The notes under the pieces: model-generated | What the model saw: the letters and a program-made list of their open reading frames with translations, nothing else | Told to the model about the DNA's origin: nothing | Databases searched by the model: none | From: Sphaerodactylus townsendi | Lineage: Eukaryota | DNA length: 64,000 nucleotides | NCBI RefSeq assembly: GCF_021028975.2 | Contig: NC_059432.1 | Location: 72,478,001 to 72,542,000, forward strand | Direction of reading: 5' to 3' | In this document: in pieces, positions 1-64,000 of the stretch | Layout: the number at the start of each line of letters is the position of its first letter | Position numbering within the stretch: the stretch's first letter is position 1 | Made by a program: the position numbers and the translations under genes

Positions 1-80
1 TTGGATGCCTCCCATCCAAATATCCTGCTTAGCTTCTGAGATATGACAAAACAGGCTAGTCTGGGCCATCCAGGTCAGGC
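1..80 (-). mobile_element. 5S rRNA-derived SINE head, partial
   Basis: cccatccaaat...cctgcttagcttctgagat resembles the reverse complement of the 5S rRNA internal promoter region; same family as 7640 and 55323. Confidence 0.6.
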
Positions 81-1647
81 TATGGTATTCACTAACACCA
101 AAAAAGTTTTAAAAAGTAACAGTGAAGATTAAAAATACCAAAACCAGCTTTTGTGTTCCTTATTAAAATCTCAAAGAAATCAAAGGAGAAGAATCTGTAT
201 TCATCATGAAATACTCATATAGAGACAGCTCCTTCCACAGGAAGGTCCAAGACTGATTTTTTTAGTAAGACAAATATCTATATCTATATCTAAAGGATTG
301 CACTTTAGTTCTTCCCATGAAAATCAGTGGGGTTTAACAGCACTTAACAGGGTTACCTACACATCATGCCCAGCAGCCCACCCCCCACATGATTAACTCT
401 GTGCGCGCATGCCCACAGAGAGGGCTCTGAGTGCCACCTCTGGCACCTGTGCCATAGGTTCGCCACCACTGCTATAAGCTATTGAAGCAACTGCACACTA
501 GTTTTATCTGACATAAAACTGTGTCATGCAATATCACACGCAGTCATCACGGGGATTTGCAGTCATACAACAGCTGCAAGGACTTGTGGGAACTAAATTT
601 AGAGGCCCCATAAGGATCCAATTAGGATTGGAACTGTGGCATGGGGAGGGTTTCTGCCCTCCGCTCCCACACTATTTCCCCAGCCTGAAATGGGCCGAGG
701 GAGTGTTATCTGTCCCATCAGAGATACTGCACATGCACTGGATGCTTCCATGTGCAGCCCCATGATGAAGCAAATAACACCTCCAGGGCCACTTCAGGTC
801 ATGGAAATGGCAGCAAGCCCCTCCTTCCTCTGCACCGTAGTTCTGATCCAAATTGGGTCTCTACGACACTTATAAATTGAATTTGCATGGGAAACTCATT
901 GTTTCCATCCTGCCACAATTTCCTGTAGAAATCAAGTAGTAGATGTAACATGTAGTTTTTGCCCTTGGGCTGTACTTTTTACATTTCACGGCCTTTTGAC
1001 CCCAGTGTTTACCATTTTTACATGTATCTGACAACTGAAGATATACTTCATCCACCTGATTACAGTTTATGCCATAATCAACGTGACCCATTGGAGAAAA
1101 CTGCCTGTGGTCATCAGTATAAGCAAACTTCTTTCCTCCTCCACAGTAAAGGAAAATGCATAAACCCAGGAATGTAAGAAGAAAAAACCCAGAAGCTCTA
1201 TAGTACATCCTCCAACATTAAGTCTCCTCCAAAGCCCTTCAGCTAATGTTTCAACAAGGCTACAAATGAAAACACTTTCTCATTTAGAATAAAAATATCT
1301 AAGAAGCAATATCTCCTTGGGAGCTGCATTTATTCATTCATACATTCTTCACCATAATTAATTCTCAGCATAAGGCTCCTACTCCTGTCTTTCTTATTTG
1401 TAAGGGCTTTCCTATTGTAAAATACTATACCATGTTCCCTTGTGCTGTATGTTCAGTGCACAAGACTGCTGGGATGTTGTACCATCTCTGCCAATAGTAA
1501 GAAATTATACTAGTAAGGCAGCTTCTTTCAAAACATCTCCACACACTGTGGTTAGAATCACATCAGTGGATAAGGGTCTGTAGCCTTCTGTGTCGGCTAT
1601 CCCCATTCCTGAGGCTCAGTGGCTTGCTTCTCTCCCCCACCCCCACA

Positions 1648-3615
1648 TTAATATGAGCTGGACGTTCTATACCTGTTCTTTACCATTCTCAGAATCCGTT
1701 GTCTGAAAGTCAAAAAAAAGATGCCAAAGGCAACCAGCAGAGCTAAGCAAGTGGGAAAAGCCAGAACTATGTAAAGCAACACTATATCTACTGTTAGCCA
1801 CATGCAACTCTGGAGGACTGATTCTGGTAGATTTGCTGCACTGATTAACATAGAGGAGGAGTTGCAAGTGACTTGACTCATATCTGCAATGTGTACAGTG
1901 TGGCATCTGCGAAGGCCATCCCACCACTCCAGACTGCAGCAGTCAAAGGGATTTTGGCTGAGGTAGATCACACGCAAACTCTTCCCAAGCTGATTTTGTG
2001 TGATGTGTTGAGGTAGAGAGTGCAGGCAATTTCTCCTGAGATCAAGAATGCTCAGTTTCAAGCCTGTTAAAGACTCAGGGAAGCTGGCCAGAGAGTTTTC
2101 AGACAGGTCCAGGTTTTTGAGCTTCTGAAAGGCAGAAAAGTTCACATTTGTGCTTGCAGCAGACAGGCCAGTGTTCCTGAGAAACAGCACCTGCAGGGTT
2201 GGTGCCACATCTTGTAGAGGTACAAGGCCATCAAGTAGTGCACTTGGATTGTCAGAAAGATCTAACTGTACTAAGGAAGTACCCCTAAAGACATGGCTGC
2301 CCAACACTTTGAGGCTACAACTAGCTAAGTAGAGCTTCCTCAAGGAGCCAGCATTTCTGATATCAATACAGATAGGACTTGCAGCACCATCAGTGTTTCC
2401 ATGTAGGGCACAAATCTCTATTGGGTTGTGACTGAGGTCAACTGTAGTGATCTTTGCTGAATGGGTAAAAAATTCAGCTGGCAAGCCATGCAGTCTGTTG
2501 TAGCTTAAGTTAAACCATCTGAGGTTAGGTAAATTCACTCCAGGACTGAAGCTCATTTGTAGATCCAAGAGCTGATTGTAGCTGAGATCCAAATGTTCAA
2601 GAGAGCTTAATAATTCCCTCTCATTAATGTGCAATGTTTTTAAGCAGTTGTGGCTGAGGTCCAGGTGAGTGAGGGAAACCATCCCTTCAGAAAACCTCTC
2701 AGGCAGGTAGTAGAACTGATTCCAACTCATGTCCAGAAAACTCAGGAAAGAAAGAGTACCATGGCTGATCTCCTCCCAAAGGTTGACTGTGGTGACATTG
2801 GTGACGTTGCCATATAGAAACTGTATTTGCAGGGTACTCTCTGAATCATTGAAAAAATTGCCATAGAAGCTCATCCGATTGTGTGTCAGCAGCAGAGTTT
2901 GCAGTTTATTCAGCTGGGGCAACAGTGGGAAGAACAGGAGCTGGTTGTGGGAAAGATCTAGTGTTTCAATTTCAAAAGTGACATCATTCTGTGCAGCCAG
3001 GAACCATTCAATGTGGTTGTTGCTGACATTGAGCACCCGCAGTTGGGCCAGGTCAAAATCCACAATGCAAGGCATGTAGTTGTAGGCCAGATTAAGATAC
3101 TGCAGTCCTTGTAAATCTTCAAAGGCACCGGTCTCAATCTCAAAGATGTAGTTCTGCTGTATATCCAGATTCTGCAGGTGAAGCAAGTTTTTAAAGTGAG
3201 AGTCGTCCAGCCTCATAATAGCATTCCTGGCCACAGACAAGGATTCTAAGGATGACAACTGCTGGATTAGTGTGGCCATCATCTCCTCAGTGAGTTGGTT
3301 TCCTGATAGGTCCAGCTTTCTCAGGGCAGGCAAAGACCGTAGAGCAGTTGCTGTCATTGAATAGTTCATGAAGAGAGCATTGTTGGCCAGGAAGAGCAAA
3401 CTAAGACTCCTGCTGCCAAGGAAGGCCCCAGGTTCAATGAGCTCCAACCCATTCTCACACAGTCTGAGGCTCTGCAGGAGCTGATACGGTTCCAAAGAAG
3501 CATTCCTTAAAGTCTGTATACTGTTGGCATCCAGAAGAAGTTCCTCTGTTCCAGAAGGCAAGTCTACTGGGACAGAGTCCAGCCACTTTCTATTGCAATC
3601 AGCACTTCTGTTTTC
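1648..3615 (-). CDS. NRROS: NRROS/LRRC33 (negative regulator of ROS, latent TGF-beta1 anchoring LRR membrane protein), large last coding exon
   Basis: About 20 LRRs, LRRCT (NPFDCC), TM helix IVLLYIVLAFPTCLALLVAFGIFFLTF, short tail ending SSSY. Cys motifs YMPCIVDF and LSHNCL fit the LRRC32/LRRC33 family. Acceptor ttttttgctgcag|GAA at 3615, phase 0. Adjacency to FBXO45 favours NRROS over LRRC32. Confidence 0.93.
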   Translation of the reverse strand, partial: ENRSADCNRKWLDSVPVDLPSGTEELLLDANSIQTLRNASLEPYQLLQSLRLCENGLELIEPGAFLGSRSLSLLFLANNALFMNYSMTATALRSLPALRKLDLSGNQLTEEMMATLIQQLSSLESLSVARNAIMRLDDSHFKNLLHLQNLDIQQNYIFEIETGAFEDLQGLQYLNLAYNYMPCIVDFDLAQLRVLNVSNNHIEWFLAAQNDVTFEIETLDLSHNQLLFFPLLPQLNKLQTLLLTHNRMSFYGNFFNDSESTLQIQFLYGNVTNVTTVNLWEEISHGTLSFLSFLDMSWNQFYYLPERFSEGMVSLTHLDLSHNCLKTLHINERELLSSLEHLDLSYNQLLDLQMSFSPGVNLPNLRWFNLSYNRLHGLPAEFFTHSAKITTVDLSHNPIEICALHGNTDGAASPICIDIRNAGSLRKLYLASCSLKVLGSHVFRGTSLVQLDLSDNPSALLDGLVPLQDVAPTLQVLFLRNTGLSAASTNVNFSAFQKLKNLDLSENSLASFPESLTGLKLSILDLRRNCLHSLPQHITQNQLGKSLRVIYLSQNPFDCCSLEWWDGLRRCHTVHIADMSQVTCNSSSMLISAANLPESVLQSCMWLTVDIVLLYIVLAFPTCLALLVAFGIFFLTFRQRILRMVKNRYRTSSSY

Positions 3616-3835
3616 CTGCAGCAAAAAACCAAATCAATTTGTGGAACAGCAGAAGGTGGAACAGACTGCTATAGCCAGTACAAATGGTAATGGGCAGAGG
3701 GAATAAAATGCTTAAATATTGAATGTCCTAGGCTCAAATCTATACACATCTAATAAAACCACTGGGTACCCTTTGGAAAGGCATTGCTCCTCAATTGTTC
3801 CTCAGTTTATATGGTGAAAATGGGAATAATACAGC

Positions 3836-3916
3836 ACAGTCCTATGCAGAGTTACTCCAGTCTAAGACTCTTATAATCAATTGATTTAAACTTGAGTAAT
3901 TCTGTATAGGACTGCA
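3836..3916. mobile_element. Short palindromic MITE
   Basis: cagtcctatgcagagttactc ... gagtaattctgtataggactg inverted arms. Confidence 0.65.
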
Positions 3917-4580
3917 AACAGTGACCTACCATGTCAGGATTCTGTATAAATGAGAAAGGTGAGAAAATGTAATGCGCTAATGTGAAGGAGGCTGGCTTGT
4001 CCACGGTTGTCATACACTTGGAATTCTTTTTCTTTCTCCTTGAACTGGTTGTAGTAGCAATTCTTCCCAAATTGAATTTATATGAAAACAAGAAAACAAG
4101 AGAAGTCACTTCCCTAAATCCATGTTAGGCCAATAGGGAATGTTCCTGGGTGAGTATTAAACCCATCACTGCCTTTGCCTGTGGTACGAGAAAGGCTCTA
4201 CCTATGTCAAGTCTTGTCTGTTGCAGGAGCTTTGTACCAATTCTTCAGTGGCTTCCAGGCAAGGAGGGAAAAGCATCGTTTGAGCACTATGGGACCTTGC
4301 AGAATCCAACCACCTTCCTCCAAAGCCACCAAACCTAAAGGTCACAGGAAAACTCAGGAAAAATATTATTTAATGTTTCCAAATTGGATAGAGAAGGGCA
4401 GTGGCTGAACATGCAATTCTTGGATAATTGAATGAATTTTGCAGCTAGTGACACTTTGAATGAATCATTGTGTGGAATGGAAACGTCATCATTTTACTCA
4501 AAATGCCAAGTTGAATCTATTTTTTTAAATAAAGACATTTGAAGATGAGAAACAATGTTTAGGGTTTCCAGAAGACTCAC

Positions 4581-4676
4581 TAGTTTGCAGAGACTGTGAT
4601 CAGCTGAAGGCTTGCTTCCCGATCCTGTATGTAGGAAAACTACACTTAGGAAGATGCTCAAGGCTATTAACGCCAT
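4581..4676 (-). CDS. NRROS: NRROS first coding exon (signal peptide MALIALSIFLSVVFLHTG...CKL)
   Basis: ATG at 4676, hydrophobic signal peptide, donor CTA|gtgagt at 4580, phase 0 matches the next exon. Upstream acceptor tctttgcag at 4693 implies a further non-coding exon. Joined protein is 687 aa. Confidence 0.9.
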
Positions 4677-6505
4677 TTCAACAGCAGAACTCCTGCAAAG
4701 AGACACATAATAAGAAAAATATATGTTCACAAAGTCCATCCTTTATTTTGGGGGTGGTGGGGATATCCCAATTCTTTAGTTCACGTAGTGGACTCTGGGT
4801 TACACTAGCAGCTGCATTTTCACTTAGTGCAAAATTAAGATCCTATCATAGCTCTTCCACATCACATACATGATACAGGTTTGGTGCTTGGTGGAATATA
4901 CTCTGTTCTGCAAGTCTGCCTCTAGGGCTGAGCCTAGATACTGTTTTTGTAATCAGATTTGTTTATGAAACTGTTGAAGAGCTAAGATAAGGGAAGGGCT
5001 TGCTAACATCTGCAGTATTCCATAACTTAAAAAATATTACTGAACAGTGAAGTTTAAATAACCGCTAGATTAAAAAAATTAGAAGGTCTCTCTGGTACTG
5101 GCTAACAAAATGCCTACCCCAAGATGCCTTCCTGCTCTGCTCGAAGCCTTTCCTTTTCTTTGCCCTCATGGATCAGGTCTGTAATTTTTGTCAGTTATGT
5201 GCCTTCTCTCCTTATCTGATTCTTGAGCACCATTCCAAGAAGTGATTGGTGAATTCATTGCATCCTTCAGCACAAATACGGGCTATTGCTGATGTTAACA
5301 AGCACTACCCCTGTGTTGTCTCTCACCTGAGCATAATTCAGGGTCAGTTTGCTATTTTACAGCATCCTATATTATGTACTCCCAAGGATCATGCAGCATG
5401 GAACCAAGACATGTTCTCAGTGAATTCAAATATGCACTAAAGTAAGGTTGTCTTTCGCCGTTTACATGCTCAGACTGAAAGAGCAGCTGTTCCCTTCAGT
5501 CAACATCAGCCAATTCTCGCAATACAAAGAACAGGGCCAAATTCTGGGAATGGTACTCACTGTTTGGATCAACGTGGTCAACTGTAGGAGGCTCATTCTG
5601 TATCACCAATTGCCAACCAGTCTTGCCGTTTATCTGTCACCCTCTACCACACACACACACAAAATTGTCTGTTTGCTCTCACTTAGCACTAGATTAATTT
5701 AGCACTTGCGGAAGGAACTAACTAACGGAAACTGCAGTCACATGGATAGTAGAGTGAGTTGCAAACTGTTTCACCCCTTGAGCTCAGCAGTTGCACACAC
5801 ACATACACAAAGGTTGCGCATATGCAAGTCACTTGAAAATGAGAAGGAGCTGAGAAGAAAGGAAATGGGAGGGAGGAAATCATTCAGGGCAAATCTTTGA
5901 AGCCAGTAGTTGAATCTTACTGACTGCAGACTTGGGTGGGGGAAGGGCTGAATTAGTTTTCTTTACCATTAATATTCTTTATCATCAGTTTGGAATAAAG
6001 TTTTGGAAATACTGAATAACGACAAAATTTCATTGGGATTCCAAGAACCAAGGCACAGCAGAAACCCAACACAATATTACATGCCTGTAATGAGCACCAA
6101 CCTATATATAACTCATGGTATAATTGGAATAGGACACAAATTTTGCCTATACCTGCTAAGCCAAGACATCACCCTTCAAATATAGATATATGGAAGTGAA
6201 AAGATCCTGTCCAGTATTATGTTCATTTTATCCACATTCCTTATTCAGGTATACAGTCGAGAATGGCACAAGTGTATTTTGAAGAGTATTTTTGTGAGAA
6301 AAATATGTACATGATAGATGTGAGGCAGAAGAGCCCAACAATTTGGGCCAAAATTATTCAGCAGGCAGCCCTGGCATTGATCAGGTAGCAATAAGAAAGA
6401 CATCTAAAGGTGTGGATTGATGTAGCTAAGAAGTGAGAGACCTCAAGGTAAGAGTCAAGTGTGCAGTCAGCCGACTGAGGATGTCTGGGAGTAAGATCAG
6501 AGAGA

Positions 6506-6621
6506 GGCAGATTCCGCATAGGCCAAAAAGTGGTGTGAAAACGGTGTAATCCCTTTTTCCGCATTTTAAACCATTTTACACCGTTTTCACACTGCTGTTT
6601 TTGGCCCATGCAGAATTCGCC
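6506..6621. mobile_element. Harbinger-type MITE
   Basis: TIRs ggcagattccgcataggccaaaaa / tttttggcccatgcagaattcgcc, palindromic body, 3-bp flank aga on both sides. Confidence 0.7.
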
Positions 6622-7639
6622 AGAGAGAGAGAATGAGAAGTAATCTGGGGTTGAAGCTGGGCCCAAGGAAGAAAAACTGAGAAAATTAATGAAGAAATGG
6701 GAAAGAGATTATCCAAAAGTCCAAAATGAATACAATCAGTGAAGCGGGGGGGGGGGGGGGGAGACCAAATGATTCAAGTAAACTGCGATAAAAGTAGAAA
6801 TGTCACCAGGAGTATGAAAATCACTATGGATTAATGTAAAGAGAGAAGACAACAGCCAAGAATCAAGGCTGATAGAGGACAGCTATGTAAGTTAAATAGC
6901 AGGAAAAGGTGTATAAGGCAACTCTGCTACTATAAAGAGAGAACCACCACTAAATCACAGGGAGAATACAGTAGCAGCACCTTGTTTATTTGTCTTGGTT
7001 CTCCAAACTAATTTTAATTTTACATTCAACGCAGGAAGTGGGGGGGGGGGTACATTATGTCACAGGTTTCCTTTCTTCTCTTTGGAATGAAATGAACTTT
7101 CTCCCAGATAATGGATATATTTTCTTCCAGCCTAAGTTTAGAATCCTAGCACACTATTGCGCCTATAGCAACTTTTTGTCTTCCTATCCCACCTCACAAG
7201 GTAAACAGCTGTATTACTTAGATGGGCTATGAAAGAACAACTCACATCTCCTTATCTATTTCTCTATTTCGGATATGCAACTTCTTCAGAGTCCTGCTCA
7301 AGGAGATTTAAAAGAACAGCAGAATATTAAAACAAGCCATTGGACTGCATACAACTAGGCATGAAACAGAAGCAGATCATTAAAAATTTGGCATGATAAA
7401 AACCCCAATTAAAAGCTAGGTAAAATCATATGTTTGGCCTAGCACCTATAAGAAAGTAAAGCATATGCCAAGCAAGCCTCAGCCAGATGTGACTGTGAGA
7501 TAGGGACTGCCTAGTTACAGTCTAAAGAATGTATGGGGCTAGAACAATAGCTGATTCTTTTACTCCCTCCTACCTAAGTCTGAACTGTTTATGGGGCTCA
7601 TTTTAATTGGGCCCAATCTTTTTTTGGGGGTGGGGGGGT

Positions 7640-7830
7640 GTCAAGTCACAATTGACTTATGGTAATCCCATAGGGTTTTCAAGGTACAGATGTTCAGACA
7701 TGGTTTGCCATTGCCATTCTCTGTAGCAATCCGTGACTTCCTAAGTACTATATTAGACAAGGCCTATGCTGCTTTGCTTCTGAAAACTGGTCAGAGTGGA
7801 CCTAGCTAGGTTATCCAGATCACAGCAGGG
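7640..7830 (-). mobile_element. 5S-derived SINE with RTE/BovB-type tail
   Basis: tcaagtcacaattgacttatgg tail plus a degenerate 5S-like head. Confidence 0.6.
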
Positions 7831-9890
7831 CCTAATTAAACCATCCTAATCCTTCATAGCAACAGCTTTCTCCTTTACAGTTCTCTGACCAACTTCATCC
7901 TAAGCTATGCCTACTGGGGTCGAAGGTAAAGGGGAAAAAAGGTCAATTTTAATATATAATGCATCTTTCTAAGATGATAAAAATATCTCCCTCCCTGTTC
8001 GAAAATAATGGCAATCTATTGACGTACGCCAGGCAAAAGAGGACTTTCCACCTGCGCATAAGTCATCCTTCCACCCCCAGTTAGTTCACTTTAGGAAATT
8101 ATATCAGCAGAAGTGAAAGTGCTGGAGTAAATCCTCCCACATACCCACATACGCCTCAGAGAATCCACATTCTCTAGGCAGTTTGACCAACCATGTATCA
8201 CATGGTGCCAAGACACTACCTAGAAATTAAATGCAAGAATAACATGTTCTAAAACTCTTTTTATTGAGTCCTTTGCCAGGCAGCCAGGGTGTAACCAGAG
8301 GTTCTACTAACATACCTGGAACACTGATTCAACCCACCAAATATTTAATCTGTATTTATTTTATTCAATTTGTACCCTGTCCTCCCCTGGCAAAGCCGGG
8401 CTCAGAATGGCTTCCAACAAGACAACCATAATAAATTATAACAGATCAGAACTGATCACATTCTAGATTTATACTAATAAAATCAATCCCAATTTAAAAT
8501 TCACCTTTGTAATGATATGGCACTCCTAATGTCGTGGCTGTATGAAAACTTCAGAACAAACTAATTTGTGATAATAGCTAGCAGATAAGAATGAGAACCT
8601 AACTGTACAGTTAAAATCAGTAAAGTACCCAGAATGTACCCTACCCCAGTGAAGTACCCAGAAAATACCCAACCCCCAAGTACCCAGAATGTAATCTTTC
8701 CAGATGTTCAGACATGGTACTTGCTCAATTCAGAATCCCCCTGGCTTATTGTAGATGTTTCAACATCTCAATCATCATATTAATCTTGGAAAAAATAAGT
8801 TCCTTTATCTTCTGTGCTTATAAGCATGACAGGATGTTAAAGGCAGGAAAGAGTAACTTAGAAAGAAAGAGTAACTTAAATTTAGAGCTCATTATTAGCA
8901 AATAAATGCCTTTGAATGTAAAATGATTGTAGTTATTCCATTGGCATGTTTCTGTATCTAACAATTCCAACCTACCAATTTTTCATTCATTTCTTTTGGT
9001 CCTACACACATGAAACAGTTGCCAGTCAAGTTGGAATTGGTTTCTTCCTTCAACCAGGCTTTTAAATTGGAATTAAGCCACAGTTTAGAGTACAAGTCCA
9101 TGGGATGAAACAAACTCCAGTTTGAACAAGTTGCTGAATTCAAGTGTTACAGCAAATTGGTATTTGATTCAAAGGGGATGGGGAAAACAGCAGCCGTGGC
9201 AGCTGAGGCAAGAAAAGCATGAAGGAAACTATTTTGTGGATGCTGTATTTCTGCCTCTGCGTTCACAGCAATAACAAAAGGAACACGGAAGACTATTGCT
9301 GTGTGGATGCAGCCTGGGAGCTTGCAAGTATCAATTTCACAACAGCAAACTGTTCTCAAGAACTGGCAACTATATTTGACCAATTATAGACCAAGAATTA
9401 GTTAAAATACTGTGAAGATAGACAAGCTAAAGCATGGAGCCAAAACATTACAGGCACTCTGGTCCTTGTCTGATAAGCAAAGGTGGAGGAAAGTATTTGC
9501 TTCTTTGGTACAGGATTAAAAACCTACTTTTCGTGATATAGTTGCTTTGACAGTTTCCAGGGGCCAGTGCCTGGATAAATGTGATGCTTTATTACCGGTT
9601 CAGCTGTACATACATTAAATGTAACATGAGACTTACTTGCATTTTAAAAAAATGTTTTCTGTACATAGAGCGTATTAGCACTTATTCTGTTTTATCCTCC
9701 CCCGGAATAAATTTCTTTTTCATTGAAAAAAAAAACACTGCTTTGCTTCTGAAAACTGGTCACAGTCCTTGCAAAAGACTTACAAATCAGTTAAGTCCTA
9801 TCAAACTTTTGATCAATATGTATTATTATAAACTGTAGCAAACTGTAGCCAGTTTGGACTATTTTACATTATATTTAGTGCTTATTTTGG

Positions 9891-10511
9891 TGGCGGACAG
9901 TGGAAACTAAAATACTTTCCCTGGGATTTTCCTGGGAAGCCTTGCAAATGCTGCCGGCTTCTGAAATCTTCTCTCAATTAAAAAGGCGACTGCTAGATCA
10001 AGAGTTTCAAGTTCTGCAGGACAAGGCAAGAAGCAATTGCTCCCCCCTCTTTTTTAACATCAAATTTAAAATCAATCACATGGCAGATTATTTGAGTTTA
10101 CTTCAGGAACCCAAGCATAGATGGATAATCACTAGGGCTCGTTGTAACTCCTTCCCTTGTTCTATGCTACAAGGAAAGTTCCAAAGAATCGACCTGCAAG
10201 AGCGGAAATGTCCTCATTGTATCACAGCAATACAAACTATGGAACATATATTGCTTGACTGCCCCAAATACGAGGGATCTAGGACCAGACTTTTTGCTCT
10301 TTGTCCTGTAATCTTTAATGAATACTCTGCTGTGGGGAAGATTACGTTTCTACTAAACAATTCTGCCCCTGAGATTTTAACTTTTGTAGCTAGGTTCCTT
10401 ATAGAAACTTTGAAATGATTACCTGCAATGGTTCTCATGTATGGGATACTTGTTTGGACAATGTTGGCTGTTATATGGATTCTATGCCTAATAAAGGTCT
10501 ATCTATCTATC
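9891..10511 (+). mobile_element. 5'-truncated non-LTR retrotransposon (RTE-X-like), open C-terminal ORF with CCHC zinc knuckle
   Basis: ORF 9900-10418 with CPHC-x8-H-x4-C; aataaa then (tcta)n tail; perfect 15-bp TSD tagtgcttattttgg at 9876-9890 and 10512-10526. Confidence 0.85.
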
Positions 10512-10697
10512 TAGTGCTTATTTTGGCTTCTGTGGTAAACTGCTGACCCCTGCTGTTAGAAAATCCCCCCCCCCCCCCCCGCCAATAATTAGACTCAGAA
10601 CGCATTAAATTTATCAATATGCATTCAAGCATGTAAAGATGTTGCTAGCACATTTGTCTGTTACTGGCAGACACATTTCAACGGAATCTACTTTCTT

Positions 10698-11132
10698 CCA
10701 TAGTGGTGTACTAGTTTAAAGCGGCAGGCTCTAATCGGGAAACCTGGCTTGATTCCCCACTCCTACACAAGTGGCAGACTCTAATCTGATGAACTGGATT
10801 TGTTTCCCCGCATGATTTGTTTCCCCCACATGAAAACTCCTGGGTGACTTTCGACTAGTCCAGGGGTCTGCAACCTGCAGCTTTCCAGTTGTTCATGAAC
10901 TACAATTCCCATCAGCCCCTGCCAGCATGGCCAATTGGGATTTGTAGTCCATGAATATCTGGAGAGCCGCAGGTTGCAGACCCCTGGACTAGTCAGTTCT
11001 TTCAGAACTCTCTCAGTCCCACCTATCACACAAGGTGTCTTCTGTGAAGGGAGGAAGGGAAGGAGTTTGTAAGCTGCTTTGAGACTTCTTACAGGAGAGA
11101 AAGGTGGGGTATAAATCCAAACTCTTCTTCTT
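10698..11132 (+). mobile_element. tRNA/CORE-type SINE (Squam3-like), interrupted by a hAT MITE
   Basis: A/B-box-like head, CORE-like body, tail ataaatccaaactcttcttc; same family as 22712-23008. Confidence 0.75.
10861..10986. mobile_element. hAT-family MITE
   Basis: Perfect TIR caggggtctgcaacctgc / gcaggttgcagacccctg, 8-bp TSD gactagtc. Confidence 0.9.
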
Positions 11133-12949
11133 TCTGTCAGCTTTCTTCATTGTCAGATTTAAATAGTATCAGGTTCCCAAAGACAGCCATCACATGGATG
11201 CTTATTTAAAAGCCAAGCTTTCTCAATCTTTTTCATTTCATATGGCAAACATTATATTTATATTATTTTTCTGCCCCTCCCACACACAATAAACTCAAGG
11301 GATTAATCTTTCCAAATTCTGCTGGATATTACATTCCAAAATCTGGAGAGAGATTTGAGGCAATCAAGTGAAAAATCTTGTCATTAGTGCCACTGAGGTT
11401 TCATTTATTTTCATCCTGGACCATCATCCTAATAAAGAACAGTCAACTGGCACCCCTAACATTCTAGAATGAAGGTCCTGGTTATAACTGCTGGCAGGCC
11501 TGGAGAGAAATGTCCTGTTTCTTTAATCAGAAGTTTAATGGAATTTTATAGACCAGGTGATGTTATCCATGGCACAAAAAGCCATTTCCATGCATTAAGA
11601 ATCTGTTAAACAGAAAGGGCATTTCTCGTTATTGGCAACCCTAGTCTTGGCCCCAGAAAAATTCTAAATATTCTTGTAAAAGAAGATAAAACAGACAAGT
11701 CAGCATAAAACCAAAATACACACAAGCTGATTCAATGTTATTTACGAAATAATTAAAACCACTGCAATGAATTTCCCAACTGATTTAAAAAACTGCAGAT
11801 AGAATGGAGCGCATGGAGCAGAACTCTTCCCGCTCCCAATGCAGGCCACCTAACCTGTTCTTAGGGGGCCAGTGAACTTTTCTGACAAGCACAGGGAACA
11901 AACTGAAAGATTGTACAGTCAAGGATGGAACTGGCAAAAACTGCCTCCTTTGTGCTGTTCCCACTGTCAAGAGTACCTTTGGATCCAGCTCAAGGTTTAT
12001 CTTTTTACACGAAATCATTATCCCAATTTCAGGTAAGCTACTATATCATAGACTGTATTCTCTTCAACACCAATACTTTGTCTTACCTGAATGAATGAAT
12101 TTCAATGATACTGGGGAGTCAAAGACTTTGACCTTGTGAGAATTCATCTTCATGTGCATGATAAAATAACTTGTAACTCAGGAAAAGCTTTTTTTGGAAT
12201 AAAATTCTACCAAGTGTCTAAGGTGCCAGTGTACCCCTTTTATTCAAGTGGAGAAAAGAGCTGCATGAACTACTTTAGCAGTTGCCCAGCTGTCATATCC
12301 ATCAACATGTAACCCATTTTAGATTCCTTTTGATAGAAAGGTAAAACTTAAAAGTGTTTTTAATGCTCAGCATAACATAATATATATGTTTCTGTTCGTT
12401 ATTGTAAACAGTGAATCCTGGTAAGTAGTATCACTTACAAATGTAGAACAGAACAATAAATGGGGTTTTTGACCAAAGACTCTGGTTGCTCTTATGTAGC
12501 CAAGTCCTATGCATATTCAGATGGAAATTATACACGCTAGTCAGTACTATTCCAGTGTGTTCACAGGGCAGCAATCTTAAGTGCCCCAAGGCAAGAAGGT
12601 GACTATATAGTCTCTACACTTTCTGACTTGCTTCCTTTCTAGTAACTTGACAGCCTGCTGGGGAATAAAACCCAAGTTGCATTTGCTGTAGGAGGGCAGG
12701 GATTTATATGACAAAACCAAAAGCAGAGCCTGTTCACGTTCACCCTAGGTAAAAGAGTCAATTAGCTCTCACTCATGCGTTGTCCTCAATCAGACATATC
12801 ATCGTAAAATGAAAGCCAGGGCCAGAATCCCAATTCTCAATATAAAGCATATAAGTCCAAGGCTTTCTACTGTTGGATAAAGTATGAACTCAAGCTGAGT
12901 GTGGATTTGACTTCAAGATTAATAATTCTACCACAAACTCAATGTACAA

Positions 12950-13101
12950 AGGGGTGCTGTGTGGTTCTCAGATCCTCTGAAGATGCCAGCCACAGATGCA
13001 GGCGAAATGTCAGGAGAAAATGCTGCTAGAACATGGCCATACAGCCCGGAAGCCCCACAGCACCCCAGTGATTCCGGCCGTGAAAGCCTTCAACAATACA
13101 T
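12950..13101 (+). mobile_element. Penelope-like element 3' end (pLTR) with minimal hammerhead motif
   Basis: tcctCTGAAGAtgcc...ggcGAAAtGTCagga, then ...ccggccgtgaaagccttcaacaataca; preceded by a short inverted copy ggggtgctgtgtggtt. Confidence 0.8.
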
Positions 13102-13139
13102 TCAATTTACACAATTAATGACAAAAATAATACTACACA

Positions 13140-15905
13140 TTCATATTTCTATATTTTAACAATTTATTTCAGTATTTTCTACAGCTTGCAATTAATTTTC
13201 AGGTAATAATTTAAGAGATTTATATACATAAGCAGTCCCCTGCACCCCAAGGAATTATGGATCATTGGCAAAAACGGAATGCTATATGCCAAGTGTATAG
13301 GAAAAGGTTGCAAGGGATCCTATACAAATGGAAGTAAAATGTAACCAATAAGAATTCCCTGGCACAGTTCTTAGGACTAGCTTTCTTTACTTGGAATGTA
13401 TAAATAATCACATAGGGCAAGCTATTCAAGTACACATGGGCAGATTGTATTTTTCAAACAGAAGCTATTTTTCTTTTATTTCAATTCATGCCACAGAATC
13501 TTGTGGTAGTGCTCTATTTTGTAGCATAGTATACAGTCAATGTTCCCAAGGTTGTTTTTACATGGAAAAAGCTGAACACCTTCACCACTTCAATCAGGGG
13601 TGTGTTGTTTTAGTACCATGTGCTGAGAGACATTTTTATTTGCTTAGTTTTGCATTTTAGGAACAGACAGGTATGAACTTGTTCTGTCAAACAGCGATAT
13701 ACTAAACATAGGGAAAAAAGGTTCACACATGCAGCCCCTCCTCCCCCCAGCATGGGATGATGCGGTGCTTGAACCAAGAGGGAGCAGAAAAAAAAATCAC
13801 GTGGACAGAGTAAAGCCTGAACTGTTGAGAGCATGCAAACATGAAGCTCTTATGGCATAAGGTAATGTCTTCTGACCCCTGTTTTTTACACCCATACTAT
13901 GAGCAACCACTTTCTCCCAAGCACGATGCCATCACCACTCCCAGGCCACTGATTGATAGGTGATTTGTCATCCAAAACCAAGCACTTAAATATGTCTGTC
14001 TCTGAGATCACAGCAGCAGTAGTGGAAACAGGCAGATGTACAAAGACGACAGGACATTAGGACAAGTGGTCTTAAGAGAAGACCGACTGAACTAGATTTG
14101 CCAGAAATACCACAGCATGACCACTGGAGCTACTATGTTGGGATTTAGTGGCACTATGAATTACAGTTTTAAACTTTTCATGCAGCAATATAATCTTTTT
14201 TGTGTAGGCTACAAGTTTAATATTAAAAATACACACCTGCGCATTTAGTGGAACTCACAGAACCCAGCTGCGTGTACCACTTTCCCTGGTTAAAACAAGA
14301 ATTCGTATCCAAGAGGAGGAGTCCTCCTCTGCATGCCTAGCAAACTCTTTGATATTGGCAAGAATGTTTGACTCAGATAATAAAACAAAATATGTAAACA
14401 ATGTCTTGTTTCCTCCCAAAACGTTTTATCACTTAGACTTAAAATAAATAGCCCTATAAAGTACGGCAAAAAAAATATTTAGTACCAAGGCTCGGACTGA
14501 GGACTTTATCAAGTTAAAACATTGAAACTTTGCAGGATATGCATGAATGTTGTATTCTTTCAGAGAAAGGCAAAGCTATTAAACACTGGGGGTAGAGAGG
14601 GGATTGTCGGGCAATTGTGCCATTATCTTGTGCACAATTTCAGAATTTCCCAACAATAAAGTTTTGCAGCAACTGACCACAGATAGCCAGAACTCACCAT
14701 CCCTGAATCAAGGAACGCCAGCAGGCGCATTGTAATTAAGATTCAAAGTATTTAAGCTAAGTTTAAAATATTTTAACACATTTGTAGGAAATTTTAAACA
14801 TTATTTTTAGAGGACTTTAAAAGCCTAATTTTCAAAATAATTACTTTAATATGGGAGGCTTGATATCTATTGCAAGAAAGCAAAATTGTTTACCAGTCAC
14901 AATGAATGGCTGTGGGTACTGCAGCACACTTTTAGAAAGGCACAATCCACCAAACAGGGCAAATGTGTATCCACCATACAGTTTTGAAGATGCCAAATAT
15001 CAGTATTTGGTGGAGAATGCTCACAGTTTGCAACATTAAGTCATTTGTTCCAGAAGATACATGTAAACTCTCATTGTCATTTGCAAAACACAACCCGACT
15101 TCAGTAAAACAAAAACATTCATATCAGAAATGGGATCCCCCTTCCCGTTCAAACACAATTCTGATTACTGAATTGCAGTCATTTTACAATAAGCATACAT
15201 AACTTCTTTTTCCACGAGAGATGCGCTACAGTAAATCAAAAGAAGTGCACTTGTATACATATTGTCAGTTTTCAGTTATGGTCCTAGAGATGGACATGTA
15301 GTGGTTTTTCCATTTTAAAAAGTTAAATCCATGTTAAAGCAAAACCAACATTCTGTTTTGTTCTAAATTTTAACATGTTATGTACATACAGTCTTTAAAA
15401 CATATTTAACATAGCTGCACAATGTTTTGCTCTGGAGAAGTTGATTCCAGAGACCATGCATCTCAGTACTTTTAAAATATATTAAATATACCCAACCAGT
15501 TTCAATTACCTTTGGTAAAAACACTGGCTGACAGGTGGGAAGGATTTTGAGAGGGAGCCTTTTCACAACACACACTACCTACAAGTCTCAGATAATTTCC
15601 TCAACCACTTTAGTTAACATTGCCTTGAATATGTACAGGATTCCACATTAGCCACTTCTGCAACAAAATCTTATGCATCATGCATGTAGTTAACTGCCCA
15701 TTCAACCAACTGCAAAGCCTGAGGATTTTTCTGATCCGGCAGAAAAAAGGAAACAACGCAAGCTGATCTTCCAAATCAAGTGTCTGGGATTTTTGTAGAT
15801 GTTTGTCTGACACATCCACACATGTTGCCCATGCTTTCCTTTTGACCTACATGCAGGTTTCTCCCCATTATTAATTTGATCTTCATATCCTAGTAAAAAA
15901 CAATA
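13140..15905 (-). other. FBXO45: Probable long FBXO45 3' UTR
   Basis: About 2.7 kb with no recognisable repeats downstream of the stop; AATAAA on the minus strand at 13163-13168. The end position is inferred. Confidence 0.5.
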
Positions 15906-16091
15906 TCATCCATCTAAAGGTTTCCCCAGATAAACTAACGTCACCTCAGTGTTGCCATACACAGCAGACACTGCTGGATACAGACAAGTCTTTGGCAGTC
16001 CCCGGAATGCAACCCCTAGGAACTCATAGCCTCGCTCAAAAGCGAGTGTCTTATCTTCCATGTCCAAGATGACACGAATTCTTTCACCTAT
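15906..16091 (-). CDS. FBXO45: FBXO45 exon 3 (end of SPRY domain)
   Basis: [34 protein letters not shown]...GKPLDG*; acceptor ttttacag|ATA at 16091. Confidence 0.97.
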
Positions 16092-17465
16092 CTGTAAAAC
16101 AGAAAAGATTGGGAGGGAGATCAGAGGACAAGGCAGAGACATGATATGAGACATAACAGCACACCAGAATGCACAGGTATCTAGATGAAATCTGCTTCTA
16201 AGATTCAGTCATCATATTGTCAGACTTGAGGCTTTAAAAGATTAAAGTGCCTTGACGGGAACACCACCAATGTATAGTTATTATGATGCCATACAGGATA
16301 ATGATGAAAGGCCCTGTATTACCAAAGCATTAAGAAATAACTTTCACAATAAGACTGAGAGAAACATTTTGTCAAGTTTGATAGCAACCAAATAGTAAAC
16401 TAAGTAACCTGATGCCTAATACACTGAAATAATTTAACCCATACCTTACCTGGTGATCATCATCTGAAAGTGTATGTATATTAATTTAGTGGAATATTTG
16501 GATAAAGTTCATTCCCCTAGTGCCTTATTTCATGATATTTTTTCTTTCTTTCCCACCCCTCTGTTTAGGGATAGAGAAAACAGTGGGGTTATGTGAAAGA
16601 TTGTTTGACAGTATGTGTTATATATGTACGTACACATATACACACTAAATTTTAAAATCTGCCCCCCAAGGACGGTTCGCTATGCCTCTGTCTTCAGACA
16701 TAAAGTGGGTGGTGACTAGACTCATGGTATTTTCTGTGATGGCATCTGGCCTTTGGGACCCCCCCCCCCGCCGCTTTTACTCACCTGGCACCTAACTTAC
16801 TGTCTTTTAGGTGACAGGCCACAACATTTCTTTTTACCTGTTAATTAAGGGTTTCGTGTTTCCAATTGTTGCACAGTCTGTTTCTGATATGAAATCTCTT
16901 TTAATTGATAGTTTTATGTTGATTTTATTTCCCTTGGCTTATTTTAATACCTTAATTTTTATTTTATGTGGCAATTTATTATTCAATTTGGAACCAGCTG
17001 TGAGAAAGACTCTGAGCATGAGGCATATAATTGCATTTTACTGTACACAATGTATAATGGCATGGTTGGATTTAACTTTTTCTACTATAGAAGATTGGAG
17101 AAGTGTTCCCAATAGCAGATAATTTTTATACTGCTGCATCAAAAGAGACTGATGATTCTTATTTATCTGAAGGAAAGTGCAGGCAGGTGGAACCTCAAAA
17201 AAGGGAAGTACAAGCTGGTGGAACTTCCAAAATGCTATAAAAGAAGAAAGACCTGTCTGTTGGATGATTGTCTTATGACTAGACAAGAACACACTAAGCC
17301 TGCATCAGTTTAAACAGTTTGCAGTTATACTTTTCATTATAAATTTTTCACAAAAGGAAGAAAACAATCAGCTTAAAAGAAAATAATTAAAATTCACAAA
17401 GGATAAATTATTGAAGACATCTTGAAGCCCTACAGAGCTTTAAGACTACACCAAGTTTTACTCAC

Positions 17466-17822
17466 TTGATACTTTGGAGCATTGTTGCACTGGGGAAAGC
17501 TGCCATTGACTTCTCCATTATGTAACAAGTTATTGTCCACCAAATTCCAGCCCCAGCTCTGATCATCACTGCCAAGGAGTGCCACATAGCCCTGACACTG
17601 CATGGGGGCTCGTTTTGTAGCAATTCCAATTACTGCCACTGTGCCAAGAGGACCTTCCCACCAGACTTCCCAGGCATGGCGGCCTTCACTGAAGCCAATC
17701 TTGGTCCTTGCTCCATCTGTACTCTGAGCAATGGGATTCCTGTGCAAAGTAAATCCATTCTTCTTAATGTAGACATTCCTAGAACAATCATTGGTGCTGA
17801 AAGCATGCTGAAAGGCACGCAC
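17466..17822 (-). CDS. FBXO45: FBXO45 exon 2 (SPRY domain)
   Basis: [39 protein letters not shown]...PKYQ; ctttttag|GTG acceptor, CAA|gtgagt donor, 357 nt, phase 0/0. Confidence 0.97.
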
Positions 17823-18520
17823 CTAAAAAGAGGTGTTTTCAAAAAGAGAGAAAGATTTGGGATAGAAGTTGTCAAGCTAGGAGGTTGTAAAAGTTTAAAT
17901 TTACTCCCTACTATAAAACAGATAATTTCATAGTCTAATTAACTATTTTTTAATCTTCAAACTTTACATCTGCTCAGCTTCTAATCTAATTGAGCAAGGG
18001 AGTGGCCAGTATTAGCAAGTACCCCACAATAAAAGAATGAAAGCCAAGAGTCTTCAGGAACAAAGAAGATACAAAATATTTGAATATGCAAAGGACTCAG
18101 ATTGAGAAACAAATTTGCACATAACGACAGTGTAGTTATAAAATTGTTCAACGTTTTACCACTAGTGAAAACAGTCTAGTGTCTGCAGCTTATGTGTGTT
18201 GGCATATTCAATCTAACAGAAGCAAACACCTTTAAAAACACACTTTAACCACAAAATTTTCTGTGATACGTAATCTGGTAGGCTAATACTAAGATAATGA
18301 CTCAATTAATAGTACATCTATCTGAGCTTATCCAATTAATATAATTTTGTTATAATAATAGACTGGCTGAGAACCTGGACTTAATATCACAATCCCCAAA
18401 ACATAAAGCATTCGGGGCCACAACCAGAAGATGAACTCATAGTACCACATCCAGAGATTGTTTCCACACTATAGGGATAACCGTACAGTGTTTGGAAAGG
18501 GTAGCAGCCTTACTATGTCA

Positions 18521-18991
18521 TAGCAAAATGGAACAAATATCCAGTGACACCTTAAAGACCAGCAGCACCATTTATTTCATAAAGAGTTTCTGAGAGTTCA
18601 CTTCACCAAAGCTGATACCGAAACAAAAGTCACTCTTTAAAGGCCCTTTCCGCATGTGCAAAATAATGCACTTTCAATGCACTTTGCAGCTGGATTTTAA
18701 TGTGCAAAACAGCAAAATCCACTTACAAACAATTGTGAAAATGGACTTAAAGTTCATAATTCTGCATGTGCGGAAGGGGCCTTTAAGGAGCCGCAGGATG
18801 TTTGTTTCATGAGTGCTAGGGCTAGCTAAGGAAGAAATGCAGGTGGTTGTTTCATGTGAATCATTCCCTTGAGACTGTTTCTAATACCAGAATTCTTCCC
18901 CAGATTTGGTGAAGTGAACTTTCAGAACTTTGTAATGAAATAAGTGACGCTGGTCTTTAAGGTGTCACTGGATATTTGTTTTATTTTGCTA
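18521..18991. mobile_element. Inverted pair of Penelope-type 3' ends in FBXO45 intron 1
   Basis: Arms 18521-18614 and 18901-18991, including a 32-bp perfect inverted match (18532-18563 / 18949-18980) with the tctttaaggtg motif. Confidence 0.65.
18641..18782. mobile_element. MITE with GGCCCTTTCCGCA-type TIR
   Basis: TIR aggccctttccgcatgtgca / tgcatgtgcggaaggggcct, flanked by ttaa on both sides. Confidence 0.8.
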
Positions 18992-19079
18992 AGACACAGC
19001 AATGCAGTTACTCCTTTCCAATAAGTAACAGAACACAATCAGCGCCTTCCAGCCTCTCAATTGTTTTAGCCTTCTAGAT

Positions 19080-20060
19080 GTAAACCAAAGGCCGTACAGC
19101 GCACAACAGCCCCGGCACTAGTTCAGCTCTTGCTCTGCACCCGCGCAGGATGCGTCGCCGTCCCCGCACCGCCCGCGATCTGGAGAGAGTTGGGATGGAG
19201 AGCACGAGGAGAGGGCTCCGCTCGCCCAGCCTGACCTTGCCCTTGTAGGTAGGCACGTTGCAGAGGATGTCGGTGCGCAGCGCCTCCTCTGCCAAACTGC
19301 GGGCGGCCAGGCTGCGCCACACCTCACTGTTCTCGTCGCCGTGCAGGACGCGGTGCCACAGTTTGCACACCAGCGCGCAGCTCCGCAGCTCGCGCAAGTC
19401 CAAGTAGGAGAAGACGAACTCCAGCACTCGGCCCGGCAGGCGCCAGCCCCCCGCACCCGCACCCGCATTCGGCGCCCCCCCGGCGGCCGTCGCCATCGCC
19501 CCGGGCGACCACCGACCCTGGTTGCACCGTCCGTGCGTGCGCACCCTTTCCAAACTGACCGCCCCGGCGCTGGCAAAGGCAAAAGGTGGCGCCGGCCCAT
19601 CAGCCAATCAGCGACCCGGGTGGTGCCGTCAGCTAGAGAAGATGGGCGGGACAAACGTTTGACCTCTTCCCTTCTCTGCCGGCAAGAGCGGGCGGAAATG
19701 AATGCTGCCATGCATAGGATTTAGCCCAGCAAGGAGTGAGGAAGCGCTTCCCCTCGCCTTCTCTTCTCACTGGGGCGTTAATGAAGGTAGGCGAGATTCC
19801 TAAGAATGTCCCTCACTGTTCAGAGCTATTTTCTTCTCATTCGTTTGCTAGCGGAACTAGGCCCTGAAAGCGAAGCGGCCATATTGCGTGAGGGCAGAGC
19901 TGTCAGTTTTTCTTCTCTAAATACATGCGCAAAAGTGTACCTGTTCATGCATGGAGAAAAGAGGGAGGGTGTGGTTTTTTGGATGACGTTGATTTTCTTC
20001 GCCGGAACTGGAGATTTTCTATGGAGAGGTTTCTGGTGTGTTGATTCTCTGTCAAGGTAA
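19080..20060. promoter_or_regulatory. CpG island, bidirectional FBXO45/WDR53 promoter and probable WDR53 non-coding first exon
   Basis: High CpG density; CCAAT box (agccaatcag ~19602-19611); GC box and ETS-like CGGAAAT near 19690; YY1-like gcggccatatt ~19875; candidate donor AAG|gtaact at 20057. Confidence 0.75.
19236..19496 (-). CDS. FBXO45: FBXO45 exon 1 (F-box)
   Basis: MATAAGG...[28 protein letters not shown]...YKGK; ATG at 19496, donor AAG|gtcagg. Total protein 267 aa. Confidence 0.93.
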
Positions 20061-20839
20061 CTCGAGTTCCTTTTGGCTGTCCTGGCAGTGGGGTTGTTTG
20101 GCCCTGTGACGAGCACTGCAGTTGTGTTTTAAGCGAGTCTTATTGAGTCAGTAGGGTTTGCATGTTAGTAAGTAGGTTTTCCTGTGGCCGTGTTTCCCGA
20201 CCCACAGATTCGTCTTAGGCGTGAGTAGTTTTTCTTTTAACGGCCATTCTAAGGGAATTCCATGTGCTCTTACGTTTTCTGTCTCCTAACCCTCTGCCTG
20301 GCCCTTGCATACAATTCCTTTCACCAGTGTTTTCCTAACGCCAAATGTAAATGCTTTTCTATTCCTTGTTAATCCGTTTCTAGCTTAGTCGTTCCAGTTC
20401 CCACTCTGTTATGAAGCTCTGTTGCCTGATCTTAGGGTTGTCACTCTCTCTTCACCCAAACTACTTAACAGGAATTTTAGAGGGATAAAATGATTGAGGA
20501 GAGAGCTATATATATGGTACTTTGAGCTCTTTGGAGGAAGGCCAGAATAAAAATGTATAACATAAATAAATAGTATCAAATTAAGCCAGTGTGATGTTAG
20601 TACCCACTTAGTCATTAATATGTGACAGAGAATTATTTAGTAATGACAAGAGAAATCCTCACTAATAGTTCTTCTCTTAAGTATCATTACAATATGCCAC
20701 TGTAGTGGAACTTGTTTTTTATATTTTTGGTCACGGGGCACTGTACATACTATTGTATCTGCTCCATGCAGCATTCCTGAAGCTATATCAAGAACAGTTC
20801 ATGTCTTAATTCAGTTTTTTTGTTTTTAGTAGCTCTTGA

Positions 20840-21352
<513 letters not shown>

Positions 21353-21791
21353 TAATAATGTATTACCATTAAACACACAGCATATTGAATGTTGCCATCT
21401 TAAACAAATTCTTGAAAATATTGTGCTCCCTAAAATTTCCCAATTTTTCCACTGGCAGAAATTATCCTCAGATAATTTCACACTGTACACCTGGAATTGG
21501 TTACATACTTTGTAAGAAGGATCTCTTCTCACTCAAAAAGAGACAATGTTTCATAGCGAGTTTTTTAGTGCTATGCCTTGGCTGTTATCATATTATACAT
21601 TTTAAATGTGAAAATCCTCATTCTAAAAGAAAGGATGTTTTCACATTTTAAATATGACATCCTTCATTCTAAAATAAAATATTTCATATGAGTTTCTTTT
21701 CAGTGACTTTCCAATTTTTCTGTTGGTAAAACTGAAAAAAGTACTTGGGGGGAGAGAAACAGGTATTTTTCTTTTGGCACAAAGTATTGCT

Positions 21792-21852
21792 TTCAGCTTT
21801 GAAGAGGAATTTGTAGTTTGAAGATTCAGCTTTGAAGAGGAATTTGTAGTTT
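21792..21852 (+). repeat. 33-bp tandem duplication
   Basis: ttcagctttgaagaggaatttgtagttt twice. Confidence 0.85.
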
Positions 21853-21882
21853 AAAGACTCTCTCTTAATGCATTTTTCTGTT

Positions 21883-22302
21883 AACATCCCAACCCAGAGG
21901 GCTCCAGTGGACAGGGACAGCACCACCATTGCGCTGCTTCCAGGAGGCGCAGGGAGGCAGCGAGGATCAGAAAAACCCCAGCTGGCTCAAAAGTCCACAC
22001 AGCCCAAGATGGACTTATTGCCATGCAGCCTAGGCTGAAAGCCCAGTGGAAGCTGACAAAGGTCGGCTCCACACTTGGGAACACCCCTAGCCCACCTCCA
22101 ACTGTGCCAGCATGCAACTTTAGGCCAGCACAGCTCAGTAAAGGGTACACTCTTTCAAGTCGGTCACCACAGACCCAGAAGGGTCTGCCCCCTGCGGAGC
22201 CTCCCTGCCTCCCTGTTTGTCCTCCTCACTAGTGTGTGCCACTTATCGCCAGTGGGTGGGTAAATGTGAGCTGATTCACACCTCACCCCAGATTGGACTG
22301 TA
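21883..22302. mobile_element. Degenerate ~420-bp TIR element (cagcccaatcc-type ends)
   Basis: GC-rich block with ends acatcccaacc / gattggactgta; apparently related to 43853-44288. Confidence 0.5.
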
Positions 22303-22711
22303 CATAAACAGGGTTACATAAAACACAGACATTCATGTTCTTTTCAAAGCTTGACAGGGAAATTTACTTAATTTGCAGGTCTTGTACTGGAGAGGCAGGC
22401 AGTCATGTTGACTTCATTGGAATGTCCATGCAGTAAATAACCATGCTTAGGATTTGACTATTTTTAATTAATTATGATTTGCTGATGACCCTTATAGAGA
22501 AATAAGACTTGGGTCATTTTCACAAGTGATGCTAAGTATGTTTTATACTAAAGCAGATAACTTCTAATGACATTGCTTTGTAGAAAGTAAAAGGTAACCA
22601 TTTTTATATGTTTCACTTGGACTTTTTCTCTCAATTTATAAATAAGTGAATGCAAAATCTTATTTAAGCATCATTTGCGAAAAGTTGTCTAAATTTCTGA
22701 TTGAGAGAACA

Positions 22712-23008
22712 ACAAGAAGAAGAGTTTGGATTTATATCCCCCCTTTCTCTCCTGCAGGAGACTCAAAGGGGCTGACAATCTCCTTGCCCTTCCCCCCTCA
22801 CAACAAACACCCTGTGAGGTAGGTGGGGCTGAGAGAGCTCCGAGAAGCTGTGACTAGCCCAAGGTCACCCAGCTGGTGTGTGTGGGAGTGTACAGGCTAA
22901 TCTGAATTCCCCAGATAAGCCTCCACAGCTCAGGCGGCAGAGCTGGGAATCAAACCCGGCTCCTCCAGATTAGATACACGAGCTCTTAACCTCCTATGCC
23001 ACTGCTGC
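22712..23008 (-). mobile_element. Full-length tRNA/CORE SINE (Squam3-like)
   Basis: Minus-strand head gcagtggcataggaggttaagag...ggtttgattccc (A/B boxes), CORE-like cctcacagggtg, (ctt)n tail. Confidence 0.85.
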
Positions 23009-23130
23009 CACAAGGCAGCCTGAAGGCAACTTCACTTCTTTTTTTCATTTTTTTTGGCCGATGGTAACAAAACCATGACTTAATTTGGTGCTAATATTCA
23101 GTGGCACATACTAAATCAAATAATTTTTAA

Positions 23131-23727
<597 letters not shown>

Positions 23728-24369
23728 ATGTGACTGTCAAATTGCATTAAACTGTTTCTTCCCTATGCACCTTCTAAATTACCTCCAATAAATTAAGTCA
23801 TCTGAAGCTAAACTATATTACTAAAGGAAAGTACTTATTTTGGTAGATGATAAAGCTAAGTCTCTGTTCCAATAGTTGGGAACCTTGTGTTAAACTGGAT
23901 ATATAATCTGTTTACTTTGGATGAGTTTGTAATGGGGGATGTCACCTGAAAGACTGTGGGAGCAAGCATACACTTATCTACTTGGAGTTCTACTTGGGTG
24001 TGTTCAAGAGGGCACCATGGGAAGTAATTATATTTCATGATAAAGGTGTAAGAGGATTAAATAACACTCAGCTTTGTGAATGGGAATTGGTCCTGAGCTA
24101 GAGGAAAATGTTGAGTTGTGGGTTTTTGTTTTCTAGAACACTTAAATACTTCTTACAAAAGAAAACTGTCATTGACTTTCTTTGCTCCACTGCCTACTAG
24201 TGTCATTTGTATGATGGTGGATTTTTTTAAAGAGCATATCTTCTCTGACAGTTTTGATTTTTGATGTTTTGCAGTCATTGGACTACAAGTATTTGGTTTT
24301 GGAATATGAACCTTAGGGCGATAGCTTTTTGGTGGTTTCAGTCTCATCATTCACAGAGTTTCCACTAGA

Positions 24370-25140
24370 GGAGTAGAATCAATAGGGTGATTCTTGTTCT
24401 GTGGAGTGCCAGAGGCTTCTGTTCTATCACCCATGCTCTTCAATATCTATATGAGGCTGCTGACTGAGATTATCTGGAGTTTTGAGGCTGTGAGTCATCA
24501 ATGCGTAGAAGACGCCCACCTCAGAGTTTCTAGATGCTTTTCATTTGACTCTGAACTGGTGCTTTGAGGCTGGGGTCAGCTGGCTAAAGCTGAACAACCT
24601 GAGGATGAATCCAGAGAAGAGAGGTATTGCTGGTCAGGAATACATGTTTTGGAGTGACTGCAACCCCTTAAAGGGGATGCAGTGAAGTCAGTATTTGTAG
24701 AGCATCTTAAGAGTGTGGGAATACTCAAGGGCCCAGCCTTGCTGTTCAATAAGCAAGGTAGCCCAGTGGTTAAACGTGCCTTCTGTCAACTGCATTGTGT
24801 TTGCTAATTCTCTTCTTTCTTAGACTCAGCCAGTTGGCCATGCCAGCCCATCTTTCTGTAATCTTAACAGCTGGATTCCTCTAATGTTGTCTATATCAGC
24901 CTATCTTTGAAGGCAACCTAGAAAGTACAGCCAGCTCAAGATGTGGCAGCCTAATCGTTGTCAAAGGCTAGCTAATGAGAATAGAAATCACCCATCTGGA
25001 TACAGCTACATTGGTTGCCAGTTTGTTTCAGAGTCCAATTCAAGATGATGATTATGGTCTTCAAAGCCTTTTCCAACCCTGCACCCATTGTATCTGAAGA
25101 ACCATATCCCCTCAAATGTCCCTCAGGCAGCCACTTCCCA
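24370..25140 (+). mobile_element. Decayed L2-type LINE reverse transcriptase fragment
   Basis: VLSPMLFNIYM...EIIWSF...HQCVEDAHL (degenerate YADD region), many stops and frameshifts. Confidence 0.75.
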
Positions 25141-26596
25141 GGTGTTCTTCCTGTCTGGTCCATCAGTGGCTACTAACCATAGTTACTTAAGGGAGAGCTT
25201 TCATGTACAGAAGCAGCAAACCTCTGAATACCAGGCTGGGATGTATTTGCAGGAGAGGGCCTCAGCCTTTATTCTCTGTTGGTTTGACTGTCCAGAGCAA
25301 CAGGTTGGCTACTGTGTGAAACAGTATGCTGGACCAAATGGACCCGTAGTTGGATCCAGGAGACTCTGCTTGAATTCTTATGTAAAATGTGTCCACCTGA
25401 CATCAACCAGAGCTGGTTCCATTTCCACTGCAGCTCTCTCTTTCTGTGAAACAGGCTTCCTGAGGAGATGAGGGAAGTGCCATCTTTAGACATATTCAGA
25501 AGGCATTATTTCATTCTCAAAGGCTTTTAATAGGAGTATAAACAGCAAGCATGCTTTTGATGATAGGGAGAAATTATCTTGGGTTTTATCTTGTCGGTTT
25601 TAAATTGTAATGTTTTATCTAAGAAACTACCTTGAGTGATAAAGCAAAATAACGTGCATTAATATAGAATTTCTTCCAAAACAATTATACTTTTGTTGCA
25701 CCTTTTTATAATGAAAGTGAGTTTGTCTACTGAAAAGAGATTTTTCTAGAGATAGCAGACATTAGTAAGAAAGAAACAAATATTTCCAGACAATTATATA
25801 ATAATATGCTAGGCTTATGTTACAGGCAAAAAAATCCCTGCTGAAAATGTTGGAGGAACAGACAATATTAAAGTCACAACCAGAATAAAACCAACCACTT
25901 TTAATAATAGCTTTGAAATTGTGCAGTATTTCAATATAATACAGAAAATACAGTACAACCTTGTACTTGAAATACCATTTATTACAGCAAGAGCAGGCAT
26001 CATACATTTTGGTTAAAGTTCATTAAACTGATGACATGCAGACCCATTACCTGGCCCCTAGCCTATGCCCAGTCCAGAGGAAGGGGGAATCAGCTCTGGG
26101 AGCCAGCACGGGGCTGCACAAGCACATTTGTCCATCCTGGCAGGACAACCCCAGCAAGCTGGTGAGTACAGTGGAGCTCTGTGGTGCTCAACTCAGAACC
26201 AGGCTCCAGCCATAGAGCTGTGCCAGCTTAAGTTTCTGTAGGAGTTCTCTACACTCATTGCATGTATTTTTAGGACTCTTTGCCTTGACTCCCTCAGTCC
26301 ATAACCCCTTCCCCAGTGGTCTTTCCTGCTTGCCAAGGCCAAAGTTAATTATCCAACCCCCAGTGGTCAAGAAGATGCCACTTATGCTGAGTGGGGAGGG
26401 CAGCTGCAGACAGGAATGCAATGTCTGGGATGGCTACAGGTGATGACCAAGGCAATGAGCGGTGCTGCAGCGATGCAGGGCCAATCCAGCTTTGATCTAC
26501 TGTTCAACAAATGTAATTCTTGCAAATCTTTTTTCTAAGCCACTACCCAGACCCTGCTTTGAAGAACTGAGAAAGAAGCTGAATCTGATAGACTGA

Positions 26597-27043
26597 GGCC
26601 CTTTCTGCAGGGGCCATGCGAGCAGGGATGCACCAGCATAGTCTATGCCAGAGCACCCCCCAGGGCTGTTAGCATGAACGAACCCGCTGGCCCACCAGCC
26701 AGTGGCACATCCTCCGCACGGGCTGCAGTGCTCCGCTTCGAGTGGCTCCTGCCATTGCCTCCAATGTTGGGGGCCAGGAGGAGTGTCCCCTGGCCTCCAC
26801 AGAGCAACTGGAGCCGGCAGGAAGTAAAAAGGGACCAGGAGCGATGCGAAGAAAATGCCAGCTTCCACACAATGCTGTTCACTCAGCACCGGATGGAAGC
26901 TGGTGTTTTCAAAAAGACTCGCTCAATGAGTGAGTTGAGAAAATGCTGTTGTGGGGAGAAAACATCACCCTGTGTGATCTTCTCCCCACAACAGCGTTTT
27001 TACCAGCCCCATGCTGGTCTAAATGGCCCGTGTGAAATGGACC
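26597..27043. mobile_element. Harbinger-type non-autonomous element, multi-hairpin body (older copy)
   Basis: TIR ggccctttctgcaggggcca / tggcccgtgtgaaatggacc, 3-bp TSD tga, several internal stem-loops. Confidence 0.75.
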
Positions 27044-27994
27044 TGAGTCATAACACATTGAGAGGGGTTGTGGAGTGAAGAACTTTGCATGCTCTCCTGC
27101 CTCAACAACAGAGGGGGACTAACCAGTGAAATAAATACACAAAGTGGTAAAGACACTGGGTACCTTTACTGCTCTGACACTATCCCTTTGATATGTAGAT
27201 TGCTTCTCTCAGGAAACTTTCTACTTCTCCTCCACACATCATTCTTGAAAGCACCTTTCCATCATGCACAGTGTGCGCCAAGGTGCAGACACCACCTCTT
27301 GCCAACCAACTAGTAGGATTAGAGAACTACACAACTGCTACCTCTATCTCTTCACTTTCCTGGGGATGCTGACACAGTTGTGGCACATGCAGACCCATTA
27401 CCTAGTCCCCAGCCTATGCAGATTCCCTTTAGGGAATAGACCCAAAGCTCTACTGTTACACCAGCATCCAGCTGCCTCCACCTCCTGTGCTGAAAATTAA
27501 GAATCAAGATTAGCAAATTAGTGCAACAGAAAAGGCATCACAAAGTTTTAACAACTATTCTAAGCATTACAGTACTCTAAAGATTATATGAGTTGTACTG
27601 GGATTCCAGGAAAAATATTGCATAGTTCTGAGGCTACTATAGATGAAGCTCTGTTAGGTTTACCATCAGAATGAATTTAATTGAGAGTTGTTTCCTAGGA
27701 CATACTTTTTCTTTTGACTAGTCTATGTAGCAGAGTATTAAATATATGCGTAGCTTAGGTATGAACAATGCATACATTTATCAAACAGGAAAAAGTACCG
27801 GTAAATGAGCACTATTTGTGTCAACGTAAGGGGGAAATAAAAAATTATATACATTTTTAACACTGATATTGTGACTTGTGTACAAAGTCCAGTCATAAGA
27901 CTATCCAAAGGAAATAGCTATATGAATAAAGATGTGATGCATTTGGCAACATTCAAATTTTAATCCAGAGATGTTGACGGGTGTTAGTTTAGGA

Positions 27995-28052
27995 TTCCTT
28001 AGGATTAGCTGATACAACTGTGTGTTCCTTAGGATTAGCTGATACAACTGTG
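27995..28052 (+). repeat. 30-bp tandem duplication
   Basis: ttccttaggattagctgatacaactgtg twice, 30-bp period. Confidence 0.9.
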
Positions 28053-28200
28053 CATCTTTTGTTCACAATTCAACACTGGTATATTTTGCATGAAAGCAGT
28101 TTCTCTCACTTATCATTATATAAACTAGAGAAGTTGGCACTGTTGTAGTTTAGTAATGTGCCTATGGGCACATGGTGTTAAGCTATACTTGGATGTCCTA

Positions 28201-28210
28201 GCTATAAAAA
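28201..28210 (+). promoter_or_regulatory. Candidate TATA box of SMCO1
   Basis: gcTATAAAAa about 120 nt upstream of the proposed SMCO1 start codon. Confidence 0.45.
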
Positions 28211-28323
28211 GCTTTAAGTGAAAACTGACCTTCAGTACAAATTTAGTTTGCTATGTATGAGGTTGCTGTCTCCTGCAACACAGAGTCAAGTCTGTGTTAA
28301 CATACATTTCCACACCCCTCTAC

Positions 28324-28379
28324 ATGAAGATGAGCAGAGAAGCTATATCTCTGTGTGCACTGAACAAGACATTAAACAG
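28324..28379 (+). CDS. SMCO1: SMCO1 proposed exon 1 (MKMSREAISLCALNKTLNR)
   Basis: Not in the ORF track. Open frame from ATG 28324 or 28330 ending AG|gttaca in phase 2, as exon 2 requires. Length and character resemble the mammalian SMCO1 N-terminus as recalled. The donor is weak. Confidence 0.65.
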
Positions 28380-28941
28380 GTTACAAAATGGGAACAGCAG
28401 AGCTGTGTTTTTCTGGAGGATGGGTGGGTGGAGAACTAAACTATTCCTGAAATTCTGTATTTAAGATGAATGAGTGTGCCTTTACAGGTTATAAGTGACT
28501 AGAAAATATTAACTGATGACAGATTTCACGACCTTTCTGTTTTACCTTGGGATTACAATGTAAAAGCCATCCGCTGTGTAGTTGTGATTTTTACTGGTCT
28601 TTTTGGGCTGTGATGTTAAGTATAGCATGGGAATCTGGACATAAATGTTCACTGACTTGCCTTCAAGACAGTGTTTTAGGATTAAAATTGTAGCATGCAG
28701 CTTGCATGTTCCATTCTTGTAGTTCTGCAAGGTTATTTTCCTTTTGAAACCAAATACCTTGATGAAAGTGACAAGTTTGCTACAGGATCTGTACTTTAAC
28801 TTAGCTCTGATAGGATCAAATCCAGCTGTTCCAGAAGTACACATACTGATGTTTTGAATTCTACATCATAGTTGTATTCTGTTGTCCCAAAAATCTGAGG
28901 GCTGCCGTTTATGACTTGCTTTTGCTGTAAAACAAAAGAAA

Positions 28942-29410
28942 AATGGTTCTGGTGGGTTTTCCAGGCTGTGTGGCCGTGGTCTGGTGGATCTTGTTCCTAA
29001 CGTTTTGCCTGCATCTGTAGCTGGCATCTTCAGAGGTGTATCACAGAGAAAAGTCTGTTTCACGCTGTGTCTAGTGAGAAGGGAAAGTTTAGTGTAGTGT
29101 ATTGTCCATGTCCCAGGGTGGGGAACCAATCATTAAGTGTTTGGGTGGAACTTGCTATGCAAAGGTGTGGTTGAGTGCGTTGTATTGCGGGTGGGGTTAT
29201 TAGTCCATTTTTTAATTACTGGGAGCCAAGTTTTCCCTTCTCACTGACTAGATATAGTGTGAAACACTTTTCTCTGTGATATACCTCTGAAGATGCCAGC
29301 TACAGATGCAGGCGAAACGCTAGGAACAAGATCCACCAGACCACGGCCTTTCAGCCCAGAAAACCCACCAGAACCAGTTGAATCCGGCCGTGAAAGCCTT
29401 CGATAATACA
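28942..29410. mobile_element. Penelope-like element with inverted pLTR arrangement in SMCO1 intron 1
   Basis: Minus-strand copy (KTWLPVIK, resembling a GIY-YIG C-terminus, then pLTR) fused to a plus-strand pLTR; arms ~28945-29085 and ~29232-29380. Confidence 0.85.
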
Positions 29411-30008
29411 AAAGAAAAAAATGTTGAGTTCCAAAAGGCACAGAAGGTAGAATAGTGATCTTCATGGATATGTAGACAATAGTTGAAGTTGATACATATA
29501 AAAAGTAGAAAATTGAGCAAGTTTGTCTCCAGCAGTGTCATAATTAGAAAATTTTCTAAATGTACACAAGTGTATAACAGCAATTTGTTGCTAAGCAGTT
29601 ACTCCTACACGTCTGGGTGGACAAAAAGACCAATACATTAAAAAAAAATTCTGTATATCTGGGGAGTACCCTAAGTACATCAGGTCCCCTATCCTTTGTT
29701 GGTGTCTGGCCTGATTTTGTTACTTTCAGGAGCATAATGGGGATTAACTACATTTCTCTTGAAAGGAATAACATACAGACAGAAGGTAATATGGTAAACA
29801 GTGGGTCCTAAAAGCTGTGTGTATCTCTTCCATTCTTGACTTTTTAGCTCTACTAAGCAATTTTTGCCCTCTTTGCCCATCTGTGTGTGATGTGTGATCG
29901 AGTCCATGAAATCCAATTCCGCAAAAAGTCTCTTAGTCTTTAAAATGCTGCTGCGGACTTCTCTGTGGATATTAGCGCTCATCCATTATGTTGGTGGTAA
30001 AATGTATA

Positions 30009-30226
30009 GTCAAGTCACAGCTGACTTATGGTGATTCCCTAGAGTTTTCAAGGCATGAGATGTTCAGAGGTGGCTTCCCACTGCCTGCCTCCACATGAGC
30101 TGAAAGAGTTCTGAGAGAACAGTGATTGGCCCAAGGTCACCCAGCAGGTTTCAGATAGAGTTTGGAATCTAAGCCAGTTCTCCAGATGAGAGTCTGCCAC
30201 TCTTAACCACTACACCACATTGGCTC
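30009..30226 (-). mobile_element. tRNA-derived SINE with RTE/BovB-type tail
   Basis: Minus-strand head gagccaatgtggtgtagtggttaagag; tail ccataagtcagctgtgacttgac. Confidence 0.7.
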
Positions 30227-30695
30227 TTGCATTTATATTGCTTAGCCAAATAAATATTTCTTGTGAATGTCTACAAAAACATCTCACTGACTGTCTCTGC
30301 TCTACTTTGAAAAGCAATGCTACTGAGTCCCTCTTAAAATTATAGTCTTTTAAAGATCCACCAGTAAAAGGTTCCAGCAACTCCCATTGATTCAAAGGGC
30401 AAGCAGTTTATTTTCATTTCATTTATTTTCTAGTTTTGTTTTCTGAAGGGAACTAAGGAAGATTGGATGGCTTTTGCATGAACAGAAGCTAGCATAAGTA
30501 AGTACAGGAGCATGCCAAATGTTAGCTGCATTCCTACTGCTAAGATACAAAAACCAGATGTCAAAGTTATAGACTAGTGACATTAATTGAGATTAAAATT
30601 CACATGAGGATGTAAGTTGCCTACATAGGCTGAAAGACCTATAAATCAGTATATGGGCAATTCTTGATCCTGCTTTGGTTTTTAAATCTGAACAG

Positions 30696-30845
30696 GGTAG
30701 AGACTAAACTGCAGTGCATTCAGGCCCAGTTTACTATGCTAGACACTAGCATGCAGAAATTATCAGAGAGTTCTGAATTGCAAAGCACCACCCTGAAGAA
30801 TCAAATGGAGGAAAATGAAATGTGGGCATCACTGGTAGAAGACAG
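30696..30845 (+). CDS. SMCO1: SMCO1 exon 2 (coiled coil)
   Basis: aacag|G acceptor, RVETKLQCIQAQF...EMWASLVEDR, donor AG|gtaag; 150 nt, phase 2/2. Confidence 0.88.
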
Positions 30846-30948
30846 GTAAGAAATATAAATTATGGCCTGAGTTACCTATGAATTTTTTAATAATTACATG
30901 TTATATCCCAAAGTTCCCTTGCAAAAGTAGAAAGCAAGTGTTGGGTCT

Positions 30949-31449
30949 GGCCGTTTCCGCACGGCCAGGAGGCGCCCCCACGCCGGCAGGAGTTCTGTCG
31001 GCGTGGGGGCGGGAGCCTGCTCGCACGAGCGAACCGACAGGCGACTGTCGCGTAAGACGCCTCTCGCTTTCCAGCTTCACTCCACCGGTGTCCTCGCTTA
31101 TTAAGCCTGCGGAAGTCGCCAGCCCGCCCAACGGCGCCCTCGACCCCTGGAGGTGGGAGGACAGTGTGGCGAGAATACCCGGCACGCAAGCATTAAGAAG
31201 GACACCGTGAGTGCGGGCGAGCGATGGAGACAGCGTCTTCGGCCCGGTCGCGGTTCGCACCGGCGCGAAGACGCCTTCCCAACAACAACAACCCTTTAAA
31301 GGGTTGTTGTTTAGGCGGCTGGACGCCGCCTCTGAGGGAAGAAGAGGAGTCGAACCGCGCTGCTGCGTTGCAGCAGCGGCCGCCTGTCTGCCTGGGGGCT
31401 TTTTTTTGGCGCCCCCAGGCCGTCATAAATGGGCCGTGCAGAAACGGCC
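30949..31449. mobile_element. Harbinger-type non-autonomous element, CpG-rich multi-hairpin body (young copy) in SMCO1 intron 2
   Basis: 18-bp TIR ggccgtttccgcacggcc / ggccgtgcagaaacggcc (1 mismatch), 3-bp TSD tct. Confidence 0.85.
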
Positions 31450-32250
31450 TCTGTGATATCCCTAGATTTCCCACTTGAGTGCCATCTCCCTCACACTGCA
31501 TCCCCTGTGACTCCTAAGGGTCCCCTGCTTCTTAGGAGCAGCTTCTCAGGTGGCTCAGAGAGCTTCAGAAGGAAGACAGGAAAGATCCGTATTGCAAGTG
31601 TAGCTCCACTCATGGTTCTCTGGATCCCACAATTCTCTTTGCTATAATGGTATCAAAGGAAATAGCTGGAAGTTGTAATTATAACTTTGTGTTAGCAAAA
31701 ATTAAATATAATCACTATATGAACGGTTGGTACTTCTCTGCAGCACACAAATATATTGTGATCCAAAGGACTTCTAACAGAGGCTAAAACTTAGGACTTC
31801 TCCGGAGCCAACACCACATAGCCCAGAAAAATCTACAATAGCCAGCTTCTAATAGAACTTTTTAAAGAAAGGTCTTAATTTGTGATGCTGGAACAATGGG
31901 GTCAGATAGTTCAACTAAAGATTTCTGAAGAAAATGTGGACAGGAAAACAGTCCTAATTTTAGGTTCCAACTTGGGAGGACATAAACATTGACCACTTTG
32001 AGTTTTTGTTCCATCTAGGAATTAATTCAAGTCTGAAGTAATCATATTGTAGTTCCCGCCCAGTTCTAATAATTATTTTTAGATTAAATCCCACTAACTG
32101 AATGGAACTTACACCTTAGAAAAGCATATTTAGGAATGTAAAGTATTCAGAACCAAAAGTCTCCCACCCATTATTTGAATGAGAATTAATCCCAGGCTTA
32201 TTGCAATTTAATTATTTTGAAATAAATCATATTTCCATCTCTTTTTGCAG

Positions 32251-32653
32251 ATACACTTCTGTTGAGGTAAACCTTTTCTACAGTTACATCTGTGAAACTA
32301 TTCATTATGTACATTCTCAAGTACTAGAAAAGCTACCGGATCTGAAAGGAGCCCTTCCTACTCTGTCGTCTATCCTGAGGAAAAAAGGCAAAAACCAAAG
32401 CATCAGGATAGCATGGGAGTCAGTACTGGAGAGACTTGGACTGCACGAAGGAAACGTTGAAGCACTCTGTGCCTTTTTCATTTTACATAGCTATGATGCT
32501 TGCTACTACCCAGTTAAACAAAGACAGAACTACTCCACTGACATCAGTTCTGTTATAACAAAAGTAGTGAAGAACCAGCTCTTTCGACACAGTCTGCTAA
32601 GTGCTGTCCGTCTGGTGGAGGATGGGAAAGCTTGGGGAGGTTTCCAAGACTAA
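32251..32653 (+). CDS. SMCO1: SMCO1 (C3orf43) exon 3
   Basis: ctttttgcag|A acceptor; YTSVEVNLFYSY...VLEKLPDLKGALPTLSSILRKK...WESVLE matches SMCO1; syntenic position between WDR53 and RNF168. Confidence 0.9.
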
Positions 32654-33579
32654 CAGGCACTTTCCAAAAAATAATGTTTTCTTTAATGCAATATCTTCTT
32701 CACAAGGACTTATAAGCTCAGTTCCAAATTTTACTTCAGCGGTTAATTCATTAAGTTGTCTTCTGCAGGAGTACCTCTCACCATCCACCTTGTCTATATT
32801 TTGAGGGCTAATGAAGCTAATGTACATGGAATGCTTTGAATGCTCTAAAGTAAACTATTTATAAAACTTTGTAAAAATATTTTTCTGTCAGTATACATTC
32901 AGATTCTATACAGAAAATTGTTCCTGGTACTTTAATCCCATTAGCAGGATACTGAAAATTGTCAATTTTCCCCAATGCTATAATTGAACTTGTTTACATG
33001 TTTACTACAGAATTCTCACATGCACAAATATATATTTAATTATATTAGTCAATTTTAATTGTAGCTACCTGTCCAAACAGTTAATAATACTGGTTTTATT
33101 TTAGTTTCTCTGTCAGTAGATCAGCTTGTTTCTTGTATAACTGGGTGTAAAATAGTAAATTAGGTACCAAATCTCATAACCTTTGTGGAAACAACAACTC
33201 TAGCATTTTATGACTTCTTTGAGTTCATTGTTCACATTTCCCCCAACTCTGGGTGCATATGTAATCTAGTTTAGTACAACTGTAGTCGCACTCCAACCTA
33301 AAACTAAATTTCAGTGGCCTCAATTCTACCTACACTTGCGCTGCAGGGTGCTTGTTTGATGCAACAAATATAGCATGGCAACCTAGTTTGAATTCATCAC
33401 CTAACACACATATATACTTTCACACATATATGTGTGTGTATATTCAACCTGGCAGCAGGTTGAAACAAGGCTACCTGCTTTGAGTTTATCACGTAACACA
33501 TACACATTTTCTCTCACACATATTATATATTATATTAATAAATGCAGAGGAAAAATGGGGCCCGGGGCAAAATCTGAGT

Positions 33580-34250
33580 TTTAAGCCCCCCCCGCCCCGC
33601 CCGGGCCCTTCCCCACCACGATCAAACAGACAGAAGCAGGCTTATGCCTCCCTCCCCCGCAACAAACCTTGCAGGCAGGAAAACCCTACCAAGGCGAGGA
33701 ATCCCTTTCCAAGGCGCCTCGCTCCCCTCGCCCTCGCAAGGATGAGGGGGGCGCAGGACCTTCAAAACATATGAAGCCAAAAACTTATAACGCATATCTA
33801 TAATGATTTGGCAGCAGGTGGAAACTTCTATGAAGACAAACCTGCTTTTCATCGCACTGCAAAGAACGGCGGGACCAGGCAAGCGGAAGGGGCGAGGTTT
33901 GCCACTGCGCGGCTGCGAGATGGATGAGCCTCGTTCGCTGCCAAGGCCAGGAAGGGCGGGCACGACCCGGTTTCGCGCCATGAGGGAGGCGCGGCCTGTG
34001 TTTTGCGACAAGGAGTAGCCTCTGCGACCCGTGTGGCTCTTGGAGCAGTGAGAGGCGGCAGTGGAGGGGCTTCGCGGTAGGTTTCGTGCAGTTCGCCCCA
34101 TGGAGTAGCAGCCAGCGCCTCGTCCCTTTTCTCTGTGGCGACTCGAATCCAGCCTCGGGGTCCAGCCTCGGAAAGGAAGGTGCTGCAGCCTCGTTCCTTA
34201 TTCGGCCTTTTGCAAACGAGAGCTCGCGGCTTTCTTTGCTCGAGGTTTGG
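33580..34250 (+). promoter_or_regulatory. RNF168 CpG-island promoter and probable non-coding first exon
   Basis: CpG-rich; canonical E2F site TTTCGCGC at 33971; candidate donor GCG|gtaggt at 34077. Confidence 0.65.
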
Positions 34251-34488
34251 GTGTAGTGTGAAGTTTTAGGGGGAAAGCATTCTTCGCGTCCTTTTTCTTA
34301 CTATTTCATCCCGGAGCAGTTAAATAAAGCCGATTACCAGCTTTGTTTATCTACTCTGGGATGAAGTAGTGGGTGAATGAGAAACAGGACACGAAGAATG
34401 CTTCCCCCCTAAAACTTCACACTACACGTAAGCCTCGAGCAAAGCAAATAAAGATCTTATTGAACTACGGCCAAATGCGGAAATAGGG
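34196..34488. mobile_element. Palindromic MITE just downstream of the RNF168 promoter
   Basis: ~95-bp inverted arms 34234-34330 / 34340-34444; right end ggccaaatgcggaaataggg. Confidence 0.8.
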
Positions 34489-35772
34489 TGCGATTGGATC
34501 CATATCAATTCGCAGTCTGTGTCAGAGAGATTTGCCATACTTCCTGGTGTACAATATCCATGAGTTGCATCCGTTTAGGTGAAGTTGTAGCGGATAGTAC
34601 GATGAAACTAAATCATTCAGAAATGCTCAGGTCAGTACAATAACATCTTCAAACGTTTCTTCTGCGCCCTTCCCCGGAATATTTTAGAAAACACGATGAT
34701 TTTTGTTGCAGCCCCAATATAGCAGTATGCATTGTATCTTCTGAAAGTACGTTGGCTTTATGGTTTAACTGGCAAGCTGCTTTTTAAAACCTGAGTAGAT
34801 GCAATTGTTTAAAACTGAAAAATTGAACAATCAAGGCTCTCAAAATATTTTTTTTTGCTGTGGAAATAAGATGCTGTACTATCTGATACACGGAATAATG
34901 GTATTTCCCCAGGCAATGGCTGCTGTCCTAAAAAAATTATTCGTTTCTTGGGAATAAGTCCCATGGAATAACATGGGACTTATTTCAGAGGAAACCTGCT
35001 TAGAATTGTGTTCGCAGTGTGAGGAAGGTGCAGAGGACAGAGAGAAGAAACTGAAGGGAAGAATGGAGCTGGCACACAGTCTTACAATGCCAAGAGATAG
35101 TAGGGATCATATAATTTATGTTGTCTAGAATAGTTGTTGACAAAATTGTAGAAACCATGCAGTGATAATCTGAATTCTTATACTGTAGGTTGACATTGGA
35201 TAACATAAATACAATGAGGAGGATATACTAATAAATAAGAAATTTACCTCACAATGGATGAGGCTGCTCCATGGAGTGGTGAGGTGGGCCTAACTGGCCA
35301 CCCTTTCCCTCCCCACCATGTCCCTTCCCCTTCTTGTTGGTATGATTGAGGTTGCATGTTTCGTTAGGGGGCTGGAGGATTGACTTGAAATAGCTCCACT
35401 TTTGGTTGGTTAAGCATCATAGGATTTATATGTTTTATTGCATATATTGGATACATTTTATTATATACATTATAAATGTTATTGTATATTGGAACCCTCT
35501 CTGAGCCAGCTTTGATGGAGGAGAGTGGGGTAAAAATCAAAGAAATAAATAAAAATAGAACCACACATCAAGGAAGATGCCTGCGAGAAAACAGGAGATG
35601 AAAGATTGGGGAGGATTTTGGTGTTAAGAAAAGGAGCCAAATAACAGATCCTGTAGTAGTCATTGAACAGATATACTTGTTTTGTGTTGTCTTTTTATGA
35701 TTTAGAGAAAGTAATATGTTCTCACTGAAGATGCTGATGATGCCCTAGCCACCGTTCTCTCCTGAACCCAAG

Positions 35773-36073
35773 ATGTCAACCGAATTGGAGGCTCCACTTT
35801 CCTTATCTGATTGTCTTTGCAATATTTGTATGGAAATTTTTCTGGAGCCTGTCACATTGCCATGCCAGCACACTCTCTGCAATGCTTGTTTCCAGCTTAC
35901 AGTAGAGAAGGCCAGTTTGTGCTGTCCTTTTTGCCGTCGCCGAGTCTCTTCTTGGGCACGTTACAATGCCCGTAATAAAACTCTTATTAATTTGAAATTA
36001 TGGGAAGCAATTCAGAAGTTTTTCCCGGAAGAATGCAAACGTAGAATTAACGGTCAGGACCAAGAAGAAGATG
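35773..36073 (+). CDS. RNF168: RNF168 coding exon 1 (RING finger)
   Basis: CNICMEIFLEPVTLPCQHTLCNACFQLTVEKASLCCPFCRRRVSSWARY; donor G|gtaagt, 301 nt. Confidence 0.96.
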
Positions 36074-37183
36074 GTAAGTAAAATTATACCATGCCACATT
36101 TATGTACCTGATGCTTAGAATTTGGGTTATGTTCTGGGAATAGCAATATTGCAATCTTTTCCCCACGTGAGCAAACATTGAACCCCTTGTAAAGCGGGAA
36201 GTGTATTGTCTTTTTCAAAGCAATCACGTGATGAATGTGGTTAGGCAAGCTAATTACAGTTTTTTGAATATACTTATTTGTGGATATTATCACAAGGTTG
36301 CTGTAATAGAATAGCTCTTGTATCAGTGACCACTTGGGGGCCGGCGGGAAATATACAGAAAGAGAAAGAGCAAGCAGTGAAATCTTAGGGCTGAATTGTA
36401 TCCCAGAGTTTTTACCTTGACTTGAACATCTTTAAAGTCTTTTAGAAAGCTAGAGGTGATGACCTCCTCTCTCAGTATTATTCAGACTAGTGAAGTTGGA
36501 CAATGGCAAAATATCTGTTCTGAGGATCTGATAATTTATGCGCTAAAATAAATAGTTTTCAACTTTTGTGTAATCAGAATTCTTCCAATTTATTGTGAGA
36601 CTTGCCTTTCCCCTTGTTTTATCCTTTTGTAAAATGTAATATTCAAAGTTGGAGTAGTGTTTTGGTGAGGGCTAGAAAACTGTATAGCCAAAAGATAGTA
36701 CATTGAAGGAATTAGTAGAATTTTGCTTCCTGCTTTAAATCATAACTATTTTATCTCTCACATAACTAGAAGCTTACAAAACAGCTTTTTTGTTTACAGC
36801 ATTCTGCATCACAAACCAGTTCTGAAACTTTCCTCAGTTTCAAAGCATTATATTTGAATGGATTGTATACTCCTCCACCACCTCAAAAAAGGACAGTGCT
36901 TAAAGTTCTCTACATGGTAAACCAAGTGGCATAGTTCTTTAGATTGTGATCTACTATTGGGTAAATTCCTGGACATTGAAAAATTGGGAGCTCCTTTTTC
37001 TCTGGGTTTTAGTGTTGTAGGACCATTTAAATGAACCTAGGGAGGTATTTAAGAAGTTAACTACATAGGTGTGCAGCCTGTCATATACCAATTGGATTAA
37101 ATTGCAGTGTCAAAAAAGTTTGATGTATTTTGCGTAAAAATAATGGAATTTATTAATTTTCTGTTTTTCCCCATCTACTATAG

Positions 37184-37260
37184 TATGCATTCCTCAGCCA
37201 GTACGTTGCTTAAGTAAGCCTGGAGAACTGAGACAGGAATATGAAGCTGAGATTACTAAG
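37184..37260 (+). CDS. RNF168: RNF168 coding exon 2
   Basis: tatag| acceptor, QPVRCLSKPGELRQEYEAEITK, |gtaata donor, 77 nt, phase 1/0. Confidence 0.93.
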
Positions 37261-37482
37261 GTAATATAGAAACCTGATGAGGACCTACTCGTAGCTTATT
37301 CTAACAGCCCCACAGCAAGCTAGAGCTGGTACTAGATTTGGCAGATAAAAGGATCAATGGCAACTACAAATAATGGGTCACAAGCTAGGGCAAAATGTTG
37401 TAGACCTTTTTTATTTGCAATTATAATTTCTAAACTGAATAAGAGAAGGCTAAAAATAAATCATGTTTCGTATCTACTTTAG

Positions 37483-37659
37483 GTGGAGGAAGAACGACGG
37501 GCTCATGAGCAAGAGGAGAGTAAAGCAAGTGAAGAGTATATTCAAAATCTGTTAGCAGAAGAAAAAGAACAGCAGAGGCTAGCAGAAGAAATGAAGAAAC
37601 AGATGGCAGAACAATTATTACTAGATGAAAAACTGGCCTGGGAACTGAGTTTGAATTTG
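37483..37659 (+). CDS. RNF168: RNF168 coding exon 3 (UMI/MIU1 region)
   Basis: VEEERRAHEQEESKASEEYIQNLLAEE...DEKLAWELSLNL; tttag| and |gtaagt. Confidence 0.93.
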
Positions 37660-38970
37660 GTAAGTTTGATTCAAGTTAGAGTTAAGTAGTTTCTTGAACT
37701 AGATGTTGCCACCTTAGCAGCTGCATCCCCAATTTAATTTCTCTAAATGCTGCTCTGAATCTTAAAATGAGAAGTGTACTTGATTGCTACTTGTAAGATC
37801 TTGAAGCAGTATTTATGCTGTATATAAAATACTCGGTAAACGTTCAAAATAAGCATTTGATTTGTTCACCACATATTTCATAGTAGTGCCTCTTTCCACC
37901 ATTTAATCTAGCAGGTTTAAGTTATGAACACTCTTATTTGAAGGTTCAAAATGATGAACATAGTTCCATTCATTGTAGTGGCCTTAGATTGGAGAAATTA
38001 TGTATAGGATTGTACTGTTAATCCCATAGCTAGGCCTGAAACCAAACTGGAAATGATGCAAACAGTTTGCTTCATCCAGGAATCCTTGGAGCTGCTTAGC
38101 CCCTTGTTGTGGTGAATCACTTTGCCTAAGAATGGTACATTTGAGATTAGACTATATTAATTCTTCTTGATGCAGAGTAGATTTGTTAGGAATGGGTGCA
38201 CCACTGCCTATTTCAAGGTAGGAGCAACCACCCCTGGCTCAAGGAAGTATTTATTTCTGCCTATCCACAAGTGCCCCTTCCTAGCATATTTAAGGAACCA
38301 GGCAAGGATCATTCAAACAGTTGGTAGGTATTAAACATCAAAGAATCCTGCCCATGTCCTGAAACTGAAGAATCTGAAAGGTTTTCTATACAATTTGACA
38401 AGCCAGAATCCTGGCACCATCTGATCCTTTTACTGCTAATATAGCATCCAGATTACTATGAATATGAATGGGAGATTGTTCAGCATGTATCTATATGAGA
38501 TATTCAGGTCTTGTGAGATTTGCTGGAACCACTGAGAAATGGTTCTAGAGCAGAAAAGTAACATTTGTTGGCCAGGTCAGAAAAGACTCTGAGCGTTCCA
38601 TGAATGTAGCTTTTAAGTGGGTTTCCCCCCCAATTGTCAGGTAAACTGGGTCTCAGTTTTTATTGGGACTGCATTGTGAGGGTAGCTTAAACCTTCCCCA
38701 CAGTGCAGTTTTTTCCAACCTAAAACCACTCTGAAATGACTTGTCTCATGGAGGTTACATAAGCACAGAATCTTGGTTTTATTTTTTTTAATAGTGGAAA
38801 TGGTCCTGTGAAATTTTTCACATTGCCAGTGACAGTAGCTGAAAGCTAGTTTTAGCAAGCTGTCACTAATCAAACTTCAGGTATTGGCAAGATGCAAAAA
38901 GATAAGATAAGCCATCAAGCTTTTAAAAAATATTGACTGAATTTACTAGTAATGTTGCTTTGGGAAGGTA

Positions 38971-39090
38971 GAAGAGAAGAGGAAGAGTTTGGATGTATAT
39001 CCCCCCTTTCTCTCCTGCAGGATACTCAAAGGGACTTACAGTCTCCTTGCCCTTCTCCCCTCACAACAAACACCCTGTGAGGTAGGTGGG
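38971..39090 (-). mobile_element. Squam3-like SINE 3' fragment
   Basis: Near-identical to the tail part of 22712-22830. Confidence 0.8.
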
Positions 39091-39442
39091 GTATTTAATG
39101 TTGATATGAAAATAGCAGGGAGGAGAGTTATAGGTCATGGTGTAGTTTCAGAAATGGAAAAAATTTAATGTCAGAATTAAGACAAAAACTTCTTTCATGG
39201 CTCTTACAACATCATTGTTTGGAATGTGATCAATATTCATGAGAAGAGGCCTGTTTTGCAAGTTTGTCTTCAATTCGAGGTAATAAAATGGGCAAACAAA
39301 AAAAATTCCACCCAAAATGAATTTTAAAAATACTTTAACTGTTTTCTTCTTTGATCGGTATGACAGTACTTAATGGAATATGTAATGAACTGGATAAAAA
39401 CATATTTCTTTTCTTCTCCCCCCCTTTTTTTTATAATTAAAG

Positions 39443-39552
39443 AGCAGCTCTGGTGTGGAGAATACACACAGCAGTTTATCACCTGGCCCATCTCCCTTAA
39501 ATTCCTGCAAATTACCGAAGAGAAAATCAAGTGGTTCTGAAGACATTAAAAA
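39443..39552 (+). CDS. RNF168: RNF168 coding exon 4
   Basis: Polypyrimidine tract plus aag|, open frame SSSGVEN...SEDIKK, |gtaagt donor, phase 0/2. Confidence 0.82.
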
Positions 39553-40824
39553 GTAAGTCAAATCCAGTGTTATGAATTCCTATCAGGATTTAATAGTACA
39601 CTAGTCCACCGCATATATTGTATGGGGAGAGAAAGTTTGTGTATAACGTTTGTGTAGAAACTTTGTAATATAGTTCTAGTTTGGCAGTATTGTGCTGATA
39701 TTTTACAAATTGGTGTATCATACCTTACATAGCAGCTAATGAGTTTTCTCATTTTAAACCTACATTTTAGCCTGGAGTAAAAAAATTAAATACAGTTTTC
39801 TTGTTCTGATTTAGTAAACGTAAGAATAACAGTAATGATCAAGGTGCTGGATATTTATAATTGTCTTGGTAGCTGAGAAATCAGTTCCTCTTACAGTGCA
39901 GAAAAGCAATACAAGCATGCTAATTTGGTTTAATATCAGTTGTGCACAGTCTTCTTTCTGTAAAAAGTGGTGCTCCCTTGCTCACAACTTTATTTTGCAA
40001 TATTTTAATACTTCTGACATTGCAGTTCTTCCCTCTTTTTAATACAAATGGATTGAATTCCACTGAGGATTTTTGCAGACAGAACAGTTGTTGCCAATTT
40101 CCCTTTCTCCCAATTTCCCTTTTTCCCAAATCCCATGTGATTCCTGAGAGGACCCCTTTGTTTTGTAAGCAGCATAGGAAGGATTTGGAGCTGCACTGAA
40201 AAAGGCAAAGTTTTGCACTGCATAGAAACCCTTTTGATCCTCAGAAATGCTCCATGGGATCTAAGCCCATATCTTGAGTACAGTATTGTAATCTGTCCAT
40301 TTCTACAGATTCCATCAACTGTGTCTCGGTTTCTTGTTGCACTTTTGTGGAAGGATTCTGCATTTGCACACAGAAACTGTTGAGTCAGTGATCTTAGTAA
40401 AACTTGTGGCACCTTGAAGATTAGCAGACCTATAACATAAATTTTATAGGTGAGAATATTCATATCAGATGCATGACATGGTTTCCAAAGTGGATGCACA
40501 TGTAGAAGTTTAAAACAGAGGAAAAAACTTGTATGTTTGAGGGGGCTTGATTGTTTTTGCAAAATGCCACTCAAAAGGTAAAGAGGTGTGAGAATAGTGT
40601 GCAAGTTATGAATTCACTTGATTGGCTACATAGACCAAATCAGAACTAAAGTTAAAATGTATATCAAATAACTCTACATGTCAGAGCCTCGCCTCGCCAC
40701 TTCCATCAGAAAAGAAGCTTACTGTGCTTAAAAACAAGAGACCAAGTTAAAAGCTATGCTGTTGCCAACATGTATAACCAGACTTTTAAAAAAACATACA
40801 CTTGTCCTTTTTTTTCTCTTCAAG

Positions 40825-40912
40825 GTATTTGTCTCCAAAATCCTGTAGTTCTTTACCTCCAATGATACTCTTCAACCAATTAGAGGAAGAAAGCCGTGGT
40901 TCCTTCTCTAGG
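40825..40912 (+). CDS. RNF168: RNF168 coding exon 5
   Basis: ttctcttcaag|G, YLSPKS...GSFSR, |gtaatc, phase 2/0. Confidence 0.85.
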
Positions 40913-41534
40913 GTAATCCATACTTCTCTAGATTCCTGTATCACAGAGGTGCACAGTGTACCTGTAGACACCATGGTACCCACTGACACTTTTCCTGGTG
41001 CCTGCCAAGTGTTTTCAGCAAATAGATTGGGCCAGGTGGGGATTTTGCTCAGCAAGGCTTCTGATTGGTTATACAGGTTTTTAAAACATTGCTTTTGGCA
41101 AGTTAGCCGCCACCATTGTTAATGAGAAGCTGCACTACATGTGACTGAAGCAGCCAGGTTTCCATCTTCATGGTTACATTCTGCCTCCTGCAGGAGCTAT
41201 TTTGTGTTCGTACATAATACGTTGTATCAGAATTCTAACTACCTGCATACCTAAAAAAATGGGGGATGCCCTCTGTATCATATACAATATTAGTAGTTTA
41301 GTATTTTCATATTTATGTAGCTCGAGTACATGTAATACCAGTGATTATTTCCAAACCTGTGCTTTTAAATTTTGAATCCAAGTTGTTGTGCTGTGAATGC
41401 CTACTAGTTAATTTGTCATATACTTCCATAGTCCGTGCACCAACAGGAATTTCCATTCTTGTTTCATTGCTTAAAAATTAGTGCACAGAGAGTCTGATAA
41501 GGAAAAATAATTTATACCGTGTCTAACTTTTCAG

Positions 41535-42572
41535 GAAAGCAGCAGTACTAAAAACAGTTTTATATGCGAAGAAGAGAGAGAAGATGAGATGCCCACACTG
41601 ACTCCACAAATGTTGGTCAAGGAGAGAGACAAGGATTCTTTTTTAGAGCCATTAATGCCACAATTAAATATATGTACTAAAGATGAAACGTCTCCACTCA
41701 GCTTGGATCTGACATGCCGTTCTACTTATCAGGGAAATGAACTTGCCAATACATTTTGTAGTGTCGCTTGCAAAGATGACTCTGAGCCAATGGGTACTTT
41801 GTCAAAGAGAGAGGCATCTGTTTCTGACCTTGAAAACGACAAGAGTGTAGGAAACACAGGCTTAATAATACATTCAAAAGTTGGAACACTTAAAAAAACA
41901 CTAAGTTCTGTTATGTCTGGTAACCAGCAGAATAGTGGAAAAGCACACTGTAGCTTAGAGGTCGAAAATAACTCAGCTGGAAATATAAACTCCAGCAGAT
42001 CTCTGATTGAAATCTCTTTAGCAAAGAGAAAATCTCAAGAATCATCCCCTGAAGCAGCAGTCAGTCCACACTTGAGAAATAAAAGGAGAAAAACTTTCTC
42101 TCAAACTGCTGAGGAGGATGAAGAAGAGGTGAATGGCATACAACAGCAGATGAACTTGGAACAGCAATTTTATGAAAGGCTTAAGCAAGAACAGCAGGAC
42201 AGACTTCTGGCTCTGCAGCTTCAGAAGAAAATGGACAAAGAAGAAAAGATGATGAATCGCAAAAAAGGCTCTCCAGATGAGTACCACTTGCGCCCCCAAA
42301 CATCTCAGTCTGAATGTGCCTCTCCAGTTTCTTGCAAGCAGGGCGCACAGCCTCCAAGCAAGAAGACTGAAGCAAACCGAAGCAAACATCACAGAAGTTC
42401 CCAAAATGAGAACAGTAAACCTTCTAATAAACGTCAGCCAAAGTCACCTGGTATAAAAAGAGGGAAAAGTTTGAATTGTGTACTCAAAAGTTCAGACTCT
42501 AAGGAGCCAGAATTGCTGCCAACCAAGCAAAAAACTATTCTTCAGATGTTGAAGAGGTCTGCCAGAAAGTAG
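41535..42572 (+). CDS. RNF168: RNF168 last coding exon (MIU2, LRM, C-terminal motif)
   Basis: ttttcag|GAA; MPTLTPQ, QEQQDRLLALQLQK (MIU2), RKKGSPDEYHLR, KQKTILQMLKR. Total protein 596 aa. Confidence 0.94.
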   Translation, partial: ESSSTKNSFICEEEREDEMPTLTPQMLVKERDKDSFLEPLMPQLNICTKDETSPLSLDLTCRSTYQGNELANTFCSVACKDDSEPMGTLSKREASVSDLENDKSVGNTGLIIHSKVGTLKKTLSSVMSGNQQNSGKAHCSLEVENNSAGNINSSRSLIEISLAKRKSQESSPEAAVSPHLRNKRRKTFSQTAEEDEEEVNGIQQQMNLEQQFYERLKQEQQDRLLALQLQKKMDKEEKMMNRKKGSPDEYHLRPQTSQSECASPVSCKQGAQPPSKKTEANRSKHHRSSQNENSKPSNKRQPKSPGIKRGKSLNCVLKSSDSKEPELLPTKQKTILQMLKRSARK

Positions 42573-43852
42573 AGGAAATGTGAAGATTACGCATTGGGGG
42601 GAATGAATTCTCTGTTTAAAAGCTAATTGGGTTGAACAATTATTTGTGGATGGATTGAGCACTTTCAAAACTAACACTTATTGGCTGGGAGCCAACAATG
42701 CCTGGGTTTTTTAATGCCTGTTTTCTTTTGCTGCCTTTTGTGTTATCAATCTACTTTAACTCACAAGCATGGAAACATGTTGTTTGGAATGTCAGGAAAC
42801 CAGAAGTTGTAGTATCTGTGTTGGTTCTGTTGTATCTTAGAATAAATGACCAAAGCAGCTTCTGATTCTCTCTTCTCCCCATCCTCTTGTTGTTCCTGTT
42901 AGTTTCCAGCTTAAACAGGTTTTTCCAATTCTTTAAAATAAAAAGCACCTTAAAATATAATACATTACAATGGCTTTGAAATCTTCTGGGGAAATTCACT
43001 ACAAATGGATTTTTTATTATTCTGTCAGAAAATTAAACTGTTGCTGCATTTTGAGGTAATGTCTGGTTGCCAAAGCCAGCAGAAAAACACAGCTGAAATG
43101 TTTAGATTTTGTTTCTCAGTACAGTGGTGAGAATGTTGTATCTATAATGTTAGCTTCTCAGATAACCAAGTAACTCACTGTTAGTATTTCTATTTTTGAT
43201 GCACATGTCCTTTCACACAGGCCATGATTAAAAATTTCCATTCTAGAAAGAAGTACAGCATTCACTTTACACATTGAACAATGTATGTAAAATGTCAGTG
43301 TTATACAGAGGTATGTAATTGGAATCCTGTGGATCATCTTCTTTGTGTCAATATCCTTTTTCTGCACTTAGAGCATAACATGGGGATTAAGTAACCCAGT
43401 TGTGGATATTTAAGTTCCCTGGTAAGAAGCAAATGCCCATATATTTAACACTTGCACGGAGAAAACACTCTTAAGATAGTTGCAACCATCTGTTTCTATC
43501 ATTTGTTTTGCTCCAGAAAGATACCACAGTTTTACCATGTCATTCTGCCAAAACTTTTTTGTGAAACCCAAGTTCTTGGAGTTCTGTTTTAGTCGTATCA
43601 ACTCGGGAACTATAAATGGTCTGGCAATTTTAAAAAATCTTATTTTGTAGTTTGATGCTGACAAGGAAACTGCACAGAGGATTACAAGGTTTTGTTGTCC
43701 TCATTGCAGCCCATGCTTTACTTTCTCTTTCATATTTTTTCTCCTGCTCTAGTTTCTTTTTCAGTTTAGAAGAGTCTAGTCCATGCTGCAACAGACTACA
43801 GACTCCCTAATGGGGCAGACTTCTAAACACCAGCAGTGAAATAAACTATAAC

Positions 43853-44288
43853 ACAACCCCATCCAAAGGTCTGTGGGGGACGGACGGACATGAATTCACC
43901 ACTGAGAGTGGTGTGGGGTCATACTGGCAGATTTGCCGTCCACAGGGCATTTGTCTTGGCAGAGGAGTGGATCTGCTGGCGGAGGCCACTGCAGCCCCCC
44001 TATCAGTGAAACATGGCACTGGACACTGAGCCAGAGTTCCTGCATCTCAGCTGCTGCTATCCGTTGGCTTCCACTTGGCCATTGCCCTTGCTGCACTGGT
44101 GGCTGGGGCTTTGAACTTCCATCCTCTTTTCATTGGCATAAGTTCATTAAGCCCAATGGGGGCTTTCTTGCAACAGGTAGGGGTTTTTTTGTGCTCTGTG
44201 CCTCCCCATACTGCCGGAAAGCCCCCTTGGGAACAGTGGGGTGCTGCGGTTGCTGCGTCTGGGTGCTCAACGTTTTGGATGGGGTTGT
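43853..44288. mobile_element. ~435-bp TIR element
   Basis: 15-bp TIR acaaccccatccaaa / tttggatggggttgt around a GC-rich body. Confidence 0.65.
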
Positions 44289-44977
44289 TAATCTGCTTGC
44301 ACTAAGATATATAATTGTCCTGAGTATTCTTTACTGTTTGGAGAAATTGCCCAGTCTGCCTAATGGATAAAGGTATTCTTGGCTTGAAAGTCATTGGTTT
44401 TCAATAGAAATCAATAGAACAAAATAATTGATAGAATAAAATCGATAGAACAAAATAATACTAACTCCAGGATGTCTCCAAAGGAGAAACAAAGTGATGA
44501 AATACATTTTATATATAGACTTGCTTTAGCATTCCCTTATGAGCACAGTATCTTCCATCTACACTTGTGGATTATCTGGAAGAAAACATCCTAAAACCAT
44601 ATTATCAGGCTGACGATTTCCTGAATTGCTTCAAATTTTCTGTTTTTACAATCTTTGTTTAACCAGCAATCCTTTTAAAATAACCATGAAAGACTTGAGC
44701 ATGTTGCCACATGTACTACATAGTTGATTTTTTATGCAATGGTGGTAATGTCTGGTGGTTGGGGTTTAAGACTTACAGATTTGTAGTTGAGGGAATACCT
44801 GACAGTTGTAGTGTTGGAACATGCGTATGGGTGTGTTATGTCAGATTCATGGCCCTTCTAATTGTTTAATGCAGGTGAACATAAGTGGAGATATATTTAA
44901 ACGATATAGTTGTCAGTGTGAGAACATGCTGGATGCCCAAGTACATATTTTCATTGAGTCTGTGTAAGTCAAACACT

Positions 44978-45104
44978 AATTGTCGAAGGCTTTCACGGCC
45001 GGAATCACTGGGGTGCTGTGTAGTTTCCGGGCTGTATGGACGTGTTCTAGCAGCATTCTCTACGGACGTTTCGCCTGCATTTGTGGCTGGCATCTTCAGA
45101 GGTG
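44978..45104 (-). mobile_element. Penelope-like pLTR fragment with hammerhead motif
   Basis: Reverse complement of the 12975-13100 family. Confidence 0.8.
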
Positions 45105-46429
45105 CGGACATTATACCCCAGACAAGGTTGTCTATATGTTGTTGAAATAGTAATCAGAGATAACCACTAGCCACAGTTCCAGCTCTCCTCAAAAAGTGTA
45201 CCCATCATACTCTAGTAGTTACTGCTACAAGGAAATGCCAGAACTGTTTTGAAATAAGGACCAGAATTGTAAGCACTGGAGCGATGCTTGTTGGTCTAGT
45301 TCAGATTTCCCTTAACAAAACGTTTTATGTAGTATATATGCTTTTTTTCTCCCCAAAGGTGACCCAAAGTAGGTTCCACCATTTTATCCTGACAACAACT
45401 CTCTGAGGTAGGTTTATGTAGAATATGTACATTCTGCCTTTCCTTTGTGTCTCAGGGCAGAGAAACACTGACTGACCTGAAGTAACACAGCATGCTCCCA
45501 TGTCAGAATGGAGATTCAAACCGCAGGTTGTTGTCCATCATTAACCACTGTACTATAATTCTTTTGGAAAACCCTTTACAATTTTCTGTTTACCTGGGTT
45601 ATCCCAGCTCAGCTAAAGGGCCAGTATAAGTTATTTTAAAGATTTATACAGAGATGCCTATTGGTTTCAGATCTAGCAGTCACTGACAATTTCCTATGTG
45701 ATATTCTGATGGTAAACAAAACCTTCAGACACTGTATATTTACACATGGTTACTTACAATAATTCGTGAAATTCCAATATTTAGCTTTTGCCAACTCACA
45801 AGTGGGTCAAAATTGTGGGATTATTTTTTAATTTTGCTAACATGTTGGGGAAGTACACTGAAGCTACCTGAATGAGAGATCATTGTGTGAAATTGAAGTT
45901 GAGTGTGTTCTAAGTGTTGGTGCTTTTTTTGTTAGGAGAAAGGCTTTTCTCAGTATTTAAATAAGATCGCACTATTCCTTGACTGAACCTCACTGCTATT
46001 TTGCAGTAAAAAAAACCCCAAACCTCTGGTGACACCTTAGAAGCCTAACAACGTTTATTCCAGGGAAAATCCCAATGCACACTTTTGTGAGACTGCTTTT
46101 CTTGATAAAGTTGTCACACCAAAGCTTATGCCAGGGTAAGTGTTGTTATTGTCGACAGCTTGTTAGTCTTCAGTAAGTCCACTGATCTGTTTTGCTTTGA
46201 CACGGTACAGTACAGTAACATGGCTACCCAGTCTTTGTAGTCTACCAAGAGCAGCGGCAATTTCAGAAACTTTAACCATATCGATCTGTTGGCAACAGAT
46301 GCTCTAACTGCTCGTTCGGTGATGGTCCCTGTTTTGATCCTGCGTTTGGTTGACTTGGTTCATACGATGTTGCAAAGGACGACTGTATACAGTCCTACAA
46401 AGCCAGGCTGAGAACTCTCTCCCAACTTT

Positions 46430-47050
46430 CGTTTCGGTTTTTCATTCCCAGTGTGGAGCAGAAGGGCCGCTCTTTAACGCCTCTTTCAGATCCATAATGT
46501 GAGATTCGGCAGTGAACAGCCTGCGATGCAGTGGGAGAGCCGCTTCCTTTCATCCCTCAGGTTCCTTGTCCATCTCTCGTCCCTTGAGAGGCTTTCGCCT
46601 GTCAAAAACTCCACCTGCCTCTAGGGGGCCTCAGCTACGACAACAGGTTCTCTCTCTAATTGAAGGCGAGCGAAAGGAAACGGGTGCGGTGGCGCTGCGC
46701 CTGCGCACTGGACCGGCAGGTGGCGGGTGTCGTTCGGTGGTAGTGGCGGCAAGATGGCGGCGCCCGGGGGCTCCGCTGCCTCCTCGGCGCTGAAGGGGTT
46801 AATCCAGCAATTTACCGCCATCACGGGTGAGGCGCGCGGAAGCCCGGAATAAACCCAGAACACCTGAGGCTGCTTCGGCCGCGGGGTGGGATGTAAAACT
46901 GGGGGGAAGAGCAATGGGGGAGTTGGCGGGAGGCAGCAAAGGAGAACTCCAGTAGCAGCAGGGGGTGGGTGGGTGGGTAGCATTGAGGTGGGGGGTCCGT
47001 AGAAAAGGAGTTGCTGTGAGCAGAGCGCCGACGTGGAGTCCGAGAAAGCG
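46430..47050 (+). promoter_or_regulatory. UBXN7 CpG-island promoter
   Basis: CpG-rich; NRF1-like tgcgcctgcgca 46696-46707; CTCF-like ccggcaggtggcg 46713-46725 and gcctctagggggcc ~46617; YY1 aagatggcggc overlapping the ATG. Confidence 0.75.
46754..46826 (+). CDS. UBXN7: UBXN7 exon 1
   Basis: MAAPGGSAASSALKGLIQQFTAIT; donor G|gtgagg; 73 nt. Confidence 0.95.
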
Positions 47051-47535
47051 GCTCCTGGACACCTGGCTAGGGGAGATGTGCTGGGCAAGGAGGAGTTCTG
47101 GGGAAATTCCTTTGTGGAGGACGGAGAAGACTGGGGTGGGAGCGCCTCTGTGTCGGGTGGAGCACAGCCTACAGGAATTCAGTGTGAGCATCTCCAGAAG
47201 GGCCTTCATTGTTGCCTCTGCTGTTGTGATGCAGGAGATGGGTCACTGGAGATGCCTGTCTGTTTCTTCCCTGATCCCTGTGTAAGAAAAAATCCTCCCA
47301 CAGCCTTCTTTGTTGTTGCTTTTTGTAGTGTGAACGAAACGTAGGATAACTTTTGGAATTACTAGTATGTAGATCAGCACTTCACTTCTTTAAAAGTCTG
47401 CATAGGTATTATTGGTGTGAGGTGTACTTAGGGGTATCATCTCTGGGTTGGGAAATTCCTGGAGATTGGGATTGGAGCCTGGAGATGGTGTACTTGGGGA
47501 GGGTGAGGTGTCATCGAAGTGTAATTCCATACAGC

Positions 47536-47660
47536 CAGTGGTGAGATTCCGCAGGTTTGCAGAACCAGTTGTTAAAATGGTGCTTGTAAACAAACAGTTG
47601 TTAAATTATTTGAATTCCACCACCGGAACTGGTTGTTAAATCATTTGAATCCCACCACTT
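47536..47660. mobile_element. hAT MITE nested in an older repeat
   Basis: TIR cagtggtgagattc / gaatcccaccactt, 8-bp TSD catacagc. Confidence 0.8.
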
Positions 47661-48249
47661 CATACAGCCCACCCATCAAAGCAGCCATTTTTTCCAGGTA
47701 AACTGATTTCTTTGATCCAGAGATCTCTAGGTACAGTTTTCAAAAGCAGGAGGTAATCCTGAATTGGGGACCTGGTTTAAATTGCAAGTGTGTTACCACG
47801 GTGTAGTCCACATAGTGTGCATAAATAATGGTGGGGACCTGCATCAATAAATTTGGAAAACTTTAAAAAAATTAATAAGGCCTAATTCATCCATTAACAG
47901 TGCAGTATGGTAACTGTCAAAAGACTACTTCTGTTTGGACACTGTGTCCACATCAGTAATATGTGGATTTATGGCTATTAGTGCTGAGATGTAAAATAAT
48001 CATGTGAGTAAGATGTGTCATCCACCTGAGACATCCAGATGCACTGATGTGAGATAGATGCTGAAGGTGGAGAAATGTCTTCTTCCTGGTAATGCTTGAA
48101 CTATGACTAGGTGTAGTGGCTATCACCCCATCTTGTGGAAATAAATGTAATGCACTCATTATACATTGCATGAAGCAGCATTACTGATTGTTATTTCCTG
48201 AACTTACTACCAGTCAATTTCACCAGTTGATTTCCTTGGATTACCGTCC

Positions 48250-49000
48250 ATGATATTTTTTGAGACAATTTTTGCTCTGGACCGGTGCAAGGGGCGTTGA
48301 CTGTGAGGCATGAGGTGTGGACTTAGGACAGGGAGGCAGGCACAGTTGGTGAGAGTAGTGCGGCACAGAGGATGCACTTTGGTCTGACAGGCTCTCACAT
48401 GGCATAGTGGTTAAGAATTCACCAAGGAGCCACCCCTTCCCTTCTGCCACTGGTCCAGGAGCTGTTTGAGAGTTGAAGTGGTGAATGTCTGAGCATCATG
48501 GACACTTCTGGGGAATTTTGCCATAAGGTTGGTGAATATGCGATGGTGGTCACAGAATGCCTGCATATTGATGCTATAGAGCCGGCACCAGTTCCTGTGC
48601 ACCTGGGGCTCCTTGTGAAGGGCTGTCAGGGTTATGTGGGTGCAGTCCAGCACCAGCCACATTGGGGAAGTCACAGGTGGCAGCAAATCCTTCTCGTATG
48701 GGGGCCAGCTCTCCCCACCCCTGGTTGGGAAACACACATAACTGTGAAGGTTGGCAAGCATGGTTTTGAGGAACCCATGCAGGCAGCTGCAGGCGGAGGA
48801 TTGTGAGACTTCCAGGACCTCTGCATTCGCCCCTTGGAAGGTTCCCATTGCCAAAACCCACAGGGACAGGAGGACTCTCTGGAGCACCCAGATGGTGTGC
48901 AATGCTGCCCCCTTTCCCCGGAGGTGGCGGCTGACTTGTTGCATGTCCCCTTGTGGTGGCTGTGTCTAATTGGAACCGGTCCATGCAGGTGCTGTCCAAC
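48250..49000 (-). pseudogene. Decayed PIF/Harbinger (HARBI1-like, DDE_Tnp_4) transposase in UBXN7 intron 1
   Basis: LAMGTFQ...VSQSSA (HTH-like), LDCTHI, YSINMQAFCD, FPRSVHDA and, after a frameshift, WLLG: characteristic Harbinger motifs. Confidence 0.85.
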
Positions 49001-51081
49001 AGACAAAGGATGATCTTCTCCTGGTACCTGCGAGCACTGCTACTTCTCCGCTGGATGCCATCCCAAACACACAGGCTGGCAGGAGGTGGATGCGATGGAC
49101 AGTCAAGTCATTAAATGATGGACATAGGGAGCATGCCACAAGAGTAGCTGACATACTTGTACAGGCAAGGGAAATGGGTATTCGACCTTAGCTTCCAGAT
49201 CTGGGCAGCCCTGAGGCCGTTTCCAACTTTTTCACCTGATCGCATTGACCCCTACCTTCTGTTGTGGCTTCTGGGATCTCCCAAGACCTTCCTGCCAATC
49301 AGTGGTCACAGCCATGGTGGCCTTGCAGGTAGGGTGGAAACAGTGTGGGCAGGAGGATTTGACACAGTCTTCTGGCCAACCCCCACATTTCTTTGTGACT
49401 GACAGCTAAGGCTGTAGCCTTGCAACTAGACATCAAGTTGCATAGCCAGCTGAACTGGACAGATGCAGAGAAGGTGCTGTTGTTTGGCTAGTGATGGACA
49501 AGGCTAGTGTTGCCCCAACCATGGACAGGCAAGTCAGTGCCATGACCCGTTGGCATGATTTGTAATGAACATCTGCTAAGCAGATGTGATCACTGTGCCC
49601 CGCTTGATGGGCAGCGGCATCCTGCGTGAAGCACTGGAACAAGTCCTTCTGCTAGACCAGGAAGAGGGTGTGGAGTCTGATGGCCGCAGGGACATCCTGT
49701 GAGCAAGTCCTCGGAGGTGATTTGGCTGGACCCAAGCCTGACATGCAGAGCATCATCCCCGCCATGGTGCTTGGCAGATGTTTTGTCGGGATCTGGAGAG
49801 CCGCAGGTTACAGACCCTTGAACTATTAGAACCTGTTGTACTTAGATCGTGGGAGCTCCTTGTATTCAGTACTCTTTCACGTCAGCCAACTAATTTCTCT
49901 CTGAAAGTAGACAGGTGTCTTAATGGGGTGATCTTTTTACGGAAAGCAGGAGCTAAAAATGGGGCAGCTAAAGGAGAAATATAGTATTGAGAAATATTAC
50001 ACATTGTTTAATCACCCTGCTTTTAATTGGTCTGGGTTGTTTCAGTTCTTAATGCTGAAGCAACTGTACCCTCAGGAGGGTTGTGTTCCCTTGAAAAATA
50101 GTGTTAGATAAATAGAGTTCTTAAGGGATCGTAATGTTATTGAACATTTCCCTTTATCCAAACAAGGCATCTGTGTCCTGTAGTGGGCTGGGGGAACAAA
50201 CTGATATTACTGATGTTGTATTGGATGTAGTTTCCTAAATTTCTTTTAATATTAGGGAATTTGCATACATTTCATTGGGGATAGAATACCTATAATAATA
50301 TTTCATAATATTACATAATTAAACATCATTCTGGTATTACTAGTTACTACTTTGTTAGTCCTGAAGGGTTTATTTGGAAAGGGTGCAGGAGGGATGTGGC
50401 AGTGTATTTTCTAGCTGCAAAAATTTGTAGAAGACCAAAGAAAAAGCCATTTCAAATCCCATGTTCCTGTGGATTTTATATTAACACATTTGAATCAAAT
50501 TTAAGCCGGGTTTCTCAACATTTCAGTGAATTCCTCTTGTTTAAAATAACATTTTGAAATGTTGTAATTTAAACCTTTTTGTGCAACTTTTGTAAAGTCA
50601 ATTCAGTTCCACAGAAAGTGGTTTAAAGGTCTAGATATAATTCCTGGTGCATAATATGATGAGGTTTCTTCAGAAAGTCATATTTCTGCCTGCCCTATTT
50701 ATCTGTCTTCTCTTCTCTGTGAACTCCGGTCTATCTCCTCCCACACTCCCTTTTTCCTTGGTGTCTTCTTTGCCCATCTGCAAATTTAAATGTTTTCTTG
50801 TGATGACACATTTTAAGAATAATGTGTTTTTAAATGCCACCACGTATACGTTTAGCCTCATTGTAGAACATGTTTGATGCTTGGACCTGTGGAATGCCAA
50901 CTGTGGAACAGCCCAGATATGTCAGGGGCATGAGACAATCCAAACTAGACAATATAACTGCAAGTATAAGTGCAATTACTTGGAAGCAAATCCTGTTAAG
51001 TCAGGGGGACATTGTGAAGTGTGATTTTAATTGGTTATTCATGGTGAAACTTCTGAAACATGTTTAAGTATCAATGTTGAA

Positions 51082-51250
51082 GAGTCTGTGGCTCAGTGGT
51101 AGACCATCTGCTTTGATGGAGAAGGTCCTAGGTTTGATTTCCTAGCATGTCTACTTAAAGAAGGCTCAGGTAGTAGGTGACATGAATTACCTCTGTCTGA
51201 GACTGTGGGGGAGCTGCGACCAGTCAGAGTAGACAATACAGACCTGACTT
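51082..51250 (+). mobile_element. tRNA-derived SINE
   Basis: gtggctcagtggtaga (A box) ... ggtttgatttcc (B box-like) followed by a squamate SINE body. Confidence 0.7.
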
Positions 51251-52160
51251 GCTACAAAAGCATCCTCATGTGGAAGATGACTTTAAGTGCCTTCTCATCC
51301 TTGTGCATCATTTATGGGGCTTCTTATTCACAAGAGGAGCCATATTCACTTCCATTGCTGCCTGAAGTACGTGAGATCGAAACACGGTGGTGATAAGTAG
51401 ATAGGTGTGTAAGTTATTATTCTAATTGGTGTGAGATTTTGTGAAGAAAGTAGCAGTGCCGTGTATGAATAAGGAACGCATGTTTGTTGTATTGTCATTC
51501 AACACATGAGAGTGAACAGGAAAGCATTCAGAGCAGGGAATCCCTTATTTGTAGTCACATCTGATCTTTTCTCTCTCCCAAAATATATAGCACAAATAAA
51601 GGCTTTGGAGGGGAAAGAGAAAGATATGGCATATTGAGCTTTGGTGCAGGAAGAAACAACGTGCAAGACTTGTTCTGCTTCTCATAACCTAAAAGGGACT
51701 TTCTCTTTTCTGGTCAGAGGTTTGGGAAGAAGGGATAGGACATCTCTTTAGTGCTGAGCTTTGGAATTGCCTTCAATCGTATGAGTGGATGCATAAACAC
51801 CTTGTCGTAGTTTCATACTACAGTGAGCATTTTAGGTGACAGGGAGAGTCATGAAGGATACTACTTAAAAGAAGGCTCAGGTAGTAGGTGACATGAATGA
51901 CCTCCATCTGAGATCATGTTACTGTCAGGGTTTATATTATCCATGTTCCCACTTTCATATTTCTCATTGCGATACCAAGAGGGAAGGAGAAACCTGTTTC
52001 TGTACAGTAATACATGCAGCTGTTGTTTTGACTGTTTTACCAAAAAAAATCAAGTGCAATCCACACTTTTTAGGCAAGGCAATAGTATTATTACATTTAT
52101 GCAAAAATGTTCTTCTGATGTTTGATCTAGGAACTGATTTTCTTTTTCTTTGAATTGCAG

Positions 52161-52308
52161 GTGCCAGTGAAAGTGTAGGCAAGCATATGCTTGAAGCATG
52201 CAACAGTAATCTAGAAATGGCTGTCACTATGTTCCTCGATGGTGGAGGGATAGCAGATGAACCCAGTACTAGTTCGGCAAGTGTATCAAACCTTCGACCA
52301 CACACAGA
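52161..52308 (+). CDS. UBXN7: UBXN7 exon 2 (UBA-like)
   Basis: GASESVGKHMLEACNSNLEMAVTMFLDGGG; ttgcag| and |gtatgt; 148 nt. Confidence 0.95.
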
Positions 52309-54399
52309 GTATGTATCTTTGTGAATACTTATGCTGTTAGCTTTGAGAAATAGCTTTACAATGTGTGAACTACTGGTATCAAAATGTTGCACTATAAAGC
52401 TCTTAATGTTTCTTACTAAACCGCTTCCATCCAGTGGCTATTTTTGTATATTGCAAAAAAGAAGAGAATATAGAAATGCAAGCCAGATGCAAGTCATACA
52501 GTTCTATAGTACAGGAAGTATGAAGAATGGGAAGGCAGGATTCCTCATTCATAAAAAACTTTAGCTAAGAGTAACTGGCTAATATACCCATGTCTGATCC
52601 TGGCCACACATTCTTGTTTAGGGGAGTCAGATTGATTATGGTTAGCTGGAGGGCTGAGTTCAGACAATCTGCTAGCCGTAGAATTCAGGCATGAGATGGC
52701 CCAGAAATACTTGGAAAGAACCCCCCCCCCCCCCCGGACTTATTTCCAGTTTTTTTCCAATAATTAATTTAATTACAAAATCTGGATATATTAGAGCACA
52801 CTGGGGGAAAAAAACCTGTTATGAATTTCTTTTTTGGAAGCAGTGAAATTCTTTTAAAGGTGAGGTTTTAGTCACACTGCAGTGTGGTTGCAAGATTTTA
52901 TGCAGGACAATATAGAGCAGCAGTACTTAGTAGTTTAAGTGTCACATGTGGCTCTTTGATGTGTTACTTGTGTCTCTTCTGAGCACATTTTCCCATTGTG
53001 ACACCTGGCCCCATTCTCAAAGGATTGGATAAGTTTCCAACTTCCCTGAAGTGCAGGATTCATTCCAGGGATGGAAGTAAATGTGGCACTCTTGGTTAAT
53101 GGAAGATTCAGATGAGACTTCCTGCAAGCCATGGAGAGAATATCACTGTCAAGATCCCCTTGACCAGACAACAAGACACTTGTAGAATACAAAGGTTTCT
53201 TTATTGCAGGCATAAATCAGATCAAGTACAGTGTCAAAGACAGCTCTGCCAGGCGGGCAGGACAGTAAATCATATAAGCAGAACTTCCCACTCCCATTTA
53301 AACAACGAGCACAGAGTGAAAGTAGTTTTGGGAAAGTGGCCTTCAGAGGCCGGTGCCAGGGGAAGTAGATAAGCACCTGGCGCTTGGCAGACAGTGAGCT
53401 AGCAAGCAAAAGAATTCACACAGAGCAAAGCCCACAAAACCCAGGCCTGACATTCACTGTAATCGGTGATTACAATATTTTAGATATGTATTTCTTTAAA
53501 TGAGGCTAATTTTGTCAACAATTAATTTGCTGCAATATGTAAAATAATAAACCTTAACATGAACTCTATGGTAGTGTAACTCACTATCCAGATATGCTGA
53601 CAGTCCTGATGTGACTAGAAGTGTTTTTGTCTGAATAATTTTTAGTTACTACAAAACTTATTTGTTTCTATTTTCATCTCCCCCCCCCCCCATCTTTCCG
53701 ATAGCAAAAACTTAGATACATGTGATAAGGCAGCACAGAAGACAGCACTTTTTTCAGCATTCTTTTATTCATTTAAATTCTGCAAATATGCCAGGTATCA
53801 AACCTAAATATAGTTAGCACATAAGAAAATAAGTATTGGAAAGACTAAAAAGTGACCGAAGCGTTGCCGTATATCATCAAAGTTATATTCCAGTGGGATG
53901 TGTTGGTTGTGCCAGAGAATTGTAGAAGAATTTTAGCTGTTCTTTGAGGCTGAGTAGAATTTATTGAAAGGTCTGCTCCTGAATTTGTGATCAATTGAAT
54001 TCCTTGGTATAATGTGCTGAAATATTATTGGAATTCATCTTATAAATTTTTATTTGGCTTAAGATCTAGTCTGTTCCATTGTCCCACTCTAACCAGTGTC
54101 TGAATTAAGAACAAAAAAATTCCTGCTGTCAGCTTTTATATTCTTTATAGTTTACTGTTTGTATGGAACATCTTTTATATGTAATGACATCTGTACTTTA
54201 ACTATTGGGAAGGAATCTTTCCTCATCAGACAACTAAGATGTTCTTCCACATAGTTACTACTTGACAAACTGTATAGACTGAAATGGGTTGTAGATCTCA
54301 GGGATAGAGCTGGTGGACACAGCCCTTGTCTGTCGTCTTTGGTATACAGTCATCAAATGCAGTTACATTCAAGCAGCTGTGTGTGTTAAATCTTTACAG

Positions 54400-54467
54400 A
54401 GATGAAGTAAGAGCCCCCATTCCTCAAAAGCAAGAAATACTGGTAGAACCCGAACCCTTATTTGGTG
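54400..54467 (+). CDS. UBXN7: UBXN7 exon 3
   Basis: DEVRAPIPQKQEILVEPEPLFG; tttacag| and |gtaagt; 68 nt. Confidence 0.95.
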
Positions 54468-55322
54468 GTAAGTGCATTTCATTTTAGTGGTTCCCCTCCA
54501 GATGTGATTAAAGAAAATTTTTGCTAGACCATCTCCTGATCTACACTGCCATTATCCACCCTGTATTTTCAGTATGTGATCTCTCAGTTAGCATTGAAGT
54601 GTTCATGCTGTTATCATATTCCATGGAGTTGCAATTATGTGTAGAAGTCCAGCCTTTCATATTCAACTGGTATTTCTGGGAGTATATTTTACATACTTGT
54701 AAAATTTTACATATTTATAAAATATGTACAATTCTCAGTTTTTAAATGGAGAACTGAAGCAGAAGAGTAGTGATCTCTACAGGACCGCCCACCAATAGTC
54801 CCTCTAATCCTTCCTGAGTGCTGAGCAGAACTTCCAAGGCAATGTGCTTAACTGAGCCGCCTGGGAGAACTCCCCCTGCCAGGTGGACCCTTACCTGCAT
54901 GGCACCAATACAGTGGCTATGCAACTTACAGGGAACGTTGCCACCCACTGAATCCTGGTAAAATGTTCTGCTAGGCAGCATTGGCTGTCATGTCTGACAG
55001 AATAATGAATATCCTCAAACTAAAGGGGCAAAAGTTAATGTTCTTAACACAGGGTAACATTGTGGCAGGAAGTTCATAGCCAGCTCTTCAACAAAGGGCA
55101 GCTGCTTCTTGGGAACAAGGCACATTTAGGGTTTGTGATTAAAAGCCATGTTATAAAAATTACAGTACTTTGTGCTACTTTTCAGTTTCTCATAAAATGA
55201 CGTAAGATCTGGTCCCTGGATGGTGGAGGTAAAAGAAGTTACTTCCTCACCCTACCAGTCTCCACTTCCTCCCCTCTTGCTGTGGAACTCAGCAAAAGAG
55301 ATTTAGCTGTCTTTTTTGCCCT

Positions 55323-55530
55323 AGTCAATTCATAGCAGACCTGTGGTGACCCCGTGGGATTTTCAGGGCAAGGACCATTCAGAGGTGCTTTGCGTTTACC
55401 TGCTTCTGCATCACAACCCTGGATTTCCTTGGTAGTCTCCTATCTAAATTCTAACCAGGGCCGCCCATCCCTGCTTAGCTTCCTATTATATCTGATTAAA
55501 TTGGACTGGCCTGGGCTATCCGGGTCAGGG
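55323..55530 (-). mobile_element. 5S-derived SINE
   Basis: ctaaccagggccg...ccctgcttagcttcc (reverse 5S-like) plus RTE-type tail. Confidence 0.65.
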
Positions 55531-56512
55531 TTGCTTCAGAACCCCAGAATGGCAGCTGAGATCTCACAAGGTGAACTTGTTGCACACTTTTGACTTTATT
55601 CAGTTTCCCCTTTTTTTAAAAAAAACAAAAGCCTGTTCAGATATTTCTGTAAACCTGATGTGTTGCCTTGGTAAACCTATTGTGTGTGTGTTCTAATTCC
55701 ATACCGGTGGCTACCCACTGTCAAGCAGCTAATGTCAAGGCCCTTTCCTTTAGACATGTTTTTTGGTGTACATTCACATAGAGAGATAGCATTATATCTC
55801 TTGAAGGAGTTGGTTCAAAGTTGAACTAGATTTGTGCTTGAAAGTCCCATCTCTCGTCTGATCTTCCTTGGTAGGTGTGGTAAGAGGAGGGTGGGAAGCA
55901 TTTTGGTCAGCATCATCAAACATGATCTGAGGACTTGAAGCAGACATTATATTCTTAAAGATGTTGATGTGTTCACATAGCGGGGGTCTGCAACCTTCTT
56001 GAGCCTATGGCCCACTTTGGAATTCTGCCATAGGAAGAGGGGTGAACAGCAAGATTTCAGGGAATGAGGCCATGTGTAACTTTAATGGTAACTCTTCAGT
56101 ATTTCAGGCAGAAACTCTGCTTAACAGGATGACTTTTTAAATGAACATTTTGTTTAAAAATATTTTCTTTCATACACCTTCAGTCACACAGTGAAGATTC
56201 TTGAGTTATGGTGGCAGCTTCTACCAAAGCAGTTTTGTCAAAAATCTGCACAACCAATCAGAAGCACTGCTTAGCAAAAGCTCCACATGGCCCTGCACAC
56301 ATTCAAAAAACACTTGGCAGTTGCAGGGAAAGGTTTGGGTGGGCACTAGGGTGAGGATCCCTGACGTACTAGATTATGGCTATTCTAGAACGATCTAGTC
56401 ATCCTTGAGCTGAAAGAGATGACCTGAGGCTTTAGGTTTTTATTGTAAATCTAAAGTTTGGTTATACTGAAAGATTTGTTTATGACTAATGCATACTTCT
56501 ATTCTTGTTCAG

Positions 56513-56578
56513 CTCCAAAAAGGCGCAGACCTGCTCGTTCAATATTTGATGGTTTTCGAGATTTCCAGACAGAAACCA
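56513..56578 (+). CDS. UBXN7: UBXN7 exon 4
   Basis: APKRRRPARSIFDGFRDFQTET; gttcag| and |gtaggt; 66 nt. Confidence 0.95.
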
Positions 56579-57082
56579 GTAGGTATCTGTGGTTCATTAG
56601 TGAATATTTTCACATACCGTGGATTCAGTTATTGGTTGCACCCAGAGCTGGTAATTTGGAGCTTTTAGATTTCCTGACACTGACTGTGTTGTATAATCTG
56701 CTAGACAGTTGAATGATGTAGCTACAAACAGAATAACCTATTACTATAGCATCACTTTGCAGAGGCAGAGTGGACTGTAATTTAGATTAAGACAGTCCTT
56801 GGTGTCAGCATGAGAGAAACTGCATATATTATCTGGGGAGCCAGCCAAGTTTCTTGCTGTTTAGTTGCAGTTATTTAAATAACTTTGTTTTTGTTTTGTG
56901 AGACTGGAATTTGAGATCCAGCTAATTACAGCAATTGACTGTGATTTGCAATATAATTTATTAATTCATTGCTCTACAAGTCCCAACACCAATAGTAACA
57001 CCCCCTTTCCCTGGAAAGGGTATCTCTCTTGCACTGGCTTTTGCAAAAAGTGGAAACAAAGGAAGAAACTTGTATGTCTTTG

Positions 57083-58260
57083 ATTTGATTTTTGATTTGA
57101 AATTTAATTTATATACCACCCTCCCCCGGAAGGCTCAGGGCGGTGTACAACATGATAAGTAACAACAATATCAATATAATAGGACCAAGCATAATGGTAA
57201 CATCGTTTACAATAACCCCTAACATAATCCAACATCAGCTTAATAAACATTAATAATAATATTCCTATCTCAGGTTAACCACTAACAATATAATCATCAT
57301 AGTACATAATAACAATTTGCAATAGCATAACAACATAATACATAGCATACAAGTAGTAGCAAAGCATCAAATATCACACACCTTAGTACCTGCAATAAAC
57401 ACCAATCCCTGTACATAACTTGTTAACCATTACAACTAAACAACCTCATAGATTAATTAACCTGATAACAAACATAAGATTAGAAAATAAAAATATATAG
57501 ATGGCGATTTCCTCCAGCATTGTAAACCAGGACCTAACTACAACTACAGTGGTACCTTGAAAATCGCAGATAATCCGTCTGGAGATTATCGGCGATTTCC
57601 GAAAACGGCATATTTTGAGGAACGCCGTTTGCACATGCGTAATGCCGTTAGTGCACACGCAATGCCATTAGTGCATGCACAATGCCGTTTGTGTATGTGC
57701 AACGCCGTTTGCGTACCCTCGTCGGCCGCCGAAAATAGAGGCGGCCGACGATTTTCGAGTGTGGAAATCGGCGCCTAGCAATTGTCGATTGCTGAAATGG
57801 ACGATTATCGAAGGCATCAATTTTCGAGGTACTACTGTATCTACTCTTTCAGAAACCAGTTTAGTGTGTACATTTTTGACCCAATGTATAGCAACCTAAT
57901 TCTCGTTTCACCCAAGCAGGTTGACTACTAAACTGCACTAAACTAAAATTCTTCAACATCCTGCAAAAATCCAGTGAAATCCCAAAATTTACCAACAACA
58001 ATCCCCAGACATTTAATCAACTTAATTTCTTTCTCGGGGGCAGAGTTCATGGAAAACCAATGCTGTCGCCCCTTCTCCCTCCAAATTCTCTAGCAGCCAC
58101 ACATGATGGAAAGGGCAGGGTTTTCAGAGAGGGCAAAAAGATCCAAATCCCTTTTGCCAACATCTTTTCCAGCACCTCCGTAGGCCTTGGGTTTAGTGGC
58201 AAAAAGCCTTGTGGCATTTCCTTGCTTTCTTTGAAGTATCTTTGAAGTTGAAATAAGGCC
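57083..58260 (-). mobile_element. LINE 3' region (L2-like) with low-complexity UTR, interrupted by a MITE
   Basis: Minus-strand end gtacaccgccctgagccttccggggg...taaat(tcaaa)n, typical of L2-type tails. The distal boundary is uncertain. Confidence 0.5.
57547..57837. mobile_element. Tc1/mariner (Tigger/pogo-like) MITE with internal 20-bp tandem array
   Basis: TIR cagtggtaccttgaaaat / attttcgaggtactactg, TA TSD on both sides. Confidence 0.85.
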
Positions 58261-58976
58261 CTGTCCCTCTCCTAAAATTTCTGTACATGTAACAAAATTT
58301 GCCAAGGGTGGGGAGAAGAAGGCTTGTTTAGTTTTCTTGCTTCTGCCTCTTTCAAAGCTACATCAGAAACAGACCCAGCCCCCTGAGTTTCAAGTACAGA
58401 GCTGGGATAAATGCCATTACTTGCATTCTGAAAGAGTTTGCAGTCATGGATTTCAAAAAGTTATAAATTGACAGTTTCCCAGGGTTTTTGTTTTTTGTTC
58501 TTCCTCCTCTTTTGTACTTTTATAGCACAAGAGAATGAAATTGTTACCTTTTAAAGACAATATAAACTGAAATGTTACTTATTAAAAACAAGCATGCTAC
58601 TCTCTTATTAAGGTTGTGGGAAATTTAAAAGAATATTTGGTTATTAGGCCAAGAACCATGTTGCTGTAATAAATTCTAAACTTATGTGGCAAGCTCTCCT
58701 TCTTGAGGATTTCCTTTAAATACATTACTGATTGCCAATAGGTAGAAAGATACTTTAGGTATAATGTGCAGTGCTGAAATGGCCTTGTTCTGTTCCTTTG
58801 GCTGCCTATTACTGACTTCAAGACAAAGTCTTGTATTTCCCTTTTCTCTCTGCTTTTCTGAAGTTTATATGTTTTTAAAAAGCAGACTTGAGTTTTATCT
58901 GTAAGTTGCCATGACAACTGAACAGTTTTGTTGAATGTTTTGTCTAACTTGTGTTTTTCCTTCTGGGGCTCTACAG

Positions 58977-59089
58977 TTCGGCAGGAACAGGAATTGAGGA
59001 ATGGAGGAGCAATAGACAAAAAACTCACCACCCTTGCAGACCTCTTCAGGCCTCCAATTGATCTGATGCATAAAGGAAGCTTTGAAACA
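58977..59089 (+). CDS. UBXN7: UBXN7 exon 5 (gene continues beyond the window)
   Basis: IRQEQELRNGGAIDKKLTTLADLFRPPIDLMHKGSFET; ctacag| and |gtaggt; 113 nt. Confidence 0.95.
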
Positions 59090-59163
59090 GTAGGTTGCTA
59101 ACCTTCAGTACAGTTACTTGTGTGGTGGCTCCAGCACCAAGTGTATTGTGGGAACTTTGGAAG

Positions 59164-59322
59164 CAGGGACGTAGGTAAGGTGGGGGGGGGGGGGTTCACG
59201 GGTTCAAACACCTCCCATTACATGTCCGGCTTGCTTGAAACAATGCATGGAATGGGACAGCCGGAAAGTCAGCTCAGTCACTGAACCCACCCCATTAAAA
59301 AAAATCTATATCTACATCACTG
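59164..59322. mobile_element. hAT-type MITE
   Basis: TIR cagggacgtag / ctacatcactg, 8-bp TSD tttggaag / ttaggaag. Confidence 0.7.
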
Positions 59323-60532
59323 TTAGGAAGTAACTTACAGAGTTTGCTTTTGTATGGTGGTAGCTAGTTGCATTCATATTTACTTTTGACCAAGAGGACT
59401 AATCCTCTTTATTAGAAATCTGTTTTGAGGAAATACAGTTCTATTAGCATTTCTCTGCCAATTTTTAAAAAATTTGTCTACCTATTAAGAGGCATCAGTG
59501 AAAGATATACATGAGGGTGTAAGGACGAATTGCATTAAAGCATCCTAGTTTCATTGAAAGGCATGCTATGTATATAAGCATCATGCTTCTAATTACTTTT
59601 AGCAAGAACGTACTCTGTTGCATTTCAAGTTTTGATCAAGGGTAGAGGAAGGGTATAATTTAGTAAGCAAGGACATACAAAGTATGCTCAGTAACCCAGG
59701 GTAATTGATTGACTTGAAAAGAACCTTGGGTACAAGGAAGACATCAATCTAAAACCTTGCAAAACTGCTAAACAGGTCAGAGGCCTGGCTCAGCATATGG
59801 CTGCTCTTTATAGCGTTGACTTTTCAACTTAATTTACTTCCAAGTAAGTGTGGTTAGGGCTGACTCCTTAGACAAATTAACATTTTTTGGTTTCTTCCCT
59901 ACACTGATTGTAAACCAGGCAGAAATTAAGCGTCTGTTCTTACAAACATACGCATACATTTTAAAAATCATATAGTACACCCACAGAAGATCTGTAAAAT
60001 ATGGTTACTGTTGAGTATTTCTTAGCATAAATATACCTCTATGTAAATTCAAGAACTTCTGTGCTTGAACATGTAGAATGGTCAATGGATAAGTGTCTGG
60101 GTTTTGCCTCATGATTTCCCAAGAACTTTGCCTTGGATCCTACCTGGAATTTCTGCAGGCACAAATTGGGAGGGGGCATCCATTTCTGCCAGTTCGCTCA
60201 TCCCATGGCATACCTGTGATATCCCCAAGCTACTCTCTGGGGTCCCTAACCTTTGGGTCAGCATTTTGTGGGGTGGTTTTCGTTGATGTAGGGAAGTGAG
60301 ACAGCAAATATCATCTCCTTGAGCATGCAGCAGTCCTAGATGAGATCTAAGCCCTTACCAATGTGGCCTTTTAAAAAGATGGCAATCTGATATGGTCAGC
60401 CTCTTCAAGAATTAAAAGTTGTGTTACCTCCATCTTATATGGTAGAAAACATCAGGCTCACCTGTTGATATCTTTATTCCATTTTGATATATCACTGCCA
60501 CTGTGTCTATGGATCTGTCTACGCTTCTTTTA

Positions 60533-60999
60533 AGATCTGCATGGTGTAGTGGTTAAGTGCTTGCACTGCCACTCACACAGTCAGGAATTCGAGCCCCCTG
60601 TGGGTCAGTTATCCTGGCAGCTGGCTCATGATCAACTCAGCCATCCATCCATTTCTTAGTCGGTAAATTAGTATCTAGCTCATAGGTAGGGGGTAAAAAT
60701 AGCCGGGGAAAGCAATGGCAAACTACCCTACAAAAGAGGCTAAGTGCTTGCACTGCCACTCACACAGTCAGGAATTCGAGCCCCCTGTGGGTCAGTTATC
60801 CTGGCAGCTGGCTCATGATCAACTCAGCCATCCATCCATTTCTTAGTCGGTAAATTAGTATCTAGCTCATAGTTAGAGGGTAAAAATAGCTGGGGAAAGC
60901 AATGGCAAACTACCCTACAAAAGAGGCTGGCCTATGAAATCACTGCTCACAGTGGTACCCCAGGGTTGGACACAACTGAAGGGGAAACTTTACCTTTAA
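60533..60999 (+). mobile_element. Sauria-type SINE with internal 187-bp tandem duplication
   Basis: tRNA head, actttaccttt tail, TSD gcttctttta (60523-60532, 61000-61009). Confidence 0.85.
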
Positions 61000-61082
61000 G
61001 CTTCTTTTAGCTCAAAAGTTATTTTCCCAGCTAAGGCTTGCCATGGTGTTTCACCTGCCCTTGTGCTCTTGGAGTTTTCCTA

Positions 61083-61805
61083 CCCTGTTTCCCCAAATAT
61101 AAGACATCCCCGGAAAATAAGACGTAGTAGAGGTTTTGCTGAAATGCGAAATATAAGGCATCCCCCCAAAGTAAGACGTGGCAAAGTTTTTGGTTGGAAG
61201 CATGCCTGACAAACAGAATAGAAGAATAGAATAGAATAGAATCTTTATTGGCCAAGTGTGATTGGACACACAAGGAATTTGTCTCCGGTGCATATGCTCT
61301 CAGTGTACATAAAAGAAAAATACATTTGTCAAGAATCATAAGGTACAACACTTAATGATTGTCATATAGGTCTAGTAAGCATCAGTGGGGAAACAATCAA
61401 TTAAGTAATGAAAAACATAAAATGTATAAAAATCATGAAATAAAATGAATGAAATGTCAGCACAGGCTATAGTCATACAGTCATAAGTGGGAGGAGATAG
61501 ATAATAGGAATAATGAAAAAAAGTAGTGCAGTAATTATATAATAAATATATAATAAATAGTTTGACATTATCGAGGGAATTATTTGTTTATGCAGAGTGA
61601 TGGCATTCGGGAAAAAACTGTTCTTATGTCTAGTTGTCTTGGTGTGCAGTGCTCTGTAGCGACATTTAGAGGGTAAGAGTTGAAACAGTTTATGTCCAGA
61701 ATACAGAAATATAAGACATCCCCTGAAAATAAGACACATAAGCTGCATCTTTTTTGGAGCAAAAAATTAATATTACAAAGACACCTGTATCTTATATTTG
61801 AAGAG
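61083..61805. mobile_element. Tc2/pogo-like MITE split by a LINE insertion
   Basis: ta|ccctgtttccccaaatataagac end; repeated aaataagac motifs on both sides of the insert; degenerate right end. Confidence 0.6.
61216..61700 (-). mobile_element. Rex1/Babar LINE 3' end
   Basis: GHKLFQLLPSKCRYRALHTKTTRHKNSFFPNAITL (Rex1/Babar C-terminal motif), aataaa and (ttcta)n tail. Confidence 0.8.
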
Positions 61806-64000
61806 CTTTCCTGACGAAGTATAGGGAGCACTACTTGATTAAAAGCTCCTTTTTGGAGCCTCTGTCCCATCTTCATTAATTTTTGAATGTAAAACTGCAT
61901 ACCTGGAAATTCGATCGTTGTTTTCATTGATGTAAATGTTGGTCATTGATGTAAATGTTGGTCAAAAAGGTTCATATTTTCTTCCCAAATATCTTTCAGT
62001 ACATCTCTCCATATATTGGCAGAGATTTAAAAAAAATTTCAAGGCCTCTGTTCTGAAAGGTCTGCCTCTACCTTTCCATGTATTTACTGATTTTGAAAAT
62101 ATATATATGGCCTCTCCAGAGACCTGCTTGATTTAGTGGACTCGCTGCTTTTATAACTTCTCTTAGTTGCTTCCAGTTCACTATTTAGTTCCTGTATTCC
62201 TCCATTAAAGCAAAATACTTTATTATCTAATATGTTACATTTTTTGTTTGTAGAATGCTATGCATGGTTTTGCTCTAAACTAAAGATAACGTGGATTCTC
62301 CCTCTTGGATTGTACTTCAAATAAACATATAATCTTGCCTCTGTTGAAACTTCCCAGTGCTGTTTCAAAGGCACATTTAAAAGTCACCATTTAATCTACT
62401 TGGGTTATTTAAGAGTGAGTTCCTTTTTTACAAACCACACAAAAGGAGCATCATTCGTATGGAAATTCCCTCCTCTGACTTCCCATTGCTCCAGTAAGAC
62501 ATGGTTGGGTTTTCCCACATTTTGGAATGTATGAAGAAGTTCTGAAAAGCTGAGGAATTTGTAGTTTTAATGCTAGTATAATCATGTGAGGTTATGGATC
62601 ATAGTCTGACCTGTATAGTTTATGCCCATTTATTCCACCAATGTTGTATTGAACTAAAGTATGTCAGACACTCAGCTTTGATTTGAAGGTTAACCTGAGG
62701 AATATGCCCATCTCTTGAGAAGTAGGTTCCCAAATCTTTAATCTTTTAATCACCATTGTTCCCTTAGCTGAGTTCAACTGCAAGCAATTCAATAACGTTC
62801 AGGCAATGCAGTTATATAAATGTTTTTAAAAATGAGTTCAATTTATCTGGTTATCTTCGATAGCTGTGTAGGGATGCCAAGGAAGTGTAGTGTGTGACTC
62901 ATGTTTCTGTGTTGAACTGAACAGCCTTTTATCTATTCAGTTTCTTACACTATAAGAAGAAATAAAGATGCTTGCTCTTATTCTAAATTCAAGAAAGATT
63001 AGTAATATGCCAGTTAAAACAAAGGAAACAATAGTGTTTTTTTTTTAATTTATAGCCAGCATTCTCAGTTGATGGGGCACTTATTCCTGGTAGAGCAGAG
63101 TTAAAATCTTCTCAGCCATGAACTTACTGAGTGAGTAGCCTTGGACCAAGTTAACTGTTGTCAGCTTAAGATGGAAAGTTAAACTGTATACTGCAAAGGG
63201 CTGTAGAAAATGCGGCTCTCTATACTGACACTTCTTCCAGTGCTTCATAAATGTTAATTTTTCCTTTTGCCCTTTTTATGGAGCTGAAGCAGAGCTTGAT
63301 TAAACTGTAGGGTCTGGATGGAAAGCAGAAGTTTATCCTGTAATATTTTTATGTCTTCTTTGGAGATGACGATTTGAGCTAATGTGGAGTCCATACTTCA
63401 TAAGCTAAACCTGTAACAAAAATTGGGCAAGTAATTTTTTGTATTGGTCAGTAATGCAGTAGCAATCAACACAGAAACTCAGAGTTCTTTTAAAATAAGA
63501 TGAGGGTATTTACGCTGTAATTTTGAACCGTTTGCTTTCAAGTAAATGTGCTAAGGATTGGGGATGCTAAAGAGCTTTGTTTTGCAAGAGCTGAGCAAGT
63601 TGCACTGATGCTAAACTAGGTGCCTGAATGAAAGAAACAAGATGAACCCTTGATCTGTTCCTTGTACATGTCCTTTAGAAAAAGCTACATCAGAATTCGC
63701 AAGTTGAGCTAACAAAAATCAGAAGTAAATTTTACTAACAGGCCCATTATGCATGGAACACTTACCTCAAGCCTGTTCTCTGCACAGTGGCTCATCGTGT
63801 GCTCTCCTCATATTTCTCTGTTTATATGTGAAAAGGCAGCCTGCAGCGCCGTTTGTCTGCTGAACTCTGCTGGGCCTCTGCTTTTCCTGAAATGAAAGTG
63901 GGGCTCCAGAAAATACAAGAAATCTTGCTGTGGCAAAAACTGACCTCCGTTACGCAGCAAAGACCTTGTACATAATCGGGTTTTTCTGACAGAAGTTGCT

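What the first reader, a model, noticed from the sequence alone, without database searches (positions are those of the whole stretch)
26597..27043. Second element with a similar hairpin order but different sequence: apparent structure conservation
Seen: this copy (TSD tga) aligns poorly with 30949-31449 at sequence level yet follows the same layout. It runs TIR, first long stem (gggatgc..gcatag/ctatgc..gcacccc), short hairpin gttagcatgaac (vs gctcgcacgagc) followed by gaacc in both elements, small hairpin gctgg/ccagc, a central domain, stem gaaaatgccagcttcc/ggaagctggtgttttc with a gttc..gcaccgg segment as in the other element, palindrome actcgctca-a-tgagtgagt, long stem aaaatgctgttgtggggagaa/ttctccccacaacagcgtttt, final hairpin accagc/gctggt, then taaatgg plus the TIR. 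Inference: replaced stem sequences with retained pairing are the signature of selection on secondary structure. This may be an undescribed structured non-autonomous transposon class in squamates. It is my best candidate for a novel system here, but it rests on two copies compared by eye.
Basis: partly seen in the sequence, partly recalled or inferred. Interest (0 to 1): 0.78.

Follow-up and report, generated by a model that had tools for sequence, protein, structure and literature searches.

The report
Two hairpin-rich Harbinger MITEs in gecko
These are two distantly related, multi-copy miniature Harbinger-type jumping genes in a gecko that share their ends and a similar series of internal DNA palindromes. 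That is suggestive but unproven evidence that the palindromes are kept for a reason, and it is not a new class of element.

Summary
26597-27043 (E1, TSD TGA) and 30949-31449 (E2, TSD TCT) are TIR-bounded, non-coding, multi-copy elements. Both fold far better than shuffles (z -7.1 and -9.1).

They share the terminal repeat (GGCCNTTTCYGCA...), TAAATGG at the right end, and a position-matched block about 66-95 nt from the left end. Their interiors have no significant plain sequence similarity.

The order and size of the hairpin modules match better than module-permuted controls (p about 0.001-0.01, but only when 60-nt hairpins are allowed to form). Several stems change sequence but stay paired. 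One (H4) falls in register by three alignment methods, H1 and H7 by two, and the small h2 hairpin by hand comparison.

The support is thin:
- There are only two sequences.
- Covariance models make each element the other's best hit, but only 1-8 bits above unrelated foldback MITEs, and one hit is out of register.
- Both strands fold equally well, so this is DNA-level palindromy, not a strand-specific RNA.

The elements are PIF/Harbinger (Tourist-like) MITEs, a known kind, not a new class. Selection for mobilisation and template-switch repair of palindromes cannot be told apart here. First readers noted the same pattern at three other places in this genome; none was followed up.

The parts
26594..26596 (.). 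E1 target-site duplication TGA (second copy at 27044-27046)
   Evidence: read directly
26597..26615 (+). E1 left terminal inverted repeat (GGCCCTTTCTGCAGGGGCC)
   Evidence: (I2)
26625..26659 (.). E1 hairpin H1. 17-nt arms and a 1-nt centre. It fills the same 49-nt interval between the TIR and the conserved block as E2 H1, but with unrelated sequence
   Evidence: (I4)
26662..26691 (+). E1 conserved subterminal block (weak h2 hairpin plus CGAACC). 20/30 identical to E2 31013-31042 at the same distance from the left end. Candidate transposase or Myb-like binding site
26684..26705 (.). E1 small hairpin h3
26747..26822 (.). E1 central 76-nt domain with an inner 11-nt-arm hairpin (26768-26799)
   Evidence: (I12)
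26851..26910 (.). E1 hairpin H4. 60 nt, apical GTTC..GCACCGG. Aligns in register with E2 H4 by MAFFT, by the transition-tolerant alignment and by CM R3
   Evidence: (I1)
26917..26935 (.). E1 palindrome H5 (9-nt arms, 1-nt centre, one G.T from CpG decay)
26940..27000 (.). E1 hairpin H6 (21-nt arms, 95% complementary, with an inner 5-bp hairpin)
   Evidence: (I3)
27002..27018 (.). E1 hairpin H7 (6-bp stem). In the ungapped alignment anchored at the right end it matches a weaker hairpin in E2, with 2 double changes to Watson-Crick pairs
   Evidence: hairpin; ungapped right-end alignment, pairs read by hand; RNAalifold on MAFFT
27020..27043 (+). E1 TAAATGG motif plus right TIR
30946..30948 (.). 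E2 target-site duplication TCT (second copy at 31450-31452)
   Evidence: read directly
30949..30966 (+). E2 left TIR (18 nt, 94% complementary to 31432-31449)
   Evidence: I3
30973..31011 (.). E2 hairpin H1 (17-nt arms, 94% complementary)
   Evidence: (I4)
31013..31042 (+). E2 conserved subterminal block (GCTCG-CA-CGAGC hairpin plus CGAACC)
31225..31281 (.). E2 hairpin H4 (57 nt, apical GGTTCGCACCGG)
   Evidence: (I9)
31284..31311 (.). E2 perfect 28-bp palindrome H5 with no spacer
   Evidence: I10
31313..31385 (.). E2 73-nt domain holding the hairpins GGCGGC..GCCGCC and GCGCTGCTGC..GCAGCAGCG
31390..31420 (.). E2 hairpin H7 (10-bp GC stem, T-rich loop)
   Evidence: (I12)
31426..31449 (+). E2 TAAATGG motif plus right TIR

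Best explanation
E1 and E2 are single copies of two diverged, multi-copy families of non-autonomous PIF/Harbinger-type (Tourist-like) MITEs in a sphaerodactylid-like gecko.

Shown:
- 3-bp TSDs and a shared TIR of about 18-19 bp.
- A shared right-end TAAATGG and a shared subterminal block 66-95 nt from the left end.
- No coding capacity.
- Hundreds (E1 family) to thousands (E2 family ends) of copies.
- E1 is old: it is CpG-depleted and present at the same site in a related species. E2 is young: its CpG content is intact.

The interiors are chains of local inverted repeats that fold equally well on either strand. They are therefore a DNA-level feature, not a strand-specific RNA.

At least four repeats (H1, h2, H4, H7) lie at corresponding positions in the two families, with changes that keep the arms complementary. 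The young copy has near-perfect arms. The old copy shows ordinary, uncorrected CpG decay in its arms, so arm complementarity belongs to the actively transposing lineage.

Inferred: the shared termini and subterminal block are the sites recognised by a Harbinger transposase and its Myb-like partner. The inverted repeats are cis-acting DNA features (hairpin or cruciform extrusion, or symmetric sites) that favour mobilisation or amplification. On this view, copies with broken arms stop founding new copies.
For: Identity:
- TSDs and TIRs.
- Two further MITEs with the same TIR, one with the classic TTA duplication.
- No Pfam domain in any ORF of the elements.
- Summed contig depth is about 200x single copy over E1, and about 1,300-3,400x over the E2 ends against about 300x over its centre (rough).
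- A DDE_Tnp_4 transposase fragment lies in the window. Earlier notes report young autonomous Harbingers in this genome (not tested here).

Age:
- CpG o/e is 0.39 in E1 and 1.04 in E2.
- A contig of the related organism B spans the E1 junction (record 17).

Hairpins are real: z = -7.1 and -9.1.

Layout:
- Module-permutation p is 0.001-0.01.
- The hairpin cassette between conserved flanks has an equal 49-nt length with near-random identity.
- H4 is in register by three methods.
- A structure-blind alignment gives 17-18 double pair-keeping changes, against 3-7 when partners are slid.
- A CM with structure finds the other element (21.6 and 17.3 bits). A sequence-only model finds nothing.

DNA level:
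- The + and - strands fold equally.
- CpG-type stem defects number 7 on + and 5 on -.

Uncorrected decay in the old copy argues that in-place self-repair of arms is slow.

The stems of one element differ from each other, so one sequence-specific protein cannot explain all of them.

From the literature: the Myb-like protein of Harbinger3_DR binds a 9-bp subterminal motif (PMC9710019, citing Sinzelle 2008).
Against: - Only two sequences, chosen by eye after the fact.
- Interior homology is marginal once local composition is preserved: p 0.04-0.18 against 40-nt block shuffles.
- The layout test loses significance at pairing span 50.
- CM scores are only 1-8 bits above unrelated foldback MITEs: 16.4, 15.5 and 14.6 bits, and 13.3 bits. 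The E2-derived model aligns E1 one module out of register.
- No hairpin requirement is known for PIF/Harbinger transposition (my knowledge).
- The autonomous partner and its ends were not seen.
Confidence: 0.45

Rival explanations
1. Mutational maintenance without selection. The inverted repeats were created, lengthened and repeatedly re-perfected by DNA-polymerase template switching between arms, or by intra-strand repair during gap repair after excision. The two families inherited the positions of the repeats from a common ancestor while their sequences drifted. 'Compensatory' changes are then one-step copying events.
For: - Strand-symmetric folding.
- Palindromes whose symmetry runs into a centre of 0-2 nt that no hairpin loop could use: E2 H5, E1 H5, E1 H1 and E2 h2.
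- Pair flips such as CG<->GC.
- Template switching is documented to create and maintain hairpins, and to homogenise and expand inverted-repeat arms (PMC8794818, PMC10710096, PMC13100816).
- Unrelated MITEs in the window are also foldback-rich.
Against: - The old copy E1 carries about 12 uncorrected CpG-type arm defects, so in-place correction is slow on the time scale over which the families diverged.
- Five of 16 hairpins with a centre shorter than 3 nt is not clearly more than chance. This is my count, with no formal test.
Confidence: 0.25
2. Chance resemblance. The two families share only the transposase-recognised ends and one subterminal block. Their interiors are unrelated hairpin-rich filler, and any two chains of 9-11 hairpins can be matched by eye.
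For: - No significant plain interior similarity.
- Marginal significance under a composition-preserving null.
- The layout test is not significant at span 50.
- CM margins over unrelated MITEs are small, and one hit is out of register.
- The depth profile suggests E2 is modular, with ends and centre at different copy numbers.
- TIR-like motifs occur inside both elements.
Against: - Module-permutation p is 0.001-0.01 with a flat mirror control.
- The H1 cassette has identical length between conserved flanks.
- H4 is in register by three independent methods, with a shared GCACCGG loop and a CTTC/GAAG core.
- Each element is the other's best CM hit in the window.
Confidence: 0.2
3. Selected RNA structure. 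The elements are transcribed and the hairpins act in RNA, for example as small-RNA precursors or as a structured non-coding RNA carried by the transposon.
For: - The H4 and H6 hairpins (57-73 nt, 22-27 bp) are of pre-miRNA size. They give sub-threshold generic hits to miRNA and FinP models.
- MITE-derived miRNA genes are known (my knowledge).
Against: - No strand asymmetry in folding energy or in G.T pairs.
- No Rfam family reaches its gathering score.
- No listed run holding the stretch is on record as RNA. This is weak evidence, because many species have no RNA run.
- A perfect palindrome with no loop (E2 H5) is a DNA signature.
Confidence: 0.1

Closest known systems
Tourist-like MITEs of the PIF/Harbinger superfamily (e.g. 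rice mPing; Harbinger-N families of vertebrates)
   Same: 3-bp target-site duplication, short TIRs beginning GG, 100-500 bp, non-coding, high copy number, several families sharing one TIR, and potential for stable DNA secondary structure.
   Different: The duplications here are TGA and TCT rather than the usual TWA. The interior is a chain of 9-11 separate local hairpins rather than one end-to-end foldback. Two families appear to keep the order of the hairpins while the stem sequences differ.
Harbinger3_DR (zebrafish), with a transposase and a Myb-like protein that binds subterminal motifs
   Same: It is a model for how the shared TIR and the conserved subterminal block would be used. The Myb-like protein binds a 9-bp subterminal motif and recruits the transposase (PMC9710019).
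   Different: No hairpin requirement is described for it, and it targets a 15-bp palindromic site (PMC3016246). Binding to the gecko block is untested.
Template-switch-generated and template-switch-maintained hairpins (Monttinen and Loytynoja 2022, PMC8794818)
   Same: Perfect arms, one-step 'compensatory' changes, and strand-symmetric DNA-level origin.
   Different: Described for RNA genes and promoters, not for MITE families. The uncorrected decay in E1 argues that the process is slow here.
Hairpin-dependent single-strand transposons (IS200/IS605 family, Helitrons)
   Same: Subterminal hairpins act as cis-acting signals.
   Different: Those elements lack TIRs and target-site duplications. 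E1 and E2 have both.

Membership tests
PIF/Harbinger-derived (Tourist-like) MITE | 3-bp target-site duplication | tested here: met
   TGA/TGA for E1 and TCT/TCT for E2. AGA and TTA for the two other MITEs with the same TIR.
PIF/Harbinger-derived (Tourist-like) MITE | Preference for TWA (TAA/TTA) targets | tested here: inconclusive
   Only 1 of 4 elements (18641-18783, TTA) fits. Animal Harbingers can use other triplets, for example CWG in Harbinger3_DR (PMC3016246).
PIF/Harbinger-derived (Tourist-like) MITE | Short terminal inverted repeats | tested here: met
   E2: 18 nt, 94% complementary. E1: 27-nt arms including the TSD, 74% complementary. The TIR core occurs 13 times in the window against 1.3 expected.
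PIF/Harbinger-derived (Tourist-like) MITE | Small, non-coding and multi-copy | tested here: met
   447 and 501 bp. No Pfam hit in 6 ORFs and no protein relatives for one ORF. Summed contig depth is about 200x to 3,400x single copy (rough).
PIF/Harbinger-derived (Tourist-like) MITE | TIR and subterminal match to an autonomous element encoding a DDE_Tnp_4 transposase plus a Myb-like protein | not testable with these tools
The DDE_Tnp_4 fragment at 48414-48944 has no such TIR nearby. Autonomous elements are reported elsewhere in the genome (not tested here).
Curated structured RNA family (Rfam) | A match at or above a family's gathering score | tested here: not met
   Best hits are FinP at 27.1 bits against a threshold of 45, and mir-3064 at 21.7 against 76.
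Structured RNA under selection (general) | Strand-specific folding or a G.U bias on the sense strand | tested here: not met
   RNA MFE for + and - strands: -202.3 and -206.0 (E1), -249.4 and -253.5 (E2). G.T pairs: 10 vs 9 and 5 vs 3.
Structured RNA under selection (general) | Statistically supported covariation across many sequences | not testable with these tools
   Only two sequences are available. No other copies are in the window, and none could be fetched.
IS200/IS605- or Helitron-like hairpin-dependent transposon | No TIRs and no target-site duplication | tested here: not met
   Both TIRs and TSDs are present.

The most novel reading that the evidence does not exclude
A lineage of gecko Harbinger MITEs needs a conserved series of DNA hairpins or cruciforms, not just TIRs and binding motifs, to be mobilised or amplified. 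Families therefore swap stem sequences through pairing-preserving changes. This would be the first structure-dependent cis requirement in a eukaryotic cut-and-paste transposon.
Probability: 0.25. Interest if true: 0.75.

Novelty: new member of a known kind. Interest (0 to 1): 0.4.

Why it matters
How MITEs out-amplify their autonomous parents is an old open question. If arm complementarity is really selected in the active lineage, these gecko families would point to a DNA-structure requirement for Harbinger mobilisation, testable with stem-breaking and stem-restoring mutants.

If complementarity is instead kept by template switching, the families would be a natural, high-copy system for measuring that mutational process.

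If neither holds, this is ordinary repeat annotation: two Harbinger MITE families, one old and one young, next to SMCO1.

Tried and rejected
- Other copies in the window: none beyond E1 and E2 (blastn; strict TIR plus TSD scan).
- Fetching other copies: the translated-ORF trick found nothing.
- Read laying gave depth and a few variant positions but no linked copy sequences.
- The interiors of the two short MITEs at 6506-6621 and 18641-18783 show no similarity to E1 or E2.
- Shared 10-mers between the E1 centre and the E2 left end looked like a rearranged homology, but they are no more than chance.
- A plus-strand bias of CpG>TpG wobbles in E1 stems (7:0) vanished once the minus strand was folded (7 vs 5).
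- Hairpins as nested insertions of tiny foldback elements: rejected, because no flanking duplications are seen (read).
- Palindromes as sites for one dimeric protein: rejected for most stems, because the stems differ from each other.
- Sinzelle 2008 could not be read. It is cited through PMC9710019.

Full report
**What is there**

E1 (26597-27043, 447 nt) is flanked by TGA/TGA. E2 (30949-31449, 501 nt) is flanked by TCT/TCT.
- Both begin GGCCNTTTCYGCA and end with its reverse complement. The E2 TIR is 18 nt and 94% complementary. The E1 arms are 27 nt and 74% complementary, TSD included.
- The TIR core occurs 13 times in the window against 1.3 expected.
- It also bounds two short MITEs, at 6506-6621 and at 18641-18783. 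The second has a classic TTA duplication.
- No ORF of E1 or E2 has a Pfam domain.
- Neither element has another copy in the window.

**Copy number and age**

Logan contigs of four runs were laid on 26450-31600.
- Single-copy bins sum to about 22-35.
- E1 bins sum to about 5,500-5,800.
- E2 bins sum to about 39,000, 8,400 and 88,000 for the left, centre and right.
- The tool warns that these sums are not copy numbers. As a rough guide, both are multi-copy families, and the E2 ends are far commoner than its centre.
- A contig of a related organism (X5, record 17) spans the left junction of E1, so that insertion is shared between the two organisms.
- Another X5 contig stops at 30945, 3 nt before E2, with 108 unaligned letters beyond. 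This suggests, but does not show, an empty site.
- CpG o/e is 0.39 in E1, 1.04 in E2 and 0.28 in the window. GC is 0.57, 0.655 and 0.41. E1 is therefore old and E2 is young.
- The neighbouring ORF at 32201-32653 is SMCO1, 93% identical to Sphaerodactylus townsendi. The host is therefore a sphaerodactylid-like gecko.

**Are the hairpins real?**

Yes. As single-stranded DNA, E1 folds at -111.6 kcal/mol (shuffles -74.6, z -7.1). E2 folds at -158.7 kcal/mol (shuffles -110.7, z -9.1). The E1 version of the short hairpin 'gttagcatgaac' is weak.

With pairing span 80, the local domains run as follows:
- E1: TIR | 62 | 22 | 16 | 13 | 76 | 60 | 19 | 61 | 17 | TIR
- E2: TIR | 39 | 28 | 11 | 10 | 75 | 24 | 12 | 57 | 28 | 73 | 31 | TIR

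**Sequence relationship**
- Plain local alignment of the interiors is at the shuffle mean (p 0.47). Only the right end is significant (p 0.02).
- Shared 7-9-mers are not enriched in the interiors.
- A position-matched block is conserved. E1 66-95 against E2 65-94 is 20/30 identical, as good as the TIR at 14/19.
- The last 50 nt are 31/50 identical without gaps.
- A transition-tolerant alignment of the interiors beats whole-sequence shuffles (z about 3) and the reverse-complement control. Against 40-nt block shuffles, which keep local composition, the local score gives z 2.1 (p 0.04) and the global scores give p 0.07-0.18.
- Interior homology is therefore likely but marginal.

**Layout**

I aligned base-pair-probability profiles and permuted the hairpin modules and spacers of one element.
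- The observed score is reached by 0.1-1% of permutations at span 80.
- It is reached by at most 0.25% at span 120, with DNA or RNA parameters.
- The mirror image scores at the null mean.
- At span 50, which forbids the 60-nt hairpins, the test is not significant (p 0.13-0.26).
- The interval between the TIR and the conserved block is 49 nt in both elements. It holds a 17-nt-arm hairpin in both, with only 10-20 of 49 identical at any offset.

**Pairing-preserving changes**
- In the structure-blind alignment, 25 pairs of the two independently predicted structures fall on the same columns: 8 in H1, 14 in H4 and 3 elsewhere (one in the TIR, two in a short central helix).
- Double changes that keep a pair number 17-18, against 3-7 when partners are slid by 1-3 columns.
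- H4 has 5-6 such pairs, among them CG to GC and GC to TA, which CpG decay cannot produce.
- H4 is placed in the same register by MAFFT with RNAalifold, by my alignment and by the covariance model built from E1.
- In the ungapped alignment anchored at the right end, H7 has two AT to GC pairs, one double change to a wobble pair and one broken pair. I read these pairs by hand from the two sequences printed.
- Comparing h2 by hand (sequences) gives one double change (CG to TA), one wobble and one broken pair.
- Caveat: any two hairpins aligned in register give 'compensatory' pairs. The weight rests on the anchors, which are the conserved flanks and loops.

**Covariance models**
- The model from E2 277-437 with structure scores E1 at 21.6 bits (E about 0.002). 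That is the best hit outside E2, but it is shifted by one module. An unrelated Tc1/mariner-like MITE at 57.5 kb scores 13.3 bits.
- The same model without structure does not find E1 at all.
- The model from E1 255-404 scores E2 at 17.3 bits, in the expected register. Unrelated foldback MITEs score 16.4, 15.5, 14.6 and 13.9 bits.
- Structure, not sequence, links the two elements, but the margin over generic foldbacks is small.

**DNA or RNA?**
- Both strands fold equally: DNA -103.7 and -103.7 for E1, -145.2 and -141.9 for E2. RNA parameters give -202.3 and -206.0, and -249.4 and -253.5. G.T pairs number 10 vs 9 and 5 vs 3.
- Seven of the 15 imperfect stem positions in E1 are CpG to TpG changes on the plus strand, and five on the minus strand. 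This is neutral, symmetric decay after insertion, left uncorrected.
- No Rfam family reaches its threshold.
- The repeats are DNA-level palindromes that were near perfect when the copy inserted.

**Interpretation**

The elements are PIF/Harbinger-type MITEs, not a new class.
- The shared termini and the block are most simply the sites for the transposase and its Myb-like partner. The Myb-like protein of Harbinger3_DR binds a 9-bp subterminal motif (PMC9710019).
- Hairpins persist in near-perfect form in the young family, with different stem sequences in the two families. That needs either selection among copies for mobilisation, or arm-to-arm template switching (PMC8794818, PMC13100816).
- The uncorrected decay in E1 leans towards selection. 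The strand symmetry and the zero-spacer palindromes fit both.
- With two sequences, the matter cannot be settled.

**Earlier notes and limits**
- First readers recorded the same pattern at three other places in this genome, and recorded E2 itself. None was followed up.
- Follow-ups elsewhere report young autonomous Harbingers. I could not test them.

Noticed in passing
window 48414-48944 (-): A 177-aa ORF with a borderline DDE_Tnp_4 (Harbinger transposase) match: 25.0 bits against a cut-off of 24.8. Neighbouring ORFs have no domain, and no GGCC..TTTC TIR lies nearby. It is probably a decayed copy or an exon of a spliced or domesticated transposase.
   Followed up: partly
window 6506-6621 and 18641-18783: Two short MITEs (116 and 143 bp) with the same TIR core as E1 and E2. 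The first is one long hairpin between the TIRs, with an AGA duplication in a GA repeat. The second has a TTA duplication. Their interiors are unrelated to E1 and E2.
   Followed up: partly
window ~57548-57838: A Tc1/mariner-like MITE with CAGTGGTACCT.. TIRs and TA flanks. It holds an internal tandem array of a roughly 21-bp unit and a GC hairpin. It served as an unrelated control and scored 13-15 bits with the covariance models.
   Followed up: partly
window 34262-34420 and 10853-10994: Two long-TIR foldback MITEs. They score nearly as high as E2 with the E1-derived covariance model.
   Followed up: no
window 30949-31449 relative to 32201-32653: E2 meets CpG-island criteria (501 bp, GC 0.655, CpG o/e 1.04). 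It lies about 750 bp upstream of the main coding exon of SMCO1, so a young MITE may supply a CpG-rich block to that gene's 5' region or intron.
   Followed up: no
window 31108-31120 (-) and 26713-26721 (+): TIR-like motifs occur inside both elements: GGCGACTTCCGCA on the minus strand of E2 and TCCGCACGG in E1. With the left TIR, the E2 motif would bound a 172-bp sub-element. This fits the uneven depth of the E2 ends and centre, and suggests a modular or composite origin.
   Followed up: no
window 28858-29545 and 30062-30233: Very high-copy repeats, with summed contig depth of 0.6-2.5 million against about 25 for single copy. The second has SINE-like loose-end consensus sequences. 27138-27309 is also repeated, at about 4,600.
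   Followed up: no
window 26724-26757: In the related organism B, the orthologous E1 copy has a cluster of nine differences within 34 nt, in the small-hairpin region of the E1 centre. This could be a local rearrangement, a template switch or a chimeric contig.
   Followed up: no
window 1648-3624 (-), 20846-21355 (+), 23131-23727 (+): Host genes: a 658-aa leucine-rich-repeat ORF and two WD40-repeat exons.
   Followed up: no

Follow-up and report, generated by a model that had tools for sequence, protein, structure and literature searches.

Between two exons of a host gene lies a 501-bp element, here called copy A, whose inverted ends enclose a chain of separate local hairpins. A first-pass annotation of the letters had read it as a PIF/Harbinger insertion, young or unmethylated, and had proposed that its body may encode a structured RNA or a single-stranded DNA scaffold, raising the question of what an ordered series of hairpins does inside a cut-and-paste transposon. 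Having analysed the window (the whole 64-kb stretch of DNA around the element), we regard it as probable, on balance, that copy A is a NuwaII-type MITE moved in trans as double-stranded DNA, and that its hairpins are DNA palindromes made by template switching and not an RNA scaffold.

Identity and insertion history of copy A

The 18-bp TIRs, the TCT triplet on both sides and every hairpin named in the first-pass annotation were all found (Table 1). Copy A lies between two exons that match successive parts of the DUF4547 profile in register; we take the host gene to be SMCO1 and the intron holding copy A to be its second. Pfam gave no match in six overlapping frames of copy A (81-173 aa) nor in two frames of copy B, an older relative within the window.

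Table 1. Copy A, copy B and the host exons, in window positions.
Feature	Positions	Strand	Remarks
Copy B	26597-27043	+	447 bp; flanked by TGA triplets, site C|TGA|G; orientation as copy A
Upstream host exon	30700-30846	+	Pfam DUF4547 profile 2-44, E 8.9e-5 (does not reach the curated cut-off)
Left TSD, TCT	30946-30948		Empty-site joint omits 504 = 501 + 3
Copy A, non-autonomous element	30949-31449	none	501 bp, 65% GC, CpG o/e 1.04
Left TIR	30949-30966	+	Begins GG; 6-bp hairpin of its own around the TTCCGC core
Hairpin H1	30973-31011		17-bp stem: 16 Watson-Crick pairs and 1 G-T
H2 (hairpin 31019-31030), carrying the TCGCAC motif of the left subterminal region at offset 73; GAACC follows	31019-31035	+	
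Short hairpin	31035-31050		Letters and position verified
5' arm of long-range stem	31036-31043		Partner 31381-31388; whole-element fold
Central rod (closing stem; nested domain)	31086-31207		Weak structure, clearer on the minus strand
Hairpin H5	31233-31274		TTCGCA in the apex
Perfect 28-bp palindrome, no spacer	31284-31311		Greatest summed depth in 4/4 sequencing runs
Two short hairpins (31313-31331, 31358-31378)	31313-31378		Minus-strand B-box look-alike between them, 31346-31356
3' hairpin around T8	31390-31420		
Right TIR	31432-31449	-	TIRs 18 bp, 17/18 complementary
Right TSD, TCT	31450-31452		
Frame with downstream host exon	32183-32653	+	DUF4547 profile 48-176, E 1.2e-43

The NuwaII group of PHIS transposons is described as having a C|TNA|G target, GG ends, TIRs of 13-46 bp and DDE and Myb/SANT genes, and as including Xenopus families that are non-coding and 402-440 bp long (PMC4482050). 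Copy A has both the GG-starting 18-bp TIR and the 3-bp TSD; the C|TNA|G target is seen at the level of the family, in the loose ends of other copies and in copy B (C|TGA|G), and not at the site of copy A itself, G|TCT|G, which lies off the family consensus. Copy A is almost certainly a Harbinger-type MITE, and the earlier assignment to PIF/Harbinger, which has held, is sharpened to the NuwaII type by the empty site and the C|TWA|G target described below. PIF/Harbinger elements are reported to have died out in Anolis (PMC3014272). A literature search, with subscription journals, Repbase Reports and Dfam outside its scope, returned no paper that describes this family, and none on conserved folds or in-register hairpins in Harbinger MITEs. 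A Pol III SINE or retroelement was ruled out by the TIR ends, the 3-bp TSD and a B-box look-alike that varies among relatives.

Four of the 14 listed sequencing runs (X1, X2, X5 and X9) were compared with the window. One contig each in X1 and X9 joins 30945 directly to 31450, omitting 504 bases, which correspond to the element and one TSD. Contigs of X2 and X5 cross from flank into element at both ends and show no difference, one or other of these runs possibly being the source of the window itself. Copy A is thus polymorphic among close relatives and entered this site recently, duplicating 3 bp; its recent age follows from the left flank of the empty alleles (X1, X9), which carries only 0 and 3 substitutions in 246 bases. 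The first-pass annotation had argued from the intact CpGs for a copy that is young or unmethylated, and youth is borne out by the empty site in two of four runs and the near-identical flanks; recent insertion is, moreover, enough to account for the CpGs. Over the upstream host exon (30700-30873), a second contig of X5 differs at 26 of 174 bases, and is either a diverged copy of the exon or another animal's DNA.

The family is multi-copy, with 341-1755 contigs per run entering the comparison and 16-37 per run carrying its left end next to other flanks; being short, non-coding and dispersed in many copies, its members are MITEs. Depth, when summed, reaches 1e5 to 2.7e5 (X1, X2) at H1, at the 28-bp palindrome and at the 3' end, against about 25 in the flank, a figure that does not give a copy number. 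The left loose ends of other copies have the consensus ..TCTTA before the TIR, ending in CTTA in all four runs, and the right loose ends begin (T)TAG(A) after it, with a column agreement of 0.4-0.5 that is in keeping with mixed flanks; the family's target preference is C|TWA|G. Single contigs also hold related elements without 163, 177 or 422 of the interior bases (30967-31433), one of them reduced to TIR, H1 and TIR only. Positions 31040-31107 had no contig cover in any of the four runs, and this gap carries no weight, because it is found equally in runs that hold both junctions.

Several other repeats were seen in the window. Two short palindromic elements have GGC..TTCCGCA-related ends: one at 6506-6621 (z -10.6) has AGA on both sides, and the other at 18642-18781 (z -7.0), whose 3-bp flanks are unmatched, sits inside a larger inverted-repeat element at 18491-19021. 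A very stable 217-bp inverted repeat (34231-34447, z -22) lies on the margin of a CpG-rich region; 57545-57840 (window z -6.9) holds an element that is rich in CpG and has inverted ends, and a tandem duplication, 97% identical with a period of about 187 bases, spans 60548-60928.

Hairpins of copy A and their counterparts in copy B

Nine separate local perfect hairpins are present in copy A, a number reached by none of 200 shuffles; among 500-nt tiles of the window, which are AT-richer than copy A, 1 of 127 has ten. Two structural claims of the first-pass annotation survived in part. The letters of the hairpin at 31035-31050 are present, but in the whole-element fold it gives way to the long-range stem 31036-31043/31381-31388 (p 0.97 on the plus strand, 1.0 on the minus strand). 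Likewise, the long nested domain at 31086-31207 does have its closing stem, but it is the weakest-folding part of the element (z -2.3/-3.9).

Aligned with copy B, copy A gives z 5.9 with the TIRs and z 2.9 without them (3/500 shuffles), and the homology is modest and uneven. By segments, whose bounds were chosen by hand from the alignments, similarity is significant in H5 (5/500) and the right body (3/500) and marginal in the left body (32/500), and against 500 shuffles it is not significant in the rod (z 0.6), the linker or H6-H7. Within the 64-kb window, searches with profiles and covariance models turned up no other full copy.

Scored on sequence-only alignments, three hairpins nevertheless stand in register between the two copies, with 11 changes on both sides of a stem in total. 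For H1 and H2 together, 83% of cells are paired in copy B with 7 both-side changes (2/500 shuffles), against 33-45% in controls slid along the alignment; since the pairing structure was defined on copy A, this comparison favours the true register. H1 alone accounts for 6 of these changes, in an alignment that runs ungapped from the TIR, and the outer stem of H5 is paired in copy B at 9 of 9 positions with 4 both-side changes (35/500 shuffles). The best-conserved interior stretch at the left end runs from H2 to GAACC (15/19 identical). The stems of H1 are identical at only 13 of 34 positions, so that position, more than sequence, is what matches in H1, and the H1 hairpins of the two copies could be two hairpins that arose at one place.

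Other parts of the fold differ between copies. Eight of the ten pairs of the 3' hairpin are broken in copy B, where the same arms pair elsewhere, and in other copies this hairpin has a longer stem than in copy A; the long-range stem has no counterpart in the fold of copy B. A third form of H5, seen in loose ends, combines the same outer stem with another, near-perfect inner stem and a 4-base loop. RNAalifold on a MAFFT alignment of the two copies was set aside because its left end is misaligned, and the alignment of the rod was set aside likewise. The first-pass annotation had named covariation among copies as a test; with two full copies available, it was seen in H1, H2 and H5 and not in the 3' hairpin, and the rod could not be aligned.

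The constant length and place of H1, H2 and H5, at about 38% stem identity, are not explained by template switching alone. They fit the idea that the hairpins were selected as DNA structure, a cruciform or fold-back strand aiding synapsis of the ends or a gain in copies through gap repair, in which the fold would matter and the letters would not. The paired cells of H1 and H2, the intact H5 outer stem, the 11 both-side changes and the ungapped start at the TIR all speak for such a role, and a DNA fold requires no strand bias. It also has published company, in the reports that the interior of mPing affects mobility without a shared motif (PMC9921582) and in the fold-back model of MITE amplification (PMC5172404). 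Against it, the arms of the 3' hairpin swap partners between copies A and B, elements lacking 163-422 interior bases exist (single contigs, their mobility in that form left aside), the control MITEs described below are mostly plain mirror palindromes, and the structure scored was taken from copy A itself. We consider this reading rather unlikely. We would say the same of the broader proposal that NuwaII/Harbinger elements of vertebrates have a single-strand fold under selection, in DNA or in RNA, whose TCGCA-tipped hairpins are offered to the transposase or its Myb partner; if it were true, a transposon of the DDE cut-and-paste kind would depend on its internal secondary structure. A fold needed for mobility would also bear on why some MITEs out-amplify their autonomous partners, a question that the multi-copy subfamilies would make testable.

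Folding energy, strand and motif placement

The preferred reading, in which the hairpins are DNA palindromes made by template switching, has also to be set against the folding energies. As the first-pass annotation had expected, copy A is clearly more stable than dinucleotide-shuffled controls (z about -8.5 to -8.6 as RNA and -9.1 as DNA, with 0 of 100 shuffles equal in each case), and it stays so without its TIRs (z -7.0 as RNA, -9.2 as DNA); three CpG-island control windows nearby gave z from +2.7 to -0.8. Four other inverted-repeat elements of the window fold comparably or better (z -7.0, -10.6, -16.4 and -22.3), and folding energy was therefore dismissed as evidence for an RNA.

The whole minus strand is predicted to fold at -302.1 kcal/mol (z -13.8), against -283.7 kcal/mol (z -8.5) for the plus strand; this difference is the best hint of an RNA and weakens our preferred reading. 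The G-U pairs of the two whole-element folds, 14 on the minus and 5 on the plus strand, were set aside as strand evidence because the count is biased by each strand's own fold. In a strand-symmetric count beside Watson-Crick stems, G-T stood against A-C at 5 vs 3 in copy A (p 0.73) and 11 vs 7 in copy B (p 0.48). Asymmetry in G-U gain, computed against shuffles on parts of the element, was z -1.3 for the rod of copy A (19/200 shuffles), +1.7 for that of copy B and -1.5 for the right half of copy A.

Also on the minus strand, at 31346-31356, is an exact GGTTCGANNCC, a B-box look-alike that occurs in 22 of 3000 shuffles and was noticed after the fact. The few related contigs that span it (X1, X2) carry changes in it, none was seen in copy B, and its reading as a Pol III promoter was rejected as weak. 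In Rfam, no family came near its gathering score for either copy (best E 0.057 for A, 0.006 for B), so that the check proposed in the first-pass annotation produced no match.

The placement of a short motif would suit binding to duplex DNA. A TCGCA-type motif lies on the plus strand in the left TIR, in H2 (offset 73) and at the tip of H5, and on the minus strand in the right TIR. In copy B, the left motif is altered and lies at an offset of about 74 by alignment. The right subterminal motif, on the minus strand, lies about 68 from the end in a loose-end row (judged by eye) and 67 from it in copy B; the rows that carry it come from X1 and, in part, X9, and place a reverse TCGCAC just upstream of the 3' hairpin. 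Copy A is without it. The fixed distance to the ends, on opposite strands and within differing folds, is the pattern expected of binding sites on the duplex, and the Myb-like protein of Harbinger3_DR is reported to bind a 9-bp subterminal motif (PMC9710019). The claim that a (t/c)cgcac core recurs inside hairpins proved correct for H2 and H5, but the enrichment is weak, with two occurrences of TCGCAC in the body of copy A and 31 of 1000 shuffles equally high. The two ends of copy A are themselves alike: H1 and the 3' hairpin have 16 of 18 bases in common (2/1000 shuffles), and the right end matches the left-end model with an E of about 0.01. In copy B, an 8-base match between left and right is at chance level (167/1000).

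It is unlikely, in the light of these results, that the body encodes a structured RNA, which would most likely lie on the minus strand and serve transposition or escape from silencing. Such an RNA would make sense of the minus-strand z of -13.8, of the well-defined rod of G-U-containing helices on that strand and of the both-side changes between the copies, and the B-box look-alike would lie on its strand. It would, however, have to carry the motif three times in forward and twice in reverse orientation, its rod is not alignable between A and B and leans the opposite way in B, the G-T test is not significant, and the B-box look-alike has changed in other copies. The RNA or single-stranded DNA scaffold proposed at first pass is accordingly unsupported by these tests, which compared two full copies: no Rfam family and no significant G-T strand bias speak for it, the topology of the 3' hairpin is not kept, and the motif lies on both strands, symmetrically about the ends. 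Host-side filtering, whereby copies that fold compactly in either direction disturb splicing or transcription of the intron less and so persist, is very unlikely, for although both strands fold and copy A has a coding exon on either side, stands 102 bases past a donor site and holds two GTRAG words, it predicts no fixed place for single hairpins, and the exon/intron model comes from two Pfam-matched frames only.

Proposed template switching, control elements and known systems

A NuwaII-type MITE moved as duplex DNA would work as follows. A DDE transposase and its Myb/SANT partner, two proteins whose existence we infer, would cut and paste copy A in trans, reading the TIRs and the inward-facing TCGCA motifs on duplex DNA, with binding presumably some 68-74 bp from the ends. 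Selection would act to preserve these motifs and how far they lie from the ends, and the DNA between them would drift. A mutated arm could be recopied from its partner arm during replication or gap repair, by template switching, and such recopying would account for changes on both sides of a stem, for palindromes that lack a spacer and for stems whose partners differ between subfamilies. Stems are reported to become fixed through intrastrand template switching, with loop and structure retained (PMC8794818). Existing models trace MITEs to fold-back replication and to abortive gap repair, some MITE families being predicted to fold (PMC5172404), and internal sequence is reported to tune the mobility of mPing with no shared motif (PMC9921582).

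Control elements were taken from contigs with a generic TTA-TIR pair pattern, which required TTA and the TIR letters and left the flanking C and G free. It matched 0 viral elements, 75 metagenome elements and 1 genome locus; family-specific end patterns matched nothing in viral or metagenome contigs, and profile and covariance models of copies A and B found no match in the fetched loci. The 75 elements (L001-L075; 430-489 bases, 64 of them from one assembly) form families of 48, 17 and 2 members plus 8 singles, assigned to Harbinger by their ends only, with C before TTA in 35 of 75 and G after it in 41. Most are long mirror palindromes, and the two large families average 3.3 and 3.5 internal TIR-core copies per element. 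Among 14 elements profiled, L041 comes closest to copy A in its share of local pairs (63/108 vs 79/132). In a bacterial MAG contig, L076, a further TTA-flanked element (304-745) has ends resembling those of L062 by eye, and is probably animal DNA binned into the MAG.

In the largest control family, whose mirror arms lie 400 bp apart, 8 both-side changes were counted against a null mean of 1.5 (maximum 6 in 500), with G-T and A-C equal at 34 each; 45 of its 48 copies were used, L060, L067 and L069 having been left out for low alignment scores. RNAalifold under-paired the control families and was replaced by this direct comparison of arms. Both-side changes can therefore arise in MITE arms without strand bias, copy A being the hairpin-rich extreme. 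The support that these controls lend to template switching is weakened by the confinement of all 8 changes to four related copies and by their absence from the second family (0, null 0.8), and the account as a whole by the hairpin count of copy A, which exceeds that of all 75 controls. The role given to the motif is weakened in turn, because copy A lacks the right motif and was nevertheless recently inserted, at an off-consensus site, and because the motif is weakly enriched.

Copy A is, on this reading, an object of an ordinary kind, a young MITE that placed 500 bp of CpG-rich DNA in an intron, and its family, of NuwaII type, has been recently active in this lineage. The comparison also carries a caution, in that both-side stem changes in transposon copies need not signal RNA.

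Among described elements, the NuwaII families Harbinger-2N1A/B/C_XT and Harbinger_CPB (PMC4482050, Table S7) share with copy A the C|TNA|G target, the GG-starting TIR and the 3-bp duplication, and like it are vertebrate, non-coding members of 400-600 bp. The families listed there include no squamate, and the description drawn on here gives them no internal structure. In the zebrafish Harbinger3_DR, a two-protein system goes with a short subterminal motif (PMC9710019), recalling the motif that recurs near both ends here; in our family, however, the putative site is a 6-mer found in hairpin tips or arms, and the surrounding stems vary between subfamilies. The Tourist-like MITEs, mPing among them, resemble copy A in a length of about 400-500 bp, a TWA-type target and, as proposed here for copy A, mobilisation in trans, and some of their families are predicted to fold, with an interior that can tune mobility (PMC9921582, PMC5172404). 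Copy A differs from the mPing type in its string of local hairpins, rich in GC and CpG, whose stems stay in register across diverged relatives. The 75 TTA-flanked controls share its end logic and internal TIR-core copies, and most of them fold strongly, but they have 2-7 local hairpins against nine in copy A, and show no sequence or model match to A or B. The coral CMITEs offer a further parallel (PMC2872659), their interior being conserved between families for no known reason, as here; they differ in being piggyBac-related and in conserving sequence, whereas copies A and B have mainly kept position and pairing.
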